NCBI GenBank assembly: GCA_964588985.1
Contig: CAZPQW010000001.1
Span: 32,001-96,000 of the forward strand
Length of the DNA: 64,000 nucleotides
Direction: 5' to 3'
DNA from: an uncultured Solirubrobacteraceae bacterium
GTDB taxonomy: Bacteria; Actinomycetota; Thermoleophilia; Solirubrobacterales; Solirubrobacteraceae
The position numbers were made by a program, and so were the translations under genes. The notes under the pieces were generated by a model. It searched no databases, was not told the DNA's origin, and saw nothing but the letters and a program-made list of their open reading frames with translations. Shown here one piece after another: positions 1 to 64,000 of this stretch (positions are counted from its first letter, which is position 1; each line of letters begins with the position of its first letter).

Positions 1-1002
1 CGCCTCGTGGCGATCCAAAACAATGGAGCGGCGCCAGAACTCCAGATAGTCAATCTTCACGGCGACATTGTGGCTACGGCGTATCTCTCTGAAACAGCGG
101 AAGCGCTGGCGACAAGCGCAGACACGACGGAGTACGGAGTACCGACTACAGCTGGTCCCGCGAAATACTCGTGGCTCGGCGCCATATCGCTCCCCACGGC
201 GGAACTGCCATCGTCGCCGATCCAGATGGGCGTGCGGACGTACATTCCGCAACTTGGGCGCTTCTTGCAGCCCGACGCCGTGGCGGGCGGATCAGCGAAC
301 GCCTACAGCTACACGTTCGACGACCCTGTCAATAGCTCTGACCCGAGCGGCCAATACGCGATTACAGAACATCAGGAAGCCTGGGTGAGCGAACAAATTG
401 GAGGCGAAGCTCAGAGTAAAGCGGCGGAAATCGTGCGCGAGGAAGAAGAAGCAGCAGCACGCGCCGAAGCGGAACGCCTAGCTCAGGAAGCGGCGATGCA
501 AGCCTCGGCGGCTGGCCCGCAGTGGGAAAGCGAATGGGAAGAATGGGAAGAATGGTGGGAAGAAGAAGGATGGGAATTCGAATACGTCTCTAACCAGCAC
601 GGAGCGCAGTCGGGCGCCGAACCGTTTAGCACCCAGTCCGCTGCCCTTCTCGGTGAATCGAGCACCGAAGGCGGCGAAGGCCAGCTTGCGTTTGGCGCTA
701 TACCGCTATGCACCGGGACGGCTGTTGGCCCTTGCGCCGAGCTCGAGCACTTCCTGTCCGGCTACCACGGGCGAGGATTGCGCAGCGCATGCGCGGTTGC
801 GCTGAGCTGGGCGGCCATTCAGGGCGGCTGTGGAGATGACCTTATCCAGCGTGTGCGCGAGGACACTCAGGAGACCCAAACGGAGTATGTCAGTCGGCCG
901 AGACCGTACGAGGAGGACAAATGGTGCGCTTGCGGCGGTCGGTCCGGAGGAGGACGGTTTGGATGGGAGGAGGAGCCGGCCGAGTTCGAGGGCGACGTGT
1001 AG
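1..1002 (+). CDS. Rhs repeat-associated core protein, C-terminal part (5' end outside window)
   Basis: Rhs core motifs MGVRTYIPQLGRFLQPD and NAYSYTFDDPVNSSDPSG, followed by a ~215 aa acidic C-terminal extension. Confidence 0.9.
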   Translation, partial: RLVAIQNNGAAPELQIVNLHGDIVATAYLSETAEALATSADTTEYGVPTTAGPAKYSWLGAISLPTAELPSSPIQMGVRTYIPQLGRFLQPDAVAGGSANAYSYTFDDPVNSSDPSGQYAITEHQEAWVSEQIGGEAQSKAAEIVREEEEAAARAEAERLAQEAAMQASAAGPQWESEWEEWEEWWEEEGWEFEYVSNQHGAQSGAEPFSTQSAALLGESSTEGGEGQLAFGAIPLCTGTAVGPCAELEHFLSGYHGRGLRSACAVALSWAAIQGGCGDDLIQRVREDTQETQTEYVSRPRPYEEDKWCACGGRSGGGRFGWEEEPAEFEGDV

Positions 1003-1120
1003 CGGTGATCGGCGTCGCCAGACTTATGCTGGGCTACCGCACGTGGGCTGGCAGGATAGCGTTCGATGACGGACTACAATGTCGCTCGCCTGGGCGATGG
1101 ATGCGGCTTGGAGGTAGGAG

Positions 1121-3076
1121 TTGACGATCGACAACACTCTACGCGCGCGCTGCGCGCACGGAGATGCCGTGGCGCCCCTGCGCGAGGTCGAGCTGCTCTT
1201 GGACCAGGAGCGATTCGCGGACGCCGTCTCGCTAGTCGATGAATTACTCGAAGGGTGCGAGCCCCATCCGTCTGCAGCCGGCATGCACGCCGCTCTCGTT
1301 CTCAAGGGTGTGGCGCTAGTACACCTGGACCGGTACAGCGAGGCGAACAAAGTGTTTTCTGACGTGCGGAGCCGAGCATCGTGTGCTCCAGCGGGCGAGA
1401 TGGACGTCGTCAGCATCGAGAACCGGATTGCCGAAGCATTCTTTGCGCGTGGTCACGAGTTGGCGGGCGATGGCCGCCACGCTCAGGCCCTGACGGCCGC
1501 CTTGGCGGTGCTTACACAGTTCGGGGCCGACGGGCCTCCAATCCGGCCGGACATAATTCCGTATGCGCTTCGCCTCAAGGCGACGGCGCAGGCTGGCGCC
1601 GGCGACTCGCGTGGCGCCTTGGCGACGTTGACCGGTCTCGCTCGCGGTTGGCAGCAGTTCGACGATCCCCGCGTGCGACTGGCGGTCCTTGGCGGCCAAC
1701 TGCGGCGTGCGGACCTGCTTGCGACCGCCGGCAAGCGCAAGGACGCGTTGCTGCTACTTGACGACGTGATTGCGGAGTATGGGGCTGCGTCTGAGCCCGA
1801 CATCCGCGCGGGTGTAGAGCACGCGCTGCGTAGCAAGCTCGCGATCCTTCAGGAAATGCGCCGCACTGACGACTTGCTTGCGGCGCATGACGAGCTGATT
1901 CGGTGCTTTCGCGAGCGCCCGCCAGAGAACTCCCCGTATACCGCTGTGGATGCGCTTGCCAGCAAGGCGTCGATTCTCAGCCAGCTTGGACGGCTTTCTG
2001 AGGCGATCGCGGCGAGCGACGAACTCGTCGCCGTGTACGGTGAGGACTCCGATCCGTACGTCCGCCTGAAAGTGGCGGGCGCGTTGGGCGCCATGATCGA
2101 CGTGTTGGCGCGTCAGAAGCGCGAGAGTGAGATCGTCTCCACGGCGACTCGACTCGTCGACTTATTCGGCGAAGCCGACGACGCAGAGCTACGCCTTGAG
2201 GTTGCCCGCGCTCTGAATAACAAGGCAGTCGCGCTGGGGAGTCTCGACCGGTATAACGAGGGCGTTGCCGCTGCTGACAAACTGATCGCGTGGGCCGCGG
2301 ATGACACACGGCCCGAGATCGGTGAACAAGTGGCCCGGATCATGGTTCGCAAGGCGGTGTTCCTGCGCAAGCTGGATCGTCTCGATGAGGCGATCGACAC
2401 TTTCCGTGCGGTTGTCGAACGCTTCGGCGGTGACGATCCCGCGCCCGCCGTTCAGGAGTTGGTGGCTCGAGCATTCGAGGAGCGCATCAGCCTCCTTCAG
2501 CTGACCGGCCGCGACGCTGAGGCGATCGTACTGAGCGACTCGCTCATCCAGCGCGTCTCTGGCGATCCCACGCAGCTTCCGCGTGAGTTGGATGCACTCA
2601 ACGCGAAGGCTGCGGGTCTACTCGGAGAGGGACGATTTGGCGACGCGCTGGTGGTCCTCGCTGAGGTCGGTGAACGATTTGAGGACGACCCGCAAGCGAC
2701 ATGTCGCGGTCCGGCGGCGGTCGCCCTCAACAACAAGGTCAGCGCCCTCACTGAGCTGGGACGGGCAGATGACGCGCAAAGCGCTTTCCAAGAGCTTGTA
2801 GAGACGTTCCCGGAAGAGGCGCTGGAGATTTTCCGCGCGACCGCAAAGCGCGTCACGGCCAGTCCGGCCGTACAGGATCGCGAGCTGTGCGCCTCAGCCC
2901 TCCAAACGCAAGCGCAGATACTCCACAGCCTCGGACGCGACGACGAAGCGCTCGTCGCGTTGGCAGCAGTAATCAGTCGTTTCGAGAACGACGAGGATGA
3001 TCGCGTTCGACGGATTGTGGCTGCCGCTAGAAGCGAGCGCACGGTGATCGTTGAGGCTTGTGCAGAGGAAACCTAA
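1121..3076 (+). CDS. Tetratricopeptide repeat protein
   Basis: 651 aa with repeated ALxxKAxxLxxLGRxxEAIxxxDxLxxxFG helical repeats. Confidence 0.85.
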   Translation: MTIDNTLRARCAHGDAVAPLREVELLLDQERFADAVSLVDELLEGCEPHPSAAGMHAALVLKGVALVHLDRYSEANKVFSDVRSRASCAPAGEMDVVSIENRIAEAFFARGHELAGDGRHAQALTAALAVLTQFGADGPPIRPDIIPYALRLKATAQAGAGDSRGALATLTGLARGWQQFDDPRVRLAVLGGQLRRADLLATAGKRKDALLLLDDVIAEYGAASEPDIRAGVEHALRSKLAILQEMRRTDDLLAAHDELIRCFRERPPENSPYTAVDALASKASILSQLGRLSEAIAASDELVAVYGEDSDPYVRLKVAGALGAMIDVLARQKRESEIVSTATRLVDLFGEADDAELRLEVARALNNKAVALGSLDRYNEGVAAADKLIAWAADDTRPEIGEQVARIMVRKAVFLRKLDRLDEAIDTFRAVVERFGGDDPAPAVQELVARAFEERISLLQLTGRDAEAIVLSDSLIQRVSGDPTQLPRELDALNAKAAGLLGEGRFGDALVVLAEVGERFEDDPQATCRGPAAVALNNKVSALTELGRADDAQSAFQELVETFPEEALEIFRATAKRVTASPAVQDRELCASALQTQAQILHSLGRDDEALVALAAVISRFENDEDDRVRRIVAAARSERTVIVEACAEET

Positions 3077-3152
3077 GACTGACCTGCTTGAGTCCAACGA
3101 TGTCTAACCCGTCGGCGTTGCTTTCTCGGCCGCAGGGCCGTCAGGGCTGCAC

Positions 3153-4259
3153 GTGAACGCCGTCCGTGGAGCAGCCACGCTTGGAACGCTTGCGATGCTC
3201 TCGACGGCAGGTCTCGCCGCGTGCGGTCATACCAGCGTGCCCGCTGACGCGGTGGCAATCGTGAATGGCGCACCGATCACGCGATCCGAGTTCAACGAGG
3301 AGCTTGCGATCGCCAGCGCGAGCCAGCAACAGAGAGCTCGTCCGTCGTCAAGGAACGTACAGGCTCCACCAACGCCGCCGCAGTTCCGTTCGTGCATATC
3401 GCAGGCACGCTCGGGCGAACGAGGTGGGCCGCATCACTCACTGCTGTCCGAATCATCACTGCGCTCCCGGTGTAAGGATATCTACGACCACCTGCGCTCC
3501 GCCGCGATGAACTTCATCGTTCGTGGCGCGTGGATTGTGGAGGAAGCAAAAAGTCTTGGAATCCGCGCTGGCACCGCTGCGGTCGACGCCCGATACTCGC
3601 AGGTGAAGGCGCGTCAGTTCCCCCAGCCGGCCGCCTTCGCTGCGTTCCTCAAAGCTTCCGGAGAGACCGTTTCTGAGCTTCACTACCGGGTGATGCTCGA
3701 GTTGCTGCGCGAAAAGGTTGAAGCGAGGGTCCAAGCCGAGGCGCCAAAGCCAACCGCAGCTGCAGTCGTCAGGTACTTCAACACGAGCGGCAATCGCTTT
3801 GCGACGGCTCCGCAGCGTGGAGTGCGCCTGATCTATACGGCTACGCGAGTGGGGGCGCTCATGGCAAAGGCTCTGCTCACAAGCGGCGAGGCCTTCGCTG
3901 TCGTCGCAGAGCGATACTCGACAGGCGCGGCGCCAGTCAATGGCGGCGGGCTTATCAAGATCAAGCGGGAAACCCAATCGCCCGCCCTTGACGCAGCGGT
4001 CTTCGGTGCTCCGACTGGACGGGTGGGGGGTCCAATCAAGACCCCGTTGGGCTATGCACTCTTCGAAGTCGCCAAAATCTATCCGCAACAGCGTCAGTCG
4101 CTGTCCGAAGCCACGCCTGCAATCCGCGAGGTTCTCACCTCGGCGAACCAGGAGCGCCAGCTCGCGGCCTTTGATGCCCGCTTCGCGTCCCACTGGCGCT
4201 CGCGGACGGTCTGCGACGCAGCGTTCTTCGAAGCTGAGCTCTGCGGATCTAGCTCGTGA
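3153..4259 (+). CDS. PrsA/SurA-like parvulin (PpiC) peptidyl-prolyl isomerase lipoprotein
   Basis: Lipobox LAAC; VAIVNGAPITRSEF N-domain; GEAFAVVAERYS...NGG and GPIKTPLGYALF parvulin motifs. Confidence 0.85.
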   Translation: MNAVRGAATLGTLAMLSTAGLAACGHTSVPADAVAIVNGAPITRSEFNEELAIASASQQQRARPSSRNVQAPPTPPQFRSCISQARSGERGGPHHSLLSESSLRSRCKDIYDHLRSAAMNFIVRGAWIVEEAKSLGIRAGTAAVDARYSQVKARQFPQPAAFAAFLKASGETVSELHYRVMLELLREKVEARVQAEAPKPTAAAVVRYFNTSGNRFATAPQRGVRLIYTATRVGALMAKALLTSGEAFAVVAERYSTGAAPVNGGGLIKIKRETQSPALDAAVFGAPTGRVGGPIKTPLGYALFEVAKIYPQQRQSLSEATPAIREVLTSANQERQLAAFDARFASHWRSRTVCDAAFFEAELCGSSS

Positions 4260-4509
4260 GGCTCAGCGGTTTGAGTCTCGGGCAACTTGGGGCTGGCGCG
4301 AGAACTTGACGAGTAATCGCCGCTGCGTATCTGAACAATGTCCTGTGCCGTCCGGGGCTGAGGCGGACGAGCGCTCCGGTCCATGTGGGCGTGCCGCTTC
4401 GTTGGATACCACCTGCTCGCGGTGCAAGAATCCGGGCATATGAGGTGCGTGCTTCTTGCTTGTCGCGAGGCTGAGCGCAGAGCTACCGACTGGGTTGGAT
4501 CGACCGGGC

Positions 4510-4710
4510 TTTTGGCCGCCGCGAATACCGTTTTGACCGCCGCGAATCGATTTTGTTAGCGGCTGGTTCTTGGCTTTGTGACGCGGTTTGGGTGATTCGC
4601 GGCGGAGTTTTGAGCAGGCCGGTGATAATCCGCCGCGAATACACCCGCCAATGGACCTGTTCGCGCAGAAACTTGGCTTACTGATGCGGGTTTTGCGTAT
4701 TAGCGGCGGA
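4510..4710. repeat. Cluster of five CCGCCGCGAAT motifs (direct and inverted)
   Basis: Forward copies at 4516-4526, 4537-4547 (21-bp period) and 4630-4640; reverse copies at 4595-4605 and 4699-4709 (one mismatch). Confidence 0.85.
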
Positions 4711-4862
4711 CTTTGACGACGGTGACTAGATATATGGGCATAGCTCTTGGTAGAGCTTCCTTCTCTGGTTGATGCTCGTGCTCGTGTCCGTGTGATTGGC
4801 CATGACTCCTCGCCTGTTGAGCGTCGTGTCCCTGCTGCCTGGCTCGTGCGCGTCGTTCCCTG

Positions 4863-5609
4863 ATGACCCCCGCGCGAGCGACCTACCTCCACCGGTTCGT
4901 GATCCTGCGGACCTTCATGCAGTGGGTCAGCCGCCAGCACGGCACACCCGACCCGTTCCTCACGCTCAAGCCACCACGCCAGCAGACAGCACGCAACTGG
5001 CTCACCCGAGACGAGTTCCTCCAGATACTCAAGGCGGCTGAGCACCCGCCGCGAAAGCTGGCGGGCCTCGTCGAGCGCGACCGGCTCGTGCTGCTCGCGA
5101 TCGTCATGGCTGGCCTGGGTCGCTACGAGTTGATGGCCGCACGCTGGGCAAACATCGATCTCGACACGCGCCCCGCGACCCTCGAAATCCACGCCGGCCT
5201 CGGCCGAACGCCCCGAACCCAGCCACTACCCGTCCAGCTATGCGCAGAGCTCCAACGCTGGCGCGAGCTACGCCAGCCCAGCAGCGTTGGGCACGTGTTC
5301 TGCGGGCTGAAGGGCGGCCGGCTGCAGACCTACACGCTCGAGCAGATCATCACACGCGCCACCAGCCGCGCCGGCCTCGAGAAAAACGTGTCCGCGGGGA
5401 TGCTGCGCCAGACAGGCGCGACCTGGCTACGACAAGGCGGAGCCGCCACATGGCTCACCGCCGAGTACCTCGGGCACACAGACTCACCCACCACCCGCTA
5501 CGGCCACAAGCCCGAGGACCTGCGCGCCGCACTACAAAAGATCGCCGACTACATCACCAACAACCAACCAATCACCGTCCACCGCAAACGCCTCACAACG
5601 TACGACTGA
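4863..5609 (+). CDS. Xer-like tyrosine recombinase, N-terminally short and catalytically degenerate (possible pseudogene)
   Basis: Fold motifs RDRLVLL..., W.NIDL, LGH...TTRY are present, but GLR reads GLG and HxLRH reads GMLRQ. Confidence 0.75.
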   Translation: MTPARATYLHRFVILRTFMQWVSRQHGTPDPFLTLKPPRQQTARNWLTRDEFLQILKAAEHPPRKLAGLVERDRLVLLAIVMAGLGRYELMAARWANIDLDTRPATLEIHAGLGRTPRTQPLPVQLCAELQRWRELRQPSSVGHVFCGLKGGRLQTYTLEQIITRATSRAGLEKNVSAGMLRQTGATWLRQGGAATWLTAEYLGHTDSPTTRYGHKPEDLRAALQKIADYITNNQPITVHRKRLTTYD

Positions 5610-5698
5610 TACACCTACTACACCACCACTGCGTGACCGCGCTCAGACCACGATTCCCGGCCATCCCCCCGCCGCTGAGACGATCAGGGAGGGCGTCG

Positions 5699-6451
5699 CT
5701 ACGCCTGCGGTCTCGGTGAGGAGAGGTAGATTGCTCGTCCTGCTGCGCCCATGCCACACGGCTTCGGCGCGAACTCGGCTCTCAGACCATCTGGTACGCC
5801 ACGGATCTCGCCTCGGTTGTCAACGTCGAAGTTTTGTTGAAGACATCGAGTGAGCTGGGACAGGTAGGTGTCATATGCAAGCTGAGCAACTCTGTCGAGA
5901 TCATCGGGAACGAAACCAAGGCTCGCGCGGGGTGGAGGCACGGCGCCCGGTGGTCCGATCGTAACGCTTTCACTTGAATCCTCATCCATATCGACCGCAA
6001 TGAGCAGTGCGTGGGTATGAAGCTGGGGTGGTGGCTGATCAGCCTGCGGCAGGCGCGCAAATGAGTGAATAAATTGGGCCGCAATTGGAACGGCACCGAT
6101 CGCCACGCCGAGGTGAGCAAGTGCCATATCGACCGCCATCTGGTGCGCTTCGTCGATCGAGCTTTCGGACTCGGGATGGAGCACCCGTATGCTAGAGACG
6201 CTTACTGGTGCTGTGAATTGCAGCTCGACTACGGGGCCTAGCATCTCATTGGCTGCAACCAGATCGCCGATCCCGATCGGGCCATTGATCTTGAGTCCCA
6301 GCTCTGATGCGGCGGCCTGAGTCCCGAACCATCTCGATGGCGGCTCGATCGCGTGTTCATCTATCTCCACGAGTTCAAAGAGATACGAAGAGTCGACCGC
6401 GCTCGCTGCGCGCTGGCTGGATTTGCGGAAAGGGTTGAGCCTCAAGGCCAC
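5699..6451 (-). CDS. Stand-alone MobF/TrwC-like HUH relaxase domain (~250 aa)
   Basis: RWFGTQAAASELGL, LQFTAPVSVS, EAHQMAVDMAL, AAQFIHSFAR...PQLHTH and GEIRGVP match the TrwC motif order; GTG start inferred. Confidence 0.75.
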   Translation of the reverse strand: MALRLNPFRKSSQRAASAVDSSYLFELVEIDEHAIEPPSRWFGTQAAASELGLKINGPIGIGDLVAANEMLGPVVELQFTAPVSVSSIRVLHPESESSIDEAHQMAVDMALAHLGVAIGAVPIAAQFIHSFARLPQADQPPPQLHTHALLIAVDMDEDSSESVTIGPPGAVPPPRASLGFVPDDLDRVAQLAYDTYLSQLTRCLQQNFDVDNRGEIRGVPDGLRAEFAPKPCGMGAAGRAIYLSSPRPQA

Positions 6452-6494
6452 AACATCATAATGAGAGCTCGGTTGAGCGAGGGTGGTGCCGACG

Positions 6495-7934
6495 TCAGGC
6501 AACGACGCGCAGGTGTGAGCGCTTTGCCTTGTTGCCTTGCCGTTCCGCTCGTGCCGAGCGCCACTCGATATCGACCGGTCGCGGTCCGAAGCGCCGGAGA
6601 TCGTCGATTGCGAATGCGTAGTGCGCGTCGAGCATCTGCAGGCTCGTCCCGCACTCCTTCGCCACCGTCTGTGCGTCCTCTGCTCGAAGCCTGACGGAGA
6701 TGCCGCCGCGTCGCAGCGCGTAGGGGGTCGCGCCGAGGGTGTCGCGGAACTCAGGCTGCTCGGCGACCTTCGTGACGGCTGGGTTGAAGTAGTTCGGCCC
6801 CCACTTCTTCGCCTGGTTGCCGCTGAAGTGGCATGCGCCCGTGCGGGCGTCCTGGACGCCGTAATCAGCGCCGCCGAGATCGCCGGGGAAGATGAAGTCC
6901 ACATCGCGGGCTGGATGTCCCCAGCTGCGAAGCGCGTTGCGCCACTCCTCGAGATCTTCCACCGCGATGCTTGGGACGGCGGTTCGACGTTCGGTGCTGT
7001 GTTCGGTCTTGCCCCATTCGTCGAGCGCGCCCCAGGAGACGACCTCGACCACCTCCGCGTAGGACGCGTGGAGGGACATCCAGCGCATGCCCCAAACCTC
7101 CTGGTTGCGCGCGCCAAGCCCGTACTGCAGGCTCACGACCGCCGCGTCGCGCTGGGCAAAGATGGGGTCTCTGTCCTTGGATCGCAGGAGCATCTGTGCA
7201 CGGATCGCCTCGACCGCCCGCGGGGAGAGCGCCCAGCTCGGTATCTGCGATCCACGTCGGCGGCCCGCTGCTGCCGCGCCGGTGCCGCCTCGCCGGGAGG
7301 AGCGGCGTCTGCTGATAGTTCGCTCGTTGGCAAGGATGCACCCGTTGGTCTGGATCTCGGGCACGACGTGCGAGCCGGCGGCCCAGCTCAGAGCCGAGGA
7401 CAGCACGCTCCACGCCTGCTGACGCCTCGGCTGGGGCAGGTTCGCCTGAATCATCTGTTCGCGCCACGTCCGCGGCGCCTGCGGCTCGTTGAACATGGCG
7501 GCCGGCTGCGAGGCCAGCGCCACGGCGTATCGAGCCGGCGGGAGAGGCTCGCCCTTCGCGTTGTGCAGAGGCTTGCCGAGGATGTGGCAGTTAGCGGCCG
7601 ACGAGTACGCGGCGAACGTCGACGGCGCAAGACCCGCCTGGAGGCTCGGGTCGGCGTCCAACGCGAAGTAGAGCTCGACCACCTCTCCGATCGTGCGGGC
7701 GCTCGTCTCGTTGGCCTCCTTCGCGTCGAGATCCAGCAGGAACCTCCGCAGGCTGTCTACGCCCCGCCGCTCCGCCGTTATGTAGTCGTCCATCCAGACG
7801 CGGGCCTGTCGTGCCGAGGGGAAGTGCCGAGTCCGCTCCACCCGGTCGTGGTCGTAGAAGCCGACCGCGTAGGACTTGGCGCCGCGCTTGCCGACTCGCG
7901 GCCACGCCGAGGACTTCTTCCAAGGTCTACTCAT
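6495..7934 (-). CDS. Tyrosine integrase
   Basis: 479 aa; N-terminal arm-binding-like region, GARNQEVWGMRW, GKT, PYALRRG, CGTSLQMLDAHY. Confidence 0.9.
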   Translation of the reverse strand: MSRPWKKSSAWPRVGKRGAKSYAVGFYDHDRVERTRHFPSARQARVWMDDYITAERRGVDSLRRFLLDLDAKEANETSARTIGEVVELYFALDADPSLQAGLAPSTFAAYSSAANCHILGKPLHNAKGEPLPPARYAVALASQPAAMFNEPQAPRTWREQMIQANLPQPRRQQAWSVLSSALSWAAGSHVVPEIQTNGCILANERTISRRRSSRRGGTGAAAAGRRRGSQIPSWALSPRAVEAIRAQMLLRSKDRDPIFAQRDAAVVSLQYGLGARNQEVWGMRWMSLHASYAEVVEVVSWGALDEWGKTEHSTERRTAVPSIAVEDLEEWRNALRSWGHPARDVDFIFPGDLGGADYGVQDARTGACHFSGNQAKKWGPNYFNPAVTKVAEQPEFRDTLGATPYALRRGGISVRLRAEDAQTVAKECGTSLQMLDAHYAFAIDDLRRFGPRPVDIEWRSARAERQGNKAKRSHLRVVA

Positions 7935-8340
7935 CCGCTGCTCCCTCGATTGGTGTGGCGATCGCGGGAGGCGAGCCCGACGTGCGGTATTGAGCGCGCA
8001 GCTCCTCCAGACGCTCCGGCGAGAGGTCGTAGGCGACCGCCTCGCGCTTCAACGGAGGGCGACGGGCCTGTCCAGCGCGCCGCGTGCGTGGCGCTGGGTG
8101 TGCCCCGAGAGCCGTTCGGCGACGGTCGAGACCGGCGGTGTCGTTCTCGACCCAGAACTCGTCGATCGCCTCCAGCGGTATGCGGTAGTGCCCTCCTGGC
8201 AGGCGCCGATACCGGAGCCTGCCGATGGCGATGTAGCGACGCAGCGTGCGCTCGTGGACGCCGAGGGCGGCCGCCGCCTCGCCGGTGCTCAACACGCGAC
8301 GCGTGCCAGCACGTGCGCCGGAGTTGGAGGGTTTGCCCAT
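7927..8340 (-). CDS. Excisionase-like HTH DNA-binding protein
   Basis: LSTGEAAAALGVHERTLRRYIAIGRLRYRRLPGGHYRIP; overlaps the integrase start. Confidence 0.85.
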   Translation of the reverse strand: MGKPSNSGARAGTRRVLSTGEAAAALGVHERTLRRYIAIGRLRYRRLPGGHYRIPLEAIDEFWVENDTAGLDRRRTALGAHPAPRTRRAGQARRPPLKREAVAYDLSPERLEELRAQYRTSGSPPAIATPIEGAADE

Positions 8341-8460
8341 GCCCCATCCGTCTCGATGGCGGGCCCTTCTCCCCCAGACGAATGTTCTGGATGCGTGCTC
8401 GGCCGTGGGCCTCAGAGCCCGCGTTCTCGGGGCCTGACGCTTCTCAAAACAGCGCGAATC

Positions 8461-8482
8461 TGCGGTGCCGTTGCGGTGCCGT
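8461..8482. repeat. Tandem 11-bp repeat TGCGGTGCCGT x2, probable integrase arm-type sites
   Basis: Exact tandem copies ~60 bp from the att core; function inferred. Confidence 0.55.
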
Positions 8483-8543
8483 TCGCGATCCCCATGAGCA
8501 GAAATGCTTATTTGCAGGCAGAAAGCCCCCAAATGCCCCGTGT

Positions 8544-8585
8544 CTCGTAATGAAGGGGTCCGGGGTTCGAGTCCCCGCGTCGGCT
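8544..8585 (+). other. att site: 3' half of tRNA-Thr(CGT)
   Basis: CTCGTAA anticodon loop, TGAAG, T-arm CGGGG-TTCGAGT-CCCCG and acceptor 3' strand CGTCGGCT; no D-arm or pairing 5' strands upstream. Confidence 0.85.
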
Positions 8586-8648
8586 TGCCTCGGTCTTCGG
8601 ACGGCGCCGCTTCACGGGGCTCGTGTGTGACCTCTACGATATTGGGAC

Positions 8649-10031
8649 TTACGCCGCCGCCGTGTAGGGCGGCGGAGGATCTGTTCCAGGCTTGGTGTTC
8701 GCCACTGCGGTGAGCTGATTGGGTGCGCGGAGATCGAGAGCGACTACCGAGTACTCGTTGCCGCCGTGGAGTAGGCGCAGGATGTCGGCCACGGCCACGG
8801 TGCTGGCGATCACGCCGACGAACGCCGCACCGACCGTGACGTCCGCGAACTCGAGCAGCCCGCAGCGCGCCGCGGACTCCTCCATACCACCCTCGATCTG
8901 GCGGGTTATCTCACTCTCATAGGCAGGCGCGAGGGCGGGGCGAGCCTGCGGGGTCTCCTTGAAGGCGGTCGCGGGGGATTCGACCGACGGGAAGGTATGC
9001 ACGAGCATGTCCAGGTACTCGTGCGGCCCGGCACCGAGGCCGGCGTCTACGACGCGATCGAAGCCCGCGCCCTCGAGCTGGCGACGTGGGGTGACGTCGT
9101 CGAACCCGGCCAGTGCGTTGCGCGGTTCGTTGCGCGTGGGTACTGCATGGGCCTGCGGGTGGAAGCTCTCATCAAAGGCTCGCTCAACGATCCTGGTCCC
9201 CAACCCGACCTGTTCGAGCGCGGCCGCGACGACGCGTGTCTTGCGCGAGCCTATGTCGCCGAGTCCTACGAGCAGCTGGGTGGCGATGTTGCCTTTGATG
9301 ACGGTGTCGAAGTCCAGCAGGCCGAGTTCGACCTCGCTGGGGTTGGCGTACGGCAGCATCCCGAGTGTCCACGCGTTGGCCTGCCCGAGGTGGCCGAGAC
9401 CCAGCAGCCATAGAGCCGCCGGAAGGTATTCGAGCGTAGGGCCGGGCGGTGCGGATCGCCAATCGTGATCGGTGCGCCAGAGCGAGATGCCAACCTCTCG
9501 CCGGCCGGGCACCGGGTTACCCAGCGACTGCTGGAAGATCTCCGAGACCCCGAGAGCGCCGGCCAAGATGCCGGCCGGGACGATCGCGGGGCCGCTCAGC
9601 CGGCGGTCCGGTGACTCTACGACCCCGCCGGTCCAGCCACCCCACGTGCAGTACAGGAGGGGCTGACCGACGGGGTCGCGCGGGTTGCCGATCACCATCG
9701 TCGGGAGGTCTGACTGGAGCTGGTCGACGACGGTGCCGCCGTAGCGGTTCACGACAGCCGTCGCCGCGAGCCCATCGGTCCAGCCGGTCTGAAGGGAGGG
9801 GTCGGTGTCGAGGAGGACGCGCACGCCGCCGTGGAACGCGCGTCGCCCGACGTTCACGACGGTGGCAAGAGCGGCCTGAGCGGCGCGATCGTGCTCGAGG
9901 TCCGGACCGACGGCGATCTGCAGGACGAGTTGGCTGAGAAACCGTCCAGCCTCGGCCGGGTCTTTGGCTTTGCCCGCGTCGATCAGGAGCTTGCCGGTGC
10001 GATGGAGGTCGTCGGCAGAGCCCCAGCTCAT
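8649..10031 (-). CDS. bilD: E1-like (ThiF/MoeB) ubiquitin-like activating enzyme
   Basis: GLGHLGQ nucleotide-binding loop, LLDFD, RKTRVVA, RCG candidate catalytic Cys; last gene of a Ubl-E2-JAB-E1 operon. Confidence 0.85.
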   Translation of the reverse strand: MSWGSADDLHRTGKLLIDAGKAKDPAEAGRFLSQLVLQIAVGPDLEHDRAAQAALATVVNVGRRAFHGGVRVLLDTDPSLQTGWTDGLAATAVVNRYGGTVVDQLQSDLPTMVIGNPRDPVGQPLLYCTWGGWTGGVVESPDRRLSGPAIVPAGILAGALGVSEIFQQSLGNPVPGRREVGISLWRTDHDWRSAPPGPTLEYLPAALWLLGLGHLGQANAWTLGMLPYANPSEVELGLLDFDTVIKGNIATQLLVGLGDIGSRKTRVVAAALEQVGLGTRIVERAFDESFHPQAHAVPTRNEPRNALAGFDDVTPRRQLEGAGFDRVVDAGLGAGPHEYLDMLVHTFPSVESPATAFKETPQARPALAPAYESEITRQIEGGMEESAARCGLLEFADVTVGAAFVGVIASTVAVADILRLLHGGNEYSVVALDLRAPNQLTAVANTKPGTDPPPPYTAAA

Positions 10032-10528
10032 GCCCTTCTCCCTATCAAGAGGTGTCGCTCGGCCTGCCTGCCAGTCCACGTTTCCCAGCCCTCGCCGTCG
10101 TAGCGGTGGACCCCTACGGTCCGCGGCTTGGTGGCTCGCATGGCGAGGTGGGGCACGATGAGGGCGACGTGCCCGGCTTGGGCGAGCATCGGGTTGGCGG
10201 CGTCGATCGGGCTCTGGCGGACGCCGCCGCCCGGATGGGTATGGACGTCCCCGATCACGCGGCGGTGCTCGGCGTCGCAGATGTCCCACAGTTTGCTGTA
10301 GGCAAGGCCGTCGAAGCTGATGCCGCCGGTCAGGCAGTTGGGGTCGAGGTCGTCGAGGTAGACGACCCGCGTCACGGTGGTCGGATCGCCGTGGCGGTCG
10401 GCGAGCAGGAAGGCGCCAGACTCACGTCGTCCCTGTCCGCGGCGCCCAAGCTCGGCGATCATCGCGTCCCACGCACTGCGGCGCATGCGCAGGAGCGCGT
10501 CGCGACGCCTATATGCCCAGATAGTCAT
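10028..10528 (-). CDS. bilC: JAB/MPN metallo-isopeptidase (deubiquitinase-like)
   Basis: ESGAFLL plus HTHPGGGVRQSPID (HxH-x7-S-xx-D JAMM motif). Confidence 0.9.
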   Translation of the reverse strand: MTIWAYRRRDALLRMRRSAWDAMIAELGRRGQGRRESGAFLLADRHGDPTTVTRVVYLDDLDPNCLTGGISFDGLAYSKLWDICDAEHRRVIGDVHTHPGGGVRQSPIDAANPMLAQAGHVALIVPHLAMRATKPRTVGVHRYDGEGWETWTGRQAERHLLIGRRA

Positions 10529-10970
10529 CGGCGTTCAGGATGTTGTGGACGTTGCTGAGCACGAAGCTGATGTCGCGCGTGGGGTTCCACGCATCGTGGG
10601 GGTGCTTCTGAGCCCAGTCGGCGTGCGAGCCCAGGGCGATGCGGTCCCACGGGGCGTACATTGCAACGCCGTCGCCCCAGTCGGTACGGAACACGTGAGC
10701 GGCGCGATCGCCCTTGGGCCGATACGCCGGCGCGAGCGAGCAGCCCGCATCGTTATCCCAGAGGCTGCCGGTCGGCGCCGAGTGGGGGTAGCCGGCAACG
10801 TCGAGTCGCAACACGAACCCCTCGGGGCTCTTCGAGCGCGGCGCGGCCGAGATCACGAACGTGGCGTGAGGCCAAGTGAGCTCAATCAGTCGCCAGCGCC
10901 CGGCCTGTACTCCGGCCTGGAAGCGCGCCCCCTCGAGGTGGGTTCGCAGTGTGCGCTCGTCCGGCGTCAT
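10509..10970 (-). CDS. bilB: Prokaryotic E2-like protein
   Basis: LRLDVAGYPHSAPTG (E2 YPxxxP motif) and position between the Ubl and JAB genes. Confidence 0.75.
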   Translation of the reverse strand: MTPDERTLRTHLEGARFQAGVQAGRWRLIELTWPHATFVISAAPRSKSPEGFVLRLDVAGYPHSAPTGSLWDNDAGCSLAPAYRPKGDRAAHVFRTDWGDGVAMYAPWDRIALGSHADWAQKHPHDAWNPTRDISFVLSNVHNILNADDYLGI

Positions 10971-11435
10971 TCAACCCTCGAAACGCGAGCGCGGCAGCAG
11001 GTCCAGCGTGACCGAGCACTCCCCTGGCTTAGTCAGCGCCCCGACGTGGACGCCGGGATCCAGGAAATGGTCGGCACCAGGAACGGCGAGGACATGCTTG
11101 GCGGCCTGCTCTTTGGAGAAATTCGCGACCTCGGGGCCAAAGGCCCATTTCTCGACCGTCTTGATCGTGCGCGACGGCCCGAAGCTGCGCTCGTGGGTGC
11201 CGTTCCAGCGGACGATGACCTCGACGTGGCGACAACGGCCGCGATGGACGTGGTGGCGGTGGTGGATCCCGGCGACGTCAAGCGTGAGATCGAGATCGAT
11301 CTCCTCGTCGACCTCCTCGATCCAGATCCCGCCGTCAGGGTCGTTCTCGACGAGGAGCGTGCGGACCGAGGCGGTCTCCTCGACCTCGATTATCTCTGGG
11401 TCCTCGGCCTCAGTTGTGTGCAGAAAAAGCTCCAT
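10971..11435 (-). CDS. bilA: ISG15-like tandem ubiquitin-like protein
   Basis: 154 aa (size of two beta-grasp domains), TLDVAGIHHRHHVH, C-terminal ...PRSRFEG ending in Gly; first gene of the operon. Confidence 0.8.
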   Translation of the reverse strand: MELFLHTTEAEDPEIIEVEETASVRTLLVENDPDGGIWIEEVDEEIDLDLTLDVAGIHHRHHVHRGRCRHVEVIVRWNGTHERSFGPSRTIKTVEKWAFGPEVANFSKEQAAKHVLAVPGADHFLDPGVHVGALTKPGECSVTLDLLPRSRFEG

Positions 11436-11495
11436 GGGACTCCTTGGCTAGAGCCGACGCCGAGGCGACGGCTACGATGAAGGGGAAACAAAACC

Positions 11496-11539
11496 TTTAC
11501 CCGGCGAGTGTATCAAAAGATCTTTACCCACGAGGTAAA
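11496..11539. promoter_or_regulatory. Putative operator in the AT-rich divergent promoter between bilA and the HigB-like gene
   Basis: TTTACC-N5-GGTAAA inverted repeat at 11523-11539 plus a TTTACC half-site at 11496-11501. Confidence 0.5.
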
Positions 11540-11559
11540 TGAAAAAGCATGGCACGAGT

Positions 11560-11874
11560 ATGGACTTGGGCTTCGACAGCGATGGCTTGGCGGCGTTGTG
11601 CAACGCTGAACGACTGATGGTCGAACGCTGGGGTCCAGAGATGGGGAGGACCATCGAGAAGCGGCTCCTCGACCTGGCGGCTGCCACAGCGGCGACGATC
11701 GAGCGCATCCCCACGGCCAGCACGACCCGCGGCCGGGACGGCCAGATGACGATCACGTTCAACGGAGCGATCGTGATCAGCGGTCAGCTCATGGCGTGCG
11801 CTGACGGGGCTCGCAAGGACACCGATCAGTTCGTGATCGCGACCGTGATCGTCGACGAGAATAGGCGCCCATGA
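11560..11874 (+). CDS. HigB/RelE-like toxin (degenerate)
   Basis: MDLGFDSDGLAALCN...RWGPEMGRTIEKRLLDLAAA; 4-nt overlap with the HigA-like gene. Confidence 0.65.
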   Translation: MDLGFDSDGLAALCNAERLMVERWGPEMGRTIEKRLLDLAAATAATIERIPTASTTRGRDGQMTITFNGAIVISGQLMACADGARKDTDQFVIATVIVDENRRP

Positions 11875-12947
11875 AGGATTCGAGTACACCAATCGCGTTC
11901 CGCCCGGACTACGCCATAGCGCCCGGGGAGACCCTGCGCGACGCGTTGGCAGAGCAGAGCCTCTCCCAAGCCGATCTCGCGGCACGTGCCAGCCTCTCCG
12001 CCAAGCACATCAACCAGATCCTGCAGGGCATCGCGCCGATCACTCTGGAGACCTCAATCGTGCTCGAGCGGGTCACCGGGATACCGGCGAGCTTCTGGAA
12101 CAGGCGTGAGGCCGACTACCGCGAGACGCTGCTACGCCAGAAACAGCGAACGCTCTCGGACGACGACAAGGAGTGGCTCAGTTCCCTTCCGATCAAGGAG
12201 CTGCAGAGCCGGGAGAAGATTCCCCGGGAGAAGGATCGAGGTCGGCTGTTTGAGGCTGTGCTGTCGTTCTTCGGCGTCGCTGATCGTCAGGCGTGGGAAC
12301 GCATCTGGCATGGACCGGTCGCGTCGTTCCGGCGTTCGCACGCATTTACCAGCCATCCGGGCGCGATCGCCTCGTGGCTGCGCATCGCACAGCTCGATGC
12401 CCAAAACGCAAAGGCCGAACCGTTCAACGCAAGCGCATTTCGAAGAGTCCTTCGAGAAATCCGCGCGCTTACCGCCGACGGTGATCCGAACCTGATCGTG
12501 GAGATGTGCGCGACCGTCGGCGTGGTGGTGGTCTTCGTACCCGAGGTCAAAGGTTGCCGTATCAGCGGAGCGGCCTGGTGGGCAACTCCAGCCCGCGCTG
12601 TGATCGCATTGAGCGACCGATACAAGAAGGACGACTTCTTCTGGTTCACCTTCTTTCATGAGGCCGCACACCTGCAGCTGCATTCCAAGAAGGAGACTTT
12701 CGTTGATGACGGCAAGGACAGCGACGTCACCGAGGATGAGGCAAACGGCTGGGCCCAGGACTTCCTGATCCCGCCAGAGCGAGCTCTAAAGCTGCGTACG
12801 CTGCGTACTGACGCGCACGTCGCGGCGTTCGCGCGCGAGATCGGTATCGCCCCCGGGATCGTCGTCGGGCGAATGCAGCACGACAAAATCTGGGACTACC
12901 GCCAAGGCCACCACCTCAAGCGCTCAATGTGCATCGTCGAGACCTAG
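11871..12947 (+). CDS. HigA-family HTH antitoxin fused to an ImmA/IrrE metallopeptidase
   Basis: PGETLRDAL...SQADLA HTH and FWFTFFHEAAH (HExxH), EDEANGWA. Confidence 0.9.
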   Translation: MKDSSTPIAFRPDYAIAPGETLRDALAEQSLSQADLAARASLSAKHINQILQGIAPITLETSIVLERVTGIPASFWNRREADYRETLLRQKQRTLSDDDKEWLSSLPIKELQSREKIPREKDRGRLFEAVLSFFGVADRQAWERIWHGPVASFRRSHAFTSHPGAIASWLRIAQLDAQNAKAEPFNASAFRRVLREIRALTADGDPNLIVEMCATVGVVVVFVPEVKGCRISGAAWWATPARAVIALSDRYKKDDFFWFTFFHEAAHLQLHSKKETFVDDGKDSDVTEDEANGWAQDFLIPPERALKLRTLRTDAHVAAFAREIGIAPGIVVGRMQHDKIWDYRQGHHLKRSMCIVET

Positions 12948-13104
12948 CACGCCTGCTCGTCGCACCGGATCAGCAACGCGGACCTAAGTCCCGTTGATTC
13001 TTGGCTATGGCGTCGCGGCTACGTCACCGCCAACACGCTACCTCCTGTCCCCATTTGGCCGCGCCGAGCGTGCTGAACTATGCGGTCGTTTGAGTAGCAC
13101 TCGT

Positions 13105-14376
13105 ATGGTGTCGGCAATGGCAGGCGCAAACGCCGCGTTCAGGACCGTCTTCGGCGAGGGTTTGACGCCGGACGCGATCGGCGCAGCGCTCGCGGACCCA
13201 GTTAGTGCTACTGAGCGCCTGATCGCCGCATGGCACCGCGAACGAGTGATGCCAAGCGCTCTTCCACCGCTCGCCGTCGGCGAGCTCCGGCCACTGCTCG
13301 GCCATGGCTTCAGCCCAAACTGGCGCTACGGGCTCAGCTGGGCGGAGTCCGAGCTCGACCGCTTGACGATCACGCTGACGTACGCACACCGCGCCGTGCT
13401 CATTGACCCGTTCAGCTACCTCGAGGACATCCTTCGGAGCGATGCGATGACCGCCAGTGTGCTGGCCGGCATCCTGCACATCGTGGCATTCGTCGAGCCG
13501 TTGACCGAAGCCTCGACCGTATTGATGGTCACTGAGCCTGAGCAGGTGACCCGGCTTGGCCGGACTGGGCCTTGGCCAGCTATGAGGCCCTCTGGCCTCG
13601 TGACCGACGTCCGGGCCAAGATCGTGCGTCGGATCGAGGATGCCTTGGGGGTGTTTGACAACCAGCCCAACGAAGCGAGGTGGTCGCGCGGCATTGAGGA
13701 CAACGCGGTCGGTCGCGACGCCACGATCCACCTCATAAGACAGACCAACGCGATGGCCGGCCGGGCGCACCTTCTGTTCGAGGAGACCCACGACTGGGAT
13801 TTTGGCTACGGCCAGAGCAGGACCTTCGAGCGCATGATGATGTACGCGCAGCTACGTGCGTTGGCGCGTGCTGCCGTTCGCCATCGCGGGGAGGTCGGCA
13901 AGGTCCTACTCCTGCTACGACGCCCCATCCCCGACATGGCTACGGTGACGCCCACCGATCTTCTCGCGCTCCGGAGCAGCGACGGGTTCGGGCAGGTCCG
14001 TCACCAGGTTGGAGATGCACTGGAGCGGTATGAGATCGGAGTACGGGCCGGTCGCGCGGATGTTGGCGACGGCCTCGCGGACGAGCTGCGCGCCAGCGCC
14101 GAGGCGCTCGACGCCGAAATCGCCGCCTCAAGCGCGTTGACCGCGATGCGGCGCGGTGTTGCTGCGCTGAGCATGACGGCCGCGGCGCAAGTCGCACTGG
14201 CTCTGACGGGCATTGGCGCCGCCACCCCCGTAGAGCTCGCCACCCCCGCCGCCGTCGGTGCTCTTGAGTATGTCCGCGCGCTTGTAGCGGCCAGTTATGA
14301 ACGCGACCGGAACCGGTCGCTCGAGGCGCACGCGACGACTGTGCGCGCGGTCGCCGAACGTATGGCGCTCCTCTGA
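13105..14376 (+). CDS. Hypothetical protein in the defence island
   Basis: Long ORF (~420 aa) with a hydrophobic Ala-rich C-terminal segment; no recognised motif; start uncertain. Confidence 0.6.
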   Translation: MVSAMAGANAAFRTVFGEGLTPDAIGAALADPVSATERLIAAWHRERVMPSALPPLAVGELRPLLGHGFSPNWRYGLSWAESELDRLTITLTYAHRAVLIDPFSYLEDILRSDAMTASVLAGILHIVAFVEPLTEASTVLMVTEPEQVTRLGRTGPWPAMRPSGLVTDVRAKIVRRIEDALGVFDNQPNEARWSRGIEDNAVGRDATIHLIRQTNAMAGRAHLLFEETHDWDFGYGQSRTFERMMMYAQLRALARAAVRHRGEVGKVLLLLRRPIPDMATVTPTDLLALRSSDGFGQVRHQVGDALERYEIGVRAGRADVGDGLADELRASAEALDAEIAASSALTAMRRGVAALSMTAAAQVALALTGIGAATPVELATPAAVGALEYVRALVAASYERDRNRSLEAHATTVRAVAERMALL

Positions 14377-14596
14377 TCCGCGAGCCCCGACGCGGGTGTG
14401 GCCGAGCCCGCCCATTCGGCGGTCCGGCTGACGCTCAAGCAACGGCGAGGTGAAACGTGCCGTGAGCGCAGGGGAACTTCGTGACGAGCCGTCGCCGAGA
14501 GAGGTACGCTCGCCGTCTAAGTGTGCGCTTGGATCCTGCTCTCTCAGGGGCCTCTGGCGGGCGCGCGACGGCACCGCGCTGTCACCGCAAACGCGG

Positions 14597-14692
14597 GCCA
14601 TCGCGGTGATCGCCACGAACACCGATGCGATTCCGTTCTATGAGCGGCGGGGCGCGGTGCCGTTCGTGACGCAGTTCGTCAAACGCGTCTGA
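14597..14692 (+). pseudogene. C-terminal remnant of a GNAT acetyltransferase
   Basis: AIAVIATNTDAIPFYERRG matches the GNAT V...N..A..FY...G motif; upstream sequence is unrelated. Confidence 0.6.
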
Positions 14693-14712
14693 GTCGACGC
14701 GCACAGTGGGCT

Positions 14713-15951
14713 CTAGCCCGGATGCCGCACCTCCGGCTTCCCAAAGACGATGCCCGTCGTCTTCATCAGAGTGCAGGTGCCGTGTGCCGGCGCGCAGTCC
14801 GCGGCGTTGCTGAACGCGCCATCGAAGCACGCGACGTAGCCCGGACGGCACTTGTTCTGTTCTTCCAACGGTGGCCCCGCTTTGGGTGCATCGGATATCC
14901 AGTAAGTGGTGGAGTGGTCCTCGGCGATCGCCGCGACGATCCCCGGGCCGCCGGTGGCGGCACGCCACCTGTGAGTCGTGGTCGAGTAGGACTCGAAGCT
15001 CGAGCGGATCTCCTCGGGGCCGCTCCCCATCGGGCCGCAGTCGCCTTCGATCGCCGTGTAGAGGACGTTTGCGTTGGCCACGCTCGGGGAGATGCCTTCG
15101 TAATAGCCGCACGTCCCGCTCACGAAGCGCTCCGCGATGATCTGGCTGGGCGCCGACTGCCGGGCGCCTCTCAGAGGATCCGCGCGGAGTTCTGGAAACG
15201 GCGATTCTCCGAACGTGGCGGTGCTGGTCGACCATTCGTAGCTCAGGACGCTCGCGTCGAGCGACATACCGTCGACCCACGCGGACGGTGGTTCGCCGTT
15301 GCGCCTTTCGCACCGCGACGTGCTCGACGGGCACGGGCCGCTGCCTCCCCCGACGCGGACCAGGCGATGACGGGCGCGCTGCCAGACGTAGATCCTTGCC
15401 ACGTGCGAGTGAGCAGCCATCCGCGCGAAGGCGATCTCCCCCTTCCAGATCGCCGGCGTCGAGTCCGACGCGCCACTCGCGCGAATGCCCCGCACGAGCC
15501 GAGGCGACCCGCCCGGTATCGCCAGTTCGTAGATCCGGCAGCCGCGCGCTCTCGCCCAATCTGGCTCTCGCAGGTACTCGCTGCCCGCCAGTTCCGACGA
15601 AGAGCTCGGAGGGTCTTGCGTGCACCGTGAGTAGACGACAGTCGGCCTGCCGCTCGGGCCAGGGCCCGCAGCGGCGTCGAACGGCATGCTCCGCGCGGGG
15701 ACGTTCAGGGGTGTGATCGTGCCTGCGTGCCAGACCATGAGACGCCAGCTGCTCGTGCTCGGTTCGTCTTGGCTGAACACCACGTAGCCGTCGTAGGCCG
15801 TGAGCCGTTGTGCGACGTTCGCGAGCGGTGCCAAAGCCAGAGAGCCGGCTCTGGCTGGGCTCGGGGTGGCGTTGGCGGCGCAGAGAGATGCGGCCAGCGC
15901 AGCCACCGCGATCAGCATGCCCTGTCGACGTGTTCTCGATATCCGGTCCAT
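14713..15951 (-). CDS. Secreted hypothetical protein (beta-propeller-like)
   Basis: Signal peptide (MLIAVAALAASLCAANA), SDSTPAIWKGEIAFAR PD40-like segment, paired Cys. Confidence 0.65.
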   Translation of the reverse strand: MDRISRTRRQGMLIAVAALAASLCAANATPSPARAGSLALAPLANVAQRLTAYDGYVVFSQDEPSTSSWRLMVWHAGTITPLNVPARSMPFDAAAGPGPSGRPTVVYSRCTQDPPSSSSELAGSEYLREPDWARARGCRIYELAIPGGSPRLVRGIRASGASDSTPAIWKGEIAFARMAAHSHVARIYVWQRARHRLVRVGGGSGPCPSSTSRCERRNGEPPSAWVDGMSLDASVLSYEWSTSTATFGESPFPELRADPLRGARQSAPSQIIAERFVSGTCGYYEGISPSVANANVLYTAIEGDCGPMGSGPEEIRSSFESYSTTTHRWRAATGGPGIVAAIAEDHSTTYWISDAPKAGPPLEEQNKCRPGYVACFDGAFSNAADCAPAHGTCTLMKTTGIVFGKPEVRHPG

Positions 15952-16222
15952 GTGGCCCCCCGATTCCATTTGTCGGTCTACTCGACCTTTCAACCCATCA
16001 TGACCCAGTTCGGCGCGGTCGAGTCCGGTCGCTCGCATTCGGGCAGGGTCCGAGACATTGCGCCGCCGCGTCATCGCTGTCCCACGCGGTCGAGATCAAG
16101 CACCATCTTCGAGCTATTGACTGTCTACGCGTAGTCGGCGTATGGTTGCCTGCGAGGGACTGCTTGGTGACGTCCGTTCAGGCGTGTCCGGCAGGAGAGG
16201 GATAACTAACTAAGGGGAATAA

Positions 16223-17185
16223 ATGTTGAAGGTCAGAGCGACGTTGGTCGTTGCGGTGGTCACTGCCGCGATGGCGAGTTTGGCGCCGGCAACGGCGAGC
16301 GCGAGCTACTCGGTGCCCTACGGCGGTACCGCGTTGGGGGATGCGATCTGGAACGAGGCGTGGGCGCCGGAATCGGTGACTGGCGCGAACAACAACTGCA
16401 AACCGACATCCGCGCACCCCTACCCGGTGGTGCTCGTTCACGCGACGCTCGCCGACGAGGGCTCGAACTGGGTGACGCTCGCGCCGCTGCTCGCGAACGA
16501 AGGCTACTGCGTGTACGCGTTCAACTACGGCGAAACCATAGCGTCGTTCCCGATCATCCCGTTCATCACGCCCGGTCGGGTCGACGGTCTCGACCACATC
16601 GAAAGGTCGGCCGAACAGCTCTCGTCGTTCGTCAACAAAGTGCTCTCCAAAACGGGCGCCTCGAAGGTCGACCTGGTGGGTCATTCCCAGGGTGGGATGA
16701 TGCCCAACTACTACATCAAGTTCCTCGGAGGCGCGGCCAAGGTGAACGTGCTGATCGGGCTCGCGCCGAGCAACCACGGTACGACTCTCAGCGGCGTGAC
16801 GAAGCTGCTCGAAGTGTTCCCGTTCGCGAGCGAATTCGCGACCGGTCTGCTCGAACTGCTCGGCGCGCCGTCGCTTCCGGAGCAGGAGGAAACCTCGGCT
16901 TTCATCAAAAAGCTGTTCGGCCCCGGTGACCCGGTAGTTGCGGGCGTGCGCTACACGGTGATCGAGACCACGCACGACGAGGTCGTCACCCCGTACGCCC
17001 ACGCGTTCCTCAGCGGGTCGAACGTGACCAACATCACCGTCCAGACCCAGTGCCCGAGCGATCCGGTGGCGCACGTCGGCATGTTCGACGACTCGCCGTC
17101 GCTGCAGAACGTTCTCAACCAGCTCAGCCAGAGCCCCAACCCGTCGTTCAAAGCGACGTGTAGCAACTACGGCCAGGGCATCTAG
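16223..17185 (+). CDS. Secreted lipase/esterase (lipase class 2, alpha/beta hydrolase)
   Basis: Signal peptide, PVVLVH, VDLVGHSQGG nucleophile elbow, DEVVTP, VAH. Confidence 0.92.
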   Translation: MLKVRATLVVAVVTAAMASLAPATASASYSVPYGGTALGDAIWNEAWAPESVTGANNNCKPTSAHPYPVVLVHATLADEGSNWVTLAPLLANEGYCVYAFNYGETIASFPIIPFITPGRVDGLDHIERSAEQLSSFVNKVLSKTGASKVDLVGHSQGGMMPNYYIKFLGGAAKVNVLIGLAPSNHGTTLSGVTKLLEVFPFASEFATGLLELLGAPSLPEQEETSAFIKKLFGPGDPVVAGVRYTVIETTHDEVVTPYAHAFLSGSNVTNITVQTQCPSDPVAHVGMFDDSPSLQNVLNQLSQSPNPSFKATCSNYGQGI

Positions 17186-17214
17186 CCAGCGGCCGTTCAA
17201 AGGAGCAGGCACGA

Positions 17215-17245
17215 GGCCCCGGCCCGCATCGAGCGGGTCGGGGCC
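17215..17245. terminator. Hairpin between convergent genes
   Basis: GGCCCCGGCCCGC-ATCGA-GCGGGTCGGGGCC, 13-bp stem with one G-U pair. Confidence 0.6.
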
Positions 17246-17266
17246 GCACGTGCGTGTGCAGTCCGA

Positions 17267-18694
17267 TCAGGCCTGCGCGCCGTCGGTCGCGACGCTCGCC
17301 ATCCTCGCCCCGGCCCCGAGCTGCCTCGGCACGAGCGAGCCCGCCAGCAGGCACACCAGCAGGAATCCCGTAGCCATCAGGAACGTCTCGGTGAAGCCGG
17401 TCACGGTCGGTTTGCCGTGCGCCATGTGAGCCGCGATGAACGTGGCCGATAGCTGCCCGCCCAGCGCGCCGCCGAGCGTGCGCATGACCGTGTTCATGCC
17501 GCTCGCCACGCCCGTCTGGTGGCTCGGCACGGCCTGCACGATCAGGTTGCCGAGCGCCGCGAACGCGAGGCCGATCCCCACTCCCAGGAGCCCAGCCGCG
17601 ATCAGCAGGTCGTAGGGGTGTCCGTGTTCAGCCGTCAGCAGCGCGAAGGACAACGTCGTGAAAGCGGTCCCCGCCAGCAGCGCGGAGCGCGAGCCGAAAC
17701 GCGCGGAGATGCGTCCCGCGTAGATGCCCAAGATCGTCATCCCGGCGGTCGACGGCAGCAGGTACAGCCCGGAGACGACGACCGACGCGCCGAACCCAAA
17801 CCCCGTGCTCCTCGGCAGCTGAGCGAACTGCGGGAACACGATGAACGACGCGTACATGCCCGCGCCCAGCAGGAACGCGGCCGTGTTCGTCGTCCACACG
17901 CCCCGCACTCGCATCATCGTCATATCGATCAGCGGGTCGTCGCTGCGCGTCTCCACCGCGATCCACGCGAGCGTGAACACGATGCCGAACGCCAGCAGGC
18001 CGAGCGTCCTGCTCGACCCCCAGCCCCACGCGGTGGTCTCGCTGATCGCCAGCAGCACACCCGAGAGGCCGATCGTCATCAGCGCCGCCGCGAGCCAGTT
18101 GATGCGCCCCGGCACCCGCACCGGCGACTCCGGCACGTAGCGCCACGTCGCCACCGCCGCGATCACGATCGCGATCAGCGGAAACCAGAAGATCCAGTGG
18201 TAGTTGAGGTCTTTGATGATCACCCCCGAGAGGACGATCCCCACGCCGGCGCCCACTCCCAGGATCGCCGACAGCAGCCCGATGCTGCCCGCGACCTTCT
18301 CGTGCGGGAACTCGTCGCGCACGATCCCGAACGCGAGCGGGAAGATCCCGCCCGCCGCGCCCTGGATGAAGCGCCCCACGATCATCGGCACGAGCGAGCT
18401 CGACACAGCCGCCAGGAGCGTGCCGAACGCGAGGATCACCAGCGTCCACAGCAGCAGGCGCTCCTTGCCGTACATGTCGCCCAGCCGGCCGAGGATCGAC
18501 GTGCCCACCGAGGCCGCGAGCAGGTAGCCCGTCAGCAGCCACGTGATCCCCGTCTCGTTCGTGTGCAGATCGTGCTGCATCGTCGGGAGCGCCGGCACGA
18601 CCGCGGAGCTGAGCACCGCATAGGCCACCGCGCCGAGGCCCAGCACGGCCAGCGTGACATTCGGATGGGAACGGTCCGTGCTCGTTGTCGTCAA
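17267..18694 (-). CDS. MFS transporter (DHA2-like)
   Basis: GRLGDMYGKERLL motif A, GRFIQG, ~14 hydrophobic segments. Confidence 0.93.
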   Translation of the reverse strand: MTTTSTDRSHPNVTLAVLGLGAVAYAVLSSAVVPALPTMQHDLHTNETGITWLLTGYLLAASVGTSILGRLGDMYGKERLLLWTLVILAFGTLLAAVSSSLVPMIVGRFIQGAAGGIFPLAFGIVRDEFPHEKVAGSIGLLSAILGVGAGVGIVLSGVIIKDLNYHWIFWFPLIAIVIAAVATWRYVPESPVRVPGRINWLAAALMTIGLSGVLLAISETTAWGWGSSRTLGLLAFGIVFTLAWIAVETRSDDPLIDMTMMRVRGVWTTNTAAFLLGAGMYASFIVFPQFAQLPRSTGFGFGASVVVSGLYLLPSTAGMTILGIYAGRISARFGSRSALLAGTAFTTLSFALLTAEHGHPYDLLIAAGLLGVGIGLAFAALGNLIVQAVPSHQTGVASGMNTVMRTLGGALGGQLSATFIAAHMAHGKPTVTGFTETFLMATGFLLVCLLAGSLVPRQLGAGARMASVATDGAQA

Positions 18695-18775
18695 GGCGAC
18701 TCAGGTTAGCCACCCGACGCGTGTCCGCCGGTGCATTCGAATGGCTGCGCCGATGCGATTGCAAGGATGCGAGCC

Positions 18776-19816
18776 ATGTCCGGGCTCGACCGCATCCTGC
18801 ACCGCGCGCCCGATCGGTCCGGCAGGGCCTCGCACCTGCAGTTGACGATCTTCACCAAGCGGATCCTGGTGCTCGCGCTGGTAGCGGTCGTGCTGCTTCT
18901 GCTCGGCGCCATCGGTCTGGAGCTCAGCGAAGGTGTCAGCCTCTGGTACGGGTTTCGCTGGGCGCTCGACACGGCGGCCACCGTGGGCGGCTTCCCTCAG
19001 CCGCACACAACGACGGGTCAGATCGTCCAGGTCGCGGTCACCGTCCTCGGCGTGGGTACCCTCTTCTACGCGCTCGCGACCGTCACCGAGTTCTTCGTAG
19101 CGGGGCACCTCGGTGACCTGCTGGGGGTGCGGCGCATGGAGAGGATGATCGACTCGCTCAGCGACCACCACATCATCTGCGGCTTCGGTCGCGTCGGGCG
19201 CCAGGTCGCGCGCGACCTGCACGCCGCTCGGGTCGAGCTCGTCGTGGTGGACGCCAACGAGCGCAACCGCCACCTCGCCGAGGGGCTGGGCATGGCCTTC
19301 ATCGCCGGCGACGCCTCCGACGACACCGTGCTGGTCGAGGCCGGCATCGAGCGCGCCCGCTCGCTGATCGCGTGCGCGGACTCCGACGCGAACAACGTGT
19401 TCATCACCCTCACCGCGCGCGAGCTGCGAGCCGACATCCCGATCGTCGCGAGGGCCGCGATCGAGGACACCGAGAAGAAGCTCAAGCGCGCCGGCGCCGA
19501 CCGCGTGATCTCCCCCTACAAGGCGAGCGGAACGGAGATGGCACGTCTCGCGCTGCACCCGCAGCTGAGCGGTGTGGTGGACGTCGACGACGCCTACCGC
19601 CTCGAGGAGATCCTCGTCGCGGGGCGCGCCGCCGATGCGGCCCAGACCGTCGGCGACATCAGCGGCGGGCTGATGATCGTCGGGCTGCGCCGCGGAGCAG
19701 ACTTCCAGCCACAGCCCCCCGCCGAGACCGCGCTCCGGGACGGCGACGTGGTCATCGCGATGGGCACGCCCACCGCGCTCGAGCGCCTCGAGGGGTCGCT
19801 CGGCGCGCGAAGCTGA
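18776..19816 (+). CDS. Potassium channel family protein with TrkA-N/RCK domain
   Basis: TM helices with ATVG pore-like segment, IICGFGRVG, GDASDD, DRVISPY. Confidence 0.9.
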   Translation: MSGLDRILHRAPDRSGRASHLQLTIFTKRILVLALVAVVLLLLGAIGLELSEGVSLWYGFRWALDTAATVGGFPQPHTTTGQIVQVAVTVLGVGTLFYALATVTEFFVAGHLGDLLGVRRMERMIDSLSDHHIICGFGRVGRQVARDLHAARVELVVVDANERNRHLAEGLGMAFIAGDASDDTVLVEAGIERARSLIACADSDANNVFITLTARELRADIPIVARAAIEDTEKKLKRAGADRVISPYKASGTEMARLALHPQLSGVVDVDDAYRLEEILVAGRAADAAQTVGDISGGLMIVGLRRGADFQPQPPAETALRDGDVVIAMGTPTALERLEGSLGARS

Positions 19817-19828
19817 CACGCTGTAGCG

Positions 19829-20260
19829 ATGCGCGCCCACCACATCCACGTAGAGCATCGCTTTGCCAAGCCGCCCGCCGCGATCTTCGCCCACCTAGCC
19901 GAGCACGAGAACCTCTCCGAGGTGTTCGGCGCGAAAGTCACCCGCCTGCGCGACGGCGAGAACGGCGAGCGCAACGGCGTCGGCTCGGTTCGCAAGCTGC
20001 GGATCGCACCGGGGATGCCGCCGTTCGAGGAGACCGTTACCGAGTTCGTCCCCGGCGAGCGGATCGTCTACCGCATCACCAAGGGCAGCCCGCTGCGCGG
20101 CCACGTCGGCACGATGACCTTCGCACCCGCCGGCGAGGGCACGGACTTCGTCTATGACATCCGCATCGCCTCGCCCATCCCCGGCCTCGCGCCGCTCGTC
20201 ACCGCCGTGCTCACGCGCTCGATCGTCAAGTCGCTGCCCAAAGTCGAGCGCGACGCCTGA
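19829..20260 (+). CDS. SRPBCC/polyketide cyclase family protein
   Basis: NGVGSVR...FEETVTEFVPGERIVYRI. Confidence 0.85.
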   Translation: MRAHHIHVEHRFAKPPAAIFAHLAEHENLSEVFGAKVTRLRDGENGERNGVGSVRKLRIAPGMPPFEETVTEFVPGERIVYRITKGSPLRGHVGTMTFAPAGEGTDFVYDIRIASPIPGLAPLVTAVLTRSIVKSLPKVERDA

Positions 20261-20275
20261 GCGCCGCACGAGCGC

Positions 20276-21295
20276 TCACGCGCCCGTGACGATCACCACC
20301 CGGAAGCGAGCCTCGCCGCTCAACATCCGCTCGTAGGCCTCCGTCGCCCGCTCCAGCGGGAAGGTCTCCACCATCGGGCGAACCCCCGACAGCGCGCTGA
20401 AGTCGAGCGTGTCCTCGGAGTCTCCCGAGTGCCCCGACGCGTGTCCCGCGATCGCTTTGCTGCCGCCGATCAGCATTGCCGGCGGGATCTGCATCGGCTC
20501 CATCGACGCGCCCACGATCACCAGCTTGCCGCGCACGCCGAGACCGCCGAGCACCGCCGTCACCGCCGGTGCGTTCGTGATCGTCGACAGGATCACCTTC
20601 GCGCCGCCGAGCTTGCGCAGCTCATCCGCCGGGTCCTTGGCGGTGCTGTCGATGTAGCGGCGCGCGCCGAGCTCCAGCGCAAGGTCGCGCTTGCTCGTAC
20701 CGCGCGCGATCGCGACCGTGTCGAAGCCGAGCTTCGACGCGAACTGCACGCCCAGGTGCCCTAGCCCGCCCACGCCGAGGACCGCCACCAGGTCGCCCGC
20801 GTGCGCGCCGCTGTGGCGCAGCGCGTTGTACGTGGTGATGCCCGCGCACAACAGCGGCGCCGCCTCCTCCGCGGCCAGCTCGTCCGGGATCGAGGCCATC
20901 GCGCTGGCCTTCACCAGCACGTAGTCGGCGTAGCCGCCGTCGATCGTGATGCCGGGGATGTCCATGTTGGCGCAGTTGATCAGGTCGCCGCGGCGGCACT
21001 GGCGGCAGTGGCCGCAGTTACCGCCGAACCAGCCCACGCCCACGCGCTGGCTGACCTCCCAGCCCCTGACGTCCTCGCCCAGCGCGGCCACCTCGCCGGC
21101 GATCTCGTGCCCCGGCACGTGCGGCCAGGAGATCCCGGGGAAGCCGCCCTCTTTGCCGAACATGTCGCTGTGGCAGATCCCGCACGCGTGCACGCGCACC
21201 AGCGCCTCGCCACGCCCCGGCTGCGGCACGTCGCGCTCGACCAGCTCGAACGGGCCGCCCTGCTCTTTGACCTGAACCACACGCATGCTCGCCAT
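20276..21295 (-). CDS. Zinc-dependent alcohol dehydrogenase
   Basis: GICHSD, GHE, CGHCRQCRRG...C, GVGGLG. Confidence 0.95.
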   Translation of the reverse strand: MASMRVVQVKEQGGPFELVERDVPQPGRGEALVRVHACGICHSDMFGKEGGFPGISWPHVPGHEIAGEVAALGEDVRGWEVSQRVGVGWFGGNCGHCRQCRRGDLINCANMDIPGITIDGGYADYVLVKASAMASIPDELAAEEAAPLLCAGITTYNALRHSGAHAGDLVAVLGVGGLGHLGVQFASKLGFDTVAIARGTSKRDLALELGARRYIDSTAKDPADELRKLGGAKVILSTITNAPAVTAVLGGLGVRGKLVIVGASMEPMQIPPAMLIGGSKAIAGHASGHSGDSEDTLDFSALSGVRPMVETFPLERATEAYERMLSGEARFRVVIVTGA

Positions 21296-21394
21296 CGTCT
21301 CGCTCCTCGAAGTTGGTGCTCTCTCGACTCACGGCTCACCCTAGCCACGCCAGGTCTCACCTCCGGCCCAAGCCCATCCCCGAAGGGGCCTATC

Positions 21395-24163
21395 GTGCTT
21401 GTTCTCGTGACCCCGCCACCCTTCTCCGCCGAGCTCGCCCGCGACGAGGCCGTGCTGCGCTTCCCGTACGACGACGGTCTGCGCATGCTGCTGCGCGCGA
21501 TCCCCGGCCGTCGCTGGGACCCCGTCGACCGCGCGTGGTGCCTGCCGCTCGAGCCCGACCAGGCGCAGGCGCTCGCGCTGCTGCTCGACGGCCTGCCGGA
21601 CGAGCCCGACGTGAGCGCGGAGCTGGAGCGCGCGATCGCGCGCCGCCGCGCCAAGCGCGACCGCCGCGAGTTCCTGCTCGACGTGACCCGCCCCGACAGC
21701 GACTGGTGGCTGAGCTTCGCCACCGACGCCGCGCCCGAACCCGTCACCGCGCTGCTCGAGCACTCCGAAGCGCGCGAGGTGCCGGAGATCGGCCGCGCGC
21801 TCGTGCCGATCGACGACGAAGCGGCGGAGCTGCTCGAGGGCCTGCGCGCGCGCGGCGTGGACGTGCGCCTCAGCGACCTCGCCCGCCGCGCGCTGCTCAC
21901 CCACGCGGAGCAGACACGGCAGGGGCCCGCCGGCGCCGCCGGCGAGCCCGCCGACAACGGCGCCTACAGCCGCCACGACATCGAGTTCCGCCGCGACCGT
22001 CGCGGCGAGCACTGGATCCTCGTCGCCGGACGGCACGCCGCAACCGCGCGCGTCCTTGCCGCGGGCGCCGGGTTGCGCACAGCGGAGGGGCCCGCCGGAT
22101 CGGTGGGGCTGGCCGCGGCGGAGGACGACGCCGAGCAGCTGCGTGAGCTGCTCGACCACCTCGAGGATGCGGATGTCGATCCCCGTGTGACCGCGTGGCT
22201 GAGGCGCGCGAGCACCTGGCGCGGGAACATCGAGGTGCAGGGCCCGGGCGAGGAGCCGGTGTTCGTGCTGCTCGGCGACTTCAGGCGCCTGCCGCGCCCG
22301 CTTCGCGAGCGTGCCGCCACCGCGCCCGGGGGCGCGACCGTGCCGCTCACGCTCGAGTCGTGGCGGATGATCGACGGGCAGCTCGACGGCTGGATGAGCC
22401 GCGCCGCCAAACGGTGCGTCGACGCGCTGCTCGCGGGCCGCCCCGCGCCGCCCGCGGTGCTCGAGCGCTCGAGCGTCCACGACGAGCCCACGTTCGTGCT
22501 CGCGCCCGGCCACGACGAGACGCGCACGCACGCCTTTGCCGCGCTGCGCGGTGTGCTCCCGCCGCAGCGCCGTCGCCACTCAGAGCACGAGCACTCACAG
22601 CTCACCGCCATCCGCGCCGACCCGTTCTGCGTGCCCGCGCTCGATGAGTTCCTCGCCGACGGCGCCGTCTGGATCGAGCCCGACGCCCTGGAGCTGCTGC
22701 AGGAGATCCGCGAGCAGCACGCACGCTCCGCAGGTCTCGTAGCGCTCTCCAGCGCCGCCGACGCCGAGCTGCACGTCCCCGGCCTCGGCGGCGAGCTCAA
22801 GCCGTTCCAGCGCGCCGGCGTCAGCTACCTGCTCTCCCAGCGGCGCGCGTTCCTCGCCGACGAGCAGGGGCTCGGCAAGACGATCGAGGCGCTCGCCACG
22901 CTCGAGGCCGCCGCGGCGTATCCCGCGGTGATCGTGTGCCCAGCGAGCCTCAAGCTCAACTGGCTGCGCGAGCTGCGCCACTGGCTGCCCGAGCGCACCG
23001 TCCAGGCGCTCGCCGGCAACGGCGCGGGCGACGCAGGCGGCGAGCCGGAGCCAGCCGCGGACATCACGCTCGTCAACTACGACATCCTCGCCGCGCGCCT
23101 CGATCAGCTGCGCGCGCTGCAACCGAAGGCGCTCGTGCTCGACGAGTCCCACTACTGCAAGAACGCCGCCGCCAAGCGCACCCAGGCGGTCCAGCGACTC
23201 GCCGCCGAGGTGCCCCGCGACGGCTTCGTGCTCGCGCTCACCGGCACCCCCGTCATCAACCGCCCCGCCGAGCTGATCTCCCAGCTGCGCATCCTCGGAC
23301 GCCTCGAGGACTTCGGCTCGGGCGTCAAGTTCGGCGAGCGCTTCCGCGGTCCCGACGCCCACCTGCGCCTGCACTGGCACCTGCGCGCGCGCTGCTTCGT
23401 GCGCCGCCTGAAGGAGGACGTGCTCCAGCAGTTGCCCGCGAAGACGCGCGCGGTGGTGCCCGTGGAGCTCGACAACGAGTCCGAGTACCGCCTCGCCGAG
23501 CGCGACCTCGTCGCGTGGCTCAGGAGCCAGCCGATCGACCTGCGCGAGCTCGACGCGAAGGTCGCCGCGGCCCTGCGCGCCGAACGCCTCGTGCGCCTCA
23601 ACGCGCTCAAGCTCCTCGCCGCGCGCGGCAAGCTCCACGCCGCGCTGCGCTGGATCCACGACTTCTGCTCATCCGGCGAGCGGCTCGTCGTGTTCGCCCA
23701 CCACCGCGAGATCCAACGCGCGCTGCTCGACCACTTCCCCCACGCGCTGCACATCCTCGGCAAGGACAGCCACGCCTCACGGGATCAGGCGCTGCAGCGG
23801 TTCCAGGCGCCCGACGACGGCGCCCAGAACCAGCTCATCGTCTGCTCCATCGAGGTCGCCGGTCAAGGACTCACGCTAACCCGCTCATCGAATGTCGTCT
23901 TCCTGGAGCTCGACTGGACTCCCGCCAAGCACGACCAGGCCGAGGACCGCTGTCACAGGATCGGCCAGCAGGACGCCGTGAACGCCTACTACCTGCTCGC
24001 CGCCGAGACCGTCGACGAGACGATCTCGACCCTGCTCGAGCGCAAGCGCGCGGTGATCGGCGCGGTCACCGACGGGCGCGAGGAGGACGAGGAGGGGCTC
24101 GTGGACGCGCTCGTGCGCGAGCTGCGCGGCGCCCCCTACAAGCACCTGCGCGCGGTCGCCTGA
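21395..24163 (+). CDS. SNF2-family helicase with N-terminal HARP-like domain (SMARCAL1-like)
   Basis: FPYD...IPGRRWDP...W HARP-like motif; LADEQGLGKT, DESH, LTGTP, QAEDRCHRIGQ. Confidence 0.9.
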   Translation: MLVLVTPPPFSAELARDEAVLRFPYDDGLRMLLRAIPGRRWDPVDRAWCLPLEPDQAQALALLLDGLPDEPDVSAELERAIARRRAKRDRREFLLDVTRPDSDWWLSFATDAAPEPVTALLEHSEAREVPEIGRALVPIDDEAAELLEGLRARGVDVRLSDLARRALLTHAEQTRQGPAGAAGEPADNGAYSRHDIEFRRDRRGEHWILVAGRHAATARVLAAGAGLRTAEGPAGSVGLAAAEDDAEQLRELLDHLEDADVDPRVTAWLRRASTWRGNIEVQGPGEEPVFVLLGDFRRLPRPLRERAATAPGGATVPLTLESWRMIDGQLDGWMSRAAKRCVDALLAGRPAPPAVLERSSVHDEPTFVLAPGHDETRTHAFAALRGVLPPQRRRHSEHEHSQLTAIRADPFCVPALDEFLADGAVWIEPDALELLQEIREQHARSAGLVALSSAADAELHVPGLGGELKPFQRAGVSYLLSQRRAFLADEQGLGKTIEALATLEAAAAYPAVIVCPASLKLNWLRELRHWLPERTVQALAGNGAGDAGGEPEPAADITLVNYDILAARLDQLRALQPKALVLDESHYCKNAAAKRTQAVQRLAAEVPRDGFVLALTGTPVINRPAELISQLRILGRLEDFGSGVKFGERFRGPDAHLRLHWHLRARCFVRRLKEDVLQQLPAKTRAVVPVELDNESEYRLAERDLVAWLRSQPIDLRELDAKVAAALRAERLVRLNALKLLAARGKLHAALRWIHDFCSSGERLVVFAHHREIQRALLDHFPHALHILGKDSHASRDQALQRFQAPDDGAQNQLIVCSIEVAGQGLTLTRSSNVVFLELDWTPAKHDQAEDRCHRIGQQDAVNAYYLLAAETVDETISTLLERKRAVIGAVTDGREEDEEGLVDALVRELRGAPYKHLRAVA

Positions 24164-24167
24164 GCGA

Positions 24168-24854
24168 TCAGGGCTGCAGCACCATCGCGTCCATGATCGC
24201 GCCCCACGATTCGACTTCGCGCGCTTCGAAGTCCTCCCACTTTTCTTCCAGGCGGACCGTCTGGCGCACCAGCGAGCGGTCGCTCGCGGGCTCGTAGGGC
24301 TTCAGCGAGTCGGGCAGTTCCCCCGCGCCGACCCACGCCGGCACGAACCGCTTGTCGAACGCCACCGTGCTCGCCGGCAGCGTCTTGAACCCGCTCGCCG
24401 CCCACGCCTTCACGTCCGCGCACAGGTGCGGTTCGGCGAGCGTCGTCAGCACCTTCACCTTCGCCGCGTAGGTGTGGATCGTGCGATTCAGCCCGCGGTT
24501 GCTCCAGTGCAGCGGCGCCACCGACCGCACGAAGCTACGGGCCTCGCCCAGGCCCGCTTTGACGACGCTCGTCACGATCGCCCCGATCACCTCGTTGCTG
24601 AGCTGTTCGGAGTCGGTGTCCTGAGGCGATTCGGCCGCGGCCTTCGGGCATTCGCCGCGAACCTGATGCACGACTCGCGCAATCGCGGCTCCGCCTTGCG
24701 GAATGTGTGAATCGGCGTACTGCATCAGCCTGTAGTTCGCCTCGAGGTAGGCATGGGCGTTGGCCGTGTCGGACGAGCTCGCCAGCGCGCACGACGGTCC
24801 CGCAGCGAGCGCTGCGAGCGCCAGAGGAACAGTCAGACAAGTTCGGATTGTCAT
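24168..24854 (-). CDS. Secreted hypothetical protein
   Basis: Signal peptide (LALAALAAGPSCALA); coding-like composition. Confidence 0.7.
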   Translation of the reverse strand: MTIRTCLTVPLALAALAAGPSCALASSSDTANAHAYLEANYRLMQYADSHIPQGGAAIARVVHQVRGECPKAAAESPQDTDSEQLSNEVIGAIVTSVVKAGLGEARSFVRSVAPLHWSNRGLNRTIHTYAAKVKVLTTLAEPHLCADVKAWAASGFKTLPASTVAFDKRFVPAWVGAGELPDSLKPYEPASDRSLVRQTVRLEEKWEDFEAREVESWGAIMDAMVLQP

Positions 24855-24922
24855 CAAATGACAGCCTAAGGGATCGAAGCCCGTACTTCGCCGGGCAACG
24901 AGAACTTGGTAAGGATGCACTC

Positions 24923-26809
24923 ATGAGATGGAAGGGATACGGCGTCATCGCGGCCGTGGTTGTCGCGTGGGGCGTCGCCGCGATCGCGCTTCGCTCTCCC
25001 AGCCTCGGTGTGTTCGACTCGAGCGCAACCTCCACCGCGAGCGCGACCTCGCCCGCGTGCCTGCCCGCGACGCTCGAACACAGCGCGCGCCTGCCCGGCA
25101 GCCAGGTCGACGTCTCGCCCGCGCCGGACACCGGCACCGCCAACCCCCACACGCAGATCAGCTTCCTCGGCACGAGCGCCGCGAGCCTCCGCGACATCTC
25201 GGTCATCGGCTCGAAGTCCGGCGCTCACAACGGTCGCCTACGCCGGTACTTCCAGGGAGATGGCGCGAGCTTCATACCCACCGAGCCCTTCGACCCCGGC
25301 GAGCGGGTGCTCGTGCACGCCACGATCGGCTCGGGCAACGGCGGCAAGGCGGTCGCGTTCGGCTTCCGCGTCGACACGCCGTATTCGACCGCGCGCACAC
25401 CGACGTTCTCCAACCCTCGCGCCGCGCCCGCCGACTACCAGAGCTTCTACACCCTTCCCGGCGTCCAGGCTCCCGTCCTGACCGTCACCGTGCCGGACCG
25501 CGACCCCGCGGCCGGCGACATCCTCACCACCAACGGGCCCGGTCCGGGTCAGTACGGGCCGCTGATCTACACGCCGCAGGGGAGGCTCGTGTGGTTCGAC
25601 AGGCTCACGGACGGCGAGACGGCGGAGAACCTCTCCGAGCAGACATACGAAGGACAGCCGGTCCTCACGTGGTGGAAGGGGCGCGTGCTCGACCTCGGCT
25701 TCGGCCAGGGCGAAGACATCGTCATGAATGCCCGCTACCGGACCGTCGCGAGGATCGCGGGCGGCAACGGCCTGAAGGCGGACCTGCACGACTTCCAGAT
25801 CGCCCCCCACGACATCGCCTACATCACCGCGTTCAACCCGATCCGCTGCGACCTCAAGACGGTCGAGGGCATAGCGGGCGGGTCGATCGTCGACACCGCC
25901 ATCCAGCAGATCGACATGAGGACGGGCCTCGTGCGCTGGGAATGGCACAGCCTCGACCACGTCGGCGCCGCGGAGTCCGAAGTCGAGACGCCCATGGACA
26001 CGCTGCCCTGGGATTACTTCCACCTCAACTCGATCGACCTCGAGCCGAGCGGCGACATCCTCATCTCGGCGCGCAGCACCTGGGCCGGCTACCAGCTCGA
26101 AGGCGGCACCGGCAGGGTCCTGTGGCGCCTTGGAGGCAACAGGAGCTCCTTCAAGATGGGACCCGGCACGACCATGGCGTGGCAGCACGACGGCCGCGTC
26201 CTGCCGGACGGCGAGCTGACGTTCTTCGACGACGGCTCCAACCCGCCGATCCACAGCCAGTCGCGCGCGCTGCGGATCAAGCTCGACCTGAAGACCCACC
26301 AGGCGCGCCTCGCGTCCGTCTACACGCACGCCGGCGCGCCACTGCTCGCGGCAAGCCAGGGGAACATGCAGACGCTCGCCGGCGGGAACACGCTCGTCGG
26401 CTACGGCGGGGTGCCCGCGATCAGCGAGTACTCCAAGGGCGGCTCGCTGCTCCTCGACGCCCACCAGCCGCTCGACATGTCCTTCTACCGCGCCTTCCGC
26501 TTCCCCTGGGGCGGGCGCCCGTCGAGCCCTCCCGCGATCCTCGCCAGCCTGAACAACACAGGCGAAGAGACGATCGTGCACGCGAGCTGGAACGGCGCCA
26601 CCGACGTGTTCGCGTGGCGAGTGCTCGCTGGCGAGCGCTCGGGATCGCTGACGGCGCAGGCCACGGTCCCGTCCGTGGACTTCGAGAGCTCGACGACGCT
26701 GCCCAAGACGTATTCCTACGTGGCGGTGCAGGCGCTCGACTCGGCCGGCCTCGTGCTCGGCGTCTCGCCGACGGTCAAGCCGATCGGCTACGCGGCCTCG
26801 CTGCGGTGA
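24923..26809 (+). CDS. Arylsulfotransferase (ASST) family protein, paralogue 1
   Basis: DLHDF, WDYFHLNS, SAR, WQHD, ASQGNMQ; N-terminal TM/signal. Confidence 0.88.
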   Translation: MRWKGYGVIAAVVVAWGVAAIALRSPSLGVFDSSATSTASATSPACLPATLEHSARLPGSQVDVSPAPDTGTANPHTQISFLGTSAASLRDISVIGSKSGAHNGRLRRYFQGDGASFIPTEPFDPGERVLVHATIGSGNGGKAVAFGFRVDTPYSTARTPTFSNPRAAPADYQSFYTLPGVQAPVLTVTVPDRDPAAGDILTTNGPGPGQYGPLIYTPQGRLVWFDRLTDGETAENLSEQTYEGQPVLTWWKGRVLDLGFGQGEDIVMNARYRTVARIAGGNGLKADLHDFQIAPHDIAYITAFNPIRCDLKTVEGIAGGSIVDTAIQQIDMRTGLVRWEWHSLDHVGAAESEVETPMDTLPWDYFHLNSIDLEPSGDILISARSTWAGYQLEGGTGRVLWRLGGNRSSFKMGPGTTMAWQHDGRVLPDGELTFFDDGSNPPIHSQSRALRIKLDLKTHQARLASVYTHAGAPLLAASQGNMQTLAGGNTLVGYGGVPAISEYSKGGSLLLDAHQPLDMSFYRAFRFPWGGRPSSPPAILASLNNTGEETIVHASWNGATDVFAWRVLAGERSGSLTAQATVPSVDFESSTTLPKTYSYVAVQALDSAGLVLGVSPTVKPIGYAASLR

Positions 26810-26818
26810 GCGAGCGGC

Positions 26819-27007
26819 TCAGTAGGCCGGTTTGGACTTGTGCTTGTGGGTCGTCGTGGTGGTCGTCGGCGTTGTCGTCACGGGGGCGGCGCTCGTCGTC
26901 GCCGTGGAGGGGGAGCTCCCCGAATTGCCGCCGCACCCGGTCGCCGCGAGGGTGCTCGCCAGGACGACCGCGAGCGTTAGGATGGCGGTCTGTGGCGTTC
27001 TTCTCAT
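26819..27007 (-). CDS. Small Thr-rich lipoprotein
   Basis: MRRTPQTAILTLAVVLASTLAATGC lipobox, then a Ser/Thr-rich tail ending HKHKSKPAY. Confidence 0.65.
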   Translation of the reverse strand: MRRTPQTAILTLAVVLASTLAATGCGGNSGSSPSTATTSAAPVTTTPTTTTTTHKHKSKPAY

Positions 27008-27091
27008 GGCCGGGTTCCAATCGTCGCTTGTGGGCTCGGAATCCCACCCTACCAATCGCCCACGCCGGCTTTCGCGGTTGAATAGAGGGTC

Positions 27092-30061
27092 ATGAGCGTC
27101 GAGACGCCAGCCAGCGCTGGGGCGGTGGAGGCCCCCGCGCCCGCGAGCGGCGAGAGCCTGCCGTCTAGGTGGCTGCTGGTCGTCTGCTGCGTGGCGCAGT
27201 TCATGGTCATCCTCGACCTGAGCATCGTCAACGTCGCGCTGCCGGACATCCAATCGAGCCTCGGCTTCTCCTCGCCGGACCTGCAGTGGGTCGTCGATGC
27301 GTACGCGATCACGTTCGCCGGCTTCCTGATGCTCGGCGGTCGCGCCGCCGATCACTTCGGCCAGCGCCGTACGCTTGTCGTCGCGCTCGTGCTGTTCGGG
27401 CTCGCATCCCTCGCCGGGGGTGCCGCGCCGAACCAGGAAATGCTGATCGCCGGCCGTGCGGTGCAGGGACTCGCGGGCGCCCTGATGGCCGCGACCTCGC
27501 TCGCGATCATCACGGCGTCGTTCCCGCCCGGCCCCAAGCTCCACCGCGCGATCGCCACGTGGGCCGCCATGAACGGGCTCGGCGGCGCGGCCGGGGTGCT
27601 GTTCGGGGGGATCATCACCGAGGCGCTCAACTGGCGCTGGGTACTGCTGATCAACCCTCCGATCGCGCTCGCCACCGCGCTCGTCGCCTGGGCGGTCGTG
27701 AGCGAGCGCCGCAGAGCTCGTGAGGGCTTCGACCTCGCCGGCGCGCTGACGCTCACGATCGGGCAGATGGTGCTCGTGTACGGGGTCGTGGAAGCGGGGC
27801 TCAAGGGCTGGGACACGTTCGCCGCGCTCGGCCCGATCGCGCTCGGCGCGATCCTCCTCGCGATGTTCGGCGTGATCGAGACGCGCGTCGCGTCCGCGCC
27901 GCTGATCCCGTTCAAGGAGCTCACCAAGCCGCTGCGGGCGGCCAACACGGTCGTGCTCCTGTTCAGCGCGGCGCTGTTCCCGATGTGGTTCGTCAGCTCC
28001 CTCTACATGCAGCAGGTGCTGGGGCTCTCGCCGCTGCACGCGGGGCTCACGTTCCTGCCGATGTCGTTGACGATCCTGCTCGTCGCCTCGCGCGCGGGCA
28101 AGCTCGTGAGTCGCTTCGGCGTGCGCCCGGTGCTCGGCGGCGGGCTGATCATGCTGAGCGGCGGCCTGCTGCTGTTCACCCGGATCGGCTCGAGCGGTAG
28201 CGCGATCGTGTACGTGATGATCCCCGGGATCCTCACCGCGGCGGGGATCGCGATGTCGATCGTGCCCTCCACCATCGCCGCCACCCAGGGCGCCAAGGAG
28301 GGGCAGGCCGGTCTCGCGTCGGGTCTCGTCAACACCTCGCGTCAGATCGGCGGGGGCCTCGGGCTCGCGCTCCTGATCACGCTCGCCACGCAGCGCACCA
28401 CGCACCTGATCGGCTCGGGCCAGCAGGTGGCGCAGGCGCTGACCGCGGGCTTTCGGCTCGCCTACCTGATCTGCGGGGTCCTCGCCGCGGCCGCGGCGGT
28501 GATGATGTTCGTCTCGCTCCCCAGGACCGACGCCGCGCGGGCGGGAGCGGCTCGGCGCTTCGCGCTCGTGGTCGGGGCGGTGCTCGCGTGCTTCGTCGGT
28601 CTCACCGCCGCATTCGCCGGCTCCCACGCCCCACCGATCGGCGATTACACCACGAGCGGCGCATACAGCTACGCAAGCGCCCCCTCGCTTCATCCGCCGA
28701 TCGTCCGCAGCCTGCAGCGAGCGCCCGCCGGACAGCTCGCGCCAGGCTACATCTTCACGACCAACTTCTTCGACCTCAACGAACCGCCGATCATCGGCCA
28801 GAGCGGACCGATGATCCTCGACCGCGGCCTGCAGCCCGTCTGGTTCCAGCCGGTGTCAAAGCGCGTCGCCGCCGCGAACCTGAGCTTGCAGACCTACCAG
28901 GGCAAGCCGGCGTTGGCGTGGTGGCAGGGCAAGGTCACGAACACCGGCGCGACCGAAAGCGGCGAATACGTCGTCGCTGACCAGCACTACCGGACGGTCG
29001 CGAAGCTCAAAGCGACGGGCGGCTGGGTACTCACCGTCCACGAGTTCGCGATCGACGGGGAAAACGCGTGGGTCACCGCGAACAAGAACATCCCGCTGGA
29101 CCTCTCCAAGTACGGCGGCGCCTACAACGGCGCGCTGATCGACTCGGCCGTGCAGGAGTACAACCTCAAGACCGGCAAGCTCGTGCGCAACTGGGACGCG
29201 CTCCAGCACATCCCGTTGAGCGAGGTCCAGTCCTCGCTGCCCACCAACGGGTTCCCGTGGGACGCCTACCACGTCAACTCGATCGAGCTGACCGGCAATG
29301 GCAAGTTCCTCGTCTCGATGCGCGACACGTGGGCCGCCTACCTCGTCGACATCGGCACGGGCAGGATCGAATGGACTGTGGGCGGCAACAAATCGAGCTT
29401 CAAGCTCGGTCCCGGCGCGAGCTTCCAGTGGCAGCACGACGCGCGGCTCACGAACGGCTCGACGCTCACCGTGTTCGACGACCACTGCTGCCAGCTGAAG
29501 GGCGGAGGCACGTCCGTCCGGGCCACGGGGCCATCCCGCGGACTCGTGCTCGAGCTCGACCAGAGCGCGCACACCGCGACGCTCGCGGCCCAGTACGTCG
29601 GCGACGGCAAATTCAAGTCCGAATACATGGGCGACACGCAGACCCTCGCGAACGGCGACGTGTTCGTCGGCTGGGGCTCGGAACCGTACTTCTCCGAGTA
29701 CAGCCGCTCGGGCAAGCTGCTGTTCGAAGGTGAACTCCCGGGCCCCAACCTCACCTACCGCGCGACGATCGAGCAGTGGGTCGGACTGCCGCTCACGCCG
29801 CCTGCCGCCGTCGCCCTCCAGGCGGGCACGCAGACGAAGGTGTACGCGAGCTGGAACGGGGCCACCCGGGTCGCCTCCTGGAAGGTCCTCGCCGGAGCCG
29901 ACGCGAGCCGGCTGACCGCCGTGGCGAGCGCCACGAAGGCCGGTTTCGAGACAGCGATCCCGGTGCCGCGGAGCTACGGCAGCTACGAGGTCGAGGCGCT
30001 CGACGCCAAGGGCCGCACGATCGGTACCTCCCAGCCGTTCTCCGGGACATCGGCGCAATGA
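27092..30061 (+). CDS. DHA2-type MFS transporter fused to an arylsulfotransferase domain
   Basis: N-terminal LDLSIVNVALP and GGRAADHFGQRR; C-terminal VHEF, WDAYHVNS, SMR, WQHD, all in one uninterrupted 989-aa ORF. Confidence 0.88.
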   Translation: MSVETPASAGAVEAPAPASGESLPSRWLLVVCCVAQFMVILDLSIVNVALPDIQSSLGFSSPDLQWVVDAYAITFAGFLMLGGRAADHFGQRRTLVVALVLFGLASLAGGAAPNQEMLIAGRAVQGLAGALMAATSLAIITASFPPGPKLHRAIATWAAMNGLGGAAGVLFGGIITEALNWRWVLLINPPIALATALVAWAVVSERRRAREGFDLAGALTLTIGQMVLVYGVVEAGLKGWDTFAALGPIALGAILLAMFGVIETRVASAPLIPFKELTKPLRAANTVVLLFSAALFPMWFVSSLYMQQVLGLSPLHAGLTFLPMSLTILLVASRAGKLVSRFGVRPVLGGGLIMLSGGLLLFTRIGSSGSAIVYVMIPGILTAAGIAMSIVPSTIAATQGAKEGQAGLASGLVNTSRQIGGGLGLALLITLATQRTTHLIGSGQQVAQALTAGFRLAYLICGVLAAAAAVMMFVSLPRTDAARAGAARRFALVVGAVLACFVGLTAAFAGSHAPPIGDYTTSGAYSYASAPSLHPPIVRSLQRAPAGQLAPGYIFTTNFFDLNEPPIIGQSGPMILDRGLQPVWFQPVSKRVAAANLSLQTYQGKPALAWWQGKVTNTGATESGEYVVADQHYRTVAKLKATGGWVLTVHEFAIDGENAWVTANKNIPLDLSKYGGAYNGALIDSAVQEYNLKTGKLVRNWDALQHIPLSEVQSSLPTNGFPWDAYHVNSIELTGNGKFLVSMRDTWAAYLVDIGTGRIEWTVGGNKSSFKLGPGASFQWQHDARLTNGSTLTVFDDHCCQLKGGGTSVRATGPSRGLVLELDQSAHTATLAAQYVGDGKFKSEYMGDTQTLANGDVFVGWGSEPYFSEYSRSGKLLFEGELPGPNLTYRATIEQWVGLPLTPPAAVALQAGTQTKVYASWNGATRVASWKVLAGADASRLTAVASATKAGFETAIPVPRSYGSYEVEALDAKGRTIGTSQPFSGTSAQ

Positions 30062-30104
30062 CGCTCGACCGCGGGCGCAACCAACCCCGACCGCCGGTGT
30101 TGTA

Positions 30105-31934
30105 GTGCGCGTGCGGACGAGCAAGGTATTCGTGGGCGCATCCTGCCTGGCCTGTTTGGCGGGAGCGTTCTCGCTGGGCGCATGCGGCGACGGGGCCTCG
30201 GTCAGCTCGGCGCTGATCGCACCCGACGCGTCGGTCAGGGCGGCGGCGGCCAACCCGGTGGCGGTCTCGCCCGCCCCCGGAACACCGGACGCGTCCGCGA
30301 GCACCCAGATCAGCTTCCTCGGCGAAGCCGGCACCACCGTGTCGAGCGTGCACGTCGTCGGCTCCCACACCGGCGCACACTCGGGTGTGCTGCGCGCGTA
30401 CTCCACCGGAACGGGCGAGAGCTTCCTTCCGAGCCACCCGTTCGCGGCCGGTGAGCGCGTGACGGTCACCGCGCAGGTGAGCACCGGAGGCTCCACCGGC
30501 ACGGCGCGCACGAGCTTCACGATCGCCCACCAGTACACGCCGTCCTCGAAGCAGTTCCCCAACAACCCGGGAGACGCGCACGCGATCCAGCACTACGTCT
30601 CCGCGCCCACGCTCACGCCGTCCACGGTGCGGATCACCACGCCCGCGAAGCCCGGCGCGGCCGCGGGTGACCTGTTCCTCGCCCCCTACCAGGGCAAGGG
30701 CACGTCGGGGCCGATGATCGTCGACCAGGCGGGCAACCTGATCTGGTTCAAACCGCTGCCCGCCGGCAAGACCGCCACCAACTTCGAGGTCCAGCAGCTG
30801 TTCGGCAAGCCGGTGCTCACGTGGTGGCAGGGCCGGGTCCTCGAGGTGGGCTTCGGCCAGGGCGAAGATGTGATCTACGACACCTCCTACAAACAGGTGG
30901 GCGTCGTGCGCGCGGGCAACGGCTTCCACGCCGACCTGCACGAGATCCGCCTCACGCCCCAGGGCACAGCGTGGATCGACGCGTTCGACCCGATCCGCAT
31001 GAACCTGTCCGCGGAGCACGGGCTGTCGAACGGCGCCATCAACGACTCGATCGTGCAGGAGATCGACGTCAAGACGGGCCTCGTGATGTGGGAGTGGCAT
31101 GCGCTCGGGCACGTGCCGCTCTCCGAATCGAAAAGCCCGGCGCCCAAATTCAACTGGCCATGGGACTACGTGCACGTCAACTCGGTCGATCCGGGCAGTT
31201 CCGGGGATGTGCTGCTCTCGGCGCGCAGCACGTGGACGATCTACGACATCGACATGCACAGCGGCGGCATCCGCTGGCGCCTGGGCGGCGCGCACAGCAG
31301 CTTCAAGATGGGCGCCGGCACCCGCTTCTACTGGCAGCACGACGCCGAGCTCCAGCCCGGGGGCCTGATCTCGGTGTTCGACAACGGCTCGGACCCGCCG
31401 AAGGAGAAGCAGTCCCGCGGCCTGCTGATCGAAGCGAACACCTCCACCCACACGGCGACGCTCGCGAAGCAGTTCACCAACCCCGCCAAGACGCTGCTCG
31501 CGACCAGCCAGGGCAACACCCTGAGCCTGCCCGGCGGCGACTGGCTGATGGGCTACGGCGGCCTACCGAACTTCACCGAGTACGACTCCTCCGGCCACGT
31601 GCTGCTCGACGGGACGCTCGGCAAGAACGTGCAGAGCTTCAGGACGTACCTCTCGCCGTGGAGCGCACAGGCGCCGGGCACGCCGTCGGCGGTCGCCCAG
31701 GCCGGCGTGGCGGGCACGCTGTCGGTGTCGGTGAGCTGGAACGGCGCCACCGAGGTCGCCACGTGGCAGGTGCTCGCGGGTGCGACTCCGAGCGCGCTCA
31801 GCGCCGTGGCGAGCGCCCCGAAGACGGGCTTCCAGACGACGATCGCCGCGCCCACCGTGGGGCCGTACGTGCAGGTCCAGGCACTCGACGGTTCCGGTGC
31901 CGTGATCGGCACCTCGGCCGTGGTCAAAGGTTGA
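30105..31934 (+). CDS. Arylsulfotransferase family lipoprotein, paralogue 3
   Basis: Lipobox LGAC; DLHEI, WDYVHVNS, SAR, WQHD. Confidence 0.88.
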   Translation: MRVRTSKVFVGASCLACLAGAFSLGACGDGASVSSALIAPDASVRAAAANPVAVSPAPGTPDASASTQISFLGEAGTTVSSVHVVGSHTGAHSGVLRAYSTGTGESFLPSHPFAAGERVTVTAQVSTGGSTGTARTSFTIAHQYTPSSKQFPNNPGDAHAIQHYVSAPTLTPSTVRITTPAKPGAAAGDLFLAPYQGKGTSGPMIVDQAGNLIWFKPLPAGKTATNFEVQQLFGKPVLTWWQGRVLEVGFGQGEDVIYDTSYKQVGVVRAGNGFHADLHEIRLTPQGTAWIDAFDPIRMNLSAEHGLSNGAINDSIVQEIDVKTGLVMWEWHALGHVPLSESKSPAPKFNWPWDYVHVNSVDPGSSGDVLLSARSTWTIYDIDMHSGGIRWRLGGAHSSFKMGAGTRFYWQHDAELQPGGLISVFDNGSDPPKEKQSRGLLIEANTSTHTATLAKQFTNPAKTLLATSQGNTLSLPGGDWLMGYGGLPNFTEYDSSGHVLLDGTLGKNVQSFRTYLSPWSAQAPGTPSAVAQAGVAGTLSVSVSWNGATEVATWQVLAGATPSALSAVASAPKTGFQTTIAAPTVGPYVQVQALDGSGAVIGTSAVVKG

Positions 31935-33829
31935 GCGCCCGCCGCCTCACCACTCGGGCCGTGTCCGGGGCGCTTGTCGCGGTTGCGCTCGCGCTCGTAG
32001 CGGCCGTGGTGGGTCTCTCCTCCTCGCACGCGATCTCGCCGCTGCTGCGGACGAGCTCCGCGCGCATCGCGAGCTCCTCGCCGAGCTGCGTGCCGCCGCG
32101 GCTGAACGTGTCCGCGGCGCTCGCGGGCTCGCGCGTGACCGTCTCTCCGGGCCCCGAAACGCGGGATGCGGCGGCGACGACGCAGATCAGCCTGCTGGGC
32201 GTGCCCGCGGGCGCGCTCACGAACGTGGTCGTGAAGGGCTCGCGCACCGGGGCGCACCCGGGGCGGCTCGCGGCGTACTCGCAGGACGACGGGGCGAGCT
32301 TCCTGCCCTCCAAGCCGTTCATGGCCGGAGAGACGGTGAGCGTGCACGCGGAACTGAGCGAAGGCGGGCACACGACGCCGTTCGCGTGGAGCTTCGTCGT
32401 GGCCGTGCGCGACGTGCGCGGCACGGCGAAGGTGAGCGCGGTCTCCAAGCCCGCTGCGGCGGCGACGAACTACCAGAGCTTCCACTCGCTCCCGGGCGTG
32501 CGCCCGCCGATCGTGACCGTCGCGTCGAAGGCGCCGACCGCGAGCGGCGAGCTGTTCCTCGCGCCTTACTCCGGCGTGGGGCAGTACGGGCCGATGATCC
32601 TCGACGAACACGGCGGCCTGCTGTGGTTCCAGCCGATCCCCGCGGGCGCCCGCGCGGCGGACCTGCGCGTGCAGCAGTACGAAGGCAAACCGGTGCTCAC
32701 CTGGTGGCAGGACCCCCTCGTGGCGGGCGGCTCCCGTCAGGCCGGCCTGGTGATCGCCGACAGCTCCTACAAGACCGTCGCGGTCGTGCGCGCCGGCAAC
32801 GGCTACCAGCCCGACCTGCACGAGTTCACGATCACGCCGCAGGGCGCCGGCCTGACCACCGTCTACACCGCGATCGCGTGCGACCTGTCCTCCGTCGGCG
32901 GCCCGCGGGCGGGCGCGGTGGCGGACACGCTGCTGCAGGAGATCGACCTGAAGACGGGGCTCGTGATGTACGAGTGGCACAGCCTCGACCACGTGCCGCT
33001 CGCCTACTCCTACGCTTCGGCGGCGCAGGCGAGCCTGACGCAGCCGTTCGACTACTTCCACATCAACTCGATCGACGTCCAGCAGAACGGCGACCTGCTG
33101 GTGGACGCACGCAACACGTGGGCCGCGTACGACGTCAACTCCAAGACCGGTCAGGTGCGCTGGCAGGTGGGCGGCAAGCACAGCAGCTTCAAGATGGGTC
33201 CGGGGACGAGCATCGCGTGGCAGCACGACGCGCGCCAGCAGCCGAACGGCGCGTTCACGTTCTTCGACAACGGCGCGTTCCCGGCGGTGCACAAGCAGTC
33301 GCGCGCGATCGAAGTGAAGCTAGACACGACCCGCAAGACGGACACGCTCCTGCGCAGCCGCGTGCACCACAACCCACTCGTCGCGGGCAGCCAGGGCAAC
33401 GTGCAGGCGCTCCCCAACGGAGACTGGGTTGTGGGCTGGGGCCAGGCGGGCTACCTGTCCGAGTTCGACGCCGTCGGACACGTCCTGTTCAACGCGCACC
33501 TCCCGTCGAGCTGGGAGTCCTACCGCACCTACGTGTTCCCCTGGAGCGGACAGCCCGCGCAGCCGCCGGCGCTCGCGGTCGAACCGGCGCCCGGCGGCGC
33601 TGCCGGGACGGTGGCGTACGCGAGCTGGAACGGCGCCACGTCCGTGGCCTCCTGGCGCGTGCTCGCGGGCTCGTCGCCGAGCAGCCTCGCACCGGTCGCG
33701 ACCTCGCCGCGGGCGGGCTTCGAGACGGCGATCGCGCTGCCGGGAGCCGCCGCTCCCGCCTACGTCGAGGCCCAGGCGCTCGACGGCTCGGGCGCCGTCA
33801 TCGGTGCTTCGGCGGCCGTGAAGAGCTGA
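31931..33829 (+). CDS. Arylsulfotransferase family protein, paralogue 4
   Basis: TTG start overlaps the previous stop; signal peptide; DLHEF, FDYFHINS, DAR, WQHD. Confidence 0.86.
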   Translation: MSARRLTTRAVSGALVAVALALVAAVVGLSSSHAISPLLRTSSARIASSSPSCVPPRLNVSAALAGSRVTVSPGPETRDAAATTQISLLGVPAGALTNVVVKGSRTGAHPGRLAAYSQDDGASFLPSKPFMAGETVSVHAELSEGGHTTPFAWSFVVAVRDVRGTAKVSAVSKPAAAATNYQSFHSLPGVRPPIVTVASKAPTASGELFLAPYSGVGQYGPMILDEHGGLLWFQPIPAGARAADLRVQQYEGKPVLTWWQDPLVAGGSRQAGLVIADSSYKTVAVVRAGNGYQPDLHEFTITPQGAGLTTVYTAIACDLSSVGGPRAGAVADTLLQEIDLKTGLVMYEWHSLDHVPLAYSYASAAQASLTQPFDYFHINSIDVQQNGDLLVDARNTWAAYDVNSKTGQVRWQVGGKHSSFKMGPGTSIAWQHDARQQPNGAFTFFDNGAFPAVHKQSRAIEVKLDTTRKTDTLLRSRVHHNPLVAGSQGNVQALPNGDWVVGWGQAGYLSEFDAVGHVLFNAHLPSSWESYRTYVFPWSGQPAQPPALAVEPAPGGAAGTVAYASWNGATSVASWRVLAGSSPSSLAPVATSPRAGFETAIALPGAAAPAYVEAQALDGSGAVIGASAAVKS

Positions 33830-35618
33830 CGCGCGAGCGCACGCGGGTCGCCGGCGGGCTGCCTGCCTGCGGGATGTGCCCGAGGTCGCGTTCGGAGTGC
33901 AGCTTGCGCCGTGCCGTGGACGCCTGGGCGGCGTTGCGCGCGGTCGTGAAGTAGTCGGCGAAGCCGCGACTGTGCGCGGCGCTCAGCCTGTGCGGCAGCG
34001 GGCGGCGCAGCTCTTCGCTGAAGGCGCGCTGGTATTCGGCGCGCAGCGATTCCTCCTGCGCGCTCTGCCCGGCGCTGTTGTGCAGCTCGAGGCGCCCGCC
34101 GTGGGTGGCGTAGTCGTAGAGCTCCACTTCCTCCGCGTGCGACTGCGGCGCGATGCCGCCTTCGGGCCAGTGCGAGTACGTGGCGAACTTGGCCTGCGGC
34201 GTGCGCATCGCGACGACGTGCAGCGGCGCGTACGCGGCGTAGGTCTCGATCGCGAACTCGGTGACGATCTCGTCGGTGGCGTGCAGCACGAACGGGCGTC
34301 CCGGGGCGTTCGGGTCGGCGAGGATGCGAGCGAGGTCGAGTCGATGGGCGATGTGCGAGTAGTGCTCTTCCCTGCGCCATTCGTTGGAACCCGTTGCGAC
34401 GGTGAGCAGCAGCGGCGCGAGGTCCACGCTCGAGGTGAGCTGCGTGCGCGGCTGCTCCGGTTCGCTCGTGAGCACGCCGCGCGGATCCTTGACGATCAGC
34501 GGCACGCGGATGCACTCCTCGTACGCGCTCGCGCCCTTGCCGCGCAGGCCGTGCGACGCGCCGTACTCGCCGTGGTCGGAGGTGAACACGATCACCGTGT
34601 TCTCAGCCACGTGCGGCTGGCTCTCGAGCGTGCGCAGCACGTGGCCGACGTGGTGGTCGACCTCGCGTTGGAGCTTCGTGTAGAGGTCGACGAACCGCAG
34701 CCACTTGGCGCTGTATTCGGGGCCGCTGAACGGCACGGCCCCGAACGATGCGGCGGCGGTTTCCTGGAAGGTGCGCTGCAGCAGCGGCTTGTGGCGCTCG
34801 GCCAGCTGCTCGGGAGTCTCGAAGTTCGGCGGCAGGCGCCGCACTGTCCGGCGCGCGTCCGTCTCGCTCGGCACGCGGTCGCTCCACACGTACCACCACG
34901 CGATGTCGTGCGGGTTTACGAACGACACCGTCGTGCACCACGGCCCGCTGCCGCCCTCGTGCCGATACCACTCGGCGAAGGCGCGGGCGATGTGCGGATC
35001 CCGGTGCCAGCCCTGGCCGGGGCCGCCGTCGGGCGAGGGGTAGACGCCGCCCGCGAAGCCGTAGCCCTCAAACGCGCGTTCGCCGCTCGCTTCCGTCCAG
35101 TGGTTGTCGCGGTGGGTGAGGTGCCACTTGCCTAACCAGCGCGTGTGGTAGCCGTGTTCGCGCAGCATCGTGCCCCACGTGGGGAAGCCGGGATCGAGCG
35201 TGCTGCCGCCGGTGATCATGCAGCCGGTCTGGTGGGTGTAGAGCCCCGTGAGCATCGCCGCTCGCGACGGAGAGCAGTCGTTGGAGGCGGTGTAGTGCCG
35301 GTCGAAGGAGACGCCTTCGCGGCGCAGGCGGTCGATGTTGGGCGGCAGGCCGATGGCGGTCGGCGTGGCCCCGAACCACTGCGGGAAGCGCAGCTGGTCG
35401 ACGACTATCACGAGGATGTTGGGGCGTCGCCCGGATCCGGCGGGGCGGAGCACCCTCGCGGTGGAGCCCTGCGGAGGCGCGGGGACGGCCTTGTCCCCCG
35501 TGTCCGCCACCGCACGGATCACGCCGGCGCCCGCGAGCACGCCTCCGGCGGCGAGGCCGCCCTTGATGAAAGTCCGTCGATCGACTCTCTTATGCTCTCG
35601 TGGATCGATGTCATCCAT
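33798..35618 (-). CDS. Tat-exported Cys-type sulfatase
   Basis: DRRTFIK twin-arginine motif; RPNILVIVVDQ, CSPSRAAMLTG, GKWHL, FTSDHG. Confidence 0.92.
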   Translation of the reverse strand: MDDIDPREHKRVDRRTFIKGGLAAGGVLAGAGVIRAVADTGDKAVPAPPQGSTARVLRPAGSGRRPNILVIVVDQLRFPQWFGATPTAIGLPPNIDRLRREGVSFDRHYTASNDCSPSRAAMLTGLYTHQTGCMITGGSTLDPGFPTWGTMLREHGYHTRWLGKWHLTHRDNHWTEASGERAFEGYGFAGGVYPSPDGGPGQGWHRDPHIARAFAEWYRHEGGSGPWCTTVSFVNPHDIAWWYVWSDRVPSETDARRTVRRLPPNFETPEQLAERHKPLLQRTFQETAAASFGAVPFSGPEYSAKWLRFVDLYTKLQREVDHHVGHVLRTLESQPHVAENTVIVFTSDHGEYGASHGLRGKGASAYEECIRVPLIVKDPRGVLTSEPEQPRTQLTSSVDLAPLLLTVATGSNEWRREEHYSHIAHRLDLARILADPNAPGRPFVLHATDEIVTEFAIETYAAYAPLHVVAMRTPQAKFATYSHWPEGGIAPQSHAEEVELYDYATHGGRLELHNSAGQSAQEESLRAEYQRAFSEELRRPLPHRLSAAHSRGFADYFTTARNAAQASTARRKLHSERDLGHIPQAGSPPATRVRSRVSSSRPPKHR

Positions 35619-37440
35619 GCGCGCTCTCATCCTAGGGCCGGTCGCCGCCTTGGGCTTTGGGCTCGTGGGGGCAGGCGCCGCCGCGGCGCAGTCGGCTCCG
35701 ACGTGCGGCCCGGCGAAGCTGAACAACTCCGCGCTGCAGGCCGGCGCGGTGACCGTCTCGCCGCTGCCGGGCACTCGCGACGCTTCGCCTCACGCGCAGA
35801 TCAGCTTCCTGGGGGTTCCCGCCGCCGCGCTGAGCGCCGTGAGCGTGGCCGGCTCGCGCACGGGCGTCCACGCCGGAAGTCTGAAGGCCTACTCGCAGGG
35901 CGACGGCGCGAGCTTCGTGCCGGCCGCTCCGTTCGCCGAAGGCGAGCGGGTGAGCGTGCACGCCCGCGTGCGCGTCGGCGGCTCGACGCGAACGCTGAGC
36001 TACCAGTTCGGCGTGTCCAGCGAGGACACGATCAGCACCACGCCCGAGACGATCCACCCAGGATCCGCCGCCGAAATCCAGGGTTTCCGCTCGCGCCCCG
36101 ACCTGCGCCCGCCGACCGTGAGCGTGACCGCGTCCTCGCCCGCGGCGGCGCCGGGAGACGTGTTCGTCGCGCCGTACACAGGGCCGGGCCAGGCGGGCCC
36201 GATGATCCTCGACCAGAGCGGCGGGCTGGTGTGGTTCAAGCCATTGCCCACGAACACGTTCGCGACCAACCTCAGGGTGCAGGAATACGCGGGCAAGCCG
36301 GTGCTGACGTGGTGGCAGGGCAACATCTCCATACACGGGTTCGGGATGGGCGAGGGGATCGTCGACGACGCCACCTACACGGAAATCGCGCGCGTGAGAG
36401 CCGGCAACGGGCATACGGCGGACCTGCACGACTTTCAGCTCACGCCTCAGGGCACGGCGCTGATCACGTCCTTCGACCCGATCCGCTGCAACCTCTCCGC
36501 GGTCGGCGGGCCGGCGAACGGCGCGGTCACCGACGGCACCCTGCAGGAGATCGACGTGAAGACGGGTCTGGTGATGTACGAATGGACGAGCCTCGACCAC
36601 GTGGGGCTGACCGAATCCTACGTATCCCCCGCGCGGACCTCGCCAGGGTGGCCGTACGACTACTTCCACATCAACTCGATCAACTTCGACCGCGACGGCA
36701 GCCTGCTGGTGTCGGCGCGCAACACGTGGACGGTCTACCGGATCGAAGCGGGCACGGGCCAGATCTCGTGGCGCCTGGGGGGCAAGCACAGCAGCTTCGC
36801 CGAGAGCCCGCAGACGCGCACCGCCTACCAGCACGACCCGCGCGAACTCCCCGACGGCGCGATCAGCATCTTCGACAACGGCGCCTCCCCGAACGTGCAC
36901 GGGCAGTCGCGGGCGATCGTCGTCGACATCAACGGGCAGACGAACACCGCCGCCCTGGCGAGCCAGATAAGCCACGCCCCGGGTCTCGTGGCGGACAGCC
37001 AGGGCAACATGCAGGCGCTCGCGAACGGCGACTGGTTCGTCGGCTGGGGCCAGCTGCCGGACTTCTCCGAGTTCGGCCCCGAAGGCAAGCTGCTGTTCGA
37101 CGCGCACTTCCCCGGCCGCACGCAGTCCTACCGCTCGCTGCGCTTCGAATGGGCGGGCATGCCGGCGCACCAGCCGGCGTACTCCTTCCAGGCGACCGGG
37201 TCGGGGACGGGAACGGTGTACGCGAGCTGGAACGGCGCCACGCAGGTGAGCGCATGGCGGGTGCTCGCGGGCGCGAGTGCGACTGGGTTGAAGGCGGTTG
37301 CTCAGGGGGCACGGGCAGGCTTTGAGACGGCCGTCTCCCTTCCGGCTGGGACCGTCGGCCCATACGTGGCAGTGCAGGCGCTCGGCGCGGTGGGGCAGGT
37401 GCTGGGGACTTCAGCCGTGACCGCGCAGCATTCGCCGTAG
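35617..37440 (+). CDS. Arylsulfotransferase family protein, paralogue 5
   Basis: Signal peptide; DLHDF, YDYFHINS, SAR, YQHD, SQGNMQ. Confidence 0.88.
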   Translation: MRALILGPVAALGFGLVGAGAAAAQSAPTCGPAKLNNSALQAGAVTVSPLPGTRDASPHAQISFLGVPAAALSAVSVAGSRTGVHAGSLKAYSQGDGASFVPAAPFAEGERVSVHARVRVGGSTRTLSYQFGVSSEDTISTTPETIHPGSAAEIQGFRSRPDLRPPTVSVTASSPAAAPGDVFVAPYTGPGQAGPMILDQSGGLVWFKPLPTNTFATNLRVQEYAGKPVLTWWQGNISIHGFGMGEGIVDDATYTEIARVRAGNGHTADLHDFQLTPQGTALITSFDPIRCNLSAVGGPANGAVTDGTLQEIDVKTGLVMYEWTSLDHVGLTESYVSPARTSPGWPYDYFHINSINFDRDGSLLVSARNTWTVYRIEAGTGQISWRLGGKHSSFAESPQTRTAYQHDPRELPDGAISIFDNGASPNVHGQSRAIVVDINGQTNTAALASQISHAPGLVADSQGNMQALANGDWFVGWGQLPDFSEFGPEGKLLFDAHFPGRTQSYRSLRFEWAGMPAHQPAYSFQATGSGTGTVYASWNGATQVSAWRVLAGASATGLKAVAQGARAGFETAVSLPAGTVGPYVAVQALGAVGQVLGTSAVTAQHSP

Positions 37441-37447
37441 GCTGTCT

Positions 37448-37474
37448 GATATCAAATCGATATCAACTGCTATC
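37448..37474. promoter_or_regulatory. Phased GATATC repeats, putative autoregulatory operator
   Basis: GATATCAA at 37448 and 37459 and GCTATC at 37469 (11/10-bp spacing), directly upstream of a DNA-binding protein gene. Confidence 0.55.
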
Positions 37475-37483
37475 GTATCTCGG

Positions 37484-37825
37484 ATGTCGGAGGATCGCGT
37501 TCCGCTTTTCGTGAGGCTTCCCCGCGACCAGGTGGCCGAGCTCGATCGGCTGGTCGACACCACCGGGCAGCGCAAGCAGCAGCTCGTGAGCGATCTGCTC
37601 GCCGATCGCCTGCAGGTGGGTCGAATCGAGATCCGAGACACTCCGAGCGCCTCGGAGGAGGTGCTCAACCTCGAGGAGCTCGCAAAGCTGCTGCGCGTGT
37701 CGATGGACGCTGCCGAGGCACTTGCCGAAGAGGGCGAGCTGCCGGGTCGGCGCGTCGCGGGGGAGTGGCGGTTCGCGCGCTCGGTGGTCTTGCTGTGGCT
37801 TGCGGGCCCGTCGTCCAGGGCATGA
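37484..37825 (+). CDS. DNA-binding protein: RHH-like N-terminus plus excisionase-type HTH
   Basis: PLFVRLPRDQVAELDRL and EVLNLEELAKLLRV...GELPGRRVAGEWRF. Confidence 0.8.
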   Translation: MSEDRVPLFVRLPRDQVAELDRLVDTTGQRKQQLVSDLLADRLQVGRIEIRDTPSASEEVLNLEELAKLLRVSMDAAEALAEEGELPGRRVAGEWRFARSVVLLWLAGPSSRA

Positions 37826-37867
37826 CTGACGTCAGGCTTGCGCCGTGCAGAACAGCCTAAACAACGA

Positions 37868-37957
37868 CGGAAGGGGGGGGATTCGAACCCCCGAGACGGG
37901 GTTCGCCCGCCTAACGGTTTTCAAGACCGCCGCATTCAACCGCTCTGCCACCCTTCC
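37868..37957 (-). tRNA. tRNA-Ser(TGA)
   Basis: GGAAGGG/CCCTTCC acceptor, GCGGT-CTTGAAA-ACCGT anticodon arm, long variable arm, GGGGG-TTCGAAT-CCCCC T-arm. Confidence 0.96.
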
Positions 37958-38026
37958 ATGATCACCGCAGATGCTACGCGGTCGCCCGGGATGGTCGCGA
38001 GGCTCTAGACTTGCCGTCCCAATCCA

Positions 38027-38118
38027 GGAGAGGTGGCCGAGAGGCTGAAGGCACTCGCCTGCTAAGCGAGTATGGGGGTTAAACTCCATCGCGGGTTCGA
38101 ATCCCGCCCTCTCCGCCA
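38027..38118 (+). tRNA. tRNA-Ser(GCT)
   Basis: GGAGAGG/CCTCTCC acceptor, CTCGC-CTGCTAA-GCGAG anticodon arm, long variable arm, GCGGG-TTCGAAT-CCCGC, encoded CCA. Confidence 0.97.
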
Positions 38119-38506
38119 TTTGCTTTGGTTTCAAACCGTGGCCCCGAAAAGCGGGGCTGCGGCCGTTTTCGGGCCGGGTTTCGCCGGTCTGGCCGCTTTC
38201 GCGGGCCAGTTTGCGGGCCAGCGGCACAAGCTCGGCGTAGAGCGGTGTGGGCTTGATCTTGACCTCGCCAGTGTCCGAGACGAGCAGCATCAGGTAGATG
38301 GCGAGGTTGATCAGGCGTTTCTCGGTGGGTGATCCGGTCAGGTAGGGCACTAGGCGTTTGTCGATGAGTAGTAGCGCGTCGCTGAGCGCTTGGTCTAGCT
38401 CGCTGACCTCGAAGCTGGCGGCGTCGGCGAGTTGCTGCGCCCTGGTCTGTTCGGTCTCCAGGCGCTTCTGTTGGGCTTGGAGCACCTCTTTGGAGACGCG
38501 GTCAGC
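38119..38506 (-). pseudogene. C-terminal remnant of a large serine recombinase reading into the tRNA antisense strand
   Basis: ADRVSKEVLQAQQKRLE coiled coil, YLTGSPTEKRLINLAI, ...GLKPKQMAERAGFEP; in-frame stop just upstream and no catalytic domain. Confidence 0.7.
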
Positions 38507-38690
38507 GAGGACTTACTCGACCAGAAGTTGACCGCCGCTATCGCTAGGGTGCCGCAGCGTACCCTAGTCACGACTCAGAACACATTCCTCGATTGATTCA
38601 ACTTTCGGGACGGGGGCCATTGCCGCCTTGTAACATTTGTGTCAAACTTTGGGCAGACATCACAGACATCGCCCACAATGGAGGAAGCTG

Positions 38691-38918
38691 ATGCCGGATG
38701 CTAGTACGGATCAAACGACTCAAGAAGATGGAGCTGTTGGCGAGTTGATTGTCGAGATCAACTCGCTGCTGTTGAGCACACGAAGTAAGGCCGATACTGC
38801 ACTTCGACTCTCTACAGGCAATCCCCGCCAGCTACGCGACGTCGCAAGACTCGACGACATGCTCACCGCCCCATTGCGATATAGCAGGCAGCTCGCTAGC
38901 GAGTCCACACCAACCTAA
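38691..38918 (+). CDS. Small hypothetical protein
   Basis: GGAGGA RBS before ATG; 75 aa. Confidence 0.5.
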   Translation: MPDASTDQTTQEDGAVGELIVEINSLLLSTRSKADTALRLSTGNPRQLRDVARLDDMLTAPLRYSRQLASESTPT

Positions 38919-39049
38919 CGCAAACGCCACTTGAGCGTGGAGCGCACGCCGAACATCGCCCAAGTCATCAGCTCCGCTTACGCCAACGCGTCCAACCCCC
39001 TGGATCACGATAGCGATCCAGGGGGTCTTTTTGCTAGCGTCAGGCAGCC

Positions 39050-41254
39050 ATGTCTACGGATATCGACCCGAGATTTGCAGCGGCACTCCCAGAACAAGTT
39101 GACTCCGGCGAACCGTTTCGCACCGCGAAAGCATTCCGGCGGGCCTGGTTTGGTCAGGAGCATGGAGGACAAGCGCTCTTCTTTCTCTTTTCTAAGAATC
39201 TCAGCGTAACCAACGTCCAATTCGCCGAGCTACTCAGTCTGCTGCGGCTGCATACCTATGAGCGTCGTACGCAAGAACGTGCGAAGGCGCTGCATTTCGT
39301 CACCAGCTCCGAGTTTGATCGGCTCTTCGTCGAAATGATCGAGCCTTTCGAAAAGCACGGCGACGAGCTCCGTCAGATCGTCGGTCCGCTGTACAGCGAC
39401 ATCTTTTCGCGCACAGTAGTCGTCGATCCACGATACGGCTCCTGTAACGTCTTCTTGCCACCATCCCTGATTGCGAACATGGCGGCAATGGCAGGACAAG
39501 CCGGCTACATACACTCGTGCGGCTATCTCGTCTTCATTCGCAATGTAGTGAAGGCCGACCCAGGGCTTCTCTTTACCAATCTGCACAAACATCTTCTGCG
39601 CTATCCGCCAAGCACAGATAAGAAGCTACGATTCTTTGTTTACGCGGACGAGGATTTTACGAAGGAGGATCGTTCAGAGGCGAGCCGCCTCCGCGCGGGG
39701 CTTGACGACGTGAAGATCCACGTCGAGAAGGCGTGGTTTCGCACGCAGCGCCTGGTGGATGTGATCGGGACACTCAAAGAGCAGATGCCCGACCTTGTTT
39801 TCGGCGCAGGGCGCGGATTCCGCGCAGATCACGATACCCAAATTGGGCAAGATGACATCGACCGCGCCCGTACGCTTTGGCTAATCCAAGATCACGGTAT
39901 CGGGAATCCGCCCGAGCAACGTGGTGTGGACCGCTACTACGTTTGCTATGACCAGCTGTTTTATGCGCAGAACGCCGTACATCTCTTCGATGAGAACAAG
40001 CCAGCATGGCATGACCACACGACCCTCCCGCCGAGCCTAGCGGGAAGCCTCGTCAACATCATCCGCACACCCGAGCGTCACGAAGCATCACTCTCAATAG
40101 TAGACCCTTTTGCAGGCACCGGCACGTCACTTCTCGAGGTCATTCGCCTTCCAAAGGCTAAGTTCACCGGATTCGACAACGATCCTGGAACTGAGCGTCT
40201 CATCTACGACAACCTTCAATTCTTCGATCAGCCCCGAGAGGGACTGATTCACATTCACCGTCAGCTCTTGGACGCCAAGCAGGAGCTACTGTTCGCTCTC
40301 GACGAAAACCCTGCCGCGATTGGCGGTACCCGGGCGCTAAGCTTGGCACGCCAAGTGTTTCGAACCGAGGACGTGGTCGGACAGGCGTCCGTACTCGATG
40401 GCCTGCCGAGTCCGCGCGACGAGGACTTGCCCAATGATCTCGCAGAGCGCATTCTCGTGTATGTCGCGATGCGTACTAGCAAGCGCCACAGTGCACGGTT
40501 CTCGAGAGCCGCCGAAACGTCAGACATTGACTGGTGCGATGCGTATCTTGCGGAACTGGAGACCCTCAATGCGCAGATTGCCCGCCTAATCGAACTACGC
40601 GATCGGCAAGAGCTAGATGCGGCAGCTACCGAGAGCTATCTTCGCGGACTCGGCTATTTCGACGACTCTTCGAAACAGCTCGCAATGTTTTTCGACGACT
40701 ACTCCATGGGGGTAATGCCTCGCGCGCAGGCAGTGCAGGTCGACCGAATGCTCCAAGAGTCAGACCCTAAGCGCGAGTTTGAATTGTATGTCGGTAGCGA
40801 ACGCGGCGATGCGCGTGGCCTGCCTGCTGCGACATACGATGTTGTGATCGGTGATCCGCCATATGGCTTCAACACCGTTGCAGAAGCCAGCGACCTCGCC
40901 AAGCTCTATAGCGAGTTTGCCCGGGCGGCACTCCTTTCTCTGCGCGACGGAGGTGATCTTGTGCTTTGCCTTCCTGAGCGAAGTCACAGCGGTCGATACT
41001 CGCCGGCCTTTACCCACCGCGCTCTCGTATTGCAGCAGCTATTTCTTGTTGCTGGTGAAGAGGAGCTTCAGCTTGTATTTCCACGGAATAGCGTCCGTGG
41101 CGCAGAGCATCTTTTCGACGCGGACTATTATTGGGAGTCCCAGCGGGCCCTAAGACGAAGCGTGTTGCACGTGCAAGTACGGTTTAAAGCGCCACGTTCC
41201 GACAACGGAGATGGGTCAATGCCGCAACTCGCGAGCACGAGCTTGACGCACTGA
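39050..41254 (+). CDS. Large SAM-dependent amino-methyltransferase (Trm11/RlmL-like motif order) with unknown N-terminal domain
   Basis: TTLPPSLAGSLVNI, VDPFAGTGTSLLE, GFDND, GDAR, VVIGDPPYG. Confidence 0.8.
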   Translation: MSTDIDPRFAAALPEQVDSGEPFRTAKAFRRAWFGQEHGGQALFFLFSKNLSVTNVQFAELLSLLRLHTYERRTQERAKALHFVTSSEFDRLFVEMIEPFEKHGDELRQIVGPLYSDIFSRTVVVDPRYGSCNVFLPPSLIANMAAMAGQAGYIHSCGYLVFIRNVVKADPGLLFTNLHKHLLRYPPSTDKKLRFFVYADEDFTKEDRSEASRLRAGLDDVKIHVEKAWFRTQRLVDVIGTLKEQMPDLVFGAGRGFRADHDTQIGQDDIDRARTLWLIQDHGIGNPPEQRGVDRYYVCYDQLFYAQNAVHLFDENKPAWHDHTTLPPSLAGSLVNIIRTPERHEASLSIVDPFAGTGTSLLEVIRLPKAKFTGFDNDPGTERLIYDNLQFFDQPREGLIHIHRQLLDAKQELLFALDENPAAIGGTRALSLARQVFRTEDVVGQASVLDGLPSPRDEDLPNDLAERILVYVAMRTSKRHSARFSRAAETSDIDWCDAYLAELETLNAQIARLIELRDRQELDAAATESYLRGLGYFDDSSKQLAMFFDDYSMGVMPRAQAVQVDRMLQESDPKREFELYVGSERGDARGLPAATYDVVIGDPPYGFNTVAEASDLAKLYSEFARAALLSLRDGGDLVLCLPERSHSGRYSPAFTHRALVLQQLFLVAGEEELQLVFPRNSVRGAEHLFDADYYWESQRALRRSVLHVQVRFKAPRSDNGDGSMPQLASTSLTH

Positions 41255-41288
41255 CGCTCAATACCGGTTGTGCGACAGCGGCCAGTCG

Positions 41289-41957
41289 CTACCAAAGAAG
41301 TATTGCTGTACTAGCGAGAGCGAGCGCACCGATGGCGACAAGTGCGCACCCTCCGCCTGCGGTTGCAACTGATCCAGCGGCCGACGAGTCGGCAGGCTCG
41401 CGTGACGATGTGGGGCCGAACTCTTCACGGACACCGTCCACGAACTCATCAAGAGATGCGCCCAACTCGTCAACAATGATTTCATTGATTTCGCGGAATA
41501 TGCGACTCTCGACACTGGCTCGGCGAGAATCGTCTCGTTGGACCTCCGTGTCTGCCAGCATAACCGTGAGGATGCTGCAAGCGCCATCGATTCGCTCGAG
41601 GATATTGGGCGGCCCGACATGCGTCTCGCCGAGCCAGCCTTCAAAGAGGTTTGCCCCATTGGACTGTGCGTATGGCACGAGACGTTGGGTCAATATGAGC
41701 CCTGCGACGGTCTTCGCGATCTCCCGGATCTGATCCGGCGTAGGGCTAAGCGCGGCGTCGCGGAACACTCGCTCCGCCCACGCGGTGAGGGCTTCCTTCT
41801 TGTCGCTGCCTGCAGGCGGATAGACGTCTTCCACGATGATCGCTACCTCAGTTATGTGGCTGGCATAGTTCGGGCTACGGGACTGAGCCACATCGTAGCT
41901 GGCCTGTCGTCGCCGTGTTCGCTCGTCGCGAGGTCCGTCCATCACCTTGCTTGTCAC
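41289..41957 (-). CDS. Hypothetical protein with C-terminal hydrophobic anchor
   Basis: 222-aa ORF ending GGGCALVAIGALALASTAILLW. Confidence 0.6.
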   Translation of the reverse strand: MTSKVMDGPRDERTRRRQASYDVAQSRSPNYASHITEVAIIVEDVYPPAGSDKKEALTAWAERVFRDAALSPTPDQIREIAKTVAGLILTQRLVPYAQSNGANLFEGWLGETHVGPPNILERIDGACSILTVMLADTEVQRDDSRRASVESRIFREINEIIVDELGASLDEFVDGVREEFGPTSSREPADSSAAGSVATAGGGCALVAIGALALASTAILLW

Positions 41958-42025
41958 CTAACGCCGATTGTACGACTGTCCCGGCGGGCGAACTCGCCGC
42001 GAGGTAGCTCTCAAGTGTTCGTGTA

Positions 42026-42706
42026 CTAAATCTGCTGCTCGCCAGCTTCGACTGGTGCGCTGCTCCATCCCATGGCCGAAAGCTCGGCTTCAATAAGCTC
42101 CGCTACATGTTGATGTGCTCCGGCGTTCAGGTGCACACCATCCCATTCATGCCAGTGTCCATCATGGGGTTGCATCCACGAGAGCAGGTCAGCGAAACGA
42201 ACGCCAGCATCCTGCGCGGTCCGACGAGCTATCTCATTGTATTCTTCGATGAATTTCAGTCGATATTCTCGCGGTCGATGTTCGACAGGTGTCGTGTTTG
42301 GCTCATCGACCGGCGTAGGACCTACGAACAGGACTCGGCGCTCTGCATCCTGCGCTGCGAGGGCCGCGAGCGCCTTCATGTTTGCTTCATAGCTTTCGGG
42401 CGCAACCAGATGTCGTTTGGTCTTCGTGTCCATGGCACTGTCGTTGATGCCTACCGCGAGCACGATGAAAAGTTCTGTCTGCTCCCCTTGGTCGTGCCGC
42501 GCGTCGACTTCACTCCGGTATCGGCCAAGTACGTGCCGAGAGGTATTGCTGCTGATACCGAGGTTGTAAACGGTCGCGTAATGCCCGCGCGCCGTCGCTA
42601 TGACCCGCGCATCCGTATTTCGACGAAGGTGCGCGATCCAGCCACCACTCTCGTCCCAGTGACCAAGGGTTATACTGTCACCGAGGGCTATCAAGCGCTG
42701 GTCCAT
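42026..42706 (-). CDS. SGNH/GDSL hydrolase
   Basis: ALGDSIT, NLGISSNT, GIND, DGVHLN. Confidence 0.93.
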   Translation of the reverse strand: MDQRLIALGDSITLGHWDESGGWIAHLRRNTDARVIATARGHYATVYNLGISSNTSRHVLGRYRSEVDARHDQGEQTELFIVLAVGINDSAMDTKTKRHLVAPESYEANMKALAALAAQDAERRVLFVGPTPVDEPNTTPVEHRPREYRLKFIEEYNEIARRTAQDAGVRFADLLSWMQPHDGHWHEWDGVHLNAGAHQHVAELIEAELSAMGWSSAPVEAGEQQI

Positions 42707-42840
42707 TAGGCTGATTCTATCGAAAGTTGACGTTCGTTCTGTTCTTGCGTCGCTTTATGCCGCTTGTGCGACACAACATGCTTGCACGTCACACCAAAGC
42801 CGCATATCCGATTACGAGGCGCCTGCTGATCAACGAGGCT

Positions 42841-43095
42841 CTATGCCTCGAGCGTGTCGGTAAGACCCGGTATGGACTTCACCGTGTCGGGGTACCGGAC
42901 CACGTTGTAATAGCCACCATTTGCTTCGGCGAGCGCGTCAGCGGCCTTCTGCGCCTCCGTAGATGAATCTCTGATCGCTGCGATCTTGCCGCCCATCATC
43001 ACGGCGGAGGCAGGCTCGGAGCGGCAAACTACATACGCCTGCGGTGATCCAAGGAACAACTCTGGGCGTCCGTCGACGCTGATAACCCGATTCAT
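42841..43095 (-). CDS. Small hypothetical protein
   Basis: 84-aa ORF from ATG 43095, co-oriented with neighbours. Confidence 0.45.
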   Translation of the reverse strand: MNRVISVDGRPELFLGSPQAYVVCRSEPASAVMMGGKIAAIRDSSTEAQKAADALAEANGGYYNVVRYPDTVKSIPGLTDTLEA

Positions 43096-43132
43096 ACCCT
43101 GACATTCTATCGCTTTGCTGTAGCGCCACCCA

Positions 43133-43357
43133 CTATGCAAGCGAGATGCGGTACTCCATATCGATCCGAAACGTGTCTCGGTGCTCGGGACGCCGCACGC
43201 GCGCCATGATCTGTGTCGCGCTTGGGTATTCGCCATCAGATCGTCGCACCCACAGCCCCAGTTCGCGGTTCTTGTTGGCTATTTCACGTGAGGACATCGC
43301 ACGACCAGCTTGATCCAGGATGTCGTAGATCGCGTCGTGAAGGGTCGGCAGGGTCAT
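43133..43357 (-). CDS. HARE-type winged HTH protein
   Basis: TLHDAIYDILDQAGRAMSSREIA...SATQIMARV. Confidence 0.7.
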   Translation of the reverse strand: MTLPTLHDAIYDILDQAGRAMSSREIANKNRELGLWVRRSDGEYPSATQIMARVRRPEHRDTFRIDMEYRISLA

Positions 43358-43514
43358 GTCTACAGGATAGGACGAGTCGCTATATCCGGCCTCCCGGACG
43401 GCCCTCCGGGTCCATCAGGAGCAAACGACGTTGCGGATCGCGTCGGCTGCCCGCCTACGAGCCTCCTTGCCAGTGGGCTCCAGCAGCTCTGCCGAGAGTC
43501 GATCCACGGCGTCG

Positions 43515-43578
43515 TCTCGGTTTGCAACGCGTCCCGAACTCCCCGTTTTTCGCTGGTAGGAGGTTGTTGTTCGAACTT
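43515..43578. repeat. att-like repeat R1 (type B left arm)
   Basis: 30 bp identical to 45768-45797, then GTTTTTCGCTGGTAGGAGGTTGTTGTTCGAACT. Confidence 0.9.
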
Positions 43579-43657
43579 GCTGGGTCTTCGCCGCATCGGC
43601 GGGGCCGCGTCTGGTGGCGGGCGTGACCGGGCATCCAAGGAGCCAGCGCGGGTTGAC

Positions 43658-44416
43658 TCAGGCGGCGTGAGGACGAGCTTCCGTGGTGCGCTTATCGATT
43701 CCGTCAAGGAGCGCACTGGTGGCCTCGACCGATCGCGCCAGTCGCGGTAGCTGAGGGGCAGAAATGATCGTTGCGCGGAGGTCCGCTGCCAGCGTCTTGT
43801 AGCCGAGGTCTTCGAGCTGGGCTGGAAGCTCGGGTCTTGAGAGCGGGAAGCTGTGGTCCGCCAAGAGGCGCCATCGCGCGGTGAGGGTGAGCGCTGTCCT
43901 TACCTGCTCAACCGCGGCTTCGTGATCGCCGCTTGCCACCATCGCGCGAGCGATGCTGAGAGACTTCTGCGCTTGCTGGTGCTTGCGAAGCGGATCTGGC
44001 CACAGCTCCTGTTCTGCGATGAGGCTTTTGCTCTCTTGAACGATGCCCGTGTCGAATACCACGCGGCCGAAGCGCAGGGACCAGTGGGTGAAATCATCTC
44101 CATCTAGTAGTCGGGCACGTAGCCGCGCAGGCGAGACGACGTGGACATCAATCTCGTCAGGTAGACAATCGAGCGCGATGGGCGTGCCGATCAGGTGATA
44201 GTCGAGGTCGCTGACCGGCGTGCGGGCTCCGCGCGCCGTCGATCCGGTAAGGAGCAGGGCGTGCGCCCCCCCTTCGCGAGCACGCGACTCGACCATATCG
44301 TGAGCCACGCGTAGCTTCGCCGGCAGCAGTTCTTGGATGCGGTCGGCCTCATTGCTGAGCCGCATCCTCCAGAGGATTTCGTCGAGCGCGCGCTGTCTTT
44401 CGAGCTCGCTACTCAC
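43658..44416 (-). CDS. Minimal nucleotidyltransferase with C-terminal helical (HEPN-like) domain
   Basis: LLLTGSTARG...SDLD MNT motif. Confidence 0.8.
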   Translation of the reverse strand: MSSELERQRALDEILWRMRLSNEADRIQELLPAKLRVAHDMVESRAREGGAHALLLTGSTARGARTPVSDLDYHLIGTPIALDCLPDEIDVHVVSPARLRARLLDGDDFTHWSLRFGRVVFDTGIVQESKSLIAEQELWPDPLRKHQQAQKSLSIARAMVASGDHEAAVEQVRTALTLTARWRLLADHSFPLSRPELPAQLEDLGYKTLAADLRATIISAPQLPRLARSVEATSALLDGIDKRTTEARPHAA

Positions 44417-44786
44417 GATGAGCCTCGGCTAGATCGACTGCCGACTCGACTTCCGAAGCCAGGTCCTCGAGTGACTGCTCCCCGAAATCCGGGTCCTCTC
44501 CGTCATATACGGCCTCCTTGCGAGCCACGTTGAGCGTACGCAAGGCTGGTGCGAAGTTCGTCGTGATGGCGCCCTGGGCGTAAAGCTGTTCGGCGGCCTC
44601 AGCCTTCCGCCAGTGATTGGGCTCGATCGAAACGCCATGCTGTTCGGCGAGTGCGGCGATCGCTGCCTCGAGCGAGACAAAGAGCCAGGTGACGGCGTCT
44701 GTGTAGTCCTGAGACGCTACGGCCGGCAAGGCGCGGTCTAGGTGCTCCCGAGCGAGCTGTTGCTTGGTCTTTGGCGACACGATCAC
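44409..44786 (-). CDS. HEPN domain protein
   Basis: AVTWLFVSLEAAI...NH...LNVARKEAVY; overlaps the MNT gene. Confidence 0.75.
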   Translation of the reverse strand: MIVSPKTKQQLAREHLDRALPAVASQDYTDAVTWLFVSLEAAIAALAEQHGVSIEPNHWRKAEAAEQLYAQGAITTNFAPALRTLNVARKEAVYDGEDPDFGEQSLEDLASEVESAVDLAEAHRE

Positions 44787-44851
44787 ATGCTACGCCCCAA
44801 GGTTGATGGGGTCGTCGATCCAACGTCATCTGGCCTCTATGCATTGGGGTC

Positions 44852-44940
44852 AAATCGCTCCTCGTGAAGCCTCCGGATCAGAGGCCACGGAGATTTCGAG
44901 AGTCTTCCCGCCATCCCCGTGTTTGTTTGAAGTTCGAACT
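44852..44940. repeat. att-like repeat R2 (type A left arm; symmetric attP-like site)
   Basis: Matches R4/R5 with 7 substitutions over the first 63 bp; TCGA motifs at 44896 and 44934 are symmetric about the CCCC tract at 44915-44918. Confidence 0.9.
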
Positions 44941-44961
44941 GCGTGAAGCCAAGCGTTCGAG

Positions 44962-45414
44962 TCAGCCGGGGACGTCTACGGCGATGTTAGTGCGGCGAGT
45001 CAGGCCGACAAGCAGGTTGATGTCGTCTGGATCGCCGGTGACGATGGTCACCGCGCAGATCCGGCTGCGTTCCTCGGCCATCGCCACGACCTGTGCATCG
45101 GTCGGCGAAATGTCGTGGCGCGAGAGCGAAAGTGCCTCAGTCCGCAGTACGCCCGCGCGGGTAGCGGCCTCGACGGTCAGTGGCGCGTAGATGTCGTCCT
45201 CTGCGCCGATGGCCTTGATCAGGCGATCGACGAGTGCATCGGAGCGTCGTTGGCCGGATCGCACCTCGGTAAGCACGGGGATCGGGATCAGGAGCGCTCC
45301 ATCGATGCGCAGTTTGAGCACTTCGATATACGCAACGAGCAGGTCCCGGTTCGCGGCCAGCGCGCTGACGCCGCCACTGTCGAGCAGGAAGTCGCGGCGA
45401 GGCCGGTTGATCAC
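44962..45414 (-). CDS. PIN-domain (VapC-like) toxin
   Basis: FLLDSG, VLTEV, TDAQVV, VTGDPDDI acidic residues. Confidence 0.85.
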   Translation of the reverse strand: MINRPRRDFLLDSGGVSALAANRDLLVAYIEVLKLRIDGALLIPIPVLTEVRSGQRRSDALVDRLIKAIGAEDDIYAPLTVEAATRAGVLRTEALSLSRHDISPTDAQVVAMAEERSRICAVTIVTGDPDDINLLVGLTRRTNIAVDVPG

Positions 45415-45659
45415 TCAGGCCAAGTGTCCGCGCGGCGCTGGAGCTCGGGCAGGTGCTTCGAGCCGTCGGCCCCCTCGGCGACGAGTTCGTCGCGCAACTG
45501 CTGGAGGCGAGCACGCTGGGCGTCACGGAGCTTCGGATCGTCCGCAGGCTGCGGCCCGACGTGCATTGCGATGGCGGCCTCCATTGCATTCATTGTATCC
45601 AGAGTCTCGGCAGTCGGATCGGCGTTCTTGACTGACGCACAAGGCTGGCAGGCGGTCAC
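45411..45659 (-). CDS. Putative antitoxin partner of the PIN toxin
   Basis: Small ORF overlapping the PIN start by 4 nt; RLQQLRDELVAE...TWPE; start uncertain. Confidence 0.55.
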   Translation of the reverse strand: MTACQPCASVKNADPTAETLDTMNAMEAAIAMHVGPQPADDPKLRDAQRARLQQLRDELVAEGADGSKHLPELQRRADTWPE

Positions 45660-45767
45660 GGAGCAGTGAGTTGGAGGTCTGCTTGACGGATCGCGGCGAC
45701 CGCTTGACGTCGCGCCGCCCGCCCGGCGGGCTTCATCAACTCCTCAAGTAGCCGATCCAGGGCGGCC

Positions 45768-45833
45768 TCTCGGTTTGCAACGCGTCCCGAACTCCCCCCG
45801 TTTTCCGCCGGTACGAGGTCGTTGTTCGAACTT
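45768..45833. repeat. att-like repeat R3 (type B left arm)
   Basis: 30 bp identical to R1, C6 tract, then GTTTTCCGCCGGTACGAGGTCGTTGTTCGAACT. Confidence 0.9.
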
Positions 45834-45874
45834 CGTCCCGCTGAGATGTCTCAAGCGTCGATCATGCTTAGCGG

Positions 45875-46174
45875 GTGCCCGACGCCGTCAATCAGTTGCT
45901 CGCTACGGAGGCCGCCCTGAACAAGCTCGGGGCTCGGGGGATCTCTGTCGCAGAGGCAGAGCAGACGATCTGGAACCGCCATGTGGTCGTCAGGAACCGG
46001 CGGGGTAGCCCGGAGCGGCGTCAGTCCGATGTGCGCAGGCTCGTAGTCGGCCAAAGCGATGCGAACCGAGTCCTGACGCTCGTGATCGAGGAGACGATCG
46101 AGCCGACGACATGGCTGCTCGTGACGGGGTGGGATTCCACGCCTGCCGAGCCTAAGATCTTGGAGAGATCATGA
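45875..46174 (+). CDS. BrnT-like toxin
   Basis: KLGARGISVAEAEQ...RRLVVGQSDANRVLTLV...LVTGWDSTPAE. Confidence 0.7.
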   Translation: MPDAVNQLLATEAALNKLGARGISVAEAEQTIWNRHVVVRNRRGSPERRQSDVRRLVVGQSDANRVLTLVIEETIEPTTWLLVTGWDSTPAEPKILERS

Positions 46175-46404
46175 TGCCCTCTCACCCAGATCCACTGCCG
46201 GGGGACTTCGACGAGGAGCTCGGCAGCCTGGACCCCGCTGACGTACAGGTGGTCGAGTCTTCTCACGGGCGTCATCTGAGCGTGCAGTTCACGCTCGAGG
46301 GAGACGACGCAGCGGCGCTGCAACGGATCGCTGACGACCAAGGCGAGAAGCCCGGCGAGGTCGTCAGGTCTCTGATCCGAGCAGCTTCAGCCAAAGCGGC
46401 CTGA
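46171..46404 (+). CDS. BrnA/CopG-like antitoxin
   Basis: Acidic N-terminus, C-terminal RHH-like SVQFTLEGDDAAALQRIADDQGEKPGEVVRSLI; 4-nt overlap with the toxin. Confidence 0.7.
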   Translation: MMPSHPDPLPGDFDEELGSLDPADVQVVESSHGRHLSVQFTLEGDDAAALQRIADDQGEKPGEVVRSLIRAASAKAA

Positions 46405-46546
46405 CCGCCCGCCGCAGCGGGTCCCTGAGCGTCATTAGAGGACTCATGGCTGCCGTTAGGTCGATGGGCGGGGAACCATTCGCGGTGGGGCATCCTGCGG
46501 AGTTGACCATTAGGGCGCTGAACGGCTATCGGCGGAGTTCCTAGGA

Positions 46547-54591: not shown

Positions 54592-56538
54592 TCAGCGCGT
54601 GACGGTGTACGTCTTGGCGATGGTCGTGCGCAGCCCTGTGGGGCCCGTCGCGACGATCCTCACACGCGCTCGCATCGCGCTGTGACGGCCGAGCGCGCGG
54701 CGCAGCCGTCTGAGCGATCTCGGACTCACGCGCAGCCGCACATGACCCGCATGGGCGGCGGACAGCGTGCGTGCGACAGTCACGAGCCGCACGCTCCGGT
54801 GTCGGCCGAGCGGTGTGAGCGTGGCGCTGACGAGGATGCTGCAGTCGCGCGCGCAGCTGACGTTGAGCGCGACGGCGCGGCGAGCGAGCACGGCTCCCCT
54901 GCGCAGCAGGCTCACGCGCAGCACCGGCGCGACGTTCAACGGCGGCGGCCACGCGCCCGCGGGCAGACAGCCGGTGGGCGCGGGGTTGGCGAGGCTGAAG
55001 CGCTGCACGCGGTTGTTGTTCGTGTCGGCGACGTACACCGCGCCGTCGCATCCCACCGCGATGGCGCTCGGCTGGGAGAGGTCCCCGGGCGCGATGCCTC
55101 GCAGACCCCATTTGGCGAGTGGGTTTCCGGCGGCGTCGAGCACCTGCACGCGGTTGTTCCTGACGTCGAGGACGTACTGGCGTCCCGCGCCGTCGACGGC
55201 GATTGGGTTGAACGGCGAGCCGTTGAGCGGCGTGGCGGCGATGAGGTTGCCTAGGAAGGTGCCGTCGCCCCACAGGTCCGCGATCCGCGAGTGCCCGGTG
55301 TCGTCGACACCCACGGAGCCGCTGGGGTCGACGGTGATGGCGCCGGGAGCGTCGAAGCCGGTGTACCCACCGCCTGCGCCCGTCCACTGTTCGACATAGG
55401 GGCCGGCGCCGGGAGCGAACACCTCGACGCGATTGCCGACGGTGTCGGACACGAGCAGCCTGCCGGTGGGGTCGACCGCGAGTCCGCGCGGACCCGTCAT
55501 CTGCCCCGGCCCGCGCGCGGAGGCGCCGAGCGTGCGCAGGTAGGCGCCGTTGGCGTCGAACACCTGCACGCGGTCGTTGGCGGTGTCGGCGACGTACGTG
55601 TCGCCGGCGGGGTCGCTGGCGAGCGCGCGCGGGAACGCGAGCTGCCCAGTCCTGGTGCCGTATTCGCCCCACGCGCCGAGGAAGCCGAGCTGCGGCGAGA
55701 GCTTGACCACGCGCGCGTTGATGTTGTCCGCGACGTAGGCGTTGCCGGCGGCGTCGAGCGCGATGCCATAGGGGAAGCTGAACTGACCGGCGCCCGCGCC
55801 GTGCGTGCCGGCTTCGGCTTCGTAGGCGCCTTCGGGGTTGAATTTCTGGACGCGGTGGTTGTCGTCGTCGGCGACAAGCACCTCGGTCGCGTTCGCCGCG
55901 AGCCCGCGCGGGTAGGCGAACTGTCCGGGAAGCGATCCGTGGGTGCCCCACTGCAGCGGTTCGCCGCCTTCGAGGTTGAAGCGCTCGATGCGGTGGTTGT
56001 CGGTGTCGGCGACGTAGACGTGGTTGCCCGCCACGGCGATGCCGCCGCCGGGAGGCTGGACGAAGTTCTGAGTGGAGCCGAAGTTGAACCGGCCGAGCGC
56101 GGTGCCGCTGCCGCCCCAGGAGGCGAGGAAGGCGCCGTTCGGGTCGAACTTCTGGATGCGATCGTGGCTGGAGTCGACCACGTACACGTCGCCGGCGGCG
56201 TCCGTTGCGAGGCCGCCGATCGGGCCGAACTGCCCGTGCCCGCCGCCGTATGAGCCCCACTGCGTCTCGAACGCGCCCGCGGCGGTGAACTTCTGCACCA
56301 CGTAGCTGAGCTGGTCGGCGACGTACACGTCGCCGGCGGCGTCGACGGCGACGGCCTCGGGGAAGCGCAGGACCGATTCTCCGCGCTGGCCGATGCTCTG
56401 CACGGATATGTACGGGCAGGCGGGCTGCGCGCCGGAGCCGGGGCAGGCTTCGGCGTGTGCGCTGCCGGTGGCGCTCGCGCAGGCCCACAGGAGCACGACG
56501 ACGAGCGCGAGCGAACGGCGAGGTGGCGAAAGCGTCAT
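54592..56538 (-). CDS. Secreted NHL-repeat beta-propeller protein
   Basis: Many GQFxxPxGIAxDxxGNVYVADxxNxRVQ repeats; signal peptide. Confidence 0.92.
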   Translation of the reverse strand: MTLSPPRRSLALVVVLLWACASATGSAHAEACPGSGAQPACPYISVQSIGQRGESVLRFPEAVAVDAAGDVYVADQLSYVVQKFTAAGAFETQWGSYGGGHGQFGPIGGLATDAAGDVYVVDSSHDRIQKFDPNGAFLASWGGSGTALGRFNFGSTQNFVQPPGGGIAVAGNHVYVADTDNHRIERFNLEGGEPLQWGTHGSLPGQFAYPRGLAANATEVLVADDDNHRVQKFNPEGAYEAEAGTHGAGAGQFSFPYGIALDAAGNAYVADNINARVVKLSPQLGFLGAWGEYGTRTGQLAFPRALASDPAGDTYVADTANDRVQVFDANGAYLRTLGASARGPGQMTGPRGLAVDPTGRLLVSDTVGNRVEVFAPGAGPYVEQWTGAGGGYTGFDAPGAITVDPSGSVGVDDTGHSRIADLWGDGTFLGNLIAATPLNGSPFNPIAVDGAGRQYVLDVRNNRVQVLDAAGNPLAKWGLRGIAPGDLSQPSAIAVGCDGAVYVADTNNNRVQRFSLANPAPTGCLPAGAWPPPLNVAPVLRVSLLRRGAVLARRAVALNVSCARDCSILVSATLTPLGRHRSVRLVTVARTLSAAHAGHVRLRVSPRSLRRLRRALGRHSAMRARVRIVATGPTGLRTTIAKTYTVTR

Positions 56539-56605
56539 CGTCGGGTGGAACACGGCTGGGGCGCGGGTGTTGCGCATGCCCACGCCAGGGCCGCTGGCGT
56601 TCTCT

Positions 56606-57628
56606 TTAAGAGATCCGCTCGGGCGTGCGTGCCGCGAGCCCGGAGCGCGCCGCGAGCGCGACGGCCGGGCCGTTCTCGGGCGCGGCGGGTGCGTTGCGCT
56701 CTTCGCGCACGATGTACAGCGGACGGTGCTTGACCTCGTCGTAGATGCGTCCGACGTACTCCCCGATCACGCCGAGCGCGATCAGCTGGATGCCGCCGAG
56801 CAGCAGGATGGCGATCGTGATCGAGCCGAAGCCCGGCAGGTAGGAGTCGAAGATCCGCAGCACGATCACCACGGGGATCGCGATGAAGGCGAGGCCCGCG
56901 GAGAGCATGCCCACGTAGGTTGCGAGTTGCAGTGGCACATGTGAGAACGACGCGATCGCGTCGAGCGAGAAGCGCAGCATCTTGCGCAGCGTGTACTTCG
57001 TCTCGCCCGCGTGGCGCGCGTCGCGCTGGTATGAGACGGCGGTCTGGTTGAAGCCCACCCACACGGTCATCCCGCGCAGGAAGCGCGAGCGCTCGCCCAT
57101 CGCGAGCAGCGCGTCGAGCGCGCGGCGGTCGAGCAGGCGGAAGTCGCCGGAGTTGGGCTCGAGGTCGACCTGCGCGAGCTTGTCGAACAGCTTGTAGAAC
57201 CACGAGGCGGTGGCGAGCTTGAACTTGGTCTCGCCTTCGCGCTGCTTGCGCACCGCGTACACCACGTCCGCCCCCTGGCTCCACTGGGCGATCATGTCGG
57301 GGATCAGCTCGGGCGGATCCTGCAGGTCGGCGTCGATCATCGCGACGACGTCGCCCACGGCGTGCTCGAGTCCGGCGGTGAGGGCGGCCTGGTGGCCGAA
57401 GTTGCGCGACAGGTGCACCACGCGCACGCGCGGGTCCGCGGCGGCGAGACGATCCAGTAACTCGGGGGTGTTGTCGGAGCTGCCGTCGTTGACGAGCACC
57501 AGCTCGAACTCGTAGTCGGCGATCGCGTCGGTGGCGCGACGGACGAACTCCTCGATCAGATCCTCCTCGTCGTACACCGGCGCGACGAGGCTGAGGAGGG
57601 TGGGGGTGCGAAGTTGGGTGTCCGGCAT
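56606..57628 (-). CDS. GT2 polyprenol-phosphate glycosyltransferase (GtrB-like)
   Basis: VNDGSSD, SRNFGHQAA, DADLQDPP, two C-terminal TM helices. Confidence 0.93.
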   Translation of the reverse strand: MPDTQLRTPTLLSLVAPVYDEEDLIEEFVRRATDAIADYEFELVLVNDGSSDNTPELLDRLAAADPRVRVVHLSRNFGHQAALTAGLEHAVGDVVAMIDADLQDPPELIPDMIAQWSQGADVVYAVRKQREGETKFKLATASWFYKLFDKLAQVDLEPNSGDFRLLDRRALDALLAMGERSRFLRGMTVWVGFNQTAVSYQRDARHAGETKYTLRKMLRFSLDAIASFSHVPLQLATYVGMLSAGLAFIAIPVVIVLRIFDSYLPGFGSITIAILLLGGIQLIALGVIGEYVGRIYDEVKHRPLYIVREERNAPAAPENGPAVALAARSGLAARTPERIS

Positions 57629-57696
57629 GTGTTGGCGACTACTCTCTTACCTGCGCCTAAGCTGCCGCTCAATTTATCGTTCATCCTGTGTAGGCG

Positions 57697-58179
57697 ATGC
57701 CCTTGGAGACCGTCGAGTCGCAGCAGCCGACCACCAGCGTAGCGGCACCGCCGCGCTCGTCGCGGGCGGCGATGCTCATCCAGTTCATCAAGTTCGGGAT
57801 CGTCGGGGTGTCGAACACGACGCTCACGTTCGTGGTGTACACGCTGCTGTTGAAGGGGTTCGGCGTGTGGTACCTGCTGGCGTCCGCGATCGGGTTCGCG
57901 GTTGGCGCGACGAACGGGTTCCTGCTCAACCGGCGTTGGACGTTCCGCGAGCATGTGGGCGACTCGCTCACGCCGGTGCGCTGGGCGATCGTGCAGAGCG
58001 GCGGGCTGGCGATCAACGAGGGGCTGCTCTACGCGCTGGTGGACGGCGCGAGCTTCGACAAGCTGGTGGCGCAGGCGATGGCGATCGTCGTGGTTACCGT
58101 GAGCACGTTCCTCGTCAACCGCGCGTGGACGTTCCGCGTGCATGCGCCGGCGTCCGACGCGCCGCCGCCGGCTCCCTAG
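57697..58179 (+). CDS. GtrA-family membrane protein
   Basis: QFIKFGIVGVSNT...NRRWTF. Confidence 0.9.
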   Translation: MPLETVESQQPTTSVAAPPRSSRAAMLIQFIKFGIVGVSNTTLTFVVYTLLLKGFGVWYLLASAIGFAVGATNGFLLNRRWTFREHVGDSLTPVRWAIVQSGGLAINEGLLYALVDGASFDKLVAQAMAIVVVTVSTFLVNRAWTFRVHAPASDAPPPAP

Positions 58180-58904
58180 CGGAAGACGGCCATGAGCGAG
58201 AGCCCAGCCGGGATGCGCCCGCCTCGGGCGATCAGCGCGGCCTCGAGGTTGAGGGGCTGTTCGAGCGCGGTGTTGAGCGGATGGGGCGGGATCCACAGGT
58301 CGAGGCTCGACTCGGTCGTCTTGCGGCTGAAGCGGTCGAGTACGCGCAGGAGGATCGCGGCGGGCAGGAGCAGCGAGTTGAAGTAGGTGGTGCGCGTCTG
58401 GCGCCAGCCGGCCTGCTCGGCGGCCCGCTGGAGCGAGCGGCGCGTGTAGCGGCGGTGGTGGTGGTTGATCTCGTCGTGCCCACTCCACAGCCACTGGTAG
58501 GCGGGGACGGTCACAAGCAGCTGCCCGCCCGGGGCGACCGTGCGACGCAGCTCGCGCAGGGCGCCGAGGTCGTCCTCGAGGTGCTCGATCACGTCGAGGC
58601 TGACCGCGAGGTCGAAGCTGTCCTCGGCGAAGGGCATCTCGAGCACCGAGCCTTCGACGACCTCGCCGGCGTTGCGGGCGCGGGCGAGCGCGACGCTCGT
58701 GTCGGAGAGCTCCACTCCGGTGACGGCGCCGAAGCGGGCGAGCTCGACCATGTTGCGTCCGCTGCCGCAGCCGGCGTCGAGGATGCGCGCGTGCGCGGGC
58801 AGGCCCAGCGCGGCGATCGCGCCGTCGAGCACCTTGCGTCGGCCCGCGTACCACCAGTGGCGGTCCTCCACCTGGTGGGTCTGAAGCTCGTAATCCCTGT
58901 CCAT
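58176..58904 (-). CDS. Class I SAM-dependent methyltransferase
   Basis: HWWY, ILDAGCGSG, LDVIEHL, HHRRY. Confidence 0.92.
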   Translation of the reverse strand: MDRDYELQTHQVEDRHWWYAGRRKVLDGAIAALGLPAHARILDAGCGSGRNMVELARFGAVTGVELSDTSVALARARNAGEVVEGSVLEMPFAEDSFDLAVSLDVIEHLEDDLGALRELRRTVAPGGQLLVTVPAYQWLWSGHDEINHHHRRYTRRSLQRAAEQAGWRQTRTTYFNSLLLPAAILLRVLDRFSRKTTESSLDLWIPPHPLNTALEQPLNLEAALIARGGRIPAGLSLMAVFR

Positions 58905-58964
58905 GAGGGCCCATCTTTTCGTATTGGGGCACCCTCGCGCGCTGCGGCTGTGCCCGGCGAGGGG

Positions 58965-60308
58965 TCAGGGGGCGGCTGAGAGGGCGCCGCGAATGGCGTA
59001 GCGGACCCGACCGCCTTCGCCGCGCCAGGCCGCGACCGCCGCGTCGTCGCTGGGGTCGAGCGCAACGGTTGCGTCGTTGTTGGGCCCGGGCGGCGCGACC
59101 TGTTCGGGGGCCCCGAACCGTGTGCGCCCGGCGGACACGTCGAGCCCGCGGGCGGAGAGGATCGCCTGCCGGCTCATGTCCGGCGCGCCGCCGCCGGTCT
59201 GCTGCGGCTCGGTCCACAGCGCGAGCGCCTCGCCGTCGGGTCCGGGAGCGAACGCGGCGAGCAGCGCGTCCACTCCGGGCGTGGCGATCGTGCTCGCATT
59301 TCCGACTCCGGTCGCGTTGACGGCCGCGGTGCGCACCGCCCACCTTCCGTGCGCGGCGCCCGCCCACGCGAGCATCACGCTCTCGGTGCTGAGACGCACG
59401 AGTGTGGGGGAGCCAGGCGGAGAGGAGAGCCCGTCCGGGTCGCGGAAGCGCTCGAGCAGTCGTGGCGCGCCGAAGCGCACGCCCGCCGCCGAGCGATCCA
59501 CGTAGACACTCGTCTCACCGGCGTTGTCTTCCGCCCAAGCGACGGTCGCGCGATTGGCGTCGCTGAGCAGGGCGGAGATCCGCACGTGCGCGCCGACGTG
59601 CGCGAGCCGTTGCGTCGGGCTGTTCGCGCCGGAGGCGGGCAGGTCGTGCGCATAAAGGACGCCGCGCTGTGCCCACACGGTCATCGCATCGGTGCGATAG
59701 TCGAGCGCGAGCGCAAGCCGGCTCGTGGCGTGTGCCGCTCCGGCGCCGGCCGAGAGTCGTGAGGAGAGGACGTTGGAGTAGTAGCGCTCGACCCCCACGC
59801 CCGGGCCGCCGGCGCTCACACCACGACCCGTTGCCGGAGTGAAGGCGACCCCGACGTCGCCAAGGTAGGCGGTCGTGAGCGCGAGCGGCGCCGGGGATCC
59901 TTCGAAGCTCGACAGCGAGGAGAAAGCTCCACCGGCGCGTCCCTGGATCAGCAGCCCGTGTTGCTGGCCGGCCGGCGAGGCTCCGGCGATCGCGATCTGC
60001 CCGTGTGGAGCTGTGGCGACCTTGAGCGGACCGCGCAATGTGATCGGCTGCCCGACTGCTTCGCGGGGCATGGTCGACGTGCCCGGAGCGTCGCCTGCGC
60101 CAATTGCGGCGAGGCGTGCGCCCTCGCGGCCGGGGCAGCCCGGCGCGGCGTCCCACACGATCGCCCCCGGACCGGTCGCGTGACTGGGGGTGTCGCTCGG
60201 GAACACGACCTTCGGTGGGCCGACCGCTGGGCACGGTGCGAGCGGCGCCGCCGCCGGCGACCACGGTGCGGCGCCGGCGGCGATGGCTAGCAGGGACGTG
60301 AGGTTCAA
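58965..60308 (-). CDS. Secreted hypothetical protein
   Basis: TTG start overlapping the upstream stop; signal-like N-terminus; repeated AxVAW beta motifs. Confidence 0.6.
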   Translation of the reverse strand: MNLTSLLAIAAGAAPWSPAAAPLAPCPAVGPPKVVFPSDTPSHATGPGAIVWDAAPGCPGREGARLAAIGAGDAPGTSTMPREAVGQPITLRGPLKVATAPHGQIAIAGASPAGQQHGLLIQGRAGGAFSSLSSFEGSPAPLALTTAYLGDVGVAFTPATGRGVSAGGPGVGVERYYSNVLSSRLSAGAGAAHATSRLALALDYRTDAMTVWAQRGVLYAHDLPASGANSPTQRLAHVGAHVRISALLSDANRATVAWAEDNAGETSVYVDRSAAGVRFGAPRLLERFRDPDGLSSPPGSPTLVRLSTESVMLAWAGAAHGRWAVRTAAVNATGVGNASTIATPGVDALLAAFAPGPDGEALALWTEPQQTGGGAPDMSRQAILSARGLDVSAGRTRFGAPEQVAPPGPNNDATVALDPSDDAAVAAWRGEGGRVRYAIRGALSAAP

Positions 60309-60985
60309 CTGGCGAGCGCCGAGCGCAGGAAGTCGACCGTGCGTCCCCACGAGAGCTGCGCGAGCGCCTCGTCGTAGGTGCCGAGGCGGTTGGTGTCGTT
60401 GAAGAACGCATGCCCCGCGCCGTCGTAGTAGTGGAACGTCGTCTCCACGCCCGCGTCGCGCAGCTCGGACTCGAGCTGCTGCGCGTGCTCGAGCGGGATG
60501 AATTCGTCGGCGGTGCCGAAGTGGCCGAGCACGGGCCCTTCGATCTTCGTGAAGTCGGGCTTGCCGTGAGGCATCACGTAGTAGTAGGTCACGGCGGCGG
60601 AGATGTTGGGGCACGTGGCGGCCGCCCAGATCGAGAGGCCTCCGCCGAGACAGAAGCCGAGCGAGCCGACGCCGGGGCCCTCTACTCCGGGCTGCGAGCG
60701 CAGATACTCCGCCGCGCCGCACATGTCCTTCTCGACCTGGTCCATCGACAGCGCCATCATCTTCTGCTGGGCCTCGCTCGGCTGCGCGGTGGTCTCGCCG
60801 CGGTAGAGGTCGGGCGCGAGCGCGTAGAAGCCCTCGGCGGCGAGGCGGTCGCAGATCGAGCGGATGTGCTCGTCGAGGCCCCACCACTCCTGCAGCACGA
60901 TCGTCGCGGGACCACGCTCGCCGGCGGGAACGGCGAGGTAGCCGGGCGTGGTGCCGTCGCCGGCGGGGAAGTCGATGTCTGGCAT
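60305..60985 (-). CDS. Dienelactone hydrolase family protein
   Basis: QEWWGL, GFCLGG, AGHAFFN. Confidence 0.93.
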   Translation of the reverse strand: MPDIDFPAGDGTTPGYLAVPAGERGPATIVLQEWWGLDEHIRSICDRLAAEGFYALAPDLYRGETTAQPSEAQQKMMALSMDQVEKDMCGAAEYLRSQPGVEGPGVGSLGFCLGGGLSIWAAATCPNISAAVTYYYVMPHGKPDFTKIEGPVLGHFGTADEFIPLEHAQQLESELRDAGVETTFHYYDGAGHAFFNDTNRLGTYDEALAQLSWGRTVDFLRSALAS

Positions 60986-61083
60986 GGGTACGTCTCCTTT
61001 TATCAAGTGTGGTGTTCGCCGAGGGCGTGACGGCGCAATACTCTCGCGAGAACTTATCCGCCGGATCACGAAAGGCAAACACC

Positions 61084-62091
61084 GTGGATGCCGTGAACCA
61101 TCAGTTTCAGCTCGCAGCGCGTCCCGTCGGCCTGCCCAAGCCGAGCGACTGGCACTACGCCGAGGCGCCGATCTCCCAGCCTGGCGACGGCGAGGTGCTC
61201 GTGAAGATCCAGTACGTCTCACTCGACCCGGCGATGCGCGGCTGGATGAACGAGAGCCGCTCCTACATCGCGCCCGTGGGGATCGGCGACGTGATGCGCG
61301 CGTTCGCGGCGGGCGAGGCGATCGCGTCGAACGACCCCGACATCGCGGTCGGCGATCACGTGGGCGGTCTGCTCGGGGTCCAGGAGTACGCGGTGGCGCA
61401 CGGCAAGACGGTGTTCAAGCTCGACACTTCGCTCGCGCCGCTGCCGGTGTACCTGGGGACGCTCGGCATGCCCGGGGTGACGGCGTACTTCGGCCTGCTC
61501 GACATCGGCCGTCCCGAGGCGGGCAACACGGTGGTGGTGTCCGGAGCGGCGGGCGCGGTCGGCGGCCTGGTGGGCCAGATCGCGAAGCTGAAGGACTGCC
61601 GCGTGGTGGGGATCGCGGGCGGACCGGAGAAGTGCCGCGGCCTCGTGGAGGACCTCGGCTTCGATGCGGCCATCGACTACAAGGCGCAGGACGTGAGCGC
61701 CGCGCTCGGCGAGCACTGCCCGAACGGGATCGATGTGTTCTACGACAACGTCGGCGGCGAGATCCTCGACGCCGCGCTCGCGCACCTGGCGAGGCGTGCG
61801 CGCGTGGTGATCTGCGGCGCGATCTCCCAGTACAACGCGACGGACGCGATGAAGGGCCCGTCGAACTACCTCGCGCTGCTGGTCAACCACGCGAGCATGA
61901 CCGGCTTCACCATGGGGGACTACCTCGACCGCTACATGGAGGCCGTGACGGAGATGGCCGGCTGGCTGGCGAGCGGCAAGCTGATCTCGCGCGAGGACGT
62001 CGCGGAGGGCCTCGAGAGCTTCCCCGACACGCTGCTGCGGCTGTTCCGGGGCGAGAACACCGGCAAGCTGGTGCTGAAGATCGCCGACTGA
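61084..62091 (+). CDS. NADP-dependent oxidoreductase (CurA/prostaglandin reductase family)
   Basis: SLDPAMRGWM, SGAAGAVG, CGAISQYN, GENTGKLV. Confidence 0.94.
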   Translation: MDAVNHQFQLAARPVGLPKPSDWHYAEAPISQPGDGEVLVKIQYVSLDPAMRGWMNESRSYIAPVGIGDVMRAFAAGEAIASNDPDIAVGDHVGGLLGVQEYAVAHGKTVFKLDTSLAPLPVYLGTLGMPGVTAYFGLLDIGRPEAGNTVVVSGAAGAVGGLVGQIAKLKDCRVVGIAGGPEKCRGLVEDLGFDAAIDYKAQDVSAALGEHCPNGIDVFYDNVGGEILDAALAHLARRARVVICGAISQYNATDAMKGPSNYLALLVNHASMTGFTMGDYLDRYMEAVTEMAGWLASGKLISREDVAEGLESFPDTLLRLFRGENTGKLVLKIAD

Positions 62092-62111
62092 GCGCCGGCG
62101 GGGCGTGCGTC

Positions 62112-63176
62112 CTACGGCTTGAGGACGTGCGCCTTGGCGGGGTCGATGCGCCCGTCGAGGAGGTCGAGATAGGCGCTCTGTAGCGCCTCGCCGCCCTCGG
62201 CGTGGATCACCTCGAGCCAGCCGGAGCACCATTCGGCGTACGGGCGCCACGCGTCGGCGAGCCGCTGCTCGAAGCCCTCGCGGCCCCAGTCGGCGGTGCG
62301 CTTGCTGACGCGGTCGGGCGCGAAGAAGAACGTGGGGCGTGGGCCGGGCAGTGTGTCCGGCACCGCCCCCATGCGGTCGTGGTGGGTGGCGCCGACGACG
62401 GCGGAGTGGGCGAGGTCCTCGCGGTAGTGCTCGTGGACGGCGGAGCGCACCTCGGCGTCGCCGGCCATGTCGACGTACACCGCGCGTCCCTGCGGGAGCG
62501 CGTCTAGCTCGTCGTAGGCGAGCACGTGGTCGTACACCCCGAGATCGCGCGTGAACGGGGCGGAGCGCGCGGAGGTGAGCCCGACGACGTCGATGCCCTC
62601 GCGGCGCGAGAGCAGGAACGCGAGCGCGCTGGAGGTCTTGCTCGACGCGCTGGAGAGGACCGCGACCTCGGCGCCGAACATGTCGCCGTCGGCGAGGAAG
62701 TCGTCGATCAGATAGGAGGTGAAGAACAGCGGTCGCAGCAGCATCTGCAGGTCCTCGGTGTCCGCTGAGTAGACCGGGTCGGCGTCGACGCGCACGTAGC
62801 CGTTGTACGCGGGCGGGAGCTTCGCGCGATGCGCGGCGGCGTCGGTGAACCCGTGCGCGCCCACGCGCGCGGGCGTGACGACGAGCTCGCTCGACGGCGG
62901 CAGGTAGCCGTAGACGCGCGTGCCCACCTCCAGCTCGGGAACGCGGCTGGCGCTGACGTCGGCGAACCCCCACACCGGCATGTGACCCCAGCCCTCCTCG
63001 GCGGGGAAGAAGCCCCAGTAGGACATCGCCTCGCCGAACATCGCGTAGGTGATGTTGTTCGCGCTCAGGCCGAAGCTCGACACGGCGAGCTTCGCCTGGC
63101 CCTCCTCCAGCTCGGCCGGCTCGCTCTCCACGACGCGGCAGTTGTGCAGGTCGTCCTTGGCGATCAGGAAGTCCAT
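62112..63176 (-). CDS. DUF2855-family protein
   Basis: ANNITYA, YWGFFP, PVWGFA, SSASSKT, FFFAP. Confidence 0.85.
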   Translation of the reverse strand: MDFLIAKDDLHNCRVVESEPAELEEGQAKLAVSSFGLSANNITYAMFGEAMSYWGFFPAEEGWGHMPVWGFADVSASRVPELEVGTRVYGYLPPSSELVVTPARVGAHGFTDAAAHRAKLPPAYNGYVRVDADPVYSADTEDLQMLLRPLFFTSYLIDDFLADGDMFGAEVAVLSSASSKTSSALAFLLSRREGIDVVGLTSARSAPFTRDLGVYDHVLAYDELDALPQGRAVYVDMAGDAEVRSAVHEHYREDLAHSAVVGATHHDRMGAVPDTLPGPRPTFFFAPDRVSKRTADWGREGFEQRLADAWRPYAEWCSGWLEVIHAEGGEALQSAYLDLLDGRIDPAKAHVLKP

Positions 63177-63188
63177 GTAACGCGCAGC

Positions 63189-64000
63189 TTACGCGCCCGC
63201 GGGGGTCTCGGCTAGATCGAGGCGCTCGAGCATGCGGGTCTCGCGCGGCAGTAGCCCGAGGACGAACGCGACGAACGCGAGCACCGAGCCGCCGATCAGC
63301 ACGTTGACGGTGCCGAGTGCTTCGGCGAGCGGTCCAGCGGCGATATAGCCGAATGGCAGCAGCGCGTAGGAGACCATCCAGTCGTAGGAGCTGACGCGCG
63401 AGAGCGAGCCGGGCGGGATCCGTTCGGCGAGCGCGGTCATCCACCACACGTTGAACAGCGCGATGCCCATGCCCGCGAGCACCGCCGCGGGGAGCACGAG
63501 CACGAGGGTGACTCCGGTTGCGTAGAGGACCGCGTCGAGCGGCCACACGAGCATCGCGAGCATCGCGAGGCGCATCGGGTGTCGCGGGCGCCAGCCGATT
63601 CCGACGATCGAGCCGATGATCGTGCCGAAGCCGATCGACGCCTCGACCACCCCGTATACCGACAGGTGGCCGTACTGCTGGAGCGCGATCGCGGGGCCGA
63701 GCACGAACCACGGCGCGAGGCCGCAGCACAGCGCGACGCTGAACGACGCGAGCGTCGCCCACACCCACGCCCGCGCGCGCACCTCGCGAGCGCCCGCGCG
63801 CACCTCCGCCCACACGCTCTTGCGCGGAGCTGGCGCCTGCGCGGCGGAGGTCGTCGTCCCTGTGAGCTGTGATTGCCGAACCGCGCGCGCTCGTGGGCGC
63901 ACGCGTGTGAGGAAGGCGGCGCTGAGCAGGAACGTGGCGCTGTCGAGCGCGAACGCCCAGCCGGCGCCCGCGCCGAGCACGAGCGCGGTGGCGAGCGTGG
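63189..64000 (-). CDS. MFS transporter (5' end outside window)
   Basis: WAFALDSATFLLSA, RVSSYDW, multiple TM segments. Confidence 0.88.
   Translation of the reverse strand, partial: TLATALVLGAGAGWAFALDSATFLLSAAFLTRVRPRARAVRQSQLTGTTTSAAQAPAPRKSVWAEVRAGAREVRARAWVWATLASFSVALCCGLAPWFVLGPAIALQQYGHLSVYGVVEASIGFGTIIGSIVGIGWRPRHPMRLAMLAMLVWPLDAVLYATGVTLVLVLPAAVLAGMGIALFNVWWMTALAERIPPGSLSRVSSYDWMVSYALLPFGYIAAGPLAEALGTVNVLIGGSVLAFVAFVLGLLPRETRMLERLDLAETPAGA

Follow-up and report, generated by a model that had tools for sequence, protein, structure and literature searches.

Bil operons, which encode a ubiquitin-like protein (BilA), an E2-like protein (BilB), a JAB/JAMM peptidase (BilC) and an E1 (BilD), are anti-phage systems, the type I form being described as protective through conjugation of BilA to a phage protein; they have been presented as a bacterial counterpart, and possibly a forerunner, of eukaryotic E1-E2 ubiquitination. 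Defence has been demonstrated for the systems of Collimonas, Caulobacter, Cupriavidus, Paraburkholderia and Thiomonas (Millman et al.). For the type II system, adenylation of BilA by the E1 and its loading onto the E1 cysteine have been shown (Chambers et al.), and the preprint gives sequential E1 and E2 thioesters as the mechanism, calls the E2 cysteine highly conserved and reports that the C138A replacement in BilB of Ensifer aridi abolishes conjugates (Chambers preprint). In the type I system of Collimonas, C113 of BilB is the predicted active site and the C113A replacement abolishes defence, and a thioester between the ubiquitin-like protein and this cysteine-bearing E2 was not detectable (Hor et al.). 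Bil E2s have furthermore been proposed to recognise their targets directly (Ye et al., 2024). E2 folds of the RWD-like type without catalytic cysteine have been described in the '6e' operons (Iyer et al., 2006), which were subsequently renamed Bub and are reported to use an E1 tyrosine and an E2 serine for the formation of oxyesters (Ye et al., 2024). Searches of the openly available literature, with subscription-only versions and supplements outside their scope, returned no description of a type I BilB without the catalytic cysteine and no paper that names the domain family DUF7665.

The window, by which the whole analysed stretch of 64,000 nucleotides from an uncultured Solirubrobacteraceae bacterium is meant (contig CAZPQW010000001.1, positions 32,001 to 96,000), carries on its minus strand four co-oriented genes in the order bilA-bilB-bilC-bilD, which adjoin or overlap each other in the list of open reading frames, with a further gene in divergent orientation:

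10971..11435, minus strand: bilA, 154 aa, ubiquitin-like with two tandem beta-grasp domains (PADLOC BilA, 1.6e-38)
10509..10970, minus strand: bilB, 153 aa, E2-like (UBC fold) without active-site Cys (PADLOC BilB, 5.3e-56; Pfam DUF7665, PF24702, 7.4e-44)
10028..10528, minus strand: bilC, 166 aa, JAB/JAMM peptidase (PADLOC BilC, 1.3e-58)
8649..10031, minus strand: bilD, E1, 460 aa from the ATG at 10031 (PADLOC BilD, 4.3e-142)
11871..12947, plus strand: fusion of an XRE-type HTH domain and an ImmA/IrrE metallopeptidase, divergent to the bil operon (Pfam HTH_3, 2.3e-7; Peptidase_M78, 7.6e-9)

The first 20 nt of bilC lie within the 3' end of bilB, and the ATG of bilD overlaps the stop codon of bilC (ATGA). 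The mechanical open reading frame of bilD extends to 10289; the HMM match and the homologues start at residue 87 of this frame. Pfam yields for BilC and BilD sub-threshold matches only, to Prok-JAB and ThiF, respectively. As judged by the PADLOC models, which recognise all four products, the operon is a complete type I-like BilABCD. The product of the divergent gene is likely a CapH/CapP-type regulator of the bil operon. Pairs of CapH- and CapP-type regulators are found beside many bacterial defence operons, as stated in two reports (Chambers preprint; Ye et al., 2024), and the Bil operons of three plasmid loci (L043, L051 and L054) are flanked by HTH and ImmA/IrrE genes. Further downstream, an open reading frame for an HTH_17 excisionase-like protein and a fragment of a TrwC relaxase are found, which suggests a mobile-element setting. 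A search of the source genome with BilB returned this one match and no second copy, and Bil is rare in the phylum, with a BilB match in 2 of the 401 genomes sampled, the genome of the window included.

The feature in question resides in BilB, which contains the stretch GVAMYAPWDRIALGSH. Three codons are relevant for the thiol chemistry of the system:

10647..10649, minus strand: BilB codon 108, TGG (Trp), in the motif Y105-A-P-W108-D109-R110 ... H116, the predicted counterpart of the catalytic Cys of E2 enzymes
10740..10742, minus strand: BilB codon 77, TGC, the sole Cys of BilB (in DAGCSL), in a column with Cys in 12 of 104 rows of the close homologues
8862..8864, minus strand: BilD codon 390, Cys390 (in ARCG), one of two Cys of BilD and the only conserved one

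A sequence-only reading of the same DNA had proposed that a tryptophan replaces the catalytic cysteine in YAPWDR, that C77 is the only cysteine of BilB, and that the RCG cysteine of the E1 and the JAB motif are retained; translation (positions 10641-10658 on the minus strand read YAPWDR) and the codon positions bear out each of these statements, the JAB motif being present in BilC as E36...H96xH98x7S106xxD109.

Whether a missing cysteine is of relevance depends on the equivalence of position 108 with the catalytic site. In the family alignment, composed of the query and the best 150 of 415 matches (cluster representatives; exhaustive phmmer, E<=1e-3) and thus of 151 rows, W108 lies within the motif [LM]-Y-x-P-X-D-R...H, where X is Cys in 36 rows; the LYxPCDR motif, which the sequence-only reading had given for homologous type I BilB proteins, is found among the relatives. 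The flanks of the motif are well conserved (Y105 in 137, P in 124, D109 in 129, R110 in 132 and H116 in 133 of the 151 rows), with Y105, D109, R110 and H116 near-invariant whichever residue occupies position 108. The column of W108 is the sole one with Cys in all 36 Cys-type rows, the runner-up column reaching 15/36. In the stand-alone Cys-type proteins, this cysteine falls between residues 103 and 119, five of these proteins having it at 113, which agrees with C113 of Collimonas BilB. As a type II comparator served the E2 of a Rhizobium leguminosarum plasmid (locus L059), which carries a genuine type II Bil operon with a ubiquitin-like protein ending in GGGGA, a CEHH-type E2 and a JAB gene. 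Alignment of the family profile with this E2 by hhalign, in the global as well as the greedy mode, places W108 opposite the CEHH cysteine, weakly so at E 0.013-0.033 and a probability <=3.4%; the default local alignment spans residues 3-97 only. Towards E. aridi BilB, the family profile matches the N-terminal half only (E 1.2), and phmmer searches of BilB and of BilD against the PDB sequences gave no matches.

The AF2 model of BilB (pLDDT 96.6) is a UBC/E2 domain, which has as its best structural match the BilB chains of E. aridi in 8TZ0/8TYZ (Foldseek 1.6e-4; VIA Z 11.7, rmsd 2.6 over 117 residues). In this model, W108 is situated directly before a short helix (110-115) and after the four-stranded sheet. 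The catalytic cysteine of UBC folds is located at the same place, before the helix which follows the four-stranded sheet. The family alignment, the low-confidence profile alignment with type II and the fold topology are three lines that agree in assigning W108 to what would be the canonical position of the catalytic cysteine.

The tryptophan is not a peculiarity of this genome. A word-indexed search retrieved 103 close homologues with 43-95% identity, all of which keep the tryptophan, so that with the query W108 is present in 104 of 104 rows, accompanied by Y105 in 104, D109 in 102 and R110 in 103 of them; the conservation of PWDR, for which a check among homologues had been advised, is hereby confirmed. 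No fewer than 47 of the 104 rows contain no cysteine whatever. A profile search of a library of 5.8 billion proteins, dependent on shared words, returned mostly the same W clade.

The genomic context was assessed by scanning a set of genomes, one for each species, with sequence patterns that include the W motif, such that the resulting locus set informs about breadth and context and not about the frequency of W. The 36 loci derive from Actinomycetota (28, composed of 13 Acidimicrobiia, 7 Thermoleophilia, 6 Actinomycetes and 2 unclassed), Verrucomicrobiota (6), Acidobacteriota (1) and a metagenome-assembled genome labelled Micrarchaeaceae (1). BilC and BilD were recovered in all 36 loci and BilA and BilB in 35 each; truncations are few and caused by contig ends or frame breaks. 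Residue 108 is W in 34 of the 35 BilB rows and Y in the remaining one (L026). Comparison of the window with five relatives (Nei-Gojobori) gave dN/dS values of 0.12-0.31 for bilB and of 0.11-0.30 for bilA, bilC and bilD; as the value for bilB is level with those of the partner genes, bilB is maintained by selection like its partners. To judge from the alignment and these ratios, the W108 state is fixed in its lineage and under purifying selection.

Beyond the W clade, the same column is populated by a restricted set of residues. The motif is covered in 133 representatives. Cysteine occupies position 108 in 35 of these (26%), W and Y in 24 each and F in 20; rarer residues are L (8), V (7), I (5), M (5), T (2) and, once each, H, G and P. 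This leaves 98 of 133 without cysteine at the site; serine occurs in this column in none of the 150 representatives. The representatives are ranked by likeness to the W-type query, the Cys count being 7, 17 and 12 in the rank bins 1-50, 51-100 and 101-150, and, as these are the best 150 of 415 matches, the 26% share may understate the cysteine in the family, of which the other 265 members could contain cysteine more often. A single base change in a cysteine codon leads to W, Y or F as aromatic residues, and the remaining one-step products S, R and G are essentially absent; this residue spectrum suggests that a hydrophobic side chain has been selected, rather than a replacement nucleophile. Residue 106 varies together with residue 108: C is combined with L or I (27/35), W with A or R (23/25), and Y as well as F chiefly with H or A. 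In a quick maximum-likelihood tree built from 108 full-length representatives after removal of the trait column, at least 50 changes of state are required in total, and 16 for Cys. Only 6 of the 105 branches are starred, so that the tree is weakly resolved, and these six by themselves make no more than 3 changes for C and 2 for W necessary. The PADLOC model for BilB gives comparable scores to C-, Y-, F-, V- and W-type representatives (1e-46 to 1e-53), and annotation pipelines will in consequence label all of them BilB.

A view of the residue types that is unbiased by the W motif of the locus patterns was provided by a tblastn search against 72,556 plasmids, with 30 records, 20 of which were analysed, the other ten (H4, H5, H11, H19, H23-H28) matching analysed ones in identity and E-value. 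LY[LIVA][PA]CDR is encoded by 13 of the 20 plasmid operons, with carriers from Sinorhizobium, Xanthomonas, Bradyrhizobium, Rhizobium, Variovorax, Roseovarius, Pseudohalocynthiibacter, Aminobacter and Cupriavidus. The other seven have no cysteine at the site. Tyrosine is found in Mesorhizobium sp. AR02 and Paraburkholderia caffeinilytica, leucine in Sphingorhabdus, alanine in Amnibacterium and tryptophan in Rhizobium anhuiense, Rhizobium sp. N621 and Bradyrhizobium japonicum. All 20 plasmid operons encode an E1 with the xCG cysteine, and BilA is recognised in 19 of them.

The partner proteins of BilB keep their catalytic features. BilA ends in ...RSRFEG, followed directly by the stop codon, and its AF2 model (pLDDT 94.4) shows two tandem ubiquitin-like domains with Foldseek matches to linear di-ubiquitin (1.8e-8) and ISG15 (3e-7). 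The Gly-stop ending is found in 33 of 35 related loci, the exceptions being L028, which looks frame-broken, and L031 with a short tail. In BilC, each of the motif residues E36, H96, H98, S106 and D109 is kept in 33 to 37 of 37 rows. The 30 loci that cover the xCG region of the E1 all retain its cysteine, six further loci being truncated, and the Gly-rich adenylation loop L210-GLGHLGQ of BilD is invariant together with C390-G391 in 25 of 25 rows. As far as motifs tell, BilA, BilC and BilD keep every residue for the activation of BilA, thioester loading and deconjugation. On the evidence of the encoded proteins, Cys390 of the E1 is the sole conserved thiol of the system, and BilB would be unable to form a thioester.

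How can such a system operate? Replacement of the cysteine by alanine (C113A, C138A) causes loss of function in the Cys-bearing proteins, which means that Cys-less systems must work differently or be weaker. To our knowledge, there is no Cys-less Bil system with demonstrated defence or conjugation. The reading preferred here, to which a probability of about 0.5 is assigned, is that BilB would act as a non-covalent, UEV-like E2 scaffold and that BilA would pass from the E1 cysteine directly to the target. BilD would adenylate the C-terminal glycine of BilA and subsequently load BilA onto Cys390, and the mobile Cys domain of BilD would carry the BilA thioester to BilB, as in the 'hand-off' state of 8TYZ. 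BilB would dock on BilD as well as on the target and present its conserved pocket of Y105, D109, R110 and H116 to the E1~BilA thioester, which a target lysine held by BilB would attack directly; BilC would trim or recycle BilA. Such a cascade would possess one covalent carrier, the E1, and not two, with BilB providing specificity and perhaps catalysis of aminolysis. The proposal of the sequence-only reading that a clade conjugates without an E2 thioester fits what is found, namely a BilB without conserved cysteine beside a retained E1 cysteine, C-terminal glycine of BilA and JAB motif. Its confinement to one actinobacterial clade is too narrow, as Cys-less BilB proteins make up 98 of the 133 family representatives with the motif covered and are encoded on plasmids of cultured Proteobacteria.

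This reading has to be weighed against others. An erroneous alignment, with the catalytic cysteine at C77 or elsewhere in BilB, could draw on the single cysteine of the query and on the column of query position 58, which is Cys in 15/36 Cys-type and 24/101 non-Cys representatives; yet the column of C77 holds Cys in only the 12 of 104 close homologues listed above, and cysteine is absent altogether from 47 of these 104 and from 25 of the 101 non-Cys representatives. With so many Cys-free members contradicting it, a catalytic cysteine elsewhere was rejected and is the least credible of all explanations. Hardly more probable is that the W-type operons are remnants which decay or have lost their activity, or that W108 is a sequencing error or strain-specific mutation. 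A one-base inactivating change or a singleton had been considered by the sequence-only reading, TGY and TGG are indeed one base apart, and Bil is rare in the phylum (2/401 genomes). Neither error nor private mutation is compatible, however, with W in 104 of 104 rows, intact operons in 36 loci from several phyla and a bilB dN/dS of 0.12-0.31, a purifying selection that equals that on bilA, bilC and bilD; this candidate was rejected as well.

Two further explanations accept the replacement as genuine and ascribe another function to BilB. A Cys-less BilB might be a regulatory pseudo-enzyme, which, as a brake or sensor, keeps BilD~BilA in an inactive state until the cell is infected, or which is a receptor for BilA, such that the output would not be BilB-assisted conjugation of targets. 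Inactive E2 folds of the UEV and RWD type often serve as binding modules, and the BilB model matches the Cys-less UEVs Mms2 (1j74) and UEV-1 (2a4d) at Z 9.4 as compared to about Z 10 for canonical, active E2s (VIA). Ubiquitin-binding roles have also been proposed for inactive bacterial E2 folds (Iyer et al., 2006). On the other hand, the pocket around position 108 is conserved as in Cys-bearing members, seemingly beyond the needs of simple binding, and Cys-type operons show the same gene order and the same translational coupling, which makes this explanation rather unlikely. Somewhat less probable still is a BilB that remains covalent through oxygen, with the invariant Tyr105 or another hydroxyl, aided by D109 and H116, carrying BilA as an oxyester in the manner of Bub. 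In favour of it, Bub works wholly via oxyesters with an E1 tyrosine and an E2 Ser/His (Ye et al., 2024), and in BilB Y105 is present in 137 of 151 family rows and in every close homologue, with D109 and H116 near-invariant alongside. Yet the E1 of the window keeps its cysteine, in which it differs from the Bub E1, serine at column 108 is absent from the 150 representatives, and the tyrosine, aspartate and histidine are as conserved in Cys-bearing members, for which a thioester is expected, and need not constitute a separate nucleophile system; the placement of Y105 at the active site, moreover, is presumptive.

The preferred reading of BilB as a non-covalent scaffold can be extended to the family. 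In this wider form, which is possible and on balance doubtful, the E2 thioester would be dispensable in most type I Bil systems, BilB would be a catalytic scaffold to which the mobile Cys domain of the E1 brings BilA and at which the target lysine attacks the E1 thioester, and cysteine would be one hydrophobic residue among several that can replace each other at its position; Collimonas C113A would then fail by altered packing and not by loss of a nucleophile. With respect to its significance, a large share of the BilB lineages is devoid of the catalytic cysteine, with the other catalytic features of the operon kept and under selection. Either the E2 fold can promote the transfer of a ubiquitin-like protein without the role of a covalent carrier, or many annotated Bil systems act unlike the model system. 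Both outcomes bear on the evolution of the E2 step and on the reading of defence-system catalogues, and there is a real chance that the view of the type I Bil mechanism changes. Cultured carriers of Cys-less variants are at hand with the plasmids of Mesorhizobium, Paraburkholderia, Sphingorhabdus and Rhizobium.

Among the known systems, the type I BilABCD of Collimonas sp. OK412 (Millman 2022; Hor 2023/2024) is closest to the operon of the window, with the same four genes in the same order and matches to all PADLOC Bil HMMs. Shared are also the two beta-grasp domains and the glycine end of BilA, the catalytic cysteine of the E1 and the intact JAB motif, and the motif LYxP-x-DR...H is common to the BilB of the window and its Cys-bearing relatives, which stand in here for the Collimonas sequence. 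The difference noted lies at the active site of BilB, as Collimonas BilB possesses C113, whereas the BilB of the window has tryptophan at this place and no conserved cysteine. The type II BilABCD of E. aridi TW10 (Chambers 2023/2024; 8TYZ, 8TZ0) provides the best structural match of the BilB model and follows the same operon logic, but is distinguished by a CEHH BilB with C138, a single-domain ubiquitin-like protein that has to be trimmed and an E1 with a zinc site of four cysteines. The BilB of the window has no match to PF14455 in Pfam at E<=0.01, and a genuine type II BilB, the one of L059, aligns weakly. The BilD of the window has two cysteines only, and of the 21 type I BilD proteins checked L054 alone shows the patterns CxxC (at 138) and CxC (at 405), the other 20 having neither.

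Bub (formerly 6E / DUF6527) offers a precedent for non-thioester chemistry, being a bacterial ubiquitin-like system without an E2 thioester. It is characterised by a Ubl-E2 fusion, a JAB-E1 fusion, a tyrosine in place of the E1 cysteine, a Ser/His pair in the E2 and a DUF6527 protease (Ye et al., 2024). Unlike in Bub, the genes of the window are separate, Cys390 of the E1 is kept and serine is not encountered at the BilB site (0/150). The source genome contains a single weak match to DUF6527 (PF20137; 25.1 bits), which lies on a different contig (C4) and has two TGA codons inside.

As a UBC fold without catalytic cysteine, BilB resembles the UEVs (Mms2, Uev1A) and RWD-type inactive E2s, although Pfam gives no match of the window BilB to UEV or RWD and reports DUF7665 only. 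UEVs act beside an active E2, and in this respect the setting differs, the bil operon being without a second E2. The archaeal SAMP/UbaA and the Thermus TtuB/TtuC systems conjugate ubiquitin-like proteins with an E1 only, without E2 thioester and without a protein of the E2 fold. The E1s of these systems are without the mobile Cys domain. For archaeal E1s, this is stated in a review. By analogy, conjugation without an E2 thioester in these E1-only systems would correspond to the chemistry proposed here, and if the E2 thioester is dispensable in most type I Bil systems, Bil would represent a living intermediate on the way from E1-only systems to true E1-E2 cascades.

The setting of the window Bil operon suggests that the operon is carried by an integrative or conjugative element, as an excisionase-like ORF, a relaxase fragment and a 479-aa ORF are found together on one of its sides. 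Regulator-like and unassigned genes lie on the other:

7927-8532, minus strand: HTH_17/MerR excisionase-like ORF, downstream of bilD
5699-7117, minus strand: frame with a TrwC relaxase fragment, downstream of bilD
6495-7934, minus strand: 479-aa ORF, within the 5699-8532 region
11539-11874, plus strand: 111-aa ORF, overlapping the start of the HTH-ImmA/IrrE gene
12994-14376, plus strand: 460-aa ORF, next after the HTH-ImmA/IrrE gene

The 479-aa ORF, for which a Pfam search returned nothing, looked by eye like a candidate recombinase-like gene, and the 111-aa and 460-aa ORFs had no Pfam match at E<=0.1.

The HTH-ImmA/IrrE gene adjoining the window operon is of the fused form. Among the Bil operons on plasmids of cultured bacteria (L039-L058), HTH/XRE genes adjoin five of the seven loci that lack Cys in the active-site column, BilB residue 108, with a separate ImmA/IrrE gene only at L043, L051 and L054. 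Of the 19 annotated plasmid loci, 12 have a large UvrD-type helicase gene immediately upstream of bilA: 10 with Cys in this column, one with L (L044) and one with W (L057). This helicase and regulator pattern may reflect mere shared ancestry.

A W-form Bil operon of actinobacterial type (BilB identity 53%) is also present on an 8.6-kb contig of an archaeal MAG, its record labelled Candidatus Micrarchaeaceae archaeon (locus L013), for which mis-binning seems as likely an origin as horizontal transfer.

Rhizobium leguminosarum plasmid pRLN3 carries both types of Bil operon, the Cys-type type I operon L042 and, approximately 170 kb apart, the type II (CEHH) operon L059. The latter encodes a Ubl with a GGGGA end and an E2 in which FVCM...E..H..H is found, and it also contains a JAB gene. 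While in the type II E1 of E. aridi CxxC/CxC pairs make the E2-binding zinc site, such pairs are absent from the window BilD, which has two Cys in total, and from the type I BilD proteins of the 20 plasmid loci with the sole exception of L054 (CxxC at 138, CxC at 405).

The genome that contains the window also has, on another contig, a weak match to DUF6527 (BubE-type; 25.1 bits; contig C4:126406-126513, locus L060). It is interrupted by two in-frame TGA codons and might be a trace of a broken Bub-type operon.

In eight proteins of 314-355 aa (P0115, P0154, P0161, P0179, P0196, P0222, P0246 and P0252) the BilB domain is C-terminal, and the N-terminal half matched BilA in all five tested, which makes these BilA-BilB fusions. 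They have F, C or M in the active-site column and are similar to BubAB, the fusion protein found in Bub systems.
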